Origin: an uncultured delta proteobacterium
GTDB lineage: Bacteria; Desulfobacterota; WTBG01; CAIYCZ01
NCBI GenBank assembly: GCA_963803975.1
Contig: CAWDOY010000003.1
Coordinates: forward strand, 319,919 to 383,918
DNA: 64,000 nt
Direction: 5' to 3'
The notes below the pieces were generated by a model that worked only from the letters and a program-made list of their open reading frames with translations, had not been told where the DNA came from and ran no database searches. Below, in pieces: positions 1 through 64,000 of the stretch; position 1 is the stretch's first letter, and each line of letters starts with the position of its first letter. The translations under genes were made by a program, and so were the position numbers.

Positions 1-1699
1 CTGATAGATGAAGACGAGGATTTGGGCCCTGATTTTAAAGCAATCATACCGGTCTATCCCTTGAGCGAGGGCCTGCACCAGAAGACACTGCGAAAGATCA
101 TGCGCACGATTGTGGAAGCATACTCCCGCCAGGTGCCTGACCCGCTCGCTGCAGTCACTGCTCAAAGCATACTCACTGGTTCCTCTTTCTGATGCACTGT
201 CTAAAGTGCATTTCCCTGATAACAGCGATAACTTTACTGCTCTGGTCAATTTTCAATCCCGCTACCACCGCCGGCTGGTCTTTGAAGAGCTCTTTTTTCT
301 TGAGCTGGGGCTGGCTTTGAAGAAAAAAGGGCTCTCCATTCAACCGGGCATTGCATTTACTATTCCCCGCGAGCAGATGTCCCGGTTTATTGCCGCCCTG
401 CCCTTTTCTCTGACCAGCGCCCAGCAGAGGACCCTGAACGAAATAATGTCTGACATGGAAAAGCCGTTCCCCATGAACCGCCTGATACAGGGCGATGTTG
501 GCAGCGGCAAAACCGTGGTTGCCCTGATAGCAGCCCTTGCAGCCATAGAAAACGGCTATCAGGCGGTTTTTATGGCGCCCACTGAAATACTGGCAGAGCA
601 GCATTATAAAACCATCAGCACCCTTGCCCGGAATGCCGGTATCAGCATGGCGCTCCTGACCGGCAGCCAGACGAAGACGCAGCGAACAGAAATTCTGGAG
701 CAGATACGAAACGGCGCAGCTCAGCTCATCATCGGCACCCATGCGGTTATCCAGGAAGCTGTTGAATTTCACCAATTGGGATTTGCCGTCATTGACGAGC
801 AGCATAAATTCGGTGTCATGCAGCGCGCCCAGCTTAAGAAAAAAGGCTGTAGCCCTGATGTGCTGGTCATGACCGCGACGCCCATTCCGCGCACCCTGGG
901 GCTCACGGTGTACGGCGACCTTGATCTATCCCTGATTGATGAGCTGCCGCCGGGCAGAACGCCGATAGCAACAAAGGTTTATCATGAAAAAAACCGCGAC
1001 GACGTGTATGAGATTGTGCGCCGGGAGCTTGGCCGCGGCAATCAGACCTTTATTGTGTACCCGCTGGTGGATGAATCAGAAAAGATGGACCTGAAGGATG
1101 CCACCAACATGGCCCGACACCTGCAGCAGGATATATTCCCCACGTACCGGGTCGGGCTCATTCACGGCAGAATGGCGGCCGCGGAGAAAGATGCCATCAT
1201 GCAGGAGTTTCAGGGAGGCACCATTCACATCCTGGTGGCAACCACGGTGATCGAGGTCGGCATTGATATACCCAATGCTTCGCTTATGATCATCGAGCAT
1301 GCCGAGCGCTTCGGCCTGTGCCAGCTTCATCAGCTGCGCGGCCGCGTCGGCAGGGGCGCGGCCCGGTCCATGTGCATACTGCTCGCCCAGTATAGAAAGT
1401 CTGATGACGCGCGGCGGCGCCTTGCGGTCATGGAGCAGACCACTGACGGTTTTAAAATCGCGGAGGAGGATTTTAATATCAGGGGGCCGGGAGAGTTTCT
1501 GGGGACCCGTCAGTCAGGGTTGCCTGATTTCCGGGTGGCGAACATACTGCGTGACGTGAAGGTCCTGCATGAGGCGCGGCGCGCCGCGTTTGAATTGATT
1601 GAACGCGACCCGGATCTCATCGCGGAGGAGCATCACCTGATGAAGAAAGTCCTTGCAGAGCGCTGGAAAGGACGGCTGGAACTGGCAGGAATCGGATAG
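1..1699 (+). CDS. recG: ATP-dependent DNA helicase RecG (5' partial; apparent frameshift near 147)
   Basis: QGDVGSGKT Walker A, DEQH, MTATPIPRTL and QLHQLRGRVGRG motifs. Frame 1 of 1-147 reads IIPVYPLSEGLHQKTLRKIM (RecG-like), then the reading moves to frame 2. Confidence 0.97.
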
Positions 1700-1714
1700 C
1701 AATAGGGTAAGAAT

Positions 1715-1970
1715 TACAAATGTCAAAATCCAAATGACCAATGAATGCCAAAATCAAAATACCAAATACGACGCCTGGAACTTTTTGTTCTTTGTCATTT
1801 GAAATTCATTTGAACTTTGGATTTTAAACTTGAATTTTCCCTCTTCACCTTTTAACCTCTGTGCCTGTTGCCTCTGTGCCTTTGTGCCTGCAACCGCGCC
1901 GTAGTCCCACAAAGGACGTAGGCGGGTCACCCATTCACCTTTTCACCTTTCACTTTCCACTTTTCACTTT
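1715..1970. repeat. Composite short-period repeat cassette (inverted heptamer arms, TGTGCCT units, GTAG/GTAG-GAAG-type hairpin, CACCYWTT units)
   Basis: CAAATGT/CAAAATC/CAAATGA arm facing TTTGTCA/TTTGAAA/TTTGAAC/TTTGGAT arm; CGCCGTAGTCC..GGACGTAGGCG at ~1897-1924; TTCACCT/TTCACTT tandem units. Confidence 0.75.
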
Positions 1971-1973
1971 CTT

Positions 1974-2303
1974 CTAATAATCTTCCGCATCGCTTTTACC
2001 GGTATCCATCATCTTGGAAAATCTCTTTTTGCCGCGCTTGGCCGCGACTTTCGAGAGCTGCTTCACCTCCTGCTTCATCTTATCCGATATATTGTCGCCC
2101 ATCTTACTTAAGAATTTCTTCTCCACAGCTTCGGCCAGCCCGTCTTCCCGCGGGCCGGCAAGGTAACGGGTCCTCGAGATAAGCTTCTGCACGTCGGTTG
2201 ATTTACACTTTTTACACATTGGCGTGTACTTTTCATCATGGCGCAGCAGCACGTGATCAAAGACTGTTTTACATGCATTACACTGGTATTCGTAGATTGG
2301 CAT
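1974..2303 (-). CDS. FmdB-family zinc-ribbon protein
   Basis: MPIYEYQCxxC...CxxCxS signature; AAGGAG RBS upstream. Confidence 0.9.
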   Translation of the reverse strand: MPIYEYQCNACKTVFDHVLLRHDEKYTPMCKKCKSTDVQKLISRTRYLAGPREDGLAEAVEKKFLSKMGDNISDKMKQEVKQLSKVAAKRGKKRFSKMMDTGKSDAEDY

Positions 2304-2323
2304 GGGTCTTTCTCCTTAACTGT

Positions 2324-2475
2324 CAGACTGTTGAAAAACACCCATCTGCTTCGTTGCGCTCATCCCTCGTCATTGCGACGTACGGTACTGTACGACTCAT
2401 TCTTCATGATTTCGCGCGCCTTGCATCTGAATGTTTTTGACCAGCCCGAGAAAAAACAACTTTTCAAGAAACCTG
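2324..2475. mobile_element. MITE-like element with IS-type terminal inverted repeats
   Basis: CAGACTGTTGAAAAACA (2324) is inverted to TGTTTTTGACCAGCCCG (2432-2448, 13/17); second degenerate end TTTTCAAGAAACCTG (2461-2475); non-coding interior. Confidence 0.6.
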
Positions 2476-4362
2476 CTATATTGCCTGTGCATGAGAGCCT
2501 GGTTCTATATCATCGAACTGCGGCTCCTTCTTTTTTGCCTCTTCCCGGTATTTTTTAAATTTATTAAACTGCTTTTCGTAATACGGCAAATTTTCCGGCC
2601 GGGCTGCTATCGCCAGTTCCAGAGCGTGCACTGCCTCCTCATACTGACCGTTAATGAAATAGCTTTCACCGAGGGTATCAAGTATGTGCGGTTTAGGGGC
2701 CAGATCTGCGGCACGCTGAGAAAGTTCCAGCGCTTTATTCGGCCGATACAGCTCTTTATCCTGAGCTGTGGCATAGAGCCAGGCAAGGTTATTCAGTATC
2801 TCCGGGTCGTCTGGATTAAGCGTCAATGCCTTATGAAAGCACGCTTCAGCCTTTTTCAAGTCTCCCTGCTCATAGTACACATTACCGAGGGAAAAAACAT
2901 AGAGCGTGTTTTCAGGGTTTGATGCAACCTTTTTTTCCATGACATATTGCAGGAAGGTCATCTTTGCCTGCACCAGGGGTTTTTCACCAAAGGTATAGAA
3001 CACCGTACCTGCTCCAATGAACAAAACAGCATAAAAGGCCACCATCCGGGCAACCCGTGCATCATGTTTAGTAATCAGCGACGGGTCGCGATCGCAACTC
3101 TCTAAAAACCGTATCCGCTCTGCGATACCGAAGTGATGCCAGTTCGGCGCATTTCTGTTCTGTGAGCCTATGCGTGCTATCTTTTCCAGCGACCGTATAA
3201 GACCGCTGCTGCTTTTTGTCATCTTCAAAGCATGCGCGTCAGCCTGCCGTTCAAAAATGCGGGAAAAATATCCAAAGCAGAAGCGATAATAAAGAACAAA
3301 ACAAACGACAGGCAGTATGGTCAGCAGCATTGAAACAGCACTGTTCGTGTATGCTGCTCCTGAAGCAATCATAGTGGTGAAAATATTCAAAGAAAGCAGC
3401 TTATACGTCATGAACTCCAATGCTTCATAAGCAAACACGGCGAAGCCCATTATGATAAGTGTATAGTAGAGCATATGGTGATGCTGCACATGCCCTATCT
3501 CATGAGCAACTACTGCTTCAAGCTCATCCTCATCCAGTATCTGCATGAGAGACGGGCTGATTAAAATGTAGCGGTATTTTTTTATAAAGCCAATAACGCC
3601 GGCATTTATCAGCTTGCCATCAAATAAGTTCCACAGCACCATATCAGCATAGGTAAGGCGGGCGCTGGCGCAGAAACGTTCAAGACTCTCGCGCACAGGA
3701 CCTGCCGGGAGCGGCTTGCAGCCCCAGAGCCTGACAATCACAAACGGCAGGTAGATGGCCAGCATTGCCAGCAGCAACACAAACAATAATAAGCCAACAA
3801 GCGGGAACTGCTCCAGCACCTGATAAAAATCTGCGAATACCAGGTTCACCATATCGATCACCAAAGATACCAGGAGCCAGGGAAGGAGCACCGTAGCGTT
3901 TATTTTAAGCTGAGACAGCAGATACGCGGGGGCCTGTATACCGGCGTTGCAGAATTGTCTGTAGGTGGGAAATGCGCACGACCAGATGATGAAAAGCAGT
4001 GCTAAAAAGGGAGCGATACCGAGCAGGTTGGCGAGAAACGTGCTGACGTGTATCAGCGGTGCCTGTGCCAGCAGCAGTTTGAAATCAAAGACATAGATAA
4101 AAAGCGCGTAGATAATAATGGCCAGGGCCGTGCTTTGGTTAACCAGGGCAGTATGATATGAGGCACATGCCGATAGCCTGTTGCTGTCTGAAGCGCAGCG
4201 CCGGGCAAAATATTCAAATCGGTTCCGGACATACAGATAAAAAAGAATGCCCAGCAGCGCAATACCCGCTGCATCCACATCCCGCGTAAAGTTTGCGCTC
4301 TCGGGCTGATATCCGGTATAGATAAGCAGTACAATAATGAAATGGAGTATATTTGAGTACAC
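2476..4362 (-). CDS. Membrane M48 (HtpX/Ste24-like) zinc metallopeptidase with C-terminal TPRs
   Basis: Multiple TM helices, AVVAHEIGH (HExxH), ERQAD third ligand, TPR motifs (NNLAWLYAT, DTLGESY). Confidence 0.9.
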   Translation of the reverse strand: MYSNILHFIIVLLIYTGYQPESANFTRDVDAAGIALLGILFYLYVRNRFEYFARRCASDSNRLSACASYHTALVNQSTALAIIIYALFIYVFDFKLLLAQAPLIHVSTFLANLLGIAPFLALLFIIWSCAFPTYRQFCNAGIQAPAYLLSQLKINATVLLPWLLVSLVIDMVNLVFADFYQVLEQFPLVGLLLFVLLLAMLAIYLPFVIVRLWGCKPLPAGPVRESLERFCASARLTYADMVLWNLFDGKLINAGVIGFIKKYRYILISPSLMQILDEDELEAVVAHEIGHVQHHHMLYYTLIIMGFAVFAYEALEFMTYKLLSLNIFTTMIASGAAYTNSAVSMLLTILPVVCFVLYYRFCFGYFSRIFERQADAHALKMTKSSSGLIRSLEKIARIGSQNRNAPNWHHFGIAERIRFLESCDRDPSLITKHDARVARMVAFYAVLFIGAGTVFYTFGEKPLVQAKMTFLQYVMEKKVASNPENTLYVFSLGNVYYEQGDLKKAEACFHKALTLNPDDPEILNNLAWLYATAQDKELYRPNKALELSQRAADLAPKPHILDTLGESYFINGQYEEAVHALELAIAARPENLPYYEKQFNKFKKYREEAKKKEPQFDDIEPGSHAQAI

Positions 4363-4443
4363 GGTTCTGAAATTTGCCGTAAATTAAAATGAGGACAGCA
4401 GAGACTGTCCTCATGTATGAAACCAACCATCTGCACTCGTAAA

Positions 4444-4595
4444 AGCTAATTGCAAAAATCTTCAAGAAACGGGATTGCTTCGCTTCGCTCGCAATGACAA
4501 ATGGCGTCTTTGCTTTCCCTGGAGTGTTCAGCGAAGTTCCGGGCGCAGTGTGGGGGACGAAGCAATCTCAAAAAGTATGACTTTTGCAATTGGCT
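4444..4595. mobile_element. MITE-like element enclosing a REP-like palindrome
   Basis: TIRs AGCTAATTGCAAAAATC / GACTTTTGCAATTGGCT (15/17); internal GATTGCTTCG (4473) ... CGAAGCAATC (4558) and GCTTCGCTCGCAATGAC. Confidence 0.7.
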
Positions 4596-4614
4596 CGTAA
4601 GGCAGCAATTCAAT

Positions 4615-4836
4615 CTATATATATTTTTTTGCTATCCGTTCCTGTTTTGGCGGCAGTTTTTTGTGCTTGGCTTCTTCAAAAATAACGTCTGCAATCTTAA
4701 GCGATACGAAAAAGTCTTCTTCGACCTTTTTCCTGCGCGCATTCATGCTGAGATTTTTATACTCGGGGACCGTGTGTGAAAGATATAACGCTACCTGTAG
4801 CGTTGCCGCAATTTGTGGTATTTCTTTTAGCGCCAT
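4615..4836 (-). CDS. Small basic hypothetical protein (73 aa)
   Basis: ATG preceded by AAGGAGG RBS; fills intergenic space. Confidence 0.65.
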   Translation of the reverse strand: MALKEIPQIAATLQVALYLSHTVPEYKNLSMNARRKKVEEDFFVSLKIADVIFEEAKHKKLPPKQERIAKKYI

Positions 4837-4993
4837 AATAATCCTCCTTGTAATGTTAGGGTAATGTATTCAAGCGTTCTATTTCCCGTTGCCATGTATT
4901 AAACAATAACACTAATTGTTTGACATTTCAAAGATATTTTTAATCTGCCGCGCTACCTTGAGCGCCCCTCTGCCGCGCCGGTTTACACCCGTT

Positions 4994-6802
4994 TCATTTC
5001 CTGAACAAAAAGGCGCTTATGTAGCGGGTATCTATGTCGCGTGCGTCAGCCAGAGCGCCACACTCCTGTTCCAGCACCTCAAGGCAGTTCCGCACAAAAG
5101 TCTGCAGGCACGGCATGGTGTCTTCAGATAGCCGGTACTGGAGGCGCAGCCAGTTCATGGTATCCGGCAATAACGATTCAGTCAACGAGGCTGATACAGC
5201 CCCTTTCTTCGCTGAAGCAGTGAAGACCCTGGACAGAAACTTTTGCAATTCTGCCACGGTTATAGGCGTTGGCTCTGTTTTACCGTACAATACATGACGG
5301 GCAAGAACAGTAAGAAACAGCTGCTGCGCCCTTAGTTCGCCGGTATCTTCAAGAGTTGATTCCGCAACCACTGCGTTTATGACACCAGGACCCTGGAGTC
5401 CAAAGCAATCAAACAGCACTTTGGTAATAATCGCCACAACATCAAGAACTCTTTCGGTCACCCGGATCTCTTCTAACGTCTCAAATTCACGGCAGGTGCT
5501 GCTCTCCTTAACAAGGTTGCCTTCAAAAAAGAGCGGGCGGGCGCTTCTGAGGCCGGCAATGGTTTCGCCCCATGGCAGGCCAAAAAATTCCGGCTGCAGC
5601 TTCGAATACCTATCCTGCAGCAACGCGTAAAAATCCCGTGCGCTGTTCTGCAAGGTGAGTGCCTGGCTGTAGCCGGCCCGGAATAAGAAGTGTATCGGCA
5701 CTTCCCCCATAAGCCTGACAGCAGTATCCATGTCCTGTTTGCTTAACAGCTCAAGGCTGATATTTATATAGCCCATCACCTTGCCGAAGGCTCTTTCTTT
5801 ATCCCGCGGTTCCCTTGCCGCTGTGCAATCGGCAATCATAATCTTATTGGTAAGGCTGATAATTTCACGCTGGACTCGTTCCGCAATCTGTCTGTCATCT
5901 ATGCGATGCAGCACTGCATGCACAAAAAGGTTACGTTTGCTCTGAGTAAAACGATAGCGAAGCCGGGGAAGCTGAGACGGAGATGGCGCGGCCGCATGAC
6001 CTTCGTGCTGTTTTTTGTCTAAAATCGCCTGCATTTCTTCCGCGCTCAGATACTGATAAACCGGCCAGGCTTCTTCCAGTTCCGGAAATCCCTGTTCCGC
6101 CATCCTCCTCTGCCGCATGCGCAGCGCATCCTCCTCCAGCTCTATTGCCGAAACCCATTTGGTATTTTCCATGAGATAATAAAAATAGCTGCTGTCAGTC
6201 TTATAGAGCAGATGGAGAAACGGTATTGCTATCTGGCGGGCTTCATCGTCTGCAAACTGAAAATAGTAGAGGCCGTCAATGGTCCAGGATGGCAGCAGGT
6301 CCGAGGCTTCTGTCAGGTCAAGATCGTCGCTCAGCCGGAAAACGTTAAACAGCTTTTTAAAAGCAAAATTGAGGAAACGCTCGTCGGTCCTGGTAACCCA
6401 TTCCAGCACATTTTCTTCCCTGCACCGCAGCAGCATCCTGAGCCAATGGCTGACGCCGGCCATGTCTATCAGGTCTTTTATCCAGCAGTCAATGTCTATA
6501 CTATACTGCAGCTGGTCAAACGACAGCCGTGAGATAATCGGCAGGGCATCGTCAGCGCCGATTTCTTTGATGGTCCAGTATATCTCGTCTTCCGGCAGCG
6601 CCTGTACCAGTTTTGCCGGGTTCTCATCAAGCATAATGAGCTGCTGCCGTTTTATCCAGGGCGCGCTGAGCACCACGCCAATCTTATCTTCAGGAGATAG
6701 AGAATTAAATGCAGACTGGGCTTCCCGCGCATCCAGGTTCAAGATAAGCTCAGGGGTGACCTCATGCTTTGCTATGCTCAAATTCCTGTTTAACTTCTTC
6801 AT
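4994..6802 (-). CDS. Conserved hypothetical protein (DUF6178-like)
   Basis: 602 aa ORF; PEDEIYWTIKEIG and RQRRMAEQGFP motifs recalled from this deltaproteobacterial family. Confidence 0.7.
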   Translation of the reverse strand: MKKLNRNLSIAKHEVTPELILNLDAREAQSAFNSLSPEDKIGVVLSAPWIKRQQLIMLDENPAKLVQALPEDEIYWTIKEIGADDALPIISRLSFDQLQYSIDIDCWIKDLIDMAGVSHWLRMLLRCREENVLEWVTRTDERFLNFAFKKLFNVFRLSDDLDLTEASDLLPSWTIDGLYYFQFADDEARQIAIPFLHLLYKTDSSYFYYLMENTKWVSAIELEEDALRMRQRRMAEQGFPELEEAWPVYQYLSAEEMQAILDKKQHEGHAAAPSPSQLPRLRYRFTQSKRNLFVHAVLHRIDDRQIAERVQREIISLTNKIMIADCTAAREPRDKERAFGKVMGYINISLELLSKQDMDTAVRLMGEVPIHFLFRAGYSQALTLQNSARDFYALLQDRYSKLQPEFFGLPWGETIAGLRSARPLFFEGNLVKESSTCREFETLEEIRVTERVLDVVAIITKVLFDCFGLQGPGVINAVVAESTLEDTGELRAQQLFLTVLARHVLYGKTEPTPITVAELQKFLSRVFTASAKKGAVSASLTESLLPDTMNWLRLQYRLSEDTMPCLQTFVRNCLEVLEQECGALADARDIDTRYISAFLFRK

Positions 6803-6930
6803 CTCCGGCGTTACTCTTTGCTGTCAAATTATATTGCTACTATACCTGTCTTATAGTATAGCTGTGAACATTCATTGCAGGTTCAGTGAACTATACCACT
6901 TGCTAACAACGTGTCGCAGTTCATTGTATT

Positions 6931-9603
6931 ATGAAACACCGCGCCCGGAAAAATCAAAGTCTGATTAGCCTTTCAATTTATCTTATCTTTTTATCATTAT
7001 CTATCCCACAGGAAGTAAAAACTCAAGAAGATTCTCCCTGGAAGGATCTCGGCCTGTACGGAGGCCAGATTGAAGCGATTGCGATTGATCCCTTTGACAG
7101 CTCCAGACTCTTTGCCGGGAGCTATTTAGGCGGCGGCCTGTTTACATCAATTGATTCCGGCACATCCTGGAAGGCTGTCCCGGAATTCAGGAATACAGAA
7201 GTCTATGATATCTGCTATGACCCGAACCAGCAGGGTACCATATGGGTGGCATACAGCCAGTTTGTTTCAGTGACCCGTGATGGAGGAGAAACCTGGGTAA
7301 AGTTTCAATTTGCGGAAAAGGAAAAACGGTTCTGCTATACCGTGAAAGTTGACCCTCATGACTCTTCGGGCAATACCATTTACGTTGGCACCGGCGGCCC
7401 TGACGGCGGAGATGATGAAGGAGCAGTTTTTAAAACCACCAGCAGCGGACAGCTTTGGCTCAAAACTAACCTCATTGCTGACTGTACAATACGAAAGCTT
7501 GCCATCAACCCCCTGCCGCCCGGTGAAATCTGGGCGGTATCCGGCGTCATGCTCGGTACAGCCCGCGGCATGGTGTACGCATCGATTGATGCAGGGGCAA
7601 CCTGGCGTCACTGGGACATCGGCTGGTATCTCGATGAAATAATCGTTCACCCGCAGTACCGGCAGACTGTTTTTGCCGCCGGCGAGCGCGGCATCATCCG
7701 CAAGCAGGACGGCCCTGCTGCAGCAACCGGCTGGTCACTGCTCGAGCCGCAGGAACGATGCCGGTCTTTGTGCATCCCGCCAACACAGACTGACACCCTC
7801 TATGCAGGGCTTTCCGATAAAACAGCAAAAAGCACTGACCGCGGCAGCACCTGGACCTACTACCCATCAGCAAATAATTTTATGAGCCTGGCTGCTGCAC
7901 CGGATACTAAAGGTCAGCTCTACGGCGGTGATTCAAACCGCGGCATATTCAAAAGCACTGACGCTGCCGCATCCTGGAAAGAGATCAACACAGGCATCCA
8001 GGCAAACCAGATCTACTCCATTGCGGTCTCCCCGGTCAATGACAGCACCATCATGGCCGGAACGCTTGCCGGTTTATACCTGCGCGATCAAACACTGCAG
8101 TGGGATCTTATTAATGACGGGCATTCAGAGGCGGTCTCTTTTCATCCGCTCTATGAAAACATACTATACGCCGGCTTTGACCGGGAATTCGGAAAAAGCC
8201 CGGACCGGGGAAAAACCTGGAGCTATAGCCCGCTCTCTGCTCTTTCTGAAGCACATGATGTTTCCTCAATTGCTGTTTCAGTGCTGGACCCTGCCCTGGT
8301 GCTTGCCGGCATCTATTTCTATGCCGGTGACCGGGGGGAAGTTATCAGGAGTACTGACAGCGGAGCATCCTTTGATTCTGTCTGGCAGGCTTCGGTTCCG
8401 GTCAATGCAGTTGCCCTTCATCCAGCAGACCCGCAGATCATGTTTGCCGGCACCGGCAGCTTCTATGCACCGGTCCTTCCCGGCGGCTTGTTTATCAGCA
8501 CGGATGGCGGCGATTCCTGGAGCCCGACGTCGCTGCAGAATGTCGTAGTAAACAGCATTGTTATAAGCTCTTCTGACCCGAATCTCATCTATGCCGGATG
8601 CGGGGGCAGCGACTGCGCGTATGCCGGGATCTTTAAAAGCACGGACGGCGGGACCACCTGGCAGAATACGGTTGCCGGGCTGCCCGTTGAATATGCCATC
8701 ACGGCGCTGCAGATTGACGCGAAAAATGATGCAATAGTGTATGCCGCTTCTTTTTACAACGGGGTATTTGTTTCTCTTGACCAGGGAGGCTACTGGACTC
8801 AGATCGGCCTTTCAGACTTCCTGGTCTATGATCTGGCCCAGCTCAGCAGCGTTCAGAAATTCTCCGCACTGCAAACAAAAGCCGCACCGCAGTTCATTAT
8901 ACCATCGGCCACTATTGTGGCAGGCACTACCAGCGGCCTCTACCAGTATTCCGCCGCGGGCAGCGGCATGGTGACCGGCGCCATCACCGCCCAGGATACG
9001 GGCAATGCAATCAATGCGGCACTGGTCTCTTCCTCCTGCGGCAGCAGCTGCATCAGCGCGGATGGCTATTACCTGCTGCTGATGCCAGCCGGCATTCACA
9101 CCATAGATATAGCCGCGGAGGGATATTATGCGGAAACAATCTCGGGGGTGCAGATAGTGGCCGGCGGGAGTATGGTGCGGGATATATCTCTGGAGCCGCG
9201 CGAAGACAGCAATTCCTGCCCTGCTGCCGCGCTCCTCAGTAACATGCCCGGCCAGAGGTATCTTTCCGTGCTGAGAAGATTCAGGGACAGCGTGCTCGCT
9301 GCATCCCGCGACGGGCAGGAGCTGATAGCGCTCTACTATGCGCACGGGCCTTCGCTCATAAACGTGCTTGAAAAGCGGCAGGACTTAAGAACCCGTTGTT
9401 TGAGCCTTCTGACTCAATGCCTGCCCGCGCTTGAGGCTGCGCTGTCGGGCAAGGCGCTGTCTTTATCTCCGTTGCTTGCCGACGACGTCAGCTCCCTCCT
9501 CCAGGCGCTGGAAGAAGCAGCACCCGCGGAAATGAAGGTGGCCTTTGCTGCATTCAGGCGCTATCTGCACAGCCGCACGGCCCTAAAATTTTTCCAGGGC
9601 TGA
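6931..9603 (+). CDS. Secreted BNR/Asp-box beta-propeller protein with carboxypeptidase-regulatory-like domain and CFI-box-like C-terminal domain
   Basis: Signal peptide; about ten SxDxGxTW repeats; GYYLLLMPAG..TI beta-sandwich; CP..LRRFRDSVL...LYY tail. Confidence 0.85.
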   Translation: MKHRARKNQSLISLSIYLIFLSLSIPQEVKTQEDSPWKDLGLYGGQIEAIAIDPFDSSRLFAGSYLGGGLFTSIDSGTSWKAVPEFRNTEVYDICYDPNQQGTIWVAYSQFVSVTRDGGETWVKFQFAEKEKRFCYTVKVDPHDSSGNTIYVGTGGPDGGDDEGAVFKTTSSGQLWLKTNLIADCTIRKLAINPLPPGEIWAVSGVMLGTARGMVYASIDAGATWRHWDIGWYLDEIIVHPQYRQTVFAAGERGIIRKQDGPAAATGWSLLEPQERCRSLCIPPTQTDTLYAGLSDKTAKSTDRGSTWTYYPSANNFMSLAAAPDTKGQLYGGDSNRGIFKSTDAAASWKEINTGIQANQIYSIAVSPVNDSTIMAGTLAGLYLRDQTLQWDLINDGHSEAVSFHPLYENILYAGFDREFGKSPDRGKTWSYSPLSALSEAHDVSSIAVSVLDPALVLAGIYFYAGDRGEVIRSTDSGASFDSVWQASVPVNAVALHPADPQIMFAGTGSFYAPVLPGGLFISTDGGDSWSPTSLQNVVVNSIVISSSDPNLIYAGCGGSDCAYAGIFKSTDGGTTWQNTVAGLPVEYAITALQIDAKNDAIVYAASFYNGVFVSLDQGGYWTQIGLSDFLVYDLAQLSSVQKFSALQTKAAPQFIIPSATIVAGTTSGLYQYSAAGSGMVTGAITAQDTGNAINAALVSSSCGSSCISADGYYLLLMPAGIHTIDIAAEGYYAETISGVQIVAGGSMVRDISLEPREDSNSCPAAALLSNMPGQRYLSVLRRFRDSVLAASRDGQELIALYYAHGPSLINVLEKRQDLRTRCLSLLTQCLPALEAALSGKALSLSPLLADDVSSLLQALEEAAPAEMKVAFAAFRRYLHSRTALKFFQG

Positions 9604-11283
9604 TAATTTCCGTATTCCTATTTTCATCGGCAGATAGAAAACAAGGACATTTATCGCTGCCACAGCAGCAAACGAGATAATAATTTTTATCCACTGTATT
9701 GGCTGCAGGCTCGCCCTTCGCAGCTGAGCCATAAGCACCATATATACGGGACCTGCCTCTAATACAATAACAATCCCGATAAAGACTATGGCGAGTATCA
9801 TGTAAATCAGCCCGCCGAACCCGGTCGGTATCTGCGCCTTGTTCTCCACGTCAAACCGCGGGTATACCGCGCCGCAGCCAATGCTTAAGCTGGTTATGCC
9901 GAAGGTCATAAGCGCTATGGTGACAATAGACACCAGCATCATAAAGCTGCCGACCCGCAGCAGGTAGTTGGAGCAGATGATCAGGCTTTCGGCAAGCACC
10001 AGCAGGAACACAAAATTGAGCCAGAACTTGCACCACATAAACCGCCGCAGGTCCAGCGGTGCTGCTTTTATTATCCAGAACGACTCACCCTCAATGCTTA
10101 TCGCCGGGAAGGCGAAACGCACTGCCACCGCTGCCAGCGTAAATCCGGCGAGCCCGAGGTTCAGAAACGAGATAAAATTCTGCAGATAGATGGTTGGAAA
10201 CGGGCTTTTCTCCAGGGGCAGCACGCTGAAATTATATAAATATATGAAGATAATGGCTGAAAGCACTAAAAGCTGCGACCACTGGGATGAATCGCGCATA
10301 AAGCAGTACAGGTCTTTTGTGACTACTGCCCGGGATGACGCCGTGAGCTTTGTCAGCGTACGATCCAGCATACGCTTTACCACGGTATGCCTGGTCAACT
10401 TGGCTGAACTCGCCTCCTGAGACTTGGTCCATGCCGCAAAATAAAACTTTTCGAACAATCGCTGCAGCAGCACCATACCGGCGAGCCCGGTGCTCCACAG
10501 CAGCAGCAGATTGAATAGAGCGCCATCATGCCCGCGGAAGAGCAATGCCGCGACTGCATCCGTTGCCCACTGGCTGGGCAGGAACGCCGATGTCGGCGCT
10601 TCCATGGAAGCAAAATATTCCACTACCGTACGGAAGGACTCAGGGTCAACCAGCTTTTCAGGCTGCACATAACGGAACAGGCAATAGAGGGCTATGCCCA
10701 GGATAAGAGACAGGAGAATCATAATATCTTTGATTCTTTTTGCCGGGAATACCATCGTAAGGCCCAGCGCAATCCCTGTTCCGAGCACCGCGCCGATAAT
10801 AATAAACGGGAGCATCGTTCCTATGAGCGCTAAATAGTACGGGAAATGCTGTTTATAGGCAATGCCGTAGGAGAGAAACACCGGCAGGCTGAACAGCAGA
10901 ACCATCCAGGAGCTGTTGACCATGGTTTCCAGCAATTTTGTGAAATAGAGGCTTGCGCCATCAACAGGAGATGAAATGATGAGCTGCAGCTCTTCAGACA
11001 TAAAAAACGCTGACAAAGCGGTGATGATGTTACTGAAGATGAGGAGGGATAAAAATGTGATGAAGACCATGGAAAGAAGCTTGGCAGCAAGGATATCACC
11101 GAGCGCCTCGATTCCTTTAAGATATACCAGGACCCGGTAGAAGACAGCAAATATTCCTGCCCAGAAGCACAGCCCCAGAGTTATGCCCAGAGTCAGTTTG
11201 ATTATAACACTGCGGTCTTGAATGCTGAGCCTGTTTTTGAACCCGATAATTTTAGGGTAGAGCAAACACACGACCTGGTTCAT
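9583..11283 (-). CDS. Putative ABC exporter permease (large multi-TM)
   Basis: Many TM helices, KD..F.RD and S.EGE..WII motifs; adjacent to ABC ATPase. Confidence 0.8.
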   Translation of the reverse strand: MNQVVCLLYPKIIGFKNRLSIQDRSVIIKLTLGITLGLCFWAGIFAVFYRVLVYLKGIEALGDILAAKLLSMVFITFLSLLIFSNIITALSAFFMSEELQLIISSPVDGASLYFTKLLETMVNSSWMVLLFSLPVFLSYGIAYKQHFPYYLALIGTMLPFIIIGAVLGTGIALGLTMVFPAKRIKDIMILLSLILGIALYCLFRYVQPEKLVDPESFRTVVEYFASMEAPTSAFLPSQWATDAVAALLFRGHDGALFNLLLLWSTGLAGMVLLQRLFEKFYFAAWTKSQEASSAKLTRHTVVKRMLDRTLTKLTASSRAVVTKDLYCFMRDSSQWSQLLVLSAIIFIYLYNFSVLPLEKSPFPTIYLQNFISFLNLGLAGFTLAAVAVRFAFPAISIEGESFWIIKAAPLDLRRFMWCKFWLNFVFLLVLAESLIICSNYLLRVGSFMMLVSIVTIALMTFGITSLSIGCGAVYPRFDVENKAQIPTGFGGLIYMILAIVFIGIVIVLEAGPVYMVLMAQLRRASLQPIQWIKIIISFAAVAAINVLVFYLPMKIGIRKLSALEKF

Positions 11284-11284
11284 T

Positions 11285-12043
11285 TCATGGCCTCAGCGTT
11301 TCTACCAGCTCTCCCAGTTCCTCTGCGCCGGTGAGTTTGAAAAATATTTCTTCAAGCCGTTTTCCCACGGCGCCGGACATCTCCCGCAGCTCTTTCACGT
11401 TTCCCACGGCAATTAATCTGCCGTCCTGTATTATGCCGATACGGTCACACATCTCCTCAGCAATTTCAAGCGTGTGCGTTGACATAAAGACCGTAACGCC
11501 GGCCTCGCACAGGCCCCTGAAAATTCGTTTCACCAGCTTTACGCCGGCCGGGTCAAGCCCTACCATGGGCTCGTCTACAATGAGCACCCGGGGCTTGTGG
11601 ATGAGAGCTGACGCCATGACCAGGCGCTGCTTCATCCCGTGGGAAAACCCCTCTATAAGCTCGTCTCCCCAGGGAGTAAGGTTAAACAGTTCCAGAAGCT
11701 GCGCGATGCGCCCCTCAGTGTCTTCTGGCGGCACATGGTAGAGTCCGCTGATAAACCGCAAAAATTCCTGAGCCGTGAGCTTTCCGTAGAGATAGGGACG
11801 GTCCGGTATAAATCCGGTAATCTGCTTTGCTTCAACCGGGTTGCGGGCAATATCCCATGAGTCAATGACAGCAGCGCCTGAAGATGGCTGTATCAGTCCG
11901 GCCATTATTCTGATGGTTGTGGTCTTACCCGCCCCATTGGGGCCAAGAAATCCGAACAGCTCTCCCGGCGCGACTTCCAGGCACACATCATTGACGGCAA
12001 CGAGCGCGTTGAAACTCTTGGTGAGATGACTGAGCTTAATCAT
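11285..12043 (-). CDS. ABC transporter ATP-binding protein
   Basis: GPNGAGKTT, FSHGMKQR, IVDEP, STH. Confidence 0.95.
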   Translation of the reverse strand: MIKLSHLTKSFNALVAVNDVCLEVAPGELFGFLGPNGAGKTTTIRIMAGLIQPSSGAAVIDSWDIARNPVEAKQITGFIPDRPYLYGKLTAQEFLRFISGLYHVPPEDTEGRIAQLLELFNLTPWGDELIEGFSHGMKQRLVMASALIHKPRVLIVDEPMVGLDPAGVKLVKRIFRGLCEAGVTVFMSTHTLEIAEEMCDRIGIIQDGRLIAVGNVKELREMSGAVGKRLEEIFFKLTGAEELGELVETLRP

Positions 12044-13503
12044 GAAGACTCCAGAACATCTATTGCCATCCTGTTGACAATTTTCAATAAAGCTACCTGC
12101 TGCTCAATGCCGCCCTGCACAAAGGTAACGTGGGTGACGTCCGCGGGGAACTGGTTCATGGTGGGATCGATGCTGATCCACTTTCCAAGGTATATTTCGT
12201 TCCAGGCATGGTAGTAAAAGCTGCCGTTGAGGTAGACAATGCCGGCACAGACGCGGGCAGGAATTCCCGCTGCCCGGCTGAGCGCTGCAAACAGTATTGC
12301 GTGCTCGTTGCAGTCTCCCCTTCTGGTGCGCAGTACTTCCACGGCACTGGGGATGCTCATGGTGGGTATTTTTTCAATGGCAGTCTGCATCCATTGACGT
12401 ATCTTTACTGCTGCTGACTGAGCATCCCGGTCATTGCCAATAATGTGCCGCGCTGTCTCTATGATGCTTTTATCGTCGCTCTGAATAAATGGTGTCGCTT
12501 CCAGGTACTCCCGGAAACTGCTGTCCCTGCAAGGAATCTGGTATGAATCCGTGGGCACTATTTTTTCAAGCGTTATTGCAACCACGTCACCAGTTCTTTT
12601 CTGCCGCCCGCCATCAAGGTCAAAGCCATCCAGAGAAACATTCCTCAAGCGCAGCCGCAGACAGGATATATTTTTACTGACAATAGGAACTGCTGTCTTA
12701 ATGCCAGTGGCAGCCACTATATCTACCTTTTGGTCCTCCCCGATTCCTGCTGTGGCCAGCTCCCGCGGCTCTTTTAAAAGAACAAAGCCCATGGGGCTCT
12801 CTTCTTTTACTGTTTCACCCTGCTGGTTAATCCAGGCGTTAACCGTGATGCCGCTAAAAGTTTCTTTTATGCGAAAGCAAAGCTGCTTCTGACCTCTTAC
12901 GGAAATCTCTTCCAGCTTCTCCACCACCATGTGAACCGTTCTGTTGCTCATGGTAAGCGGGTCAAAAATAGTCCTCTGCATGGTGGCCCCCGGAGACAGG
13001 CCGGAGCGGGCCATGGCGAATCTCATGCTTCCTGAAAGAGCCGGCACATCAGGCAAATTCAACGTCTTCTCCCGGGCAGTCCCGCCGGAGATGATTTTCA
13101 ATTGGACCGTTCTTCCGCTCACCATACCGCTGGCGCTGAAGGTAATAATTCCCGAGGTGAGGGTGTAGTTGAATTTCCGGAGCAGCAGGTTATTATCAGT
13201 TTCCGCAGAGAGCGAAGAAATGATCCGCTGCGGGACATCCAGCATGACCAGATTCATAACCGCGTTTTCCGTGAAATAATAACCGGAATTTATTTTCTCA
13301 CGTTTTGAAGAGGCATAGCCTGCCTTGTTTTCCTTGAAATATATGCCTGACCACTCCTCTCCGCTATCAAGCCCCTGACTGGTCACTGCCGGTACGGGTA
13401 TTGTTTTCGACGGAGCAAAGCAGCTTTTCTGTATGAGCAGCCCCATCATTATGACCCATATAATCAGTATCAAGCTTCCCGCGATTTCAGTTCTTTTCTT
13501 CAT
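12040..13503 (-). CDS. Membrane-anchored transglutaminase-like protein
   Basis: N-terminal TM; GDCNEH, YHAWNE and IDPT give the Cys-His-Asp triad. Confidence 0.9.
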   Translation of the reverse strand: MKKRTEIAGSLILIIWVIMMGLLIQKSCFAPSKTIPVPAVTSQGLDSGEEWSGIYFKENKAGYASSKREKINSGYYFTENAVMNLVMLDVPQRIISSLSAETDNNLLLRKFNYTLTSGIITFSASGMVSGRTVQLKIISGGTAREKTLNLPDVPALSGSMRFAMARSGLSPGATMQRTIFDPLTMSNRTVHMVVEKLEEISVRGQKQLCFRIKETFSGITVNAWINQQGETVKEESPMGFVLLKEPRELATAGIGEDQKVDIVAATGIKTAVPIVSKNISCLRLRLRNVSLDGFDLDGGRQKRTGDVVAITLEKIVPTDSYQIPCRDSSFREYLEATPFIQSDDKSIIETARHIIGNDRDAQSAAVKIRQWMQTAIEKIPTMSIPSAVEVLRTRRGDCNEHAILFAALSRAAGIPARVCAGIVYLNGSFYYHAWNEIYLGKWISIDPTMNQFPADVTHVTFVQGGIEQQVALLKIVNRMAIDVLESS

Positions 13504-13510
13504 AGATAAG

Positions 13511-13545
13511 AAAAAAGCCCTGTTGCGTGCGCATACAAGGCTCTT
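13511..13545 (-). terminator. Intrinsic terminator after IHF gene
   Basis: Minus strand AGCCTTGT...ACAGGGCT followed by T run. Confidence 0.6.
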
Positions 13546-13582
13546 CCGATATTCTTAAACATTTTATATAATGCTCTGACAG

Positions 13583-13888
13583 TTATTCAGAGCTCGTCGT
13601 CTTCTGATCCAGCTTGCTATTTACCCGCTCGCGCAGTTCTTTTCCCACTTTAAAAAACGGGCGGCGTTTGGGGGTAATGGTTATCTCGTTGCCGGTGCGG
13701 GGGTGATTCCCCAGTCTTCCATCATAATTTCTGACCTTAAAACTGCCAAAGCCCCTGATCTCTATGCCATCATCCTTTTTGAGGGCTTCAATCATGCTGT
13801 CAAACACGGACCTGACTGCAATTTCCGCGATCTTAGGCAGAATGTTTGCCTGTTCCGAAAGTTTCTGTATTAGCTCTGATTTAACCAT
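13583..13888 (-). CDS. ihfB: Integration host factor subunit (beta-like)
   Basis: MVKSELI start with GGAG RBS; IEIRGFGSF, PRTG, PFFKVGKELRERVN. Confidence 0.8.
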   Translation of the reverse strand: MVKSELIQKLSEQANILPKIAEIAVRSVFDSMIEALKKDDGIEIRGFGSFKVRNYDGRLGNHPRTGNEITITPKRRPFFKVGKELRERVNSKLDQKTTSSE

Positions 13889-13933
13889 ACGGTGCTCCAC
13901 GCGATTGGTAAGTTTGGATTTTATCTTGGTGTT

Positions 13934-13962
13934 TTTATAGCGTATAGATAAAATGTTGTCAA
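13934..13962 (-). promoter_or_regulatory. sigma70 promoter for IHF gene
   Basis: TTGACA-N17-TATAAA on the minus strand. Confidence 0.65.
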
Positions 13963-14011
13963 TTAAAATGTCTGAGCACACGGGTGCTGCAGGCTTCTGA
14001 TGAACAGAACC

Positions 14012-14209
14012 TTACGGCGATGTTTCTTCATCCGGTAAGCTGTTCTCACTATCATCTTCTTCAGCAGCTATGCTGTACGCTCCGTCAAGCCACGCCCCTA
14101 AATCAAGCAGCTTGCATCGCTCTGAACAGAATGGACGGTAGGGGTTAGCTTCCGAATAAACAATTACCTTTTTACAGGCCGGGCACTTACTTTTTATAGC
14201 GGCGCACAT
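14012..14209 (-). CDS. yacG: DNA gyrase inhibitor YacG
   Basis: CPAC...YRPFCSERCKLLDLGAW. Confidence 0.93.
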   Translation of the reverse strand: MCAAIKSKCPACKKVIVYSEANPYRPFCSERCKLLDLGAWLDGAYSIAAEEDDSENSLPDEETSP

Positions 14210-14230
14210 AGCATTACTAATGTTGGAATA

Positions 14231-14323
14231 TGGCGGAAGGAGAGGGATTCGAACCCTCGATACCGTTCAACACGGTATAACGGTTTTCGAGACCGCCGCC
14301 TTCAACCGCTCGGCCATCCTTCC
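14231..14323 (-). tRNA. tRNA-Ser(CGA)
   Basis: GGAAGGATGGCCGAGCGG... anticodon loop CT-CGA-AA, long variable arm, GGTTCGAATCC, encoded CCA. Confidence 0.97.
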
Positions 14324-14451
14324 ACAGCTGTTCAGGTATTAAAATTTATATATCTGAAGTGTCACGGTAAGTCAACCGGCATCGGCCGCATAGCACGGTC
14401 ATTGCACGACTCAAATCCTCAGGTTCGGTTCTATCTAGCAATAACAACGGG

Positions 14452-14488
14452 CCCTTGACCCCTTGAACCCTCGACCCCTCGAACCCTT
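14452..14488. repeat. Tandem octamer CCCTYGAM x4.5
   Basis: CCCTTGAC CCCTTGAA CCCTCGAC CCCTCGAA CCCTT. Confidence 0.8.
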
Positions 14489-14495
14489 CTTTTTT

Positions 14496-15374
14496 TCACA
14501 GTGCCCGATAAAATTCCGGTGTGAGCAATCTGCTGTCATTCTTCTTCAGCACCAAATCAATTTCCTGAAGGGCGCTGTCCCTGCCCTGGGGAAGACGGAC
14601 TCTTAGCGGCAGGTAATTTGATGCATGATTGGAATAAAAAATACAATTTTCAAGCTGTGACTCTTCAAGCATCATGCGCAGTTCAGAAATGAGCTCAAAA
14701 GGCTCCGGCAGCTGAAATGTGCCGTTTATCATGGACTGATACAGTGGTGTGCCTTCAACAATCATCAGGGTAAGCGCACCGATGTGCTGGGGTTTCATCC
14801 GGTTCAGCACGCGCATGGTTTCCCGGGCGTGCTGTTCACTTCGCTCTGTTCCGCCTAAACCAAGAATAACAGTTACGGAAAGCTTGATGCCGGCGTCCCG
14901 CACTTTCTGCGCGGCCTCTACCATCTGTTCAGCAATAACCCCTTTCTTTATCCGCTCAAGGGTAACGGGGTCTCCTGATTCCAGCCCCATATAAATAATG
15001 CCCAGCTTCTGCTCTCGCAGCTCATTCAGTTCCGTGGGCGATTTCTTCAGAATGCTGCCGGCATTGGCATATATGCCGATACGCAGCAATTTACTGAACC
15101 GCTCATTAATTCTTTCAACGATGGGCAGCAAGGTATGCTGGGGGATTATGAGCGGGTCACCGTCACAAAGAAAAACTCTGCGCGTCTCATCAGCGCTTGC
15201 CAGGGCTGCTGCGTCTATATCCCGGTACACTTCTGCAATCGGCTTAATTCTGAATTTCTTTGCTTTATATGCCGGGCAGAACGTGCAGGCATTGTGTGAG
15301 CAGCCGACAGCAATCTGCAGAATGAGGCTGTTTGCTTCACTGGGCGGACGTATTATCAGACCTTCGTAATTCAC
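14496..15374 (-). CDS. Radical SAM protein
   Basis: CSHNACTFC (CxxxCxxC), GLESGD; likely GTG start MNYEG. Confidence 0.9.
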   Translation of the reverse strand: MNYEGLIIRPPSEANSLILQIAVGCSHNACTFCPAYKAKKFRIKPIAEVYRDIDAAALASADETRRVFLCDGDPLIIPQHTLLPIVERINERFSKLLRIGIYANAGSILKKSPTELNELREQKLGIIYMGLESGDPVTLERIKKGVIAEQMVEAAQKVRDAGIKLSVTVILGLGGTERSEQHARETMRVLNRMKPQHIGALTLMIVEGTPLYQSMINGTFQLPEPFELISELRMMLEESQLENCIFYSNHASNYLPLRVRLPQGRDSALQEIDLVLKKNDSRLLTPEFYRAL

Positions 15375-15443
15375 AGTGCGGCCGGAGATTTTATTATTTC
15401 TACCTAACCCGGACAAGCCGGAACCAAATACTCTTTATGTATG

Positions 15444-15512
15444 GCCACAGAAAACACAGAATACCACTGAAGGTAAAAATCTCTTTCCGTGAAATCTGTG
15501 TAGTTCTGTGGC
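15444..15512. repeat. Palindromic CACAGA-unit element
   Basis: GCCACAGAA...TTCTGTGGC ends, with CACAGA/TCTGTG units at 9-10 nt period. Confidence 0.65.
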
Positions 15513-15539
15513 AGATATTTTATCTTAATCGCCTGAGAA

Positions 15540-16861
15540 TTACAGACGCTCTTTAACCTTATGCACCAGATCATTTTGCGCTATTATTTCCTGCTGACCC
15601 AAGCTGCATGTTGCGCAGAGCAACCGTGCCGTTTTTAAACTCATCAGACCCCAGGATAACAACCAGGGGAATTGATTTGTTTGACGCATAGGTGAGCTGC
15701 TTTTTAAGCTTGTCCGCTTCAAAATAGATTTCCGTGTTTATTCCTGCATCACGAAGCATTTTTGCTATGCGCACCGTCTCGCCCAGCAATGATTTATCAA
15801 ACAGGGCTACCAGCACCTGCGTTTTACTCTGGCGGGTATCCTGGCCTGCCATTTCCTCAAGCACCGCGATCAACCGCTCAAGGCCGAAGGAAGTTCCTGT
15901 AGCTGGATATGGTGTCTTGCAAAACATGCCGATGAGGTTATCATAGCGGCCGCCGCCGGTAATGCTGCCGACTCTGGGCGTCTCAACGCGGGTTTCAAAA
16001 ACCGGGCCGGTATAATAATCCAGGCCCCGGGCCAGCGACAGATCAAAGCAGTAGCAGTGCTCAGGGATGTCCTGTGCTTCGAGAGCTTCCCGGATAATCA
16101 TGAGCTCTGACACGCCCTGCTCTCCTCCAGCCGTCCCCTGTATCAGGCTGCCTGATCTTCTCCAGAAAGGCCTTATGATTATCACTGGTTCCCGCTTCTT
16201 CAATAATGGCAAAGGCGCGTTCAATACTGCTGGCAGAGATACCCTTTTCTTTCAGCTCGCCGGACACCGTTTCCTTTCCCACCTTATCCAGCTTGTCAAG
16301 CGAGCGCAGAAAGGTGGTGACCTCATTGTCCCTGATGCCGGCACTCACAGCAATGGCATTCAGAAGTTTTCTGTGATTTATGTGTATGGTGAAATTGGTA
16401 ATACCAAGCTTCGTCAAAACAGCATACATAATACTCATAAGCTCTGCATCGGCAAGGACGCTTGACGTGCCGATAATATCAATATCACACTGGTAAAACT
16501 CCCTGAACCTGCCCTTCTGCGGCTTGTCAGCTCTCCATACCGGGGCTATCTGGTAGCACTTGAAAGGCTTTACCAGCTCGGGATACATGGAGATGACGCG
16601 GCACAGGGGGATCGTAAGGTCATAGCGCAGCGCAACTGCCCTGCCGCCCCGGTCCAGAAATTTATAAATCAGCCGATCGCCTTCCTCCCCGTATTTTCCC
16701 TCAAGGGTTTCAGCATATTCCAGACAGGGTGTCTCCAGGGGAACAAAACCATAGGTCTCAAATATGGAGCGAATATGATCAATAATCTGCTGGCGAATGA
16801 TCTTTTTTTCCGGCAGGAAGTCTCTGAATCCTTTTGGAATTTGTGGCGTTATCATGGGCAT
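15540..16861 (-). CDS. hisS: Histidine--tRNA ligase (apparent frameshifts near 16160 and 15597)
   Basis: PKGFRDF, LRYDLT, GRFREFYQCD, LARGLDYYTG, GGGRYD; anticodon-binding domain finishes in a third frame (GQQEII...ERL). Confidence 0.95.
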
Positions 16862-16901
16862 ATGCTCCGGGCTCTATACATACACAGGGTGATTATGCTT
16901 T

Positions 16902-18557
16902 TCATGCAAGCAAAGAAACATCATTCGGGTCAATAATAAGGTGGTCTTTTTTATCCCGTATAACCGTGTTGGATTCAAAATAGGAAAACCCCTCTTTAAT
17001 CAGTCTCAAACAAAACGGATTATTTTCCGGCAGCAGGTCCGCTGCTGCAAGGGAAAGCGCAGCACAGAAGGCAATACGCGCTTCTTCCTCTTCTCCCTGT
17101 TTAAAATAGAGATAGGCCATTTCTTCAAGGCGTCGTTTGAAAAGCGCCTTTCGGTGATCATCAAAGAAACGGGCCGCAGTTTCATGGTGCTGCGCGTTCA
17201 ACCGCTCTTCGATCTGATGCTGATTGAGAACCAGCGGGCTGTTTTTAGCATTTTTGTATTTATTCCAGCCCTCTTTTGCTTCATCGCTTTCAATGAACCA
17301 GACAATAAGTTCAATGCGTTTCAATAAGGTATCAGTCTTTTGCAGCAGTGACAGCTGGCCCCTGATCTTTTGCGCATCTAAACATGCATAAATGATGGGC
17401 TGCCTCTGCGTCTTCAGCTGCTCAGCAAAAACGTTTCTCCACTGAGCAAGACTCCCTGACACGACTGTTCCAGCGCTTTCGTTTATGGTGTGCGCCTCTT
17501 CCACCAGAAAACAGGCATTTTCCGGCACTGTTTCGAAAAACAGTATTTTTTCATCAGAAGTAATTTTGGCGATAAACTGTTCGGCTTCTTTTCTGAATAC
17601 CGTGACCGAAGTGATCTCCTTGACACCCTGCTGGTCGCTCAGGAAATATTTCAAACACCCTGCTTTCATAGGTCGTTATAGGTTTTATCATGAATATGAT
17701 GCGGTCACCGATCCCGTCTATAAAAGATATAAAGGCAGCGGGATTCAGGCAGCGTTATTTTTTTAAATACCGCCTCCTTCACGGTCAGCTTTGGCTCGTA
17801 GTCCATCAACGTCGATACCTTTTTGCCTGAGGACGTGGATACACTTTTTAATGGTTTTTAAATAATCCTTCTCCCGGGTCTTTTCATACAGGTGTTTCAA
17901 TATTTCGAGAGCTGTCGGTGTTGAAAGGCTGCCGATAAACAGTGATGCCTTTTGCGACCATACCGTATCTTTTGCTAATATCTTTAACAGCAGGGGAATT
18001 ATTTCAATCCCGGCCTCATCGATAAGCTGGATGGCAATTCCCTCCTTTTCCTGATCAGTGCGCTGTATAAAGTCATCGATCGTGCGCTCAACCGCTGTAT
18101 CATGCAAGGCATCCTTGGTAAGGATGTGCTGCTTCAGCCGTTGACACAGAGAGTCAAGATCCAGAAGCAAGCTGGCAAGTCCCGCCGGAACCATAGCGTC
18201 ACATTTGTTGAATACGTCAAGTATCATAGTTCCAATCCGCGGCCAGAATGCTTCCCGGGCAATAAATTCCTGAAGAAATTGCAGGTGTTCTATGCCGGTC
18301 CAGTATCTGAGGAATTGCACCATTACTTCTTTTTCGTGCGGTGCAGCCTTGAGAAACCGCCGGCTGATATGTGCAAAACCCTTGTCATCAAGTGCTTTTA
18401 TGGCTGCGGCTTTCTGTGCATAAAAAGAATCAAGCTGCGATCCCCGTGTTGCTGCACTGATTATTTCATCAAGGATGCCATTGACCTTCTTTTTAACATC
18501 ATCCGCCGCAGGTTCTGGAGCCATACTCTGCGGCTTTTTGTCTTTTCGTGTCCCCAT
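16902..18557 (-). CDS. Conserved helical hypothetical protein (~550 aa) split by several frameshifts
   Basis: ORFs 17763-18557 and 16902-17669 are bridged by in-gap segments such as AFISFIDGIGDRIIFMIKP. Confidence 0.65.
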
Positions 18558-18729
18558 TATCTTATCCTCTTGCTGTTTCCATCGGAACCAATGTAAAAAG
18601 TATATGGAATAAGTCCATAGAAGTCAAAGGCAAAGTGTTTATCATGAGCTGCTGGCAGCATTAGGGCGTTGTTTATGAAGACAATTCTCAGATACCTGTC
18701 TACTCTCAGCTTAAGAGCATGAGTTAAAA

Positions 18730-18758
18730 TTGTCTTGACTGTCAGTGAATTTTAGAAT
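18730..18758 (+). promoter_or_regulatory. Candidate sigma70 promoter for tRNA-Gln/Glu
   Basis: TTGTCT-N17-TAGAAT. Confidence 0.45.
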
Positions 18759-18808
18759 AATTTTATATTTTGAATAGTTGGACGAATTGGTAATGGAGGG
18801 AAAAGTAC

Positions 18809-18882
18809 TGGGGGATCGTCCAATGGCAGGACACCAGACTCTGGATCTGGCTATCTAGGTTCGAATCCTGGTCCCCCAGCCA
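18809..18882 (+). tRNA. tRNA-Gln(CTG)
   Basis: TGGGGGATCGTCCAATGG... loop CT-CTG-GA, GTTCGAATCC, CCA. Confidence 0.97.
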
Positions 18883-18899
18883 TTGCATACATGTCATAA

Positions 18900-18975
18900 G
18901 GTCCCATCGTCTAGTGGCCTAGGACGTTGGCCTCTCACGCCGAAAACACGGGTTCGACTCCCGTTGGGACCACCA
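18900..18975 (+). tRNA. tRNA-Glu(CTC)
   Basis: GGTCCCATCGTCTAGTGG... loop CT-CTC-AC, GTTCGACTCC, CCA. Confidence 0.97.
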
Positions 18976-19080
18976 GTAACACACATTAAAAAGGTTAGCG
19001 CTGAATCATATCAGTGCTAACCTTTTTAATATAAAATCTGCATCACATCGAAGGTGTTTCTTCAGCTTAGCCCATCGCAA
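18966..19080 (+). repeat. ~115 bp direct repeat, copy 1 (tRNA 3' end + terminator + GGDEF 3'-end copy)
   Basis: Aligns with 21474-21590. Confidence 0.9.
18985..19030. terminator. Bidirectional intrinsic terminator
   Basis: ATTAAAAAGGTTAGC...GCTAACCTTTTTAAT. Confidence 0.85.
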
Positions 19081-19152
19081 ATCGTATTTCTAATTTATCT
19101 TGCCAAAAAAACACGAAATTACCACTAAGGGACTTAGAGGCTGCCTCCTCGG

Positions 19153-21042
19153 TTACTTGCAATACTCCTGAGGCAGGCAGATGTCAAAAAATCCCGCCGG
19201 GCAGCAGACCTGGGACATGCAGTTATCCTCTGTATAGCACAGGGGCGGGCAGTCATCGTCGCTGACACAGGACTGCTCGAGCACGTCGCACATATCGGCA
19301 GGCACGCACTTATTTTTTTCCGGGTGCAACAGCGGGCCGCAGCATTGATAGCCTTCAATGCAGTCAATAACCGTGGCGCATGAAGACATGAACGAACCCG
19401 GGTACGGCTTGCACGCAACACCGCTGCCTCCTGAATTTCCCGCATTCCCGGCCTGCCCGTTACAGCCGTTGAGCGCGTCTTTCTGTGCACCGTCAAGGAT
19501 AAAACTGAATCCAGACGGGCAGGTTATCTCAACAGCCCCGGACGCCTTGTTCTGCATGGTGAAGGAAGCCCCCGATGCCGTGGTAATGACTGTCCCGTTG
19601 CTGCTTGAGGATATCTGGCCGCAGAACTCATTCCGGGGATCAGGCCCGTAGTATTTGACTTCCTGGCCGCTGAGCACGTCGGTCTGGGATACTGCCCTTG
19701 ACCCGTTAGCGAACGAGATCTCATACGTCATATTGTCCGGCGTCAGCACAAAGTCCATCTTGTAGAAGCATTCTCCCTCAGGATGGAAGCAGATAAAGAA
19801 ATCTCCCAGCTCCTTGCCGCAGGTATTAAGAAACGGATTATCTGCCGGGTCAAAATTGCAGTCTGCTGCGCCACTTTGCTGCCCGGGGTCTTCAGTGCCG
19901 AGAACAATTGTTTTCAGCTGAAGGCAGGACGCCTGTGAACAGTCTGCGGGGTAGACATTGCTGCGGGTTGAGCCGGCGGTAAAAGTCCTGGTTGTCTTTT
20001 TACCCGATTGATCGGTCACCGTTAAAAGGACCGTCTCATCCCGCTCAGCGGTCAGGCAGAAATTGCCGTTTTCATCGCTATAGGTCCTGGCGTAGATGCC
20101 GCGGTTATAATACGGGTCATTTATATCAACCTGCTGCGCAGTAACTATCGCGCTGACCACCGGTTTGCCCTGTGCGTCCTGAACAAGACCGTTGACACAC
20201 GAGGGGTCCATGGCGCGGGCAACATTGTAGGTGGTGAGATGATCGATTGTTACATGATAGGTGTTAGTGCCGGCATCATAGGTTGCCTGGTTTTTTATTT
20301 CCACCCAGCGTGCCTCTTTTTCCTCATAGTACCAGACCGGGGAGGTGTCAGGCTTGGTGCCGGCAGAGGGCGCCGGAATCACAAGGTCCATGGTCTTGCC
20401 CGGGGCTATCTGGAGCAGCTCGTTGTTTTTTGTCACCTGCACGTCGAGCAGCCCGTAGCTGGGGAGCGGCACGGTATTACCTTCAAGAGTATAGCCGCGC
20501 AATTCCCCCGGATAGGCCTGCGCTTCTTCCTCTATGGCCGGGTCATATGGCGTCAGGGCAATGTCAACCTCACCGCCTATTAGCGCACCGTTTTTATCAA
20601 CAAAGGCCTCGGGCGGAGCTGAGGCGCCTTCGCCGCGCGGGCCGGTAACGGTGCCGCCCTGCGTGGTATCAATGGTCTGACGCCTGGTCCGGGGCATCAT
20701 CTGTACCGGGAGATAGGTTGTGACTCCCTTAAGGACGTCCACGCGCCAGCTGCCGGTTACCAGGCCGGAGCCGGAAAATATAACGATCTGGTCAAGGCCG
20801 GGCTTGAGGGGAAGTTTAAAGCTGCCATCGCTTCCACTTGTGGCAGAGCTTTTTCCGCAGGTGATCTGAACGTCTGCGAGCTGCTTGCCGGAGACATCGG
20901 CCACTGTTCCCGAAACACCGGTATCGCCCTTCGGGATGCAGCCGGTGCATAGCAGAATGCTCAGACAAAGAAGCAGCGCTGCGTGTTGTTTTGCCTTCCC
21001 TGGTCCGGCAGATCTGTTAGATACAATACTCAAGTTTATCAT
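19153..21042 (-). CDS. Lipoprotein with carboxypeptidase-regulatory-like beta-sandwich domains and Cys-rich C-terminus
   Basis: Lipobox LLCTG-C; SGTVAD..G..L and GLVQDAQGKPV domains; 14 Cys in the last ~90 aa. Confidence 0.8.
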   Translation of the reverse strand: MINLSIVSNRSAGPGKAKQHAALLLCLSILLCTGCIPKGDTGVSGTVADVSGKQLADVQITCGKSSATSGSDGSFKLPLKPGLDQIVIFSGSGLVTGSWRVDVLKGVTTYLPVQMMPRTRRQTIDTTQGGTVTGPRGEGASAPPEAFVDKNGALIGGEVDIALTPYDPAIEEEAQAYPGELRGYTLEGNTVPLPSYGLLDVQVTKNNELLQIAPGKTMDLVIPAPSAGTKPDTSPVWYYEEKEARWVEIKNQATYDAGTNTYHVTIDHLTTYNVARAMDPSCVNGLVQDAQGKPVVSAIVTAQQVDINDPYYNRGIYARTYSDENGNFCLTAERDETVLLTVTDQSGKKTTRTFTAGSTRSNVYPADCSQASCLQLKTIVLGTEDPGQQSGAADCNFDPADNPFLNTCGKELGDFFICFHPEGECFYKMDFVLTPDNMTYEISFANGSRAVSQTDVLSGQEVKYYGPDPRNEFCGQISSSSNGTVITTASGASFTMQNKASGAVEITCPSGFSFILDGAQKDALNGCNGQAGNAGNSGGSGVACKPYPGSFMSSCATVIDCIEGYQCCGPLLHPEKNKCVPADMCDVLEQSCVSDDDCPPLCYTEDNCMSQVCCPAGFFDICLPQEYCK

Positions 21043-21069
21043 GACACCACCTCAAGCGCTGTTCGGTTG

Positions 21070-21226
21070 GAATAAACTACCCCGCCGCAAGCGGACGGGG
21101 TATTGAAGGCATTTCGTCATGCCGGACTTGATCCGGCATCCAGTTTGCTTTTTTTCTGGATTCCGGCTTTCGCCGGAATGACTGGATGCGCGGCAAGCCG
21201 CGGGGTATTGAACCCGAAGTGAATAA
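21070..21226. mobile_element. Nested hairpin/REP-like non-autonomous element
   Basis: TACCCCG-CCGCAAGCGGA-CGGGGTA hairpin; inverted pair GTCATGCCGGACTTGATCCGGCATCCAG / CTGGATTCCGGCTTTCGCCGGAATGAC; GAATAA at both ends. Confidence 0.7.
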
Positions 21227-21415
21227 GAAGCCCTTGACACGGAAAACCGTTCTATTGTATTTTGATTATAAAACTCCTGTTGCTGCGCTTCAAGTGAAAA
21301 ACTGATTATGTGTTTGCGCTGCAGCCTCATCTGCGGAAAGACCCCTCAGATTGCCGCTGTGCCGGAAAAATTGCAATTATTGATAATTGACAGGAACTCG
21401 CTTTCGGATGAAGGA

Positions 21416-21444
21416 AGTATAGGCAGGTGATGATTGTGTGTCAA
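21416..21444 (-). promoter_or_regulatory. Near-consensus sigma70 promoter for the islet lipoprotein
   Basis: TTGACA-N17-TATACT on the minus strand. Confidence 0.75.
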
Positions 21445-21473
21445 TAAAGAATCCGTCGCAAGATATGGGCAGA

Positions 21474-21590
21474 GGGAGCCACCATTAACAATTATTAAAA
21501 AGGTTAGCCCTGATTCATATCAGTAGCTAACCTTTTTAATATAAAATCTGCCTCATATCGAAGATGCTTCTTCAGCTTAGCCGATCACAA
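21474..21590 (+). repeat. ~115 bp direct repeat, copy 2 (includes terminator 21494-21540)
   Basis: GGGAGCCACCA...ATTAAAAAGGTTAGC...GCTAACCTTTTTAATATAAAATCTGC...TTCTTCAGCTTAGCC. Confidence 0.9.
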
Positions 21591-22618
21591 AAAACAGTAG
21601 ATCTGTTCTTACCCTGTGCTTTACTGCTCAATAAAGCCTTGTCTGCCAGTCTAATCAATTCGTTCATCTCTAAGCCATGATCAGGATAGCTTGCATAACC
21701 GATACTTACCGTTATCTCAACTTGTTCGCCATCACCAGTAAACGGCGTGCTTTCCATTTTCTTTCTCAACCGCTCTCCGGCAATTAAAGCATTTTCAGTG
21801 GTTGTTTCGGGAAGTAAAACAATGAATTCATCGCCGCCGTAGCGGGCAACTATGTCAGTGATGCGCAAATTTGAAACAATCGTTTCTGAAATGTTTTTAA
21901 TCAGCCTGTCGCCTGCCGGATGGCCGAACCGGTCATTTATCGACTTGAGGTTATCCGCGTCTATAATCATTATAGTAAAATAATGGTTAAACCGGTGAGC
22001 CCGCATAATTTCCTGTCCCATGAGGATCATAAAAATCCGCATATTATACAGCCCGGTGAGATAATCAGTCTGAGAGAGCTCTTCAATTTTTTCTTTTGCC
22101 CCGGCATTTTCTTTTGAGAGCTTTATCGTAACATATGCCGTAAGCCAGAACGGAAACAGCTGAATAAACGGGCCGCTGAGCTGAATCAGCGTGAGCTTTG
22201 ATATCATGGAGGGCGTAAAGCTCAACAAAAAGCAGATGGCTGATATGAGCCCAACTTCAAGGAAGGCAACAACTTCTCCAAGCGTTGAACATGCAGTTAT
22301 AATAACCAATAAATAAAGGCTTAAAAGCGGGCTTTCAATTTTCCCGGTGTTCCATAGTATGAAACTGATAAATGCTATCATCGCCCAGGTATCAATGGTC
22401 AGTTTCGATTTGCTGATTATAGAATCAAGCCCGATATAATGAGACATGATAATGAATAAGGTGAAGCACCCCAGTGCAATGAGCACACCCGGATTCTCCT
22501 GGAGTGAGAAGTCGGATATCTCTATATAGAGGATTACCAGCGTTACCAGAAGCCATTCAATTTCTGCGACTCGTTTATTCAATCCCTTGAGCTCTTCTAT
22601 TTTAATGCTTATTATCAT
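21572..22618 (-). CDS. Membrane-bound diguanylate cyclase
   Basis: N-terminal TMs; DYLTGLYN, RITD I-site, GGDEF. Confidence 0.95.
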   Translation of the reverse strand: MIISIKIEELKGLNKRVAEIEWLLVTLVILYIEISDFSLQENPGVLIALGCFTLFIIMSHYIGLDSIISKSKLTIDTWAMIAFISFILWNTGKIESPLLSLYLLVIITACSTLGEVVAFLEVGLISAICFLLSFTPSMISKLTLIQLSGPFIQLFPFWLTAYVTIKLSKENAGAKEKIEELSQTDYLTGLYNMRIFMILMGQEIMRAHRFNHYFTIMIIDADNLKSINDRFGHPAGDRLIKNISETIVSNLRITDIVARYGGDEFIVLLPETTTENALIAGERLRKKMESTPFTGDGEQVEITVSIGYASYPDHGLEMNELIRLADKALLSSKAQGKNRSTVFCDRLS

Positions 22619-22664
22619 GCATGGACAAAGGCTTGATCATGATTGCACTCCTTATGGGTTTTGT

Positions 22665-24086
22665 TTACAAGCTTATATCGTAGCTGCTTTCCTTGCGGGC
22701 CATGCGGCTGTGCTTAATACCGTAGAAAAAATATATAAACAAGCCGATAATAAGCCACAAAGCAAACCGAATCCAGGTAATCTGGGGCAATGACAGCATC
22801 AATCCGGTACAAAAGCTGATTCCTAACAAAGGGATTAATGGCACTAACGGGCAGCGGAACGGGCGTTTCAAATCAGGGTGCGTCCTGCGTAAAATTGCAA
22901 TCCCTCCGCATACAATGCAGAAAGCAAACAGCGTCCCGATGTTGCAGAGTTCTGCTGCTGTGCCGATATCAAGAAAACCTGCAAAAGCCGCCACAACTGC
23001 ACCGGTTATCAGTTGCGCTATATACGGGGTTCTGAAGCGCGGGTGGACTTTTGAAATCCAGGGCCATAACAGACCATCACGTGACATCGAAAAGAATACC
23101 CGCGGCATACCCAGCAGCATTACCAGAAGGACGCTCGTTATGCCTGCCACAGCCCCAACCGAAACAAGCGCTGAACCCCATCTGAATCCTAACAGATTAA
23201 GGGCATGTGCAACCGGTGCCGGATGATTGAGCTCCTTGTATGAAACCATCCCGGTTAAAATTGCTGCTACCAGAATATATAAAACAGTGCATATAGTCAG
23301 GGAAAGAATAATCCCGATGGGCATGTTTCGCTGCGGATTTTTAGTTTCTTCAGCAGCAGTTGAAATTGCATCAAAACCAATATAGGCAAAAAATATAATA
23401 GCAGCCGCAGTCATAACACCTTTAAAGCCGAAGGGTAAAAAGGGAACCCAGTTAACCGGCTTGATGTTGAAACAGCCGACAGCTATAAAAATTACTACTG
23501 TTATGAGTTTAACGAAAACCATGATGCTGGTAAAACGGGCGCTCTCTTTGATACCGACGATAAGTATGGCCGTTAAAAAAAGCACCACCAGCATTGCCGG
23601 AAGGTTGATCAAAGCTCCCGGTACCGTGCCTGGCGCATTTGAGCACCAGACCGGGATGGTTATGCCGATTGCCTGCATGATATTGACAAAATATCCCGAC
23701 CACCCTATTGCTACGGCAATTGACGCCACAATATATTCCAGAATCAAATCCCAGCCGATAATCCAGGCAATCATCTCGCCCATCGTGGCATAGGCATAAT
23801 TATAGGCGCTTCCAGCTACCGGCATTAAGGAAGCAAATTCCGCGTAGCAGAATGCGGTAAAAAAACAGGCACCGGCGGAAATACACAGGGAAAGAATAAT
23901 GCCAGGGCCGGCAAAGCGCGCAGCTGCAGTGCCGGTCAGCACAAATATGCCGACACCGATAATCGCCCCTATCCCCAGTATGGTTAGATCAAATGCGTTA
24001 AGGGAGCGCTGCAGACGGTGCTGCTCCATATCTATCTCTTCTAACAGATGCTGAAATACTTTGCGCCTGAATAATCTTTTAACCAT
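22665..24086 (-). CDS. APC-family amino acid permease (CAT/YfnA-like)
   Basis: GAIIGVGIF, GSAY, FFAYIGFD, AEETKNPQRNMP. Confidence 0.95.
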   Translation of the reverse strand: MVKRLFRRKVFQHLLEEIDMEQHRLQRSLNAFDLTILGIGAIIGVGIFVLTGTAAARFAGPGIILSLCISAGACFFTAFCYAEFASLMPVAGSAYNYAYATMGEMIAWIIGWDLILEYIVASIAVAIGWSGYFVNIMQAIGITIPVWCSNAPGTVPGALINLPAMLVVLFLTAILIVGIKESARFTSIMVFVKLITVVIFIAVGCFNIKPVNWVPFLPFGFKGVMTAAAIIFFAYIGFDAISTAAEETKNPQRNMPIGIILSLTICTVLYILVAAILTGMVSYKELNHPAPVAHALNLLGFRWGSALVSVGAVAGITSVLLVMLLGMPRVFFSMSRDGLLWPWISKVHPRFRTPYIAQLITGAVVAAFAGFLDIGTAAELCNIGTLFAFCIVCGGIAILRRTHPDLKRPFRCPLVPLIPLLGISFCTGLMLSLPQITWIRFALWLIIGLFIYFFYGIKHSRMARKESSYDISL

Positions 24087-24197
24087 ATTGATCCGTTTTG
24101 ATTACAATGCTGTGATGCAAAACAGTATATTATTTTTACTCTATTGCCAATATATTTTGGCTTGCTTAATCAAAGAACAGGGGGCATGCAGCGCTTT

Positions 24198-25160
24198 TCA
24201 GGAAGGGTTTGAAAAGGAGGGGTTCTGAACAATGGATAAAAAGATGTCAGCTATGCGCGGGTCAAATGCTTTACCCTTCATAGAGGTCATAATCTCAATT
24301 GCCTTATCAACGCTGTACCCTTTTCGATACGGCCTATCGGATGTAAGCGCATCATACACATCAGCTATCGATACGATGCGGGCTTCAAGCGGTATTACGT
24401 CCCCCTGCAGTCCGTAGGGGTATCCGCTGCCGTCAAATGCTTCGTGATGATGGAGAATGATATTTACAATGATCGGATGCAGCAGGGCCCGTTTTGCCAC
24501 GTCAGCTCCCCATTCCGGGTGTTTCTTGACAATTTTCATTTCCTGTTCATTGAGCTTGCCGGGATAATTAAGAATCGCCTCGGGAACGCCTATCTTTCCG
24601 CAATCATGAAGCCAGCTGCCATACTTGATCTCCTTTTTTATTTCTTCCTCCAGCCCCAGGTGATCGGCAATCAGAATGGCATATTTGGCAACACTGTCGC
24701 AGTGTCCGCGCGTATAGGGGTCTTTAAGCTCGATAGTCTGGGCAAGAGAGATAAGGGTTGCTTCATCACCTTTTTTCAGTGCATGAATCATTTCGTAGTG
24801 GGTTACTGCATCCTCAACCGTCTTTATGAGATCGTCGTTCTTCCAGGGCTTGAGTATAAACCGGAAAACTCCGCCGGTATTTATGGCATCCACTGCAGTC
24901 TGGAAGTCAGCAAAACCCGTCATGAGGATTTTCGCGGTATCAGGGGAAATGTCCTTTACCTGTGACAGAAACTCAATGCCGCTCATGCCCGGCATTTTCT
25001 GATCAGATACAATTACTGCTATGTCTTCCTGCTTGATGCGTTCAAGCGCAGAGCGCGGATTTGATTCGGTGACCACCTTAAAATTCTTTTCACCGAATAT
25101 AGTCTTCATGCACTCAAGTATGATTTCTTCATCATCAACAAACATCACTGTTGCTGGCAT
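24198..25160 (-). CDS. Response regulator with HD-GYP phosphodiesterase domain
   Basis: REC domain (VDDE, SDQKMP, KP); HDCGKIG, HHEAFDGSGYP. Confidence 0.95.
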   Translation of the reverse strand: MPATVMFVDDEEIILECMKTIFGEKNFKVVTESNPRSALERIKQEDIAVIVSDQKMPGMSGIEFLSQVKDISPDTAKILMTGFADFQTAVDAINTGGVFRFILKPWKNDDLIKTVEDAVTHYEMIHALKKGDEATLISLAQTIELKDPYTRGHCDSVAKYAILIADHLGLEEEIKKEIKYGSWLHDCGKIGVPEAILNYPGKLNEQEMKIVKKHPEWGADVAKRALLHPIIVNIILHHHEAFDGSGYPYGLQGDVIPLEARIVSIADVYDALTSDRPYRKGYSVDKAIEIMTSMKGKAFDPRIADIFLSIVQNPSFSNPS

Positions 25161-25285
25161 AATGTAATCCCTGGATTATTTGCCGTTCTGTGTAACTATA
25201 GAATTTTCAAAAACTCCTATTAAAGCATGAGAAAACATATCGGCTACAGCAAAAGGATAGTTTAAAGTAAGTTCAAAATAATGCA

Positions 25286-26275
25286 TTATAATTTTAATTC
25301 CCAGAAAGGAACCATCTGCTGAAACTCATATAATGAACCCATAGCAATATTTTGTGTTGCTACGCCTGACTCCTCTATTGCAGCCAAAGGGTTCAGCCCG
25401 CCCGCCACAACCATACCCGCCCTTCCCTCTGCTACCGGTATATCGAGAAGTGGCTGACCCGGCCTGCCAACAAGCAGTATCCCTCCTAAACCGATTTTAT
25501 CCATTTTTTTACGTAATTTTTCTACAAAAGGGATAGCCACGGACGGTACTTCACGGAAGCTTGCGCCTATCCTGCCATTACCGGTAAGTACCGCCTGATT
25601 GACGCTCGTCATGCCACCCTTGATGAAAACCTCAAGCGGGTCAATAGAAGATCCATCATAGTTGATGATTTCAGTAAATCTAACCGGCCGCCCCTTATTC
25701 AGTTCAAGCAGACCGCCAAAGCGTGATGTTATATGAATTCCCTCATGGAGAAAAATACCATTAATGGTGACGCTGCAAGCGGTACCTATACCAACCTTGC
25801 CCTCTTCTATTATATTTTTCCCGAGCTTTTCTCCCGGATTGATAATAGCAGCATATCTGCCCATGCCTAAGCCGGCACGAAAGACCTGCTGCAATTGAGG
25901 AATTGCTTTTTTCAGATCTCTCTTGTCTATGGTTGATACATTAAGAATAATTTTGCCGCTTTGCTTTCGCAGAGAAAAGTCCATCTGATAGGTCAGATTA
26001 TCAATTTTAGATGCGACAAAACCAACCTTATTAATTACAAAAGATGATTTAAGTTCTTCCTCACCCTTGGGCGTAATGATTCTGCCCTTTTTACCAAAGC
26101 CCTGCGTAAGCCCGTCCTTATCTGTTCTGCTTAAATAATGCCGTACTGTTCTCTGACTGAGTTCAACTCCGGCATCCTGTAATTTTTGCGCTATCTTGGT
26201 ACTCCCCAGATGCTTACCGGCATCATAGAGAATATTTAAAATTAAAATGATTTTTTTCCGCGATGACGCATCCAT
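25286..26275 (-). CDS. nrpR: NrpR-family nitrogen repressor (wHTH + single NRD)
   Basis: RTVRHYL HTH, ITPKGEEEL, TACSVTING, GSSIDPLEVF, GGLNPLAA. Confidence 0.85.
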   Translation of the reverse strand: MDASSRKKIILILNILYDAGKHLGSTKIAQKLQDAGVELSQRTVRHYLSRTDKDGLTQGFGKKGRIITPKGEEELKSSFVINKVGFVASKIDNLTYQMDFSLRKQSGKIILNVSTIDKRDLKKAIPQLQQVFRAGLGMGRYAAIINPGEKLGKNIIEEGKVGIGTACSVTINGIFLHEGIHITSRFGGLLELNKGRPVRFTEIINYDGSSIDPLEVFIKGGMTSVNQAVLTGNGRIGASFREVPSVAIPFVEKLRKKMDKIGLGGILLVGRPGQPLLDIPVAEGRAGMVVAGGLNPLAAIEESGVATQNIAMGSLYEFQQMVPFWELKL

Positions 26276-26308
26276 CCCTATTTCCTCTAATGCTGTTTTG
26301 TCACTGAA

Positions 26309-26336
26309 ATAATACCGTTATATTATTTGTTGTCAA
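26309..26336 (-). promoter_or_regulatory. Candidate nrpR sigma70 promoter
   Basis: TTGACA-N16-TATTAT. Confidence 0.55.
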
Positions 26337-26343
26337 TATTTTA

Positions 26344-26361
26344 TACGGTCATTTTGCCGTA
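26344..26361. promoter_or_regulatory. Candidate operator palindrome 1
   Basis: TACGGTCATTTTGCCGTA within an AT-rich spacer. Confidence 0.5.
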
Positions 26362-26482
26362 ATAATAAATAATATTTCCTATTAATTAAATCATCGTAAA
26401 TGCTTTTCCGGAAAAAAGAAGAAAGCTGAATTTATAGAAAGAAATAGTTACCGTTATTATAATTCATAATTACATATCATAT

Positions 26483-26496
26483 CGGCCATATGACCG
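26483..26496. promoter_or_regulatory. Candidate operator palindrome 2
   Basis: CGGCCATATGACCG. Confidence 0.5.
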
Positions 26497-26614
26497 CTTT
26501 ATAATATAATTTATAAATGGTATTTTGCCTTATAAGTAAATTCTGCATGTCAATGGAGTGTTGCTATTTTGAAATGTATTTACAATGTATTATGAAATTA
26601 AAATGCTTATATTG

Positions 26615-26643
26615 TTGACATATAATTTTCACGATGCTATTTT
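26615..26643 (+). promoter_or_regulatory. sigma70 promoter for glutamate synthase-like gene
   Basis: TTGACA-N17-TATTTT with extended TG. Confidence 0.6.
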
Positions 26644-26714
26644 GCAAAACCACGATATGATGGCAATTGATTGCCGCATTAATATTTCTTATTATTATCT
26701 CAAAGGAGAGAATC

Positions 26715-28304
26715 ATGAACCTACAACAACCAAATGCTAATGAAGCAACCCAGACTTCTAATCGGTCGCGCAGTGTAGTCCCCGGCTCAGGAATATGCAC
26801 GCGGTGCATTGATGGCTGCAGAGGAAATTGCGAAGTTTTTAAAGCTACGTTCAGAGGACGAGAATTAATCTATCCCGGACCGTTTGGCACGGTTACGGCA
26901 GGCGCAGATAAAAATTATCCGGTGGACTATTCCCATATAAACATTCAGGGATATGCCCTTGGTGCTGAGGGACTTCCTGAAGGCACGCCCGCTGATCCGG
27001 ATCATGCAACATTTCCTGCCGTTAATACCGAGACAGAGTTTGGCTTTAAAAATAAGATTAAGATGAAGGTCCCGGTATTCACCGGAGCCCTCGGCTCAAC
27101 AGAAATCGCGCGGGCAAACTGGGAACACTTTGCAGTGGGTGCTGCCATATCGGGTGTTTCTTTAATATGCGGTGAAAATGTGTGCGGTATTGATCCAAAA
27201 CTTCAGCTCAATAACAAGGGGAAAGTTGTTGAGTCGCCTGAGCTGCGCCGCAGAGTTGAGAGTTACCGCAAGTTTTATGAAGGGTACGGCGATATCCATG
27301 TGCAGATGAACGTAGAAGACACAAAATTTGGCGTGGCAGAATATGCGGTAGAAAAACTCGGTGTTGAAAGCATGGAGCTTAAATGGGGCCAGGGAGCAAA
27401 ATGTATTGGCGGTGAAATCAAAGTTAATACTCTTGAACGGGCACTGGAACTGCAGAAGCGCGGTTATATTGTTACCCCTGATCCATCCCTTGAAGCCAAC
27501 CAGGCTGCTTTCAGGGATGGCGCACTCAAGCAGTTTGAACGTCACTCACGACTGGGCTTTATCGACCATGAAGGTTTTTTGAAAGAAGTAGAACGGCTGC
27601 GCAGCCTGGGAGCCAAGCGGGTCACCCTGAAAACCGGCGCCTATCCAATGCGTGAGCTTGCCATGGCAATTAAGTGGAGTTCAGAGGCAAAGATTGACCT
27701 GCTCACCATAGATGGTGCGCCGGGTGGAACAGGCATGAGCCCCTGGAGAATGATGGAAGAGTGGGGTGTTCCCACGTTTTATCTCCAGTCCATGACCTAT
27801 GAACTCTGCCAGAAGCTTGCGGCAAAAGGCGAATATGTACCTGATATAGCAATCGGCGGCGGATTTTCTGCTGAAGATCATATTTTTAAAGTCCTTGCAA
27901 TGGGTGCTCCTTACACCAAAGCTACCTGTTTTGGACGCGCGCTCATGATTCCGGGCATGGTTGGTAAAAACATGGAGCAATGGCTCAAAGAGAAGGATCT
28001 TCCCAAAACTGTTTCCGAATTCGGTAAATCCGTTGAAGAAATTTTTATCTGCTACGAGACGCTGAAAGCCAGATACGGCAATCAAATTAAAGAAATCCCT
28101 CTTGGTGCTATTGGTATCTATTCCTATACTGATAAGCTGAAGGTTGGCTTGCAGCAGCTCATGGCCGGCAGCAGAAATTTCCGTCTTTCCACGATTTCCA
28201 GAAAAGATCTTATGTCTCTCACTGAAGAGGCTACCAAGGTATCCGGCATCCCGTATGTGATGGATGCGTTTCGCGAGGAAGCAGAAAAAGTGATGGCGGG
28301 CTAA
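26715..28304 (+). CDS. FMN-binding glutamate synthase family protein (stand-alone GltB FMN domain)
   Basis: ELKWGQGAK, DGAPGGTG, N-terminal CxxCxxxCxxxC; AAGGAG RBS before MNLQQ. Confidence 0.9.
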   Translation: MNLQQPNANEATQTSNRSRSVVPGSGICTRCIDGCRGNCEVFKATFRGRELIYPGPFGTVTAGADKNYPVDYSHINIQGYALGAEGLPEGTPADPDHATFPAVNTETEFGFKNKIKMKVPVFTGALGSTEIARANWEHFAVGAAISGVSLICGENVCGIDPKLQLNNKGKVVESPELRRRVESYRKFYEGYGDIHVQMNVEDTKFGVAEYAVEKLGVESMELKWGQGAKCIGGEIKVNTLERALELQKRGYIVTPDPSLEANQAAFRDGALKQFERHSRLGFIDHEGFLKEVERLRSLGAKRVTLKTGAYPMRELAMAIKWSSEAKIDLLTIDGAPGGTGMSPWRMMEEWGVPTFYLQSMTYELCQKLAAKGEYVPDIAIGGGFSAEDHIFKVLAMGAPYTKATCFGRALMIPGMVGKNMEQWLKEKDLPKTVSEFGKSVEEIFICYETLKARYGNQIKEIPLGAIGIYSYTDKLKVGLQQLMAGSRNFRLSTISRKDLMSLTEEATKVSGIPYVMDAFREEAEKVMAG

Positions 28305-28318
28305 TGTGAAATAGGCCC

Positions 28319-28353
28319 AAAAAAGGGGAAGGCTCAGAGCCTTCCCCTTTTTT
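28319..28353. terminator. Bidirectional intrinsic terminator
   Basis: AAAAAAGGGGAAGGCTC-A-GAGCCTTCCCCTTTTTT between convergent genes. Confidence 0.92.
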
Positions 28354-28355
28354 GT

Positions 28356-29117
28356 TCATACTCTGATAACATAGCTTCCTGCAATCTTATCGTGCCACCC
28401 CCGCTTTTCCCTGCTGAAAGCAACCCAGATAAACCCGGCATAAAGAAAAAAGCGGGAAACCAGATAACCCAGCCATCTGATAAACGCTCTTTTAAACCCG
28501 AGCAATTCTCCGCTCTCATTCACCACCTTGAGACCGCAAATCCACTTTCCTATGGTCTGGCCGGTGACTGCATGGCAGTAGGTAAAGTAGAATGACTCAA
28601 TAACCGTGCTGGCAATTATATAGGGGGTAAAGAGCAATCTCAGCAGTTCCAGGGTATCTGCCTTGCCAATATCAAGAGCAGATGATTGCAGGAAGATAAA
28701 GCCGGCAAATAATAATGCCAGGGTTATGCAGTATACGATGGTACAGTCAATCGTGTAGGCAAGCAGACGTAATAAAAAGCCTCCTTTTGCTGCCGTCAGG
28801 CAGGGACCGGGGACGGCCGGCACATTGGTGGCAGAAAAATGTTTATCCAGTTCAGCAGCAGCCCCAGCCCCGGGGTTAACATGCGACTGCTTATCAACAG
28901 CACTCCCCTCTATGGCTTCAAGTTCCCTTTTAATTGTTTTTATTGTCTCACGCCATTGCGGGGGCAGAAAAGATTCGCCTTCTGGTTCGCGGGGTGCCGC
29001 TGTCCGGTCGTTGCTTATAAGATTATCAGGGGTCTTTGTTTCCTTTAACTGCGCGCCGCATTTTTTACACTGTATAAGATCATCAAAGCTGATAAACCCG
29101 CATTTCGGACATTTCAT
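28356..29117 (-). CDS. RDD-family membrane protein with N-terminal zinc ribbon
   Basis: MKCPKC..CKKC; RLLAYTID, GQTIGK, RGWHDKIAG. Confidence 0.9.
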   Translation of the reverse strand: MKCPKCGFISFDDLIQCKKCGAQLKETKTPDNLISNDRTAAPREPEGESFLPPQWRETIKTIKRELEAIEGSAVDKQSHVNPGAGAAAELDKHFSATNVPAVPGPCLTAAKGGFLLRLLAYTIDCTIVYCITLALLFAGFIFLQSSALDIGKADTLELLRLLFTPYIIASTVIESFYFTYCHAVTGQTIGKWICGLKVVNESGELLGFKRAFIRWLGYLVSRFFLYAGFIWVAFSREKRGWHDKIAGSYVIRV

Positions 29118-29164
29118 GAGTATGCTCCATGAGTACAAAAAGACACCTGTGGACGACTCCACGC

Positions 29165-29905
29165 TCAACCAAAGTCCCCTGCTTCATACCTCATTACTGA
29201 TAATACTGCCATACTGACCGTTTCGGTCCGCAATATAGCGTCACCCAGGGAAACAGGGCTGAACCCGCGCTCACGTGCAAACGCCACTTCTTCAGCGTCA
29301 AAGCCGCCTTCAGGACCGACCAGAAAAATAACATTTTTTAGAGCAGGGGAAGTTTTAAGGACGTGCCGCAACCTTAATGCGTTTTCCTCTTCCCACAGTA
29401 TAATTTTCAGATAACCGTCAAAATTCCTCATCGCAAGGCTTTTAAAAGTATCAACTTTTTCTACAGCCGGTATGTGCCGCATGCCTGACTGTTTTGCAGA
29501 TTCGAGCGCGATCTTCTGCCAGTGATTGACCCTGTCATAAGCCTTTTTCTCATCATAGCGCACACTAGTCCGCAGCGAACTAAACGGAATGATTCGGGAT
29601 ACGCCAAGTTCGGTGCTCTTCTGGACAATGAGATCCATCTTCATACCTTTTGCAAGGGCCTGCCCAAGAATAATATTTGCATCCTGCCGTTCAAGTGCCA
29701 TACAGCGATCATCAATTCGCACCTGTACCTGTTTATTATCTTTTTTGATAATCGTTCCGGTATAGATGGTTCCGTTGCAATCAAAAAGAGTTATGGAATC
29801 ATGCTCCCGAAGCCTCAGCACTTTTCCAATGTGTCTTGCTTCGCTACCCTCTATGATGACCGTGTTATTATGTATAGATTCTTTTTCAATATAAAATCGC
29901 GGCAT
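29165..29905 (-). CDS. rsmE: 16S rRNA m3U1498 methyltransferase RsmE
   Basis: HIGKVLR, QKSTELGV, VGPEGGF, LGDAILRTET. Confidence 0.95.
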   Translation of the reverse strand: MPRFYIEKESIHNNTVIIEGSEARHIGKVLRLREHDSITLFDCNGTIYTGTIIKKDNKQVQVRIDDRCMALERQDANIILGQALAKGMKMDLIVQKSTELGVSRIIPFSSLRTSVRYDEKKAYDRVNHWQKIALESAKQSGMRHIPAVEKVDTFKSLAMRNFDGYLKIILWEEENALRLRHVLKTSPALKNVIFLVGPEGGFDAEEVAFARERGFSPVSLGDAILRTETVSMAVLSVMRYEAGDFG

Positions 29906-30172
29906 ATAATAAAAAAGGCGTTGCCAGAGGTTACCTGACGGTAAGGGCACACATTATACCGGCGCCGTGACGCAAGCTACTAAGAATAGTGTTGTGGCGT
30001 TAAAACCCCCTGCGCTCGTGCTCCACTGCTCTATCCTGTCCCTTCACTGCGGCCATGCCGCTTGTTGGTTTTCTATGCCTTATTCTGGAAAAATTCCTGT
30101 CGCTTCTTTCATCTTTACTTATCATAATTTTGATGGTAAAAAAATTTGTTTATAAAGAAGGAAACTGTTGCT

Positions 30173-31297
30173 ATGCCAAGGCCAACGGTTGCTGAAATAG
30201 ATTTAGCAGCCTTACGCTACAACTTTAATAAAGTCAAGGGATTAGCCGGCAGTGGAAGGAACGTTCTTGCAATTGTCAAGGCCAATGCCTATGGGCATGG
30301 TGCGGTCAATGTTGCACGGGAGCTTGAAAGGTGCGGTGTTGATTTTCTGGGTGTTGCTATATGTGAAGAGGCTGTTGAACTGAGAAGAGCAGGCATACGT
30401 TCCCCGGTCATGGTAATGGGCGGCGTTTATAACGGCCAGGCTGAAGATGTTGTTGCCTATCATATCATTCCGGTTCTTTTTGATATCGAGACAGCTCTCA
30501 GCCTCAATGCGATAGCATCACACCATGGCCTGAGCCTGAAAGTCCATATAAAGCTTGATACCGGTATGGGAAGAATTGGCATACTGCCCGGTGACCTTGA
30601 CAGCTTCATCGAGCGCTTGAGAACCTGCAAAAATCTGGTAGTTGACGGTCTTCTTACCCATCTCGCTGCGGCAGATACTTCACCAGCATCTGCAGATGAT
30701 TTTACCGTCAAGCAGATAAATACTTTTCGTGAGTTGTCCGCACGCATCAGGGACAAGGGGTTCTCTCCCACGTATCTGCATCTGGCTAACAGTGCAGCGA
30801 TCATACGGCACCTGGAGCCTTCTTTTAACCTTATCCGGCCCGGCCTTATGCTCTATGGCATCAGCCCATCGCAGCATCTTACCATTGAGCTGAAGCCGGT
30901 TATGGCCCTTAAAACAAAAATAGCAACACTTAAGAAAGTACCCGCCGGCTCAAGCATCAGCTACCGGAGGACATTTATCACTAACCGGGAAAGCCTGATA
31001 GCAACGCTTCCCATTGGCTATGCAGACGGATACAGCCGGCAGTTTTCCAACCGGGCCGCAGTGCTCATCCGCGGGCGCAGAGCCTCAGTCGCAGGTGTGG
31101 TATGCATGGACATGGTAATGATTGATGTCACTGATGTTGCGGACGTACAAATAAATGATGAGGTCATTCTTCTCGGCACCCAGGGAGATGAAACCATTGA
31201 TTCACGTGAGCTTGCTGAAATTGCTCATTCTATCCCTTATGAAGTGCTGTGCGGCATAAGCAGCCGGGTGCCACGGGAGTATGTTAACGGGATATAA
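30173..31297 (+). CDS. alr: Alanine racemase
   Basis: VKANAYGHG, DTGMGRIG, GYADG, CMD. Confidence 0.97.
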   Translation: MPRPTVAEIDLAALRYNFNKVKGLAGSGRNVLAIVKANAYGHGAVNVARELERCGVDFLGVAICEEAVELRRAGIRSPVMVMGGVYNGQAEDVVAYHIIPVLFDIETALSLNAIASHHGLSLKVHIKLDTGMGRIGILPGDLDSFIERLRTCKNLVVDGLLTHLAAADTSPASADDFTVKQINTFRELSARIRDKGFSPTYLHLANSAAIIRHLEPSFNLIRPGLMLYGISPSQHLTIELKPVMALKTKIATLKKVPAGSSISYRRTFITNRESLIATLPIGYADGYSRQFSNRAAVLIRGRRASVAGVVCMDMVMIDVTDVADVQINDEVILLGTQGDETIDSRELAEIAHSIPYEVLCGISSRVPREYVNGI

Positions 31298-31378
31298 ATG
31301 GTCCTGATCTTTAAAAATACGTTTTATACTTTTAAAACACGTTTAATAATCAATGGTAAGAAAGGAAGGAAATGGCGT

Positions 31379-31969
31379 ATGGCGAAAATAAATAAAGTTA
31401 TCATCAGCGTATCGAATAAGGCCGGGGTCCTTGAATGTGCACAGGAGCTCAGCAAGTTTGGCGTGGAAATTCTCTCAACTGGCGGCACGGCAAAGTCTTT
31501 GCGTGAAGCCGGTTTAGCAATAAAAGACGTCTCTGAATACACGGGTTTCCCGGAAATGCTTGATGGCCGGGTTAAGACCCTTCATCCAAAAGTACATGGC
31601 GGTCTTTTGGGCCGGCGCTCCAATCCGGAGCATGTCAGCAAAATGAAAGAATACCATATCGACCCTATAGATATGATTATTGTCAACCTGTATCCGTTTG
31701 AGGAAACAGTTGCTAAAAAAGACTGTACGCTTGAAGATGCCATTGAAAACATAGATATCGGCGGACCGACTATGCTGCGGTCAGCTGCAAAGAACTATGA
31801 AGACGTTACGGTAATAGTCGACCCTGCAGATTATCCGAAAGTTATTGCGGAGATGAAGGCAAACAATGGTGTTGTTTCAAAAGCAACCAATTTTTATCTC
31901 GCAAAAAAGGTTTTCCAGAGAACCTCACAGTACGATGCGGCCATTACAGACTATCTGGCAAAAGTATAA
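31379..31969 (+). CDS. purH: IMP cyclohydrolase (N-terminal PurH domain only)
   Basis: [33 protein letters not shown]; clean stop after [12 protein letters not shown]. Confidence 0.9.
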
Positions 31970-32014
31970 TAGGGAAATGTTCAATTCCCGGTTTAATACC
32001 TTGAGGATTATAAC

Positions 32015-33292
32015 ATGGGATTAACCGTGCTCATTGTAGGCGGCGGGGGACGGGAGCATGCACTGGCCTGGAAAATAGCACAGAGCCCCCGGGTTGATAA
32101 ACTTTTCTGTGCCCCGGGCAATGCCGGTATTGCAGAGGTTGCCGAATGTGTTTCCATTGCGTCTGAAGATATCCAATCTCTAAAAAGCTTTGCCGTCAAA
32201 AACCGGATTGACCTGACGGTGGTTGGGCCGGAAGTACCCCTGTCGCTGGGCATCGTTGATATCTTTGAAAAGGAAGGGCTTACCATCTTTGGCCCTTCGC
32301 AAAAGGCTTCGCTTCTTGAATCAAGCAAGATATTCGCCAAAGAGATCATGCGTGAGCATGGCATCCCTACCGCTGATTTCGCCCAGTTTATAAATCCTGC
32401 AGCAGCAAAAGCGTATGTTCAAAATAAAAACTGCCCTCTGGTAATAAAGGCCGACGGCCTTGCTGCAGGCAAGGGAGTCTTTCCTGCGCAAACGACAGCC
32501 GAAGCGCTGGCGGCTATAGACCGCATCATGCTGCAACATGAATTCGGCGATGCCGGCACTGCAGTGGTTGTGGAAGATTTTTTAACCGGCGAAGAAGCGT
32601 CGTTCATCTGCGTTACCGACGGCATTACCATTATTCCGCTGCCATCTTCTCAGGATCATAAACGAGTCTTTGACGGTGATGAAGGCCCTAACACCGGCGG
32701 TATGGGAGCATACTCCCCTGCCCCGGTCATTACGCCGCAGCTTGAAGAGATTATCATGCGCACGATTATGTACCCTCTGCTGCAAGCTCTCAATGCCCGC
32801 GGGATACATTTCAAAGGTGCGCTGTACGCCGGTCTTATGATTGAAGACGGGTGTCCGCGGGTGCTTGAATTTAATGCCCGCTTCGGTGACCCGGAAACCC
32901 AGCCGCTCATATTCAGGCTTAAAACAGACCTCGTGGATATAATGCAGGCGATTACTCGGGGGAGACTGGCAGATGTTGCTATTGCATGGGACCCCAGACC
33001 ATCCGTCTGTGTCGTGATGGCAGCCGGCGGCTATCCGGGGAACTACCTGAAGGGGCAGCCTATTACCGGCCTTGCTGAGGCTTCCCGCATACCGGAGGCG
33101 TTTGTCTTCCATGCCGGAACTGCTTTAAAAGATGGACAGGTAGTTTCTGCCGGCGGTCGTGTCCTGGGCGTCACAGCTCGCGGCAACACGATCGCCGAAG
33201 CAATAACAACGGTGTATCAGGCAGTTGATACAATTCACTGGGACGGTGTTCATGTTCGCAGAGATATTGCGTACCGGGCAATAAACCGGTAG
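32015..33292 (+). CDS. purD: Phosphoribosylamine--glycine ligase
   Basis: GGGGREHAL, KADGLAAGKGV, GPNTGGMGAY, RFGDPE. Confidence 0.98.
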   Translation: MGLTVLIVGGGGREHALAWKIAQSPRVDKLFCAPGNAGIAEVAECVSIASEDIQSLKSFAVKNRIDLTVVGPEVPLSLGIVDIFEKEGLTIFGPSQKASLLESSKIFAKEIMREHGIPTADFAQFINPAAAKAYVQNKNCPLVIKADGLAAGKGVFPAQTTAEALAAIDRIMLQHEFGDAGTAVVVEDFLTGEEASFICVTDGITIIPLPSSQDHKRVFDGDEGPNTGGMGAYSPAPVITPQLEEIIMRTIMYPLLQALNARGIHFKGALYAGLMIEDGCPRVLEFNARFGDPETQPLIFRLKTDLVDIMQAITRGRLADVAIAWDPRPSVCVVMAAGGYPGNYLKGQPITGLAEASRIPEAFVFHAGTALKDGQVVSAGGRVLGVTARGNTIAEAITTVYQAVDTIHWDGVHVRRDIAYRAINR

Positions 33293-33320
33293 AAGGTGCT
33301 TTTAAAAAAACGTATCAGAT

Positions 33321-34082
33321 ATGAATAATTCCTGGCTTGAATCGCGAAAAGATTTTTTTCTGCGCAATATGGTGCAGGATTTTTGTATTGCTACCATCTA
33401 TTTTGACCAGCTCGTGTGAAGAACATAAAAAAACTGGTTTAGTAGCATACCACCTGCTTGATGCGTGGATTGGTTCAGAATTAAAGAAAGGACCGCTGTG
33501 GAATTTAAAGGATCAATGCCACCGGTTATTCAGGAATAATGAAACAATGAATAATCTCTATGAACATCTGTTCGACTGGACTATCGGGTCCATTTTTCAT
33601 GAGACCATTAAATTAAAAGAGGATGCATACCAGATTGAAGCATACCGGCCCCTGCTTGAACTTGACGTTTACCGGCAGAACGAAACATTTTCCAGTAATC
33701 ATTGATGAATATCTTGCAGTGATTGAACATGCGCACAGCAACCTTGCTGATGTGCTTTCCCGGATCAAGCAGCTCTTCACAAAAGCCCTGAGTCACTTGA
33801 AGGCTATTTTCCCCGCTCATCGGGACAACCTGCTGCTGATCCGTTTTTTGCTGGATAATAACAACAAGCTTGCGCGCAAGGTCTTTGGCAAGGACTATTT
33901 TCATGCTGTTCTTTCCTCCCTGTTTCCCGAAGGCCTGCACCAGTGCATATCTGTCGTCTGCCGAGCAGTGCATTTCCCTTGGCAGGAACCAGAATGCAGT
34001 TCGCTATCTGAAAAAGGTTTTAGCCCTTGACCCGCATAACAAAGTGGCCCAGGACCTTTTACAGAAGGCGGTACAAAAATAA
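33321..34082 (+). CDS. Conserved hypothetical protein with C-terminal TPR, split by about 3 frameshifts
   Basis: MNNSWLESRKDFF start; KGPLWNLKD and DWTIGSIFHETIKLKED motifs; overlapping ORFs in successive frames. Confidence 0.65.
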
Positions 34083-34109
34083 TACGTCAACCAGAAAGGA
34101 TACCCGCCC

Positions 34110-34628
34110 ATGAAAAAGAATAAACCGCCCGTTGGTGTGGTTATGGGGAGTGATTCTGACTTTCCGATACTTGAAGAGGCTTTGCATGTTCTTGATTCAT
34201 TTGCCGTTGCCTATGAGGTAACTGTTTCATCAGCACACCGCTCTCCAGCCAGAACTTCTGCATATGCAAAAACTGCCGTGAGCCGGGGCATTGAAGTGAT
34301 AATTGTGGGAGCTGGCAGTGCAGCGCACCTTGCCGGCGTCATTGCTGCAGAAACACCGCTGCCGGTCATCGGTATACCAATAGACTCTTCCCCTCTCAAA
34401 GGCATCGATGCCCTTTTGTCCACCGTACAGATGCCGGCAGGAGTTCCGGTAGCAACCATGGCCATTGGTAAGGCAGGTGCGCGTAATGCCGCAGTCCTGG
34501 CTGTGCAGATACTGGCTCTCAAGGATGCCGGGCTGCGCAAGAAGCTCAATTCCTTCAGGAACGGGCTGGCTGAACAGGTGGAGCAAAAAGCGCAGGAACT
34601 GCAAAAGAAATTGAATCAGCGTTTATAA
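34110..34628 (+). CDS. purE: N5-CAIR mutase PurE
   Basis: MGSDSD, SAHR, AAHLAG, VQMPAGVPVAT. Confidence 0.98.
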   Translation: MKKNKPPVGVVMGSDSDFPILEEALHVLDSFAVAYEVTVSSAHRSPARTSAYAKTAVSRGIEVIIVGAGSAAHLAGVIAAETPLPVIGIPIDSSPLKGIDALLSTVQMPAGVPVATMAIGKAGARNAAVLAVQILALKDAGLRKKLNSFRNGLAEQVEQKAQELQKKLNQRL

Positions 34629-34631
34629 TTC

Positions 34632-35287
34632 ATGGCAGCAATTCTTTCAATAAACTCCGATGAACCGGAACCATCCCTTTTGCAGCAGGCTGTCCAGTGC
34701 CTGCGGGACGGCGGCATCGTTCTCTACCCGACCGAGACCTTTTACGGACTGGGCGTTCATTACGCAAATGATTCCGCCCTGAGAAGGCTTTTTCATATCA
34801 AGGAGCGTGACGCTGCAAAACCGGTATTACTCTTGATACCGGATACTGCCTGGATACACCGGCTTGCTGCTGCGGTACCTGAAGCTGCGCTTACCCTGGC
34901 CGGTCACTTCTGGCCGGGACCGCTTACCCTTGTATTACGAGCCGCCCCGCATATTTCACGTTTTATAACCGGTGACGGTAAAACAGTCGGCATGAGAATT
35001 TCAAGCAATCCCGTTGCGCACCGGTTATTGACATTGTTTGGGGACTGCATTACATCAACCAGCGCCAATCATGCAGGAGAGCGCAGCCCGGCTCCATAAA
35101 GCAGATTCCACAACAATTACTTGATGCCATCGATCTGGTTATTGATGCCGGAGAAACCCCGGGAGGCAGTCCTTCAACAGTGCTTGACCTTTCGATCATG
35201 CCATTTACTATTGTTCGTGAAGGCGCGGTGCCTCTTGCAGCTATCCAGGCGTGCCTGTCTTCTTCCGCTTCTAAACTTCACCAGTAA
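34632..35287 (+). CDS. tsaC: Threonylcarbamoyl-AMP synthase (frameshift near 35090)
   Basis: YPTETFYGL, WPGPLTL, STSAN; C-terminal DAG..PSTVLD...REGA in a shifted frame, stop at 35287. Confidence 0.9.
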
Positions 35288-35315
35288 GAAACCGGGCAAC
35301 AATTATTTAACGTTG

Positions 35316-35345
35316 TTGACATATTCATACTTCTTGTAATAAAAT
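35316..35345 (+). promoter_or_regulatory. Candidate sigma70 promoter
   Basis: TTGACA-N18-TAAAAT. Confidence 0.5.
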
Positions 35346-35395
35346 TATATAATAGCAGCATCAACAGAGCATCAGGAGCTGATCATCATAGTATT

Positions 35396-36148
35396 ATGGA
35401 AACAAAACAGGTTGATACCTTTCAGGAAGTAATAATACGCGAATATAGACCAAAGGAACTGATTGTTGCCGAAGCTGATCCCAGTGACCGATTTTATGTC
35501 ATCCTGAAGGGTGAAGTGGAGATTTATCAAAACAATAAAAACATCCGTGCGCTTAAAGAGGGCGATATATTTGGCCTGGAAAATTTTTATCTTAATCGTC
35601 CCTATACAACGTCAGCATATTCTCTCTCTCCCTCCCGCATTGCAACCTATCCAACCAAGCTGATCAGGGATATAATATACAACCGGCCGCAGCTCACAGA
35701 AAAAATTCTGCAATCCGTCATGACCCAGCTTGAGCAAACCACAGAGATTGCAGAAGAGTATATTCCGCTGGAAAATGTGGTTGATATTGCGGAATTGATT
35801 TTTCATGATGGCGATGTAATTATTGAAGAGGGAACTGCCGGGTGCGATATATATCAGCTGATTGAATCAGAAAAAGGTTTGCTGGTAACCAAGGATGGCA
35901 GTGAGGTCGGCAGAATCACCCTGCACGGAGAGTACTTCGGTGAGATTAGTGCCATCCTGAAGAAACAGCGCTCGGCAACCGTGCGCTCTCTGGGGCGCAG
36001 TGTCGTGAAAGTTTTTTCCGGCGACAACCTTGAAACAATTTTAGCAACCTATCCCCACCTTGCCAAAGTCATTGTAGACACACTTGCCCAGCGTCTTATT
36101 GCAGCCAATCTGATAATTGCAGACCGCAACTCCGGCGTGAGCCCTTAG
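35396..36148 (+). CDS. Tandem cyclic-nucleotide-binding domain protein
   Basis: Two CNB domains (GDIFG; GEYFGE..RSATV); no HTH. Confidence 0.85.
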   Translation: METKQVDTFQEVIIREYRPKELIVAEADPSDRFYVILKGEVEIYQNNKNIRALKEGDIFGLENFYLNRPYTTSAYSLSPSRIATYPTKLIRDIIYNRPQLTEKILQSVMTQLEQTTEIAEEYIPLENVVDIAELIFHDGDVIIEEGTAGCDIYQLIESEKGLLVTKDGSEVGRITLHGEYFGEISAILKKQRSATVRSLGRSVVKVFSGDNLETILATYPHLAKVIVDTLAQRLIAANLIIADRNSGVSP

Positions 36149-36251
36149 TGTTTCGATTCGCCAGTACGGTGACATATACGATACAAAGATGCTTGATAAT
36201 GCTCCCTCAGCCCTTCGATAAGCAGTCATTGCCGGACAGATCTTGATATTT

Positions 36252-37112
36252 ATGAAACGTTATTATCTCCTTATCCTTCTGCTCGTCTTCCCCCTGACCA
36301 ACTGCAATAAATCAAATCAGGAAAAAGAGCAGCTGCAATCAACGGTTGAGACGCAGCGGGCATTGCTCAATCATCCGGATATCAAAGATATGGTTTTTAT
36401 TCCGGCCGGAGAGTTTCTCATGGGCTCCGAAGATGCTGAGGCACAACCTGACGAGCAACCCGTTCACCAGGTTTTTCTGCCTGCGTATTATATCGACAGA
36501 TACGAAGTGACCAATATGCACTACCAGCGTTTTGTCCTTGCAACAGGTCGCCCGGCCCCTTTTGTGGACAGGCCCTGGGCTGAACCCTATAACTGGAAGG
36601 GCTCGGCATATCCTGAAGGTAAAGGTACCTACCCTGTTGTGCTGGTCAGCTGGGAAGATGCGCAGGCCTATGCCGGATGGATTGGCAAACGTCTACCTAC
36701 CGAGGCTGAGTGGGAAAAAGCAGCGCGCGGAAAGCTGGCACGTAAAAAATTCCCCTATGGCGACACGCTGGAAATGAGCAATGCCAATTATAATAAAGGA
36801 TTTCTCAGAGATAAAGAAATGAAACCAATTGGGAGCTTTGAGCCCAATAGTTTCGGGCTCTATGACATGGCCGGTAATGTCTGGGAGTGGTGCCGGGACT
36901 GGTATGAGGATACCGGTTATAAAAATTCTCTGAAGCAGGACCCCCAGGGGCCGCCGGAGGGAGTGTATCGTGTATGCAGAGGCGGTTCGTGGGTAAACGA
37001 TATTAATTTTCTTCGCTGCTCGCAGCGGGGAAAAAACGCGCCTGACAGCAGAAGCCATCTCACAGGTTTTCGCTGCGCACGCTCTGCCGCAGCAGTAAAA
37101 CCTGCTCCCTGA
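36252..37112 (+). CDS. FGE-sulfatase/SUMF1-domain lipoprotein
   Basis: Lipobox LTN-C; RLPTEAEWEKAA, GNVWEW, RGGSW, GFRC. Confidence 0.9.
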   Translation: MKRYYLLILLLVFPLTNCNKSNQEKEQLQSTVETQRALLNHPDIKDMVFIPAGEFLMGSEDAEAQPDEQPVHQVFLPAYYIDRYEVTNMHYQRFVLATGRPAPFVDRPWAEPYNWKGSAYPEGKGTYPVVLVSWEDAQAYAGWIGKRLPTEAEWEKAARGKLARKKFPYGDTLEMSNANYNKGFLRDKEMKPIGSFEPNSFGLYDMAGNVWEWCRDWYEDTGYKNSLKQDPQGPPEGVYRVCRGGSWVNDINFLRCSQRGKNAPDSRSHLTGFRCARSAAAVKPAP

Positions 37113-37171
37113 TTCATTCCGCATGCTGCAATCACTGCCATCGCCCTCTGTAATCCTTGAACCCTGTATTT

Positions 37172-38089
37172 TTACGGCGGGCAGAGCGCGCATACTGAGC
37201 GGAAAATCTCTGTGGACAGATACCGCTCTCCGCGATCGGCAAAAATTACCACCACCGTTGAGCCGCGCGGCAGTTCGCGTGCGACCTGAATGGCACCCCA
37301 CAAGGCAGCGCCGCTGCTGAGGCCGCAGAATAACCCCTCGCGCAAAGCCATTTCACGGAACATCTCAAACGCGGCATCATCTTCACACACCAGCTTCTCG
37401 TCAAGCATCGATGCATTGTATATTGAAGGAACAATTGACTCCTGCATATTTTTAAGTCCCTGAATGCGATGGTTCAGGGTTGGTTCCACACCAAAAACTT
37501 TGATCCCGGTATTATGCTCCTTAAAATATTGTGAGCAGCCCATAAGTGTTCCCGTGGTGCCCATGCCGGCAACAAACGCGTCCACCGCTCCCCTGGTGTC
37601 GCGCACCACTTCCGGCGCTGTAGTTTCATAATGCGCTTTCCAGTTGGCAGGATTTGAAAACTGATCCGGCATATAATACTGGTCACCGTGCATTTCCATG
37701 ATGTGGTGCGCGCGCCTGATTGCGCCATCGGTCTTATCACACCCCGGTGTTAGTTCGAGCTCTGCGCCCAGAGCAATGAGTATGGCCCGGCGCTCTTCGC
37801 TGACACAGGCAGGCATTGTCAGCTTGATGCGAAATCCCATCGCGGTTGCGATCATTGCCATGCCGATGCCGGTATTTCCCGATGTGGGCTCCAGTATCGT
37901 CTTGTCTTTGGTTAGTTCACCGGATTCGATTGCGCTCTTCAGCATGTAATAAGCGGGCCGGTCCTTTACTGACCCTCCCGGGTTTGAACCTTCAAGCTTG
38001 GCAAGAATGCGCACGCCGGTTTTATCAGCATCCCATATTCTCTGCAGTTCCACCAGTGGTGTGTTTCCAATTGCGCTCAGTAGACTCAT
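37172..38089 (-). CDS. cysM: PLP-dependent cysteine synthase (CysM/CysK family)
   Basis: NPGGSVKDR, TSGNTG, GMGTTGT. Confidence 0.85.
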   Translation of the reverse strand: MSLLSAIGNTPLVELQRIWDADKTGVRILAKLEGSNPGGSVKDRPAYYMLKSAIESGELTKDKTILEPTSGNTGIGMAMIATAMGFRIKLTMPACVSEERRAILIALGAELELTPGCDKTDGAIRRAHHIMEMHGDQYYMPDQFSNPANWKAHYETTAPEVVRDTRGAVDAFVAGMGTTGTLMGCSQYFKEHNTGIKVFGVEPTLNHRIQGLKNMQESIVPSIYNASMLDEKLVCEDDAAFEMFREMALREGLFCGLSSGAALWGAIQVARELPRGSTVVVIFADRGERYLSTEIFRSVCALCPP

Positions 38090-38144
38090 AATCTCTCCGC
38101 TAATTCAATCTATCACTATTTATTTCATAACTGTCCGGTAAAAC

Positions 38145-39251
38145 TTATATCTTTATCAGTTCATAGTCACGTTTGCCGAGCCCAAGTTTAACCGCATAGT
38201 CGAGTTGCAGTTCCCAGTCAATCTTCGGGTAAATATCCTTGAATTTATCTTTTCCCCTCGCGTGGTTTGTTGTCAGGGCACTGTTTTCCAGTCCCTGTTC
38301 ATTATTTACCAAATCAGCGGCAGCCTGGTCAATGGCTACTGGATCAAGGGAGGCCAGAATCCCGATATCAGGAACTATGGGCCGGTCCGCATGCCCGTAA
38401 CAGTCGCAAGCGGGGCTGACATCGGTTATAAAATTAAGGAAGATGGTTTTCTTCTCTTTTTCTTTGAGCACGCCCCAGGCATACTCAATCATCTTGTGCT
38501 GAAAAATTTCGATGGTCTCGTTCCAGTTGACCTGAATCGCACCATCAGGGCAGATCATGACGCATTCAGCGCAGCCGATGCATTTCTCCAGGTTGATCTT
38601 TGCCTTTTCATTTACCAATGAAATCGCCTCACCCGGGCACCAGGTGATACAACGGCCGCAGGCTGTACAGCTTTTTCTTTTGACTTTCGGAGATACATTG
38701 GAGTGCTGCTTGAGCTTACCCTGACGGGCGGCACAGCCCATGCCAAGGTTTTTCAGTGTTCCGCCAAATCCGGTCAGCTCATGGCATTTGAAATGCGCCA
38801 CACTCACCAGTACATCAGCCTGCGCAATTTCCGCGCCGACAAAAACTTCCTTGAAGTGTTTACCGGCTATCTTTATTCGCTGAAAGGAGTTCCCCCTGAG
38901 CCCGTCAGCGATGATAAGCGGGGCACCAATCGTTTCAAAGCCGAATCCATGTTCTATCGCCAGCTTCAGGTGCGAGACAGCTTCGCCGCGCTCTCCCCGG
39001 TACAGGGTATTGGCATCAGTTAGAAACGGCCTGCCGCCGCACGCGTATATTTTCTGGACAATGTCCCGCAGGAATATCGGCCGGATGAAGGCGGTATTAC
39101 CCTTTTCACCAAAATGCAGCTTGACTGCCACCAGCTCTTTTTCTTGTATGATGGATGCGATTGCGACTTGATCAAGGAGGCGATGGAGACGCGCGGTGAA
39201 GCTTTCACGGATATCTGTGCGCAGGTCAAAGAGAAATACCGGGCTTTTCAT
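38145..39251 (-). CDS. DUF362 Fe-S protein with 2x[4Fe-4S] ferredoxin insert
   Basis: KLHFGE, HFKCH, KNLGMG, two CxxCxxCxxxCP motifs, DPVAIDQA. Confidence 0.9.
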   Translation of the reverse strand: MKSPVFLFDLRTDIRESFTARLHRLLDQVAIASIIQEKELVAVKLHFGEKGNTAFIRPIFLRDIVQKIYACGGRPFLTDANTLYRGERGEAVSHLKLAIEHGFGFETIGAPLIIADGLRGNSFQRIKIAGKHFKEVFVGAEIAQADVLVSVAHFKCHELTGFGGTLKNLGMGCAARQGKLKQHSNVSPKVKRKSCTACGRCITWCPGEAISLVNEKAKINLEKCIGCAECVMICPDGAIQVNWNETIEIFQHKMIEYAWGVLKEKEKKTIFLNFITDVSPACDCYGHADRPIVPDIGILASLDPVAIDQAAADLVNNEQGLENSALTTNHARGKDKFKDIYPKIDWELQLDYAVKLGLGKRDYELIKI

Positions 39252-41489
39252 CTGAACTTCTCTTTTAGTGTATCGCCCATGCCGCGCAGATAAAAGGTGA
39301 ACCGTATACTGCTATCGCTCTTCTGCCCGCCGGATTTGGTATCGTCTTGATACCACAGTTTTGCTCCCCAGCATTGAGCGCGGTAATCAAACCCTATCTG
39401 GTTATCCAGCTTCTCACTATCTATAAGGTTGTAGCTGGAATCAAAAAAGCAGTACACCGGGTCAAAAAGCTTGAACTTGCCTTTGGCATCCCATTGCTCC
39501 AGCCGGTCGCGCTCATAGCGGTATTCCAGATCTAAAAACTCTCCCGTCAGGTTTTCCCAGGTAACCAGCGCGTTATAGTAGCTCAAGTTGTTTTCGTGCG
39601 GATTGAATCCTGATTTAGTCTTAAAATAGAGTTTGGCTAAAATATTGACGCGCAGCTCGGAAAAAACATCCGAATACCGGTTCAGCCGGGCATCGAGATA
39701 TTCAGTGTTGATGGCATTATTGACAAACTGAGCATTGTAATCATAGGCGGCATCGTTTTCGTTTCTGATTTTTCCAGAGCCGAATGTCCGCCGCAGATAG
39801 TATTTCTGGCCTATTTTAAAATAGCCGAATTCACGTTCCGACAGCTCCCCGGAATTGTCTTTAAAAAGCCCGGTAAAACGATTGGTCATTGCGTAGGATA
39901 TGCTGTGCTGCGGGTAGTATGCTTCCGGAATATCGAACTGAGGCAAATCTTTCTGATTGAAGACCGGCGTGTACTGGTACTCAATGCCCGGCTCCACCAC
40001 GTGTTTCAGCTTATCCACCAGCGGCTTATTGATATCAAAGACGCGCAGGAAGGTCAGGTAAAGTTCAGCGTTCGCATTGGGGGCAATGCCGTTTTTATCA
40101 TAACCAGCACTGTGATTAAGGCCGAAATAAGACGTGCCCTGCAGCCCGACTTGCGGATTAAAGGTCAGCCACCCGCACCGGTTCATGGGTAGCGATAGCT
40201 TCGGAAACGCGTCAAGCCGGCTTCCCTTAAGGCCCTGCTCACGCCAGAAATTACTGTATGATGTGTTCAGCTGGTAGTAGAGCGGCGTGTTCCATGCCTG
40301 CTGGGAAAGGCTGGAGAAATTTACCTGGGGTGAGCGCTGCAGCACCTGCTCGTTGCTCTGCACCAGGTCTTTATAGACATCAAAATTAACCAGCAGGTTG
40401 TAAAAATCCCAGTTCTTGTTGGCAAATAAAAATGACTCATCCTTTTCCAGCCGTTTCAGATTGGTTGCCCGGTCAAAGGCATATTTGGTGCGATTCGCCT
40501 TGCCGCTGTAGTCATTGTAAAACTCACGGTCAGTTATGTAGGTGCCAAAGCCCTTGAGATATAAATCGGGCGAAAAGTAATGCTCTCCTTCTAAATGCAG
40601 CTCTCCCCGTTGCTGGCTCCGGTCATTGATGTTGTTGTACGCGTTATTAAAATAGTAATGGGATTCATTCGCGTAATAGCTGTAAAACCGCAGCCATGAA
40701 TCGCTTCCGGTGACCAGGCGGGTTTCTATACCGGCACCGGGACCTTTAATGGATGCGATATCAAGCCAAAACGTGGCATCGCTGCTGGGTGAGATCGCCC
40801 AGAAGTATGAATTATCTAATTGAAAACCTTTCCGCCGCGAATTGCCGATTTCAGGAAACAAGAAAACCTGACTGCCGGTTGGTCTTTACCGGGACCACCA
40901 GGTACGGGAAATAGGCAACCGGCACGCCCTTTACCCTGAAGGTGCTGCCCTGGACTTTTGCGTACCCGTCAAGCGTTACATCTATTTTTTTAGCATCAAT
41001 CCGCCAGAACGGATTGTCGCCGTCACAGGTGGTTATTACCCCTTTTTCAACATGATAGGCATCCTGACCGAGGCTTTGAATCTGCTTGCCGTCAATGTAA
41101 AAATTCTGACTTTTTATAAAGACCCGGGCATTGTCCACCTGACCGCGCCGGTCATCAAGGTTCATCTTGAGTTCTGCGCAGGCCAGGGTATCACCGCGCT
41201 CGTTCAGAAGAACATTTCCCTTGGCCACGGCGTTCTTTGTTACCAGATTCACCTTGAGGTATTGCGCACTGAGTATGCGCTCTCCCTGGCGCATTTCAAC
41301 ATTCCCGCGGGCAATCATGACGTTGTTTTTCTGGTCATAGCTCATGCGGTCAGCCTTTACTTCCACCGGCTCTTCATCTGGCTCTCCGGGCTGCTTAAAA
41401 GGAGGCATTTGCGCAGCGCTGGCCAATGCCGCGAGCTGGATAATCAGGGTGATGCCGTAAAGTATGCGCAGTATATTCTTTATCATCAT
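39248..41489 (-). CDS. lptD: LPS-assembly protein LptD (frameshift near 40860)
   Basis: OstA-like N-terminus (ITTC, RQSGF) joins FPEIG in another frame; beta-barrel ending Y.AQCW. Confidence 0.88.
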
Positions 41490-41504
41490 GTCAGGTGATT
41501 TCTG

Positions 41505-42809
41505 TTACATCGGTATGCGGCCTGATGCCGGGTGCCTGTTAGGAAGCAGGTATTCCCTCGCCTCCCCGACCGTAAACAGCGACCCGGTTACGCAGATAAG
41601 ATCATCCGGCGCTGCCAGTTCAAAAGCCTTTTTAATTGCTGTCGCAGTATCTTCAATCCATAATATCTTTTTTTTCAGGAACGCGGCCATATCGGACGCG
41701 ATTGCCGTCTTTCCTGCCGCACGGTCCATTTTTGGTTTACAAAATATAACTGTATGTGCATCCGGTGTCAAGGTTTCTATCATCCGGTTAATATCTTTAT
41801 CCTGCATAACGCCAATCACCATGAACAGGTTTTTATAATTAAAATATTTCCCAAGCGCCTCCCGCAGGGCTTTCCATGCCTCAGGATTATGGGCCCCGTC
41901 CAGGACCACAGCCGGTTTTTGCCGGATAACCTCAAGCCTTCCCGGCCAGCGAGCCTTCAGCAGGCCCTGCAGCATGTCCTCTTCCTTGATTATAAAACCC
42001 TGCCTGCGCAGCAGTTCAGCCGCGCCGAGCGCCAGCCCGGCATTTCTCATCTGGTGGTCACCAAGCAGCCCGAGCCGCGCGTTTTTCAGGATGCAGTCAA
42101 ACCCCCGGTAGTTGAGTTCTGCAAAGCCGGTTTTTTTACACAGAATATCCTTACCCAGCACGTACAATGGCGTTTTCTGTTTCCTGCATTGTTCAGCAAA
42201 CAGTTTAATTACGCCGGGCTGTCTTGCACCGGTTAAGAGCGGGGCGTTCTTCTTTATTATGCCCGCTTTTTCCGCGGCAATCTGCTGTAACGTATTTCCC
42301 AGATAGACCTGATGTTCAAGGCTTATTGATGTAATGATTGTTATAAGCGGATGTACGACGTTGGTTGCGTCAAGCCTTCCTCCCATGCCCGTTTCTACCA
42401 CTACCGGATCAGTTTTTTCATCAGCAAAATATTGAAATGCAAGCGCGGTGATAAATTCAAAGAACGTGATGGTTTCAAGATCTTCGCGGCGGCACATGTC
42501 CCGTAGCACGGTGACTATCTGCGCGACACGCTTGCGCGCTATTTCTGTATTATTAATTTTTATGCGCTCGGTAAAATTAACGAGATGCGGCGAGGTATAC
42601 AGGCCTGCATTATACCCGCTGTGCAAAAGAATGGAATGGAGAAATGCCGCGGTTGAGCCCTTGCCGTTGGTTCCGGCGATATGCACACAGCGCAGCTTTT
42701 TATGCGGATTGCCCAGCAGGGAAAGGAGCTTCTCAATGTTTGCGAGGCCGAGCTTGATGCCGAAGCGCTGCAGGCCGAACAGGTAGGCGATTGATTGGCG
42801 GTAATCCAT
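41505..42809 (-). CDS. folC: Folylpolyglutamate synthase/dihydrofolate synthase
   Basis: HIAGTNGKGST, YTSPHL, GGRLDATN, DGAHN. Confidence 0.97.
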   Translation of the reverse strand: MDYRQSIAYLFGLQRFGIKLGLANIEKLLSLLGNPHKKLRCVHIAGTNGKGSTAAFLHSILLHSGYNAGLYTSPHLVNFTERIKINNTEIARKRVAQIVTVLRDMCRREDLETITFFEFITALAFQYFADEKTDPVVVETGMGGRLDATNVVHPLITIITSISLEHQVYLGNTLQQIAAEKAGIIKKNAPLLTGARQPGVIKLFAEQCRKQKTPLYVLGKDILCKKTGFAELNYRGFDCILKNARLGLLGDHQMRNAGLALGAAELLRRQGFIIKEEDMLQGLLKARWPGRLEVIRQKPAVVLDGAHNPEAWKALREALGKYFNYKNLFMVIGVMQDKDINRMIETLTPDAHTVIFCKPKMDRAAGKTAIASDMAAFLKKKILWIEDTATAIKKAFELAAPDDLICVTGSLFTVGEAREYLLPNRHPASGRIPM

Positions 42810-42818
42810 AAGGACTGT

Positions 42819-43616
42819 TTATATAACAGTAGCTTGCTTCAAAGAAGCTATAAAGGCGCCGACGCTTTCATTCAGGCCGGGTTTGTCCAGGTGCTCTTCT
42901 ACTATTTTAATAATAGCGCTGCCCACGATGACCGCGTCGACAAAGGGAAGCATTGAGCGTATGTGCTCAGGCTTTGATATGCCGAATCCCACACCAACGG
43001 GAAGCCTTGTAGCGTTTTTAATCCGCGCCACATTCTTATCAATCATCTCAGCCAGGCTTTCACGAGCGCCGGTAACGCCGGTAACAGAGACATAATAGAT
43101 AAACCCCGAAGCCAGCTGGGCCACCCGCTTGATTCTCTCGTCCGTGCTGGTAGGTGCCAGTAAAAAAATCAGATCGAGCTGTTGCGATTCCGCCTCTGTT
43201 TTTAAATTCATCGCCTCTTCAGGCGGCAGATCAACCACGAGCAGGCCATCAACTCCGGCCTGCCGCGCATCAATGCATAATTTTTGCAATCCATACTGAT
43301 AGAAAGGATTGTAGTAGCCAAAAAGAACGATGGGCGTTGCAATGCGGGTGCGCACCTTTTTTACCAGCCTTAAAATCGCTTCCATGGAAAAGGGATTTTT
43401 CAGAGCGCGTTCAAAAGCGTGCTGGATGGTAATGCCGTCAGCCATGGGGTCTGAAAAAGGAACGCCCAGCTCAATGATGTCAGCTCCGCTTGACGCCAGG
43501 CTGTACAGCAGTGACTCGGTTGCCTGCATGTCAGGGTCACCCGCTGTGATATAGGTTATAAGAGCTTTTTCTTTCTTCTCTGCTAACTTCTTAAATGTTT
43601 CACTGATTCGCGACAT
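42819..43616 (-). CDS. trpA: Tryptophan synthase alpha
   Basis: ELGVPFSDPMADG, GVTG, VGFGIS. Confidence 0.98.
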   Translation of the reverse strand: MSRISETFKKLAEKKEKALITYITAGDPDMQATESLLYSLASSGADIIELGVPFSDPMADGITIQHAFERALKNPFSMEAILRLVKKVRTRIATPIVLFGYYNPFYQYGLQKLCIDARQAGVDGLLVVDLPPEEAMNLKTEAESQQLDLIFLLAPTSTDERIKRVAQLASGFIYYVSVTGVTGARESLAEMIDKNVARIKNATRLPVGVGFGISKPEHIRSMLPFVDAVIVGSAIIKIVEEHLDKPGLNESVGAFIASLKQATVI

Positions 43617-43651
43617 ATATTTTTCCCTGCATGTTAGCGTAAATTTTCTTA

Positions 43652-43680
43652 CCTTTGAACCCTCGGCCCCTCGAACCCTG
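43652..43680. repeat. Tandem octamer (CCCTYGAA family)
   Basis: CCTTTGAA CCCTCGGC CCCTCGAA CCCTG. Confidence 0.65.
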
Positions 43681-43697
43681 CTTTTTAGACTTGCCTT

Positions 43698-44888
43698 TTA
43701 AAGTTTTATCCCCATTTTCCCGGCGACAATATTTATATCCTTATCCCCTCTTCCAGAGATATTTATAATGATGATTGAGCCGTTTTTCATCTCACGGGCA
43801 TTTTTCATAACATACGCAACAGCATGCGCGCTTTCAAGCGCTGGTATAATGCCTTCGCTTCGCGTCAGCTCCTGGTACGCGTCAAGCGCCTCCTGGTCGG
43901 TCACCGCCACATAGGTTACCCGGCCGCTGTCTTTTAGATAACTGTGCTCAGGTCCTACGCCAGGATAATCAAGGCCCGGCGCGATGGAGTGCGCCGGCTC
44001 TATCTGGCCGTGCGCATCCTGCAATAGATAGCTCCTGGTGCCATGCAGAATGCCAGGCCGGCCTGCCACCAGCGACGCAGAGTGGGGACCGGAACCGATA
44101 CCCTCACCTGCTGCCTCAACGCCGACCATTGCAACTGACGTATCATCCAGGAAAGGGTAAAAAAGTCCTATGGCATTGCTCCCGCCGCCTACGCACGCAA
44201 CCAATAGATCGGGAAGCCTTCCCGCCTTGGCGAGAATCTGTCGCCGCGCCTCTTCTCCGATTATCTTTTGAAAATCCCTCACGATCAGAGGATACGGATG
44301 GGGACCCGCCACGCTGCCGATAATGTAGAAGGTGTTCCGGACATTGGTTATCCAGTCACGCATGGCCTCATTCATGGCGTCCTTCAGCGTATTGGTGCCG
44401 GAGGTGACCGCGTTTACCTTCGCGCCCAGCAGCTTCATCTTGAAAACATTGACCGACTGACGCTGCACATCCTCGGCGCCCATATATATTTCACATTCCA
44501 TCCCGAAATGCGCGGCAACCGTGGCAGTTGCTACGCCGTGCTGTCCGGCCCCGGTCTCGGCAATGATCCTGGTCTTGCCCATCCTCCGGGCAAGCAGTAT
44601 CTGTCCTATGGTATTATTTATTTTATGAGCACCGGTGTGGTTTAAATCTTCGCGCTTCAGATATACCGCTATTGTGCCCAGCCGCTCTGAAAAACGCCGT
44701 GCATGATAGAGCGGGCTTTCCCTGCCCACGTACTCGGTAAGATACATGGCTAATTCGTTTTTGAATTCCGTATCATTGCGGTATTTCTGATACGCTTCGT
44801 CAAGCTGGATAAGAGCCGGCATGAGCGTCTCTGATACAAAGCGCCCGCCGAATTCTCCAAAATGGCCCATGTTGTCTGGATATAACAT
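43698..44888 (-). CDS. trpB: Tryptophan synthase beta
   Basis: [27 protein letters not shown]. Confidence 0.98.
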
Positions 44889-44918
44889 GTTTATTGTTCC
44901 CTTTTTTTGCTTTTAATT

Positions 44919-45125
44919 AACTTGAACCCTGGAACCCTTGAATCCATCTTTACCCATTCACCGTCTTGAGTTACAGAGTTTAGGAGTTCTGGAGTTGCGT
45001 AGTTATTATGCCAATTACTTCAATTAACTCTTTACCTTTGCCTGCCTGCCCATTGTAGCCTTGCGCGAAGGTGGGTTGTCTCTTTATTTCTTTACCTTTC
45101 CACCCATTCACCTATTCACCTATTT
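44919..45125. repeat. Composite short-period repeat cassette between trpC and trpB
   Basis: CCCTGGAA/CCCTTGAA units, GAGTT octamer units, CCCATTGTAGCC..GCGAAGGTGGG hairpin, CACCYATT units. Confidence 0.7.
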
Positions 45126-45908
45126 ACCGATCATCTCCCTCAACGTATCCCCCGGCCGTTTCTCTTTCATGAATGTTTCACCGATCAGAAACGCGTCAAC
45201 TCCCGCATCCTTAAGCGTTATAATATCTTCCCGCCGCGCGAGACCGCTCTCGCTTATTATTATTTTCCCGCGCGGTATCAGTTTTATGAGTCTCAGCGTG
45301 GTACTGATATCTGTTGTAAAGGTATTGAGGTCCCGGTTATTTATTCCTATCAGGTCAGCGTCAAGCGCCAGCGCTGTTTCCAGCTCCATTTCATTATGCA
45401 CCTCAAGCAGGCAGCATAATGACAGTCGGCCGCACAGGACGATCAATTCCCTGAGCTGCCCCAATTCAAGGATCGCCGCGATCAGAAGCAGTGCGTCCGC
45501 CCCACGGGCCCGCGCTTCGTAGACCTGGTACGGGTCAAAAATAAAATCCTTGCGCAGCACCGGTATCGCGGTCGATTTTTTAATTTCCTGCAGATAGTCA
45601 AGGGAGCCGAGAAAATATTTTTCTTCCGTCAGGACTGACAGCGCCGCTGCGCCGTTGTCCTGATATTGCCGCGCTATTTCCACGGGATGAAACTGCTCGC
45701 AGATGATACCCCTGGATGGCGAAGCTTTTTTCACCTCTGCGATAATAGTGATTTTTCCGTCACGGCCGCCCTGCAGCGCGGCACTAAAATCCCTGACAGC
45801 GGGCGCATCCCAGATGCTTTTTTCCAGCCCCGGCAAGGGCCGCTTCTTTTTTACATCTTCAAGCTCTTCGCGTTTTGCCGCGACAATCTTATCCAGGATG
45901 GTGCCCAT
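45120..45908 (-). CDS. trpC: Indole-3-glycerol phosphate synthase
   Basis: IAEVKKASPS, LRKDF, GINNR, SESG; no fused TrpF domain. Confidence 0.98.
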   Translation of the reverse strand: MGTILDKIVAAKREELEDVKKKRPLPGLEKSIWDAPAVRDFSAALQGGRDGKITIIAEVKKASPSRGIICEQFHPVEIARQYQDNGAAALSVLTEEKYFLGSLDYLQEIKKSTAIPVLRKDFIFDPYQVYEARARGADALLLIAAILELGQLRELIVLCGRLSLCCLLEVHNEMELETALALDADLIGINNRDLNTFTTDISTTLRLIKLIPRGKIIISESGLARREDIITLKDAGVDAFLIGETFMKEKRPGDTLREMIGK

Positions 45909-45922
45909 GTGCGCGAGCCTTA

Positions 45923-46939
45923 TTAAAAAGAATTACTCAGCTCTTTTAGTGTTTGTAATTTATTCAATGCGAGCCCGCTGTCTATCACTGCTGCTGCCCT
46001 TTTCATGCCGTCCTTGATGCTGCCTGCTGTATCTGCAACCATGAGAGCAGCTCCTGCATTGAGCAGAACAATTTCACGATGCGGACCTTTTTCACCTTTT
46101 AAAACGTTTACTATTATTTCTGCGTTTTCCTTAACGGTGCCGCCTTTAATGTCATGTAAATCTCTCATCGGGAGTCCACAGTCCAGCGGATGAACACGGC
46201 AGGTAGTAACCTCACCATTTTTAAGTTCCGAGATTATTGATTCAGCGCAGATGGTTATCTCATCCAGCCCATCGAGCCCGTGTACCACTAAAGCCCGTCT
46301 GGTTCCGAGACGGTGCAGCACCCGGGCAAACATCTCCGTCATGCGACCGTCATAAACACCAAGAATCTGCATGGTAGCACCTGCAGGGTTGGTTAACGGC
46401 CCGAGCATGTTGAAAATAGTCCTTATGCCGATTTCCTTGCGCGGAGCCAGTGCATGCTTCATGGCCCCATGGAGATTGGGCGCAAAAAGAAATCCGATGC
46501 CGATCTCGTCAATGCAGCGGCCGATTTCATCCGGCTTTAAGGATACCTTTATGCCGAGCTGCTCCATCACATCGGCGCTGCCGCAGTGACTGGATATGGA
46601 ACGGTTCCCATGCTTGGCAACACGGACACCGGTAGCACTGGCGACAAAGGCCACAGCGGTAGATATGTTAAAGGTATTACGATTATCACCTCCGGTGCCG
46701 CAGGTATCAAGCACCTCTGCTTTTGAATGGAGCGGTATGCTGGTTGCTTTCTGCCGCATGCAGCGAGCCGCGCCTGCTATTTCATCAACCGTCTCTCCCT
46801 TCATGGAGAGCGCTGTGATAAGGGAGGCGATCTGGGCAGGCGTAGCTTTGCCGTCCATGATCTCTTCAAAAGCTTCCATCATTTCGGCTTCTGAAAGATT
46901 CATTCGCTCGACAACCTTAAAGATAGCCTTCGTGATCAT
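45923..46939 (-). CDS. trpD: Anthranilate phosphoribosyltransferase
   Basis: GTGGD, NIST, KHGNR, GPLTNP. Confidence 0.98.
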
Positions 46940-47535
46940 GCACGCACCTTTTTCGTGTTCCAGAACTGTTCAGCACAGTCCAGAAAATTCTTAAGCAGCT
47001 CCTTGCCCGCCGTGGTCAGTATCGACTCCGGGTGGAACTGTATGCCCTCGATAAGATGCTTGCGGTGCCGCAGTCCCATGATTTCTTTATCATCTGTCCA
47101 TGCGGTGATCTCCAAACAGGGCGGCAGCGATGCGCGCTCTACTACCAGCGAATGGTATCTGGTCGCAATAAACGGGTCGGTCAACCCGCTAAACAGCCTT
47201 TTGTGGTCGTGATGAATCAAGGAAGTCTTGCCGTGCATGAGCTGCTGTGCCCGGATGATCCTGCCGCCGAATACCTCGCCGATGCACTGGTGCCCGAGAC
47301 AAACCCCGAGCAGGGGTATTTTTCCCTGAAAAGACTGTATGATGGCATTGGATATTCCCGCGCTCTCAGGCCTCCCGGGACCCGGTGATATGACAATTTT
47401 CTGCGGCGCTATTTTTTTAACCTTTTCCAGGGTGATCTTATCATTTCTGAAGACCGCAATCTCCTCTCCCAGCTCACCGAAATACTGAACCAGGTTGTAG
47501 GTAAACGAGTCATAATTATCAATCATTAAAAGCAT
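46936..47535 (-). CDS. trpG: Anthranilate synthase component II
   Basis: IDNYDSF, GVCLGHQ, QFHPES. Confidence 0.97.
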
Positions 47536-49024
47536 TTTCTATCCCTTCATGAGCCCTCTGGATGGCTTTAAACATACCCTGCGCCTTGTTTACGGTCTCC
47601 TGATACTCGCGCTCCGGCCGGGAATCAGCCACAATGCCGGCACCTGCCTGAACATAGATCTTCTTATTCTTAATGAGCATGGTCCTGATGGTGATGCAAA
47701 AGTCCATGTTGCCGGAAAAACCGAAATAGCCCACAGCTCCCGCATACGGGCCGCGCTGATGCTGCTCCAGCTCCTCGATAATCTCCATGGCCCGTATTTT
47801 CGGCGCCCCTGATACCGTGCCGGCCGGAAACGCGGCCCGGAACACATCATAGGCGTCTCTTCCCGTCTTCAGCGTGCCGCTCACGTGTGACACCAGGTGC
47901 ATGACATGAGAGTAGCGCTCAACAACCATCAGCTCATCAACCTTTACCGTTCCCATCCGCGCGATTCTGCCCACATCATTTCTTCCCAGGTCCACCAGCA
48001 TGATATGCTCTGCTATCTCCTTGGGATCAGCTCTCAGGTCCTTCTCCAGCAGCAGATCTTTTTTTTCATCCTTTCCCCGCGGCCGTGTCCCTGCGATGGG
48101 ACGCACCTCAACGCGCCCTTTTTCCAGCCGCACCAGCACTTCCGGAGATGAGCCGACAATGAAATTATCGCCCAGCTTCAGATAGTACATGTACGGTGAC
48201 GGGTTTATCACCCGCAGCGACCGGTACAGGTCAAACGGCTTTGCGCAGAGGCTGGTTTCAAATCGCTGCGACAGCACCGTCTGAATGATATCCCCGGCCT
48301 GTATATATTCCTTGGCCCGGCGCACGATTTTTTTAAAATCATTTTTCTTGAAATTTGATGCGAGCGCTCCGGTGATAATTTCCTTGTTAGGTTTTTCTTT
48401 TTTAAGGGGTTTCCCCAGGTAGCTGATTATGGTATTAATCCGTTTTATTGCTGCCGCATAGATGCGCTTCAGATCTGCGCCGTCATGCACATGCGCGTTA
48501 TATACTATCGCAAGGGTATGCTTCAGATTGTCAAATATCAGCAGGGTATCGGTAATCATCAGATAGGCATCGTACCACTTGAGGTCATCCTCTGATCCGG
48601 CCGGCAGTTTCTCAAAGAACCGCACCATGTCGTAACTGATGTACCCCACTGCCCCGCCGAAAAAACGCGGCAGGCCCGGTACCTCGACCGGGCAATACTG
48701 CTTCATGAGCGCTTTCAGCAGGCTGAGCGGGTCGGGGGTGATGGTCACCGTTGTCTTCCCGTCCGCGACTACCTCAACCCGGCTGCCCTTGCTTTTAAAG
48801 ATAGTGGACGGATTGAATCCGAGAAAGCTGTAGCGCGCCCATTTTTCTCCGCCCTCAACGCTTTCAAGCAAAAAGCAGTGGTCAACCGTGTTCAGCTTTT
48901 TAAAAGCTGACACCGGTGTCTCCATGTCCGCGAATATTTCGCGATATACCGGTATCAGGTTTCCCTTTTTCGATAATTTTTTAAATTGATCAAACGCGGG
49001 GTAGTAATTATCCTTAGCTGCCAT
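47519..49024 (-). CDS. trpE: Anthranilate synthase component I
   Basis: [30 protein letters not shown]. Confidence 0.98.
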
Positions 49025-49090
49025 GTCTAATCCCTAATTTATATCACAAAATATGAGTCCTGAGTTCCAGATGTAGTTAAGTCTTGAGCT

Positions 49091-49132
49091 AATAAATTAA
49101 AAGCCGTAAAGGTCTTTGCGACTTCACGGCTT
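49091..49132 (-). terminator. trp attenuator terminator
   Basis: Minus strand AAGCCGTGAAGTC-GCAAA-GACCTTTACGGCTT followed by TTAATTTATT. Confidence 0.85.
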
Positions 49133-49204
49133 CTTTTCTTTTTTACATACTAAAGCCGCGGGTCAAATATGTGCTTATGCTGCCCACGGCTAAAATCTTT
49201 CCCT

Positions 49205-49279
49205 TTACAGCGAGCAGACATAAGCTTCTGCCAGCCACCACCAGTATTTTCTTATTGTGTTAAAGAATATATTTTTCAT
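49205..49279 (-). CDS. trpL: trp operon leader peptide MKNIFFNTIRKYWWWLAEAYVCSL
   Basis: 24-codon ORF with three consecutive TGG codons, upstream of a terminator and trpE. Confidence 0.9.
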   Translation of the reverse strand: MKNIFFNTIRKYWWWLAEAYVCSL

Positions 49280-49532
49280 GAAAATACTTTACATCTAAAG
49301 TTTTATCCATCTATGCTTTAAATGTATGGTATTGTCAAGATATTTTTAAAACAGCCACACATCAAAAGGCGATAAATTGCAATTTTTAGCAGGATATTTT
49401 TTTTAATAATTTTATTATAAAAACCTATTTCAACTATTGACATAAGAATTTTTCTGAAGTATTACTTTGGGAGTGATAGTTTTATACAATTTCAAACCCC
49501 AAAAACTTGAACCAACAAAAAAGGAGGAACGT

Positions 49533-49997
49533 ATGCAGAAAAAATTATTATTTCTTTGCCTCGTGCTGTGTGTCGCAGCGTTTACAGCATGCGAATGCAA
49601 ACAGGTTGTGAAACAGGAACCGCCGCCGCCGCCACCGGCTCCGGCCCCGGTTGTTGAAGAGAAGATCGTGCTGAACGGAATTCGGTTCGACTTTGACAAG
49701 GCAGATATCAAGGCGGAATTTGTCCCTGTGCTTGATGAGGCAGTGGCCGTGCTGCAGAAACATTCCACCAAGATGGTCGCCATTGAAGGCCACACCGATG
49801 CAATCGGCTCCGATGCCTACAATGAGAAACTCGGCATGAGAAGATCAGAATCAGTAAAGAAGTACCTTGTTGATAAGGGCATTTCAGCAGGTAATCTGAC
49901 CACTGAAAGCTTTGGCGAATCAAAACCAGTTGCCGACAATAAGACCAAAGAAGGTCGGGCAATGAACCGCCGCGTGGAATTCAGGGTCGCTGAGTAA
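49533..49997 (+). CDS. OmpA/Pal-like peptidoglycan-binding lipoprotein
   Basis: AAGGAGG RBS; lipobox FTA-C; Pro linker; FDFDK, IEGHTD, NRRVE. Confidence 0.93.
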   Translation: MQKKLLFLCLVLCVAAFTACECKQVVKQEPPPPPPAPAPVVEEKIVLNGIRFDFDKADIKAEFVPVLDEAVAVLQKHSTKMVAIEGHTDAIGSDAYNEKLGMRRSESVKKYLVDKGISAGNLTTESFGESKPVADNKTKEGRAMNRRVEFRVAE

Positions 49998-50009
49998 CGA
50001 AGAGTCTTT

Positions 50010-50396
50010 ATGAAAAATGTTTTTTTGCTTGCATTGCTCCTCTGCTGCTCAACAGCTTTTGCTGCTGAGGATACCAGGGTGGAACAGAGTTTTAAAGACT
50101 TCTGCAAAAACTGGGTACAGATACTGAAGAAAAATAAACCCGGTAATGTCTTCTGCAAGGAATCAGCGGCAGGCTACATAGCAGAATATGCCACCATGGG
50201 TGACGAGCACAACACGGCGATCAAAAAAACGACCAATAAAAAGACTCCCTTTATCGGCATACTGAAGTACCGCGAAAAAGTATTTAAAAATTCAGCAGCA
50301 ACCCGCGAAAGGGCCATAGCCGGCCCTTTCAGGGTTGCGTCTGAACGTAACGTGACTGAACTTTTCATCTACCAGAACGGCGAGTGGCAGTGGTAA
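50010..50396 (+). CDS. Secreted hypothetical protein
   Basis: Signal peptide ending AFA; operonic spacing. Confidence 0.75.
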   Translation: MKNVFLLALLLCCSTAFAAEDTRVEQSFKDFCKNWVQILKKNKPGNVFCKESAAGYIAEYATMGDEHNTAIKKTTNKKTPFIGILKYREKVFKNSAATRERAIAGPFRVASERNVTELFIYQNGEWQW

Positions 50397-51193
50397 TGGC
50401 ACTGCCTGCCTCGCCCCTTTCATCGCATAAATCTTCCATCCTTTCTGCACTGCTTATCTTATCCATCTCTTTTGTAAACATTTCAGTCTGTTTTTCTCAA
50501 GCGGCACCTCCTGTTTCTCCGGGTATCGAAAAATGTCATGAGCTTGCGCGCAACAGGACTGACATGGCACTGTATCGCGAGGCGATACAATGTTACGAGC
50601 AGTCATTTGCCGCCGCGCCGCGGGAAGATACGGCCGTTAAACTCGGGAAATGCTATTACTGGCTGGGTACCCACGCAGCAAAAGACAAACAAATTGATCT
50701 TTTTCAAAAGGGAATCGACTGGTCTAAAAAGGCAATTGCATTAAATCCGAAAGGCACCGGAGGCCATTTCTGGCTGGGTGTTAATAACAGTAAATACGGT
50801 GAGGCACGGGGAATTCTAAAAAGCCTGTTTTTGGTCGGTTCTATTATAGACTCCATGCAGCAGGTAATTGCCATTGATCCTGCCTACGAGCATGGCGGGC
50901 CTTATCGGGTCCTTGGGAGGGTGTATTTCAAGCTGCCGCGCTTTGCCGGTGGCGGCATAAACAAATCAATAGAAAATTTAAAAAAATCGCTCGAATATGC
51001 ACCTAATATCTCCACTACCCATCTGTTTCTTGCAGAATCTTATATAGCACAGAAGGATTATCAGCGTGCACAGCAGGAATTGAATATAATCTTGAGCACT
51101 CCTGCAATTCCAGGCCTTGAGCCGGAATTCACTGCAGATAAGGAAGAAGCCCGGCGCCTGCGTGCTGAGGTCAATAAGAAATTAGAAGATTAG
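50396..51193 (+). CDS. Exported TPR protein, TatT/BstC-like
   Basis: TAATG coupling; TPR helices; GGPYRVLGRVYFKLPRFAGG motif. Confidence 0.75.
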   Translation: MALPASPLSSHKSSILSALLILSISFVNISVCFSQAAPPVSPGIEKCHELARNRTDMALYREAIQCYEQSFAAAPREDTAVKLGKCYYWLGTHAAKDKQIDLFQKGIDWSKKAIALNPKGTGGHFWLGVNNSKYGEARGILKSLFLVGSIIDSMQQVIAIDPAYEHGGPYRVLGRVYFKLPRFAGGGINKSIENLKKSLEYAPNISTTHLFLAESYIAQKDYQRAQQELNIILSTPAIPGLEPEFTADKEEARRLRAEVNKKLED

Positions 51194-51652
51194 CTGCTCT
51201 TCAAGGTTGGCTTTTGATTGGTACTATTGACGAAATAGAGATTCAGCGACATACCCGTTGCTGGCACATATTACCGCGTTGCGCTGGTCGGCAACCCTGA
51301 TGTCACACCTCTCCAGCAGCTCCTCTACAGAAGGGTAATAGCTCTTACCAATCCTCCATACTTTGGATATCCTAAGTAGCTATCAATAGACTATCTGTCT
51401 GTATGAGGCAGAAGAAGCGGCAATTATAATTGAGTAATTGAGTTTTTTCACCAAACTGCTGCTGTTGCTATGCTTTTTGGTGTTTTACTAACGCTGGTGT
51501 GTATAGGGCCACAGTAACCTTTTTTAGCAGCGGTTATGAGGCTGTTGCTGACTATTCGCTGCATCTAATTGTCTCGCAGTGGTGGAATGACGGGATAACG
51601 CGATCACTTTTTATAACTTTAACGTATATGTATAACAGACAACTATCATTTC

Positions 51653-52465
51653 ATGGGCAGAGCCGTCCGGCTGTTTCCGGTCCTGATTGCACTGGTAGTG
51701 GTGTTACCGTCCTGTGCATCTCATAAAGGAATGATTCCTCAGACTGAAACGCACGCCATTAGTGCGCTGGATGAAGCAGCGCTACTCTCCCTGGCGCATC
51801 GCTGTTATAAATTCAAGGGTCCCACTGAAGATGTGAAGCTTTCTCTCGAAGCTTCCGAACGCGTTTTACATAAGCAACCTCAAAACGAGCTCGCCAATTT
51901 CTACGCCGCCCGTGCAATCTCCTGGCTTATTGAGTTTGACGGTGGTGATGTGAAGACACTCGCCGGCCGCGGTTATACATACGCCAAGGTTGCGGAAAAA
52001 CTCGATGCGGCCCGTCCGGAGTATGCTTTTTTAGCGGGTGCTTTTCTGGGTTACCTCACTCGCGAAAGCCCCGTAACGCATGCAGGAAGTATAAAAGAAA
52101 TCTACGATGAGATGGGTCGCGCTGCAAAGGAAGACCCCGGCTACGAAGATGGTGCGCCGCTGCGTGCGCTCGGCATGCTGTTGGTAAAATCCCCGGCATG
52201 GCCGATAGGCGTCGGAGATGCTGAGGCAGGAATCGTTTTTTTACAGAAAGCCGCGCAGACCTTCCCCGCTTATCCTGCCAACCATCTTTACCTGGCTGAA
52301 GCCTGTCTGGATACTGGCCGAACAAAGGACGCTATTGCCGCCATGTCGAAAACGCAGCAGTCACTCTCATCGGGCACATGGGGAGTTCCCGGGCACGTCT
52401 GGAGCAAGCAACTCGAACGCCTGCGCGCTAAAACCTCTGAAAAGAACTCGTCGCACGTTGATTGA
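51653..52465 (+). CDS. TPR lipoprotein, BstC/TatT-like
   Basis: Lipobox LPS-C; GAPLRALGMLLVKSPAWPIGVGD and P.YPAN.L.LAEA motifs. Confidence 0.75.
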   Translation: MGRAVRLFPVLIALVVVLPSCASHKGMIPQTETHAISALDEAALLSLAHRCYKFKGPTEDVKLSLEASERVLHKQPQNELANFYAARAISWLIEFDGGDVKTLAGRGYTYAKVAEKLDAARPEYAFLAGAFLGYLTRESPVTHAGSIKEIYDEMGRAAKEDPGYEDGAPLRALGMLLVKSPAWPIGVGDAEAGIVFLQKAAQTFPAYPANHLYLAEACLDTGRTKDAIAAMSKTQQSLSSGTWGVPGHVWSKQLERLRAKTSEKNSSHVD

Positions 52466-52516
52466 AGCGGATGCGACTCTTGGAATTGCACATAAAATGA
52501 GCACTGAGGCGAGAGC

Positions 52517-55264
52517 ATGAATAACGGTCAGTTCAAAGTTACCGTTCGCGAACGGTTTTTCCGATCCCTGGCTTCCCTGACCATCAATCATAAAGCTTTG
52601 GTGTTCGCGGCGGTTGGAATTCTGACTGTCAGTTCTCTTATTGCCGTTCCATACCTGAAGGTCCGCACCACGCGTCAGGGTATGGCACAGGAAAACCTTA
52701 TCGCGCAGGTCAGGTTCAATAAGTACATGGACAACTTCGGCACGCCGACGCAATTGGTGGTGCTGCTCGAAGGTCAGCAGGATCAGGTGAAGGCAGCGGC
52801 TGATGCTGCAGCTGCGGCACTCTCCAGGGATAAACAGTGGGTACGGAACGTCTTTTATCGCGTAGACATCTCTTCTTTTGAGAAGTCCGGCCTTTACTAC
52901 TTGAAAACTGAGCATCTTCAGAAGGCGCGCTCGTTTTTGCAGGATCATCGACCCTGGCTCGCCAGCGTGCTCTCTTCAAAGTCACTCGCTGAAGCCCTCG
53001 ACCGAATAAGCACGTTTCCCGGAGCATCATCGATTCCGCCTGCTGAGCTCGAAGGTGCTTTTCAATACCTCGATGCACTGCTTGTGCAATGGGCGGATTT
53101 TCTGGTAAATTCTGATCAGAAGAAATTTGAACTGGTACCCAAAGACTTTGCCGACAAGCTTGCCGCGGAAGCGGGCGGTCAGATGACCGACGGTGGATAT
53201 ATCCTTGGGCGTGATGGCAAAAGCGCGCTGCTCTTTGTGCAGCAATCAAGGGATATCGATGATACGAGCTTCACCGTGCCGTTCATGGCTTACTGCCGCA
53301 CGTCTGTAGCCACTGCGCTCAAAAAGCATCCGGGTGTAACGGCCGGCTTCACCGGCTGGCCCGTTGCCATCGAAGAAGAGATGCAGCTGCTCACCAGAGA
53401 CCTGGGCATCGTGACCATCGGCTCGACGATAGGCATTCTTCTGCTGCTGCTGGTTTCATTCCGCTCGATCCGCAAGACGCTTTATGTTTTTGTCCCCCAT
53501 ACGTTCGGCGTCATCTGGAATCTCGGCGCTACCTACCTGGTAGTCGGACATCTGAACTATTTTTCTTCAGTATTTTTTGGGTTGTTATTCAGCCTCGGGA
53601 CCGAATATGGCATCATTTTCATCCGCCGATTTTCTGAGGAGCGAACGCGGGGCTGCGAACCGGAGGAAGCCATCATGCGCACGTTCCAGAACGTTGGCCC
53701 CGGTCTCGTTATATCGTCGCTGGCGACCGTGACATCGTTTATTGCAATTAGCGTCTCGGGAGTTCCCGGGCTCTCGGAGATGGGCACGGTCGCGGCTACC
53801 GGCATGTTCTGCCTGATCGTCGCGACACTCCTCATCCTGCCTCCGATGCTTCTCGTTTTCGGTATGCCATTTAGCGAAGCGACGGAAACGACCGTGGTCG
53901 GATCGAAAACCATCAATTGGATCTGGAGTTTGCTCGAGAGGGTTCCGGGTCTGGTTTTTGGGCTCGGCGTTGCAGTGACAATCATTGCCATCTCGCTGGT
54001 GCCGAAGCTTAAGTTTGATTACAACATCGACAACCTTCTCCCGGTACATAGTGAAACGCTCGCGGTCTCCGCAAAGCTGGAAAAGCTCACCGGCTATAAA
54101 TCACAATATTTAGTCGTTACCGGGGATACGGTAGACCAGGTGAGAAAGATACATCAGCTACTTCTACAAAAACCGACTGTTGAGAAAATTGAATCGTTAT
54201 CGTCAATTATTCCGGAGCACCAGGAGGAAAAGCAGAAACTGCTCATTTCGATGTCCGGAATGTTCACCGGCCTGCCGCAGATTAATTCAGGCGGTGTCAA
54301 CGACCTCACAGCGGTTCGCGTGAAGCTTTCTTACTTTATTGCGGCCCTCGAAAAGAAACAGGAAGACGCATTTTCAGCAGGACTTACAAAGATCGTCAGA
54401 CAACTCGACACGCTGATCGAGCGCCTCAATAGTATTGTCAAGCTCCTTGATTCCAAAGGCGCAACCACGAGAGAGGCTGCTTTTGAGGCTGCTGTGGCAA
54501 AATCTTTTACCGAGATGCATGACCGGCTTGCCCAGATGCTTACGGCAAGTCCGGTCACATTCGATACCATTCCGCAAGACCTGAAGGAACGATTTGTTGG
54601 CAAGGATGGAAAGCTTGCCATCATGGTTTTCCCGAAAGAGCAGATCTGGGACATTACTTTTCTTAAAGCATTTGTCACCGATGTGCGTAACGCAGCTACG
54701 CAGGTACTGGGCGATCAGGAATCCCTTGAACGCACCACGGGCTTTGGTGCGGTCTACCTCGTGACCTCGAAGATGGTCACGCGCGGTTTCCTAAAAGCCC
54801 TCCTGATGACTTTCGGCATGGTAGCCATACTCCTGTTGATCGACTTCAGGAGCATTCGCGATTCTGTCATGGCCGCACTGCCCGTTGTGGTCGGCATCTC
54901 CTGGACGCTGGCGGCTTTCGTGATCGTGGGCCGAGGCCTCAACATGGCGAGCCAGATCGCTTTGCCGGTGCTCATCGGTATCGGTGTCGATTTCGGCGTC
55001 CATACCGTTCACCGCTGGCGCGAGCCTGATGGCACTGATCTCGCTAAAGTAGTATCGACAATAGGCGGGTCGCTGTGGCTCGCTGGCGCGACGAACCTTA
55101 TCGGCTTCGGCCTCTTGCTTCTGGCGCAATACCGCGGACTTATATCGTTTGGTTTGATTGTGTTTGTTGGCATCTTTATTTGCTTTACCGGTGCAATGTT
55201 CGGTCTGCCCTCGACGATAAAAGCCCTGCGCCTTGATCGAGGACGTATCGACCAAAAGCATTAA
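52517..55264 (+). CDS. MMPL/RND lipid transporter (HpnN/BstA-like)
   Basis: Two repeats of 1 TM + large periplasmic domain + 5 TM; SLGTEYGI and GIGVDFGVH motifs. Confidence 0.9.
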   Translation: MNNGQFKVTVRERFFRSLASLTINHKALVFAAVGILTVSSLIAVPYLKVRTTRQGMAQENLIAQVRFNKYMDNFGTPTQLVVLLEGQQDQVKAAADAAAAALSRDKQWVRNVFYRVDISSFEKSGLYYLKTEHLQKARSFLQDHRPWLASVLSSKSLAEALDRISTFPGASSIPPAELEGAFQYLDALLVQWADFLVNSDQKKFELVPKDFADKLAAEAGGQMTDGGYILGRDGKSALLFVQQSRDIDDTSFTVPFMAYCRTSVATALKKHPGVTAGFTGWPVAIEEEMQLLTRDLGIVTIGSTIGILLLLLVSFRSIRKTLYVFVPHTFGVIWNLGATYLVVGHLNYFSSVFFGLLFSLGTEYGIIFIRRFSEERTRGCEPEEAIMRTFQNVGPGLVISSLATVTSFIAISVSGVPGLSEMGTVAATGMFCLIVATLLILPPMLLVFGMPFSEATETTVVGSKTINWIWSLLERVPGLVFGLGVAVTIIAISLVPKLKFDYNIDNLLPVHSETLAVSAKLEKLTGYKSQYLVVTGDTVDQVRKIHQLLLQKPTVEKIESLSSIIPEHQEEKQKLLISMSGMFTGLPQINSGGVNDLTAVRVKLSYFIAALEKKQEDAFSAGLTKIVRQLDTLIERLNSIVKLLDSKGATTREAAFEAAVAKSFTEMHDRLAQMLTASPVTFDTIPQDLKERFVGKDGKLAIMVFPKEQIWDITFLKAFVTDVRNAATQVLGDQESLERTTGFGAVYLVTSKMVTRGFLKALLMTFGMVAILLLIDFRSIRDSVMAALPVVVGISWTLAAFVIVGRGLNMASQIALPVLIGIGVDFGVHTVHRWREPDGTDLAKVVSTIGGSLWLAGATNLIGFGLLLLAQYRGLISFGLIVFVGIFICFTGAMFGLPSTIKALRLDRGRIDQKH

Positions 55265-55346
55265 CGACAGTAACCGGTTTGCGGTTTACAGACACAAAAC
55301 AAAGGAGTGAAAGGATAAATAAGACTTTTTTATTAGGAGGGCTTGA

Positions 55347-56189
55347 ATGTCGAAATTAAATATAATCCTCGCACTTACTGTGGTAGTAACTGTTTTTAAT
55401 TTCGAGCCTCACGCCGCCATTGCAGGTCCGCATGACCTGGTCGTCATCCGTCCAGGCGGCGCGACTGCCTCCGACGAAGCGCAGCAGAACGTGAATAATC
55501 TCCTCAAGCTGATCGCTCGTGCAGCAGGTTGGCCAGCAGAATCGGCTAATGCACGGTATTTCAATAATGAAAACGAAGGCTTGCAGTACATCCAGGCGAC
55601 AAAGCCGGGGTTCGTACTCGTCACGCCAGGCTTTTATCTCAAACACAGGATAAAACTTAACCTCACTCCTGTGAATAAAATCTCCCTTGCCGGCAGCACA
55701 ACGAGCAGTTTCTCCGTCGTTGCGAAAAAGGGTACACTCTCGGCACTTGCCGACCTTAAAAACAAGACTGTCGCAGGCTCTTCTCTCTCCGAACCCGAAT
55801 TCGTGCAGAAAATTGTTTTCGAAGGCACGCTGAAACTTGGCGCAGACGTTAAAGCGAAACAAATGAGTGGCTTGCCGGCCCTCAAAGCCTTACGTTCCGG
55901 AGAGGTTGATGCAGTTGTGCTCGATGCACAGGAATACCAGAGCCTGCCGGCACTTCCTTTTGCAACAGAATTCGCAACAATTTTTACCTCGAAGCCGATC
56001 ACGAACACGGGCATCATGGCAGCTGGCAAACATACAGACGACGCATCCATCAAAGCTTTGGTCCAAGCAACGAAGGAATTTTGCGCGACTGCCGACGGGA
56101 AAAACGTCTGCACAACTTTCCAGATCACCGGCTTCGAACCCGCGTCACAAAGAGACTACGACGATATGATCAAAAGATGGGAGGAATAA
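55347..56189 (+). CDS. Periplasmic binding protein, PhnD-like (BstB-like)
   Basis: GGAGG RBS; signal peptide; LADLKNKTVA and ALRSGEVDAVV type-II PBP motifs; GFEP...Y C-terminus. Confidence 0.8.
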   Translation: MSKLNIILALTVVVTVFNFEPHAAIAGPHDLVVIRPGGATASDEAQQNVNNLLKLIARAAGWPAESANARYFNNENEGLQYIQATKPGFVLVTPGFYLKHRIKLNLTPVNKISLAGSTTSSFSVVAKKGTLSALADLKNKTVAGSSLSEPEFVQKIVFEGTLKLGADVKAKQMSGLPALKALRSGEVDAVVLDAQEYQSLPALPFATEFATIFTSKPITNTGIMAAGKHTDDASIKALVQATKEFCATADGKNVCTTFQITGFEPASQRDYDDMIKRWEE

Positions 56190-56340
56190 TCTTTTCTGAT
56201 AGAATAAAACAGCCTCTCATCGTCATGTTTCATGTTATATTTTTTAACTAATTTACTTCTGGATCTAAAAAAGGAAGATCTTGAGAATTGGTGGTCATAG
56301 AGAGGTAGAACAACACTTCATGGTTCTTTAGTATATCCAT

Positions 56341-57276
56341 ATGCAGTTTGCAATCGAAGCTCACAGCCTTGTCAAAAAATACGGTAGCATTACGGCGCTC
56401 GACGATATAACACTCGTGGTGAATCGGGGAGAAATATTCGGATTTCTCGGGCCCAACGGCGCAGGCAAAAGCACATTCGTCAAAATCATCCTCAATCTTG
56501 TACGCGCCACATCGGGAAGCGTCCGAATTTTCGGCGAACCGGTAACGAACGTTAAGGCAAGAAAGACTATCGGGTTTCTGCCTGAAAATATCCGTGTGTA
56601 CCCTTTTTTAAGCATTGAAGAATTTCTTCGCTTTCATTGTGAACTAATTGGAATAGCATCACAGAATATAAAGATGGCAATCGACAACTGCCTGTGTGCC
56701 ATGGAGCTTGAATCCGTGCGTGCACAAAAGATCGGGACACTGTCAAAAGGCATGCTCCAGAGAACGGGCATAGCCCAGGCAATGCTGGGGAATCCCGAGC
56801 TGCTGATTTTTGACGAACCCACCTCAGGCCTTGATCCCATCGGTTTTACCGAACTACGGCGACTTCTGCTTGCCATGAAAGCACGGGGCACGACCATATT
56901 TCTTAATTCGCACCAGCTCTCCGAGGTTGAACGGACCTGCGACCGCGTGGCAATCCTCAATAAAGGCAGAATCATCAAAATCGGCACCAGAGATGACCTG
57001 TCCGACCGGGGAAAACATCTTGAGGTAACTGCCGAAGGATTCACTGACGGCATGGCAGCTGCTATCAATGCCTTTTCTCAGAAAAACATTGAAACTGACG
57101 GCAAAAAATTGCGAATATACCTCAGCAACGAAAAAGACTCAGTCAACGTCCACAGAATCATCGTCGAGGCAGGGGGCCGCGTGCAGTCGCTGGCGTGGAA
57201 ATCCGAGTCACTTGAGGAACTTTTTTACAGACTGGTAAAAAATGAAGATATGGGCTTTAACAAAGATCGGCCTTAA
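56341..57276 (+). CDS. ABC-2 type exporter ATP-binding protein
   Basis: GPNGAGKST, LSKGMLQR, DEPTSGLDP, SH. Confidence 0.95.
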   Translation: MQFAIEAHSLVKKYGSITALDDITLVVNRGEIFGFLGPNGAGKSTFVKIILNLVRATSGSVRIFGEPVTNVKARKTIGFLPENIRVYPFLSIEEFLRFHCELIGIASQNIKMAIDNCLCAMELESVRAQKIGTLSKGMLQRTGIAQAMLGNPELLIFDEPTSGLDPIGFTELRRLLLAMKARGTTIFLNSHQLSEVERTCDRVAILNKGRIIKIGTRDDLSDRGKHLEVTAEGFTDGMAAAINAFSQKNIETDGKKLRIYLSNEKDSVNVHRIIVEAGGRVQSLAWKSESLEELFYRLVKNEDMGFNKDRP

Positions 57277-58036
57277 AGAGTGCCTCAGGCAGCGCGTGGT
57301 ATATTTCATCTTCCTGATCTCGCTGTTGTTTGTTTTCATGGCAAAAGGCTGCGACATCGGCACGATCAAGAGCGAGAACTTGCTCATCGGCAAAGAGGCG
57401 CGCCAGGGCATTGCATTTGGGATATCATTTCACGGTATCGTTTTCTGGAGCATCATGCTGTGCGGACTACTGGCATCGCAGGCGCTCACACGCGATATGG
57501 ACGAAGGCTTTGCTTCTGCAACACTTGCCCGGCCCTTAGGTCGCGACGCATATATTGCTGGCAAATTGCTGCCCGTTATTATTATTTCAACTCTTAACCT
57601 CACTGTTTTAGGCGGGCTGTTCTGCTGGTTTTTCTATAGGGCTACCGGCGGTATCACCATGCAGATCCCGCTCAGTTTTTTGTTCATGACGCTAAGTCTT
57701 GCGCTCTACGGCCTCATGATTTTCTGCCTGTCGCTGTTCATCCCGCGGCAGCTGGCACCGCTGGCAGGCATTGTGGTGTATATGATAAGCTGCTGGTCGT
57801 CCTTGCCCTATTCTGTTGAAAACCTGAAGATATTCTGGACGCCGTCGGCAACGGTGCAGCGTTTGCATCTGCTGTTGCCCAAGTTCGGCGATTTGCAATG
57901 TATCGGTGCCTCTATATTAAGCGGGCAGCAACCTTTCGATTTAGTCAACCCGCTCGCGGTACTGGGCAACATAGCGGCATATGCCAGTGTGTTCTGGTAT
58001 GTCACAGTCTGGGTCTTCAAGCGACGTGAACTGTAA
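57242..58036 (+). CDS. ABC-2 type exporter permease
   Basis: About 6 TMs, RP..R..Y..GK motif, FKRREL C-terminus. Confidence 0.88.
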   Translation: MKIWALTKIGLKECLRQRVVYFIFLISLLFVFMAKGCDIGTIKSENLLIGKEARQGIAFGISFHGIVFWSIMLCGLLASQALTRDMDEGFASATLARPLGRDAYIAGKLLPVIIISTLNLTVLGGLFCWFFYRATGGITMQIPLSFLFMTLSLALYGLMIFCLSLFIPRQLAPLAGIVVYMISCWSSLPYSVENLKIFWTPSATVQRLHLLLPKFGDLQCIGASILSGQQPFDLVNPLAVLGNIAAYASVFWYVTVWVFKRREL

Positions 58037-58303
58037 TAAGTGTTGATAAAATATGCTTTACAGGCTATTATTTGAGAACTGAAGGAGGGTTTTTAAAAAG
58101 AGAAGCAGGCATCAAGATATCGTGTTGATGGAAGTGGACTGAAAAGTACAGACTATGTATCAGCAGCGAAAGAAGTTAGGCAGACTTAATTCATTGATGA
58201 CTTCATTTGTAAAGCGTCAGTGGCAGGCGAAATAATCACAGCAAAAAGCAGAGCCATTTTTGACCAAGCCTGTTCAACGTTATGAAACTAAATTTCAGGT
58301 TAC

Positions 58304-60962
58304 CTATTTAACCTGAAAACTGGTTACAATAGTCTCCTCAAGAGAAGCATTAGTAACATCGGTCTTAATAGTAATGTTCCACTGGCCAGTTGATGCTCCA
58401 CGCTCCACGCACACCGGGATAAATATCAGATTGCCAAAAGAGAAGGCTTTTTTTCTGGTATCGATAGTTACCCCCTGCGCTCCTGCTACCTCGATACTGC
58501 TTCCCTGTTGTGTAAAATGATGCTCTTGCGAGGAGTAGATAATCAGCCACAGACATTTCTTATCCCTCAGGATTGGCCGCCACACTGTGCTCTGGATACA
58601 TGAAGCGTTGATATGCAAGACATCCCAGCATTGGTTTGCATCCTCCTTGCATATCTTCTCGTCACCACAGGGAGATTGCCCCTTCACGCACTTGCCACCT
58701 GCGCATTGCTCTACACCGTTGCAGAACGCCGCATCGTCACAGTCAGCATCTGTTATGCATTCAGGGGGAATAGAGCTTGTAGTGGTGCTGGTAACAGGTA
58801 CAGTTGTCGTGGTTGTGGTTGTCGGTGCAGCCGTTGTAGTGGTGGTGCCACCGCCTCCACCGCCACCCCCTCCGCCGCTCACAGTGGTGGTCGTGGTAGC
58901 AACAATTCCCTGATATTCAATGGCGCCCATATCGTAATAAAGTAAAGCCCCTGCCCCTGTGTTATTTGTTTGTGGATCATCGTAGCGTGAATTCCCCTTA
59001 ATATCATTTGTTGGCGCATCATCACTATTTGCGGCATCAATGCAGGGTGAGCCAGACAGTAAATGATAATCTCCATTCGCTGCATTTTTAAACAAGGGAT
59101 CGCTGTTTATGTTGCCTTGTCCCGTCCACCCCCCTTGCACATCTGAGTAGGCAATAGAAAATGATGAATTTTGGTCAAGGAAAATTTCATTTATAGCCCC
59201 ACCGGCTGTATCACCCCAGAGGATGCTGTTTTTGACAGTTGGATGGGAGCTGGGCCCATGACAATATCCTCCCCCACATCATTACTGGTAGCCATGTTTT
59301 GTGCTATGGTGCAGTTGATTAAGCTCGGGGACGATTGTTGGCAAAAAATTCCGCCGCCGTAACCGGCATTGTTTTTTAATTATGATGCAGTTGGTCAGGA
59401 TAGGGATGATTTCCTAACCTTATTCCCACCATTATTTGCAGTTATGATGCAGTTGGTTAGTATCAGGCAACCAGGCAGAGGAAATCCCGCTTCCCTGGTT
59501 TCCTGAGATGCTGCAGTTTGTTATGGTGGGTGAGGAACCAGTAGCAAAATATTCCACCCCGCCTCCGAATTACCATTGGTGATGCTGAACCCCTCAAGTA
59601 TTGACTCTGCAATTTCAATTCCTCTAAAGGTCACTACGCTACCACTTTGATTGCCATCAATAGTTGTTTTTTCAGCACCGTTTTCTGATCGCAGCCTGAT
59701 TGCTTTGCCCTTAAAATTAATGTTCTCTACATACGTGCCGTCATGCACCAGAACAAGGTCGCCTGTCTGTGCAGCATCTATTGCTGCTTGTATAGTAGAG
59801 TATGAATATCCGGTCTTTCCTACTTCACGAACTATCAGTTCATCAGCTCCAATGTCAAACTTGTCATCTCCGACCATCGGCGATAACCGAGGTGATCTCT
59901 CAAAATCAGATACTTTGGTGTTGTTGTGTCCCGTATCCACACAGGGAGAGCCTTTCCTCAGATGATAATTCCCCTGTGCAGCATCCTCAAAAAGAGGATC
60001 AGCATCGATGTTGCCAGAACCCCAGGTTATTGTCGATGCATCAGGTGTGTAGATTGCCGCCTGCCCACCCTGCACATCGCTATAGCTTATGTTCAGGATG
60101 TCCGGGTGCGTCAGTATCAACTTCAATCTGATTACCATTAGCGGCACTGTTGCCCCAAAGGATGCAATTAATCATTTTGGTATTGCTATTATAGACCCGC
60201 AGCCCTCCTCCCCATCCCGGGTTGTCTACGGTCACATTGCCATAGAAAGTGCAGTTGATCAAGGTCACTGCTGCCGCCGGCATCCTGCATCCCTCCGCCA
60301 ACGTTTTGTGCCTTGTTGCCGCTGAAAATGCAGTTCACCACCAACGGGTTGCTGCCATTCATGCTGTACAGTCCACCACCAGCATGCTGAGCCATGTTGC
60401 CGGAAAAAATGCAGTTTCCAACGTCTGCTCCAATACTGGACTTGATAAGCATCCCTCCCCCTCTGTTATAAGGGTACGGTCCCTCGGCATTACCACCGGT
60501 TATAGTAAACCCGCCAATACCAGCATGTTGAGTAATAGTATCGCATATCACAACATTGTAGCTGTTATCTGTATAGTTTGTGAAATTTGGCCCGTCATCC
60601 CCGTTCAGATCACCGCTGAGGATGGTCTTACCTTAGAATTATGCCATCAATTATATCCGCATACCCTCCCAAAAATGACAACACCTTCTTTGAGCTTAAA
60701 GGCTGCACTCCTGTCCCCTGGAGTGAGTCCGTTTCCCTGGTCGGGCTTATAGGTACCTGGGGCCACCCAAATAGTGTCTCCGGACAACTGCTGCTGCCAA
60801 GGCATCCTGCAAGTATGTATAAGCGGTTGCCCAGCTTGAACCGTCTCCTCCGTTAGGGCGTGTACAATCAACAAAAATATTTTTTGCCTGAACAAAGCCG
60901 CTCTGACAACACAGCAAAAGCACTGCTGCTGTTAGAATATCTTTATATAAGTGTGTCTTCAT
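58304..60962 (-). CDS. Large secreted beta-helix (pectin-lyase-like) repeat protein with Thr/Gly linker and Cys-rich module; many apparent frameshifts
   Basis: Fragments: signal peptide + GDGSSWATAY; WVAPGTY; GGG..NC.F.GN repeats; GNIDADPLF..YHL..GSPC.D (twice); TIQAAID; CITDADCDD..FCNG. Confidence 0.75.
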
Positions 60963-61228
60963 CTTTGTATCCTTTTAAAAATATAGATGTTTTTATAATG
61001 CGTTATAGACAGTTGTTATTTAATTTAATCTGCCTTGAATCCCCCAATAAAAATCGCCTGCAGGTCTATTATGCAACCTGAAGGCGGTTTATTAATAGCT
61101 TCATCAGAAATAACAGCAGAACTCACAATGCTGTCCCTCCGATATTCTGCCTGTGATTTCTATCAAATAAAATATACTGATAGAATATTTATAGTTGTAG
61201 TTTTCAAAAGACGAACATGCTACTCCAA

Positions 61229-62170
61229 CTATATATAATTAGTATTATCAATCTGAATGTAAGATTTGTCAGGACTGATAAATAGGCTATGCGTTTCATT
61301 GTCACCGCTATCATAGTTAAGCTGTAGCTGGCTACCCGATACCTGGTACTGTCCTCCCCAAGAAGTCTCGCCTGAATAATAGTTCCATGTAATCCAGCAA
61401 AATGTGCTTACACCATCAAATTGATATTTAAACATTTCAGGATCAGCCTGCTTGCCGTAGCAGCCCTTGAGGTCTGCATTGCCCCCGCCCCCGCCTCCCC
61501 CGGGAATAGTTGTCGTGGTGCCTGATGATCCCCCGGGGAAACAAACAGTAGCACCCGGATCTCCTTGACATGTATAGCCAGCCCTGCAATCAGTATTAGT
61601 ACTGCATGCGTCAAGACACAGAGCCTGCTTCTGCCCCTGTTCATCTTGTACCTGGTAACAATAAGCACCCTGGCCGCAATCAGAATTACTTGAACATGAC
61701 TTGGTACAATATCCGCCTGGTGAACTGGTTATACAGGTAAGACCTGGGTCACAGGTGCCGCATGCTGCACCTATTCCTCCCCCTGTTCCACCGCCTCCTC
61801 CCGGTGCAGTTGTTGTTGTGCTGCCCCCGCCCCCCTCACTAATAGTAACTTTTGCAGTAGCGCTCACTGTCGGATCAGAGATAGAACTAACGCGCACTGT
61901 TGCAATAGGGGGTGATGGCAGCAAGTCTGGGGCAATATAGAGACCATCTTCTACAACGGTACCCCATGCATCACCTTCATCAACAGTCCAGCTTACTTGA
62001 GCATTAGACGGAGTTACCGTGGCCTGGAATTGCTGTGTTTGCCCTAATTCAACGGCGGCCGTCTGTGGTGAGATGGTAATTGTAACTTTTCCGTTTCTAC
62101 ATCCAGAAAGAAAAACAATACCCAGAACCATAAGATATAGCATGCGATTTTGATAATAATTGTTTTTCAT
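61229..62170 (-). CDS. Lipoprotein with Ig-like domain and Cys-rich repeats
   Basis: Lipobox LSG-C; VTITISP..GQTQQF.ATV Ig-like domain; T/G linkers; GGYCTKSC...C.C module. Confidence 0.8.
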   Translation of the reverse strand: MKNNYYQNRMLYLMVLGIVFLSGCRNGKVTITISPQTAAVELGQTQQFQATVTPSNAQVSWTVDEGDAWGTVVEDGLYIAPDLLPSPPIATVRVSSISDPTVSATAKVTISEGGGGSTTTTAPGGGGGTGGGIGAACGTCDPGLTCITSSPGGYCTKSCSSNSDCGQGAYCYQVQDEQGQKQALCLDACSTNTDCRAGYTCQGDPGATVCFPGGSSGTTTTIPGGGGGGGNADLKGCYGKQADPEMFKYQFDGVSTFCWITWNYYSGETSWGGQYQVSGSQLQLNYDSGDNETHSLFISPDKSYIQIDNTNYI

Positions 62171-62198
62171 AATTATCCCCTTAATTTCTATTCCGTTT

Positions 62199-63985
62199 TG
62201 TCAAAAGTTTTTTAGATATTATTGCTAAACTCCAAGCAACTTCATAGCGTTAGTGTAAAGCAGCTTGCCTCCCCCCACAATTGTGTGTTTAATAAAACAA
62301 TTTGTGAAACAGGGGAGGTCACGGTATGCCTAAAATTGCTCGCTTTGTTATTTGGATCTGTTCAAAGTTTACCCGCAAAGAAATAGAACTTATTATTAAC
62401 GGACTGATAGATGTCCTGCACAACCGTAACCCGGAGATAAAACCAAAAGATGATTTCAAACAGAAACATCCTCAGTATAGATCCTTTTCTATAGACCCTC
62501 ACCCTCCGTTAACAGAGATGCCTGATGCAAAACAAAAAAAACCTTCCACCCACTATAAACTCATTCTGACTGAGTATGAAGCGCTACACGGAAAACCCCT
62601 GCGCCCGGTGAAACGTCGTGCATCATCACCGCAAGTGCCGACCACAACGATTTGCCCACACTGCTCCGCCCCGCACTCCTATCTCTATTACAATGACGGC
62701 CGCCAGCGATCTCAAGTGCGATGCAAGGTCTGTGGCCACCTGTTTCTCATCAGCATGCGCTTCCGGGAAAAAAAACTAAATACTACTGCCCCCATTGTCA
62801 GCATGCCCTGTTTATCTGGAAAGTCCGCCCGGAGGTCACTATCTATAAATGCGGTAATGATTCCTGCCCGCACCGTATCCAGAACCTTAATAAACTTAAT
62901 CCCGCTGAACGGCTCCTGCGTAACGGCCGCTCTTCTCAATTTAAGCTGTGCTATCAGTATCGGGAGTACCACTTCCAGCCCCGGCAACTCCAGCACTCTG
63001 CTCCCCTAAAACCCAAAGTTGACATCACCAAAATCCATAACTCAGCCAACATCCTGGGCCTCATCTTAACCTTCTATGTCTCCTTTGCCATCAGTGCCAG
63101 AAAATCAGCCCTGATGCTGCGCTCGGTCTTTAATGTCCCGGTTTCCTATCAAACCGTCCTCAATTACGCTGAGGCTGCTTCATATTACTGCCACCGCTTT
63201 AACCGCGCCTTTAAAGGACCTGTCGATGATCTCAGCGCCGGGGATGAAACCTATATCAAAATCAACGGCAAACACGCTTATACCTTCCTGTTCATCTCTT
63301 CCCAAAGGCACGCCATCACTGCTTACCATGTCGCTGACAACAGAGGCACTGTTCCAGCTCTTGCGGCTATCAATGAAGCCATCAGAACCGCCCAGCCAGA
63401 CCAGTCAATAGGCATTGTTACCGATGACAACCCTTCCTATGCTGCTGCGATCCTCTACCTCAATACCCTCCCTGATAAGCACCCCGCTATAACCCATCAT
63501 AAAGTCATTGGCCTGCAAAACCTGGATGAACAATCAACCGAGTTCAGGCCATTTAAACAACTCATTGAGCGCCTCAACAGAACCTATAAACAGCACATCA
63601 GACCGTCCCATGGGTTTAACTCCCCCAATGGCGCTGTCGCTCTTACCACGCTGTTTGTCACTCACTACAACTTCCTGCGCCCGCATATGGCGCTCAATTA
63701 CCAGCCGCCTATCCAACTGCCGGCCCTTGACTCGATCACTACCATTCAGGGCAAATGGACCAAAATACTGTCACTGGCTGCCTGACTACGCTTCCTGTTT
63801 ATCAAAAAGCTTTTTTGCCGGGGTGTCTTCAGTACGTTTTACCCTTTTGTTCGTTGTCTACCTTTTTTGAAATTTCTTCCTCCGTTGTACGGTTCCCTTG
63901 TCTCGTTGTGCTTCCGAGGTTATGCCTGCTGCCTCGCTATCCTGTTATTCATTCTCCTATCCTATCTTTCATAGAAGTTTTGACA
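62199..63985 (+). mobile_element. Insertion sequence (~1.79 kb) with TGTCAAAA terminal inverted repeats
   Basis: TGTCAAAAGTT at 62199; AAGTTTTGACA ending at 63985; encloses a DDE transposase. Confidence 0.8.
62326..63785 (+). CDS. DDE transposase with zinc-ribbon motifs (IS6/IS240-like DDE core); -1 shift at A8 62768-62775
   Basis: CPHC/CKVC/CPHC; GDETY, VTDDNPSY and IERLNRTYK; HYNFLRPH. Confidence 0.88.
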
Positions 63986-64000
63986 TAATCTTCTATTCAT

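Follow-up and report, generated by a model that had tools for sequence, protein, structure and literature searches.

A divergent BstABC-like trio in a genome without a detected triterpene cyclase: a possible relay for scavenged sterol

Introduction

The closest described system to the locus analyzed here is BstABC of Methylococcus capsulatus (PMC10942540; structures 7T1M and 7T1S; NCBIfam NF045600-NF045602). In the accessible text of that work, sterol binding by BstC requires residue E86, mutation of the head-group contacts in BstB had effects of less than twofold, and Deltaproteobacteria are noted in the BstC cluster (PMC10942540). The direction of transport was proposed rather than shown, and deletion failed; as far as the accessible text goes, sterol makers are the only organisms in which the system has been described, and the authors raise the question of what bacteria that acquire sterols do with them (PMC10942540, PMC11713862). 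Other systems share single parts of this architecture: the hopanoid transporter HpnN (5KHN, TIGR03480), the TatT/TPAT proteins Tp0956 and Es_TatT with their helical TPR-like fold and central cavity (8G52/8G53; PMC11713862, accessible part), and the PhnD proteins of phosphonate ABC import.

Here, a window of 64,000 nucleotides from the genome of an uncultured delta proteobacterium (assembly GCA_963803975.1, contig CAWDOY010000003.1) was analyzed. An initial annotation, made from the letters alone, had described three linked genes of Bst type in it and had asked which lipid they could carry.

Results and Discussion

The trio and its relation to BstABC

The three genes are separated by gaps of 51 nt (C-A) and 82 nt (A-B) and lie on the same strand:

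51653..52465, + strand: BstC-like TatT/TPR lipoprotein, 270 aa, with lipobox LPS-C21 (Cys21); contains APLRALGMLLVKSPAWPIGVGD
52517..55264, + strand: BstA-like MmpL/HpnN-type RND transporter, 915 aa
55347..56189, + strand: BstB-like periplasmic binding protein, 280 aa

Open reading frames are present where the initial annotation had placed a TPR lipoprotein, a 915-aa MMPL/RND transporter and a PhnD-like binding protein, and Pfam agrees, with matches to TPR, MMPL (E 3e-36) and Phosphonate-bd (E 4e-14), respectively. The Bst homology claimed there was borne out by NCBIfam models, by PDB sequence matches and, for B and C, by Foldseek comparison of predicted folds. In the PDB sequence search, the top match of the binding protein was BstB (7T1M, E 4.9e-36), that of the lipoprotein BstC (7T1S, E 2.9e-21) and that of the RND protein HpnN (5KHN, E 1e-43); BstA has no solved structure. 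Identity to the M. capsulatus proteins (locus L169) lies within 26-33%, at 33% for BstC, about 27% for BstA and 31% for BstB. The trio proteins and M. capsulatus BstC, BstA and BstB are related but divergent.

Regarding the latter system, the likeness extends to the grouping of three components in one cluster, to best sequence and fold matches for B and C, and to a common branch in three trees. The gene order is C-A-B here rather than A-B-C, osc, smo and sdmAB are absent from the vicinity of the trio, and neither cyclase nor epoxidase was detected in the genome. The scores against NCBIfam lie below the equivalog cut-offs, at 94 bits against 350 for BstC (NF045602), 391 against 1400 for BstA (NF045600) and 188 against 350 for BstB (NF045601), and the HpnN model TIGR03480 gives the RND protein 401 bits (cut-off 752), which is comparable with its BstA score. 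Because the equivalog cut-offs are not reached and linkage to sterol synthesis is missing, the trio is regarded as a variant, and not as a member, of BstABC.

A simple scan of the RND protein returned 11 hydrophobic segments. Its acidic residues E363 and D825, which we take to be the proton-relay acids, sit in two transmembrane GxDxG-type motifs. Each trio gene is single-copy in the genome, except for one distant TatT paralog upstream. In a check of composition for recent transfer, the GC content of the trio is 50-54%, and its codon score, at the 8th to 12th percentile among 1573 long ORFs, resembles that of its neighbours.

Boundaries and conservation of the module

The eight genes between 49533 and 58036 were scanned for partners. 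The downstream ABC pair (56341-58036) is an ABC-2/DrrA-type exporter according to Pfam and NCBIfam, not a binding-protein importer, so that the binding protein does lack a cognate ABC import permease, as first proposed. No TRAP P, Q or M gene was found among the eight, and in contrast to TatT/TPAT systems the lipoprotein is paired with an RND transporter and a PhnD-fold protein. Upstream lies a block (49533-51193) that is conserved in the family; it consists of an ompA gene, an orphan ORF of 128 aa and another TatT-like gene (50384-51193), which is more distant and which the first reading had overlooked. The encoded second TatT-like protein lacks the E86 site. This gene was rejected as part of the trio, its ompA-orf-tatT block being kept in family genomes that lack the trio (G002 and G003); the ABC-2 pair was likewise rejected, other DNA lying upstream of it in G001. 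Loose ends at 51197 and 56306 in other strains bound the three genes, and the module is the trio alone.

The initial annotation had named synteny in other genomes as a check, and the trio is indeed kept together elsewhere, in C-A-B order in L038 and L042 (74-91% identity) and in A-B-C order with varying flanks in L044-L046. Most of the 17 metagenome loci do not extend far enough to show all three genes; in L043 (17 kb), B is present and A and C are absent. Within the family, the trio is present in one of four genomes and was not found in G001-G003 (91, 89 and 98% complete). Comparison with five related loci gave dN/dS values of 0.15-0.29. Patchy occurrence in the family, changing flanks and these dN/dS values together identify the trio as an accessory, selected unit.

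A promoter and terminator scan of the locus remained at chance level, and an Rfam scan of the window returned three tRNAs only. In two metatranscriptome runs from a single study, contigs match parts of the trio with 90-99% identity. They extend over the neighbours as well, and the samples may contain DNA, so that they do not attest transcription. The trio is listed for 18 DNA runs; 15 of these carry a freshwater or sediment metagenome label, and the two examined cover all 30 bins. Further downstream, between 58304 and 63785, the window contains fragmented secreted-protein ORFs on the minus strand, an Ig-domain lipoprotein-like ORF (61229-62170) and overlapping ORFs judged transposase-like from their sequence (62326-63785).

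Predicted structures and pockets

The AlphaFold model of the binding protein (pLDDT 90.6) was matched best by 7T1M in Foldseek (TM 0.84/0.91, rmsd 2.0 Å, E 8e-28), with a runner-up at E 3e-18, whereas phosphonate binders appeared at E 1e-13 or weaker. The lipoprotein model (pLDDT 88.0) was matched best by BstC 7T1S (TM 0.70/0.80, E 2e-10), followed at E 5e-6 by the fatty-acid TatT 8G52; the objection, listed in the initial annotation, that it might lack BstC similarity does not apply. Pocket sites were then mapped from the residue lists in the accessible part of PMC10942540. In the tail pocket of the binding protein, 14 of the 19 sites are hydrophobic (18 of 19 in BstB), five are identical and four are more polar, while the BstB head-group triad E118/Y120/N192 is replaced by S120/F122/D193. 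Judged from these residues, the pocket is of the lipid type rather than the phosphonate type, and the protein is probably not tuned to 4-methylsterol.

A phosphonate-type binding protein, which the initial annotation had listed as a possible objection, is accordingly ruled out at the level of fold, the nearest relative being BstB and not PhnD. It is highly improbable that the genes are a decaying relic or that the binding protein serves phosphonate import. Three scores far under the equivalog cut-offs and a patchy distribution in the family would fit such a reading, but the frames are intact, gene order is kept in relatives, dN/dS is low and no cognate importer is present; fold comparison and dN/dS together largely refute it.

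In the lipoprotein, 12 of 29 BstC cavity residues are kept, including E86 (as E94), R132, M170, K174, W241 and W248, and F208 is replaced by Y. E94 (codon 51932-51934) aligns with the sterol-hydroxyl-binding E86. This site is acidic in 36 of 38 rows from genomes with an oxidosqualene cyclase (OSC), the other two being gaps, and in all eight near relatives, and the acid is mostly absent from 19 rows of the hopanoid clade, where K, G or V is commonest. That clade has a BstC signature of its own, E170, R174 and G208, none of which occurs in the window lipoprotein. The diagnostic sites (86, 170, 174 and 208) were picked after inspection of the residue table. The acid at site 86 is not specific to sterol, since it is also found in 13 of the 16 rows of a third clade, some of them beside squalene synthases. 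Identity over the whole cavity was rejected as a cargo classifier: the 29 sites give no discrimination, the window protein sharing on average 9.9 identical residues with OSC rows, 9.2 with hopanoid rows and 9.2 with third-clade rows.

Family survey and trees

A degenerate BstC motif, used as the query, returned 120 loci from about 40 of the 64 parts of the genome collection, with divergent branches under-sampled; 119 of them match the window lipoprotein by blastp. Cyclases were sought with TIGR03463 at 100 loci (99 genomes), the remaining 20 loci being mostly methanotroph bins, and classes were assigned by score. In this set of genomes, which are related to one another and mostly given without completeness, 37 were OSC-like, 28 had only a match like squalene-hopene cyclase (SHC) and 34, about a third, had none. 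Some labels in the last class may be wrong, because it includes G039, whose split divergent cyclase escaped TIGR03463. Several SHC-only methanotroph bins probably miss their OSC through incompleteness.

Several loci deserve mention in their own right. Near-canonical bstABC genes occur in six Desulfobacterota in which no cyclase was found (L015, L017, L019, L021, L080 and L084, from G030, G036, G034, G041, G422 and G400). The BstB scores of the first four reach up to the NCBIfam cut-off, and the genome G030 has a completeness of 98%. Two of the loci, L015 and L017, show a split bstA, which an assembly error may explain. Divergent DxDD triterpene cyclases are present in the class of the host (L225:3702-5498, L226:1-1425 and L227, in G026, G028 and G039), with low SHC scores and PF13243 matches at E 1e-52 to 1e-63, the copy in G039 being partial; comparable scores were obtained for G018 and G020. 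On a contig titled Thermoplasmatota archaeon (L108) lies a methanotroph-type bstABC, which is probably misbinned, because it is nested inside Methylococcaceae in the tree.

Trees were built for BstA (80 rows, FastTree), BstB (39 and 56 rows) and BstC (39 and 55 rows), the 39-row sets being hand-picked to span the BstA tree. Support values are of SH type from quick or FastTree methods, and the BstA outgroup sits on long branches. In the BstA tree, the window protein falls in a 62-row group (support 99) with every row from an OSC genome, separate from a 13-row group in which all are SHC. In the BstB and BstC trees, it falls in a 28-row group with all nine OSC rows (SH-aLRT 97 and 92), which stands apart from both the hopanoid clade and the third clade. 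Thus placed by all three trees, the trio groups with the Bst proteins of sterol producers, outside the hopanoid-linked clade. Its position within this branch varies: the two BstB trees put it with a group of spirochaete OSC rows (support 95 and 83), the C trees with another pair, and it lies in a polytomy in the BstA tree, at about 1.7 changes per site from its nearest named relatives along long branches.

Three branches can be observed, namely a hopanoid-linked branch of Desulfobacterota, the branch of OSC-genome rows with the window trio, and an Acidobacteriota branch that is absent from the BstA tree. Two loci of the first sit among hpn genes, and trios with HpnN-like transporters in Desulfobacterota (L083 and L085) lie inside shc/hpnH/hpnA clusters. 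As far as these trees reach, at least three branches make up the family, one hopanoid-linked, one sterol-linked and one mostly cyclase-less, the last being partly linked to squalene synthases. In the third clade, 15 of 17 genomes lack a full cyclase, 6 of the 17 fetched loci have a squalene-synthase-like gene next to bstC, and mevalonate-pathway genes were seen in three that were scanned. At L273, L275, L276, L280, L282 and L284, a complete A-B-C trio is followed directly after bstC by the synthase-like gene in a genome with no cyclase; such trios are candidate exporters of acyclic squalene.

The nearest named relatives

Among named loci, L124, L128 and L157 come closest to the trio, with 38-46% identity; they belong to one phylum, two being titled Acidobacteriota, and form the sister group of the trio with support of 99-100. 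No cyclase was found in their genomes by two models. In all three, bstC directly adjoins genes for a FadL/TodX channel, an SDR of 3β-HSD-like type and a steroid 5α-reductase (PF02544, E about 1e-53):

L124:7639-10790: FadL-HSD-5α-reductase block adjoining the Bst-like trio
L128:9335-12508: FadL-HSD-5α-reductase block adjoining the Bst-like trio
L157:5433-8585: FadL-HSD-5α-reductase block adjoining the Bst-like trio

The contigs of L044-L046 still reach FadL before they break off. Being close kin (FadL 72-89% identical), the six loci together amount to roughly one event. A comparable pairing of a 3β-HSDH with a PF02544 5α-reductase is known from a bile-acid cluster of Bacteroidetes, where, according to the accessible part of the report, the pair yields 3β-hydroxy-5α bile acids (10.1101/2021.01.08.425963). 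Unlike that cluster, the pair in the relatives is joined to FadL and the Bst trio; it is absent from the host.

The association was followed in a first batch of BstC-motif genomes. A strong 5α-reductase (PF02544, E<=1e-38) was detected in 17 of 24 cyclase-less genomes, in 8 of 11 with OSC and in none of 15 with SHC only. Among 151 genomes of the relatives' phylum, 10 have the 5α-reductase, 20 a BstB-like gene and six both, of which three are the relatives themselves. Fisher p values of 7e-6 and 4e-4 for these associations overstate the case, because kin among the genomes are not independent. The gene content of the flank suggests sterol salvage in the relatives, and the FadL-HSD-5α-reductase block beside the trio in cyclase-less genomes is a candidate stenol-to-stanol pathway. 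FdfT-like genes are also present elsewhere in all three genomes; being 28-31% identical to that of the host and in an unrelated operon, they were rejected as trio-tied orthologs.

Lipid genes of the host and competing cargoes

The host genome measures 4.25 Mb in 57 contigs and is 98.1% complete. PF13243, PF13249 and PF08491 have no match in it, and tblastn with OSC, SHC and a divergent cyclase of the same class returned nothing at E<=1e-4. The statement that no cyclase or epoxidase lies near the trio therefore holds for the window and, on these Pfam models and tblastn searches, extends to the whole genome, in which no oxidosqualene cyclase, squalene-hopene cyclase or squalene epoxidase was found. 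None of the three other family genomes gave a cyclase either. The host had initially been called a probable anaerobe, a label that needs a caveat: if it belongs to the class Ca. Anaeropigmentia, described in the accessible text as fermentative, carotenoid-making and able to respire low oxygen (10.1101/2021.03.22.436540), low-oxygen respiration is predicted.

It is very unlikely that a hopanoid or sterol cargo is supplied by a cyclase that the assembly lacks or that escaped detection through divergence. An assembly that is 98% complete in 57 contigs, the divergent DxDD cyclases of five same-class genomes and a host synthase 58% identical to that of cyclase-bearing G039 would leave room for it, but two Pfam cyclase domains and the divergent cyclase query found no match, and a cyclase is absent from all four family genomes and from the three nearest trio relatives. 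A hopanoid cargo in particular is not supported by these sequence comparisons, with no SHC in the host and the trio outside the hopanoid-linked clade.

The main rival to a sterol cargo is an acyclic triterpene that the cell would make itself (squalene or a hydroxylated form of it) and export to the outer membrane, because an orphan gene resembling squalene synthase occurs in the host and trios of a sister clade lie beside such synthases. The FdfT-like gene (C1:160122-161153, equivalent to L005:10123-11154; minus strand) adjoins a FadL gene, has an intact frame and scores 125 bits against TIGR01559, below the cut-off; no cyclase is present to consume its product. The cyclase-poor third clade, with its synthase-like genes beside bstC, and the FdfT-like genes of the three nearest relatives fit the same reading. 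On the other hand, the host synthase is unlinked to the trio, and its product is uncertain because the second aspartate-rich motif is altered, with RG where others have RD or KD, a change shared with G039. Furthermore, G001 has the synthase (97% identity) with no trio found (91% complete, 610 contigs), the trio lies outside the synthase-linked clade, and 18 of 24 cyclase-less genomes lack any PF00494 gene. On balance, this export is doubtful.

Retargeting of the trio to an unrelated host lipid is unlikely, whether a carotenoid glycoside, a compound made by the fatty-acid/polyketide island or, in the manner of TatT, a long-chain fatty acid. The host does carry crtE/crtB/crtI with a glycosyltransferase and a ketosynthase (fatty-acid/polyketide) island, the BstB pocket is remodelled, and relatives of the TatT fold bind fatty acids (PMC11713862, accessible part). 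Against this, crtB occurs in all four family genomes and the trio in one, both clusters are unlinked to the trio, and BstC 7T1S outranks the fatty-acid TatT structures 8G52/8G53 by sequence and fold.

Other steroid genes of the host were considered. No KstD was found, only FAD-motif matches, and steroid catabolism was rejected. A 5α-reductase or ERG4/ERG24 of its own was also rejected: the 5α-reductase search gave a DUF1295-type match only (E 1.7e-7), ERG4/ERG24 gave nothing above cut-off, and what was seen were distant DUF1295 and ICMT-type matches. Matches to the relatives' FadL share 21-27% identity and are not orthologs, and the HSD-like matches are located in the fatty-acid/polyketide island.

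Proposed relay for scavenged sterol

From homology, fold, synteny, phylogenetic placement, selection and the absence of a cyclase, we infer a cargo, a direction and a hand-off. The trio may be a BstABC-type shuttle from the inner to the outer membrane whose cargo is sterol scavenged from sediment organic matter, a reading to which we give a probability of roughly 45%. A sterol cargo would have to be external, because the host genome has no cyclase. In such a relay, the RND pump would lift the lipid from the inner membrane, driven by the proton gradient, and the periplasmic protein would shield it inside a hydrophobic cleft. Subsequently, the lipoprotein would take it over, with the 3-hydroxyl held at E94, and release it at the outer membrane. 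Of the cargoes first proposed, scavenged sterol is thus the best supported option, and a hopanoid or tetrahymanol-like lipid is disfavoured by the missing SHC and the position outside the hopanoid-linked clade.

In the nearest relatives, a full loop can be envisaged, in which uptake by FadL would be followed by 3β-HSD-like oxidation, 5α-reduction and return to the outer membrane. The host lacks orthologs of these salvage genes (FadL, HSD-like and 5α-reductase), which counts against the salvage reading, and our confidence is held at the level given above because only the export leg was found there. With this leg alone, the host could send back sterols that have strayed into the inner membrane; alternatively, the trio could act after an unrecognised modification.

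Implications

A literature search found no description of a Bst trio in cyclase-less genomes, although the supplementary cluster lists of PMC10942540 may include such genomes; nor did it find one of a Bst-type relay for acyclic triterpenes. Were squalene the cargo, Bst-type relays would carry acyclic triterpenes too. A wider version of the sterol-salvage reading is possible, if somewhat doubtful: this Bst branch may be the export leg of a bacterial salvage loop, through which sediment bacteria unable to make sterols would take up those of algae and plants, reduce them, in the case of the Acidobacteriota relatives, to 5α-stanols by way of the neighbouring HSD and 5α-reductase, and insert them in their own outer membrane. 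To our knowledge, the genes for stenol-to-stanol conversion are not known, and none is named in the titles or opening abstracts returned by the search. The ratio of stanol to sterol is a marker of anaerobic microbial transformation according to the accessible part of PMC7292411. If the salvage reading is true, free-living sediment bacteria would use borrowed sterols as membrane lipids, genes and organisms would be named for the conversion behind this geochemists' marker of anaerobic reworking, and the FadL-HSD-5α-reductase-Bst cluster would offer a candidate for the microbial reduction of stenols to stanols that can be tested directly.
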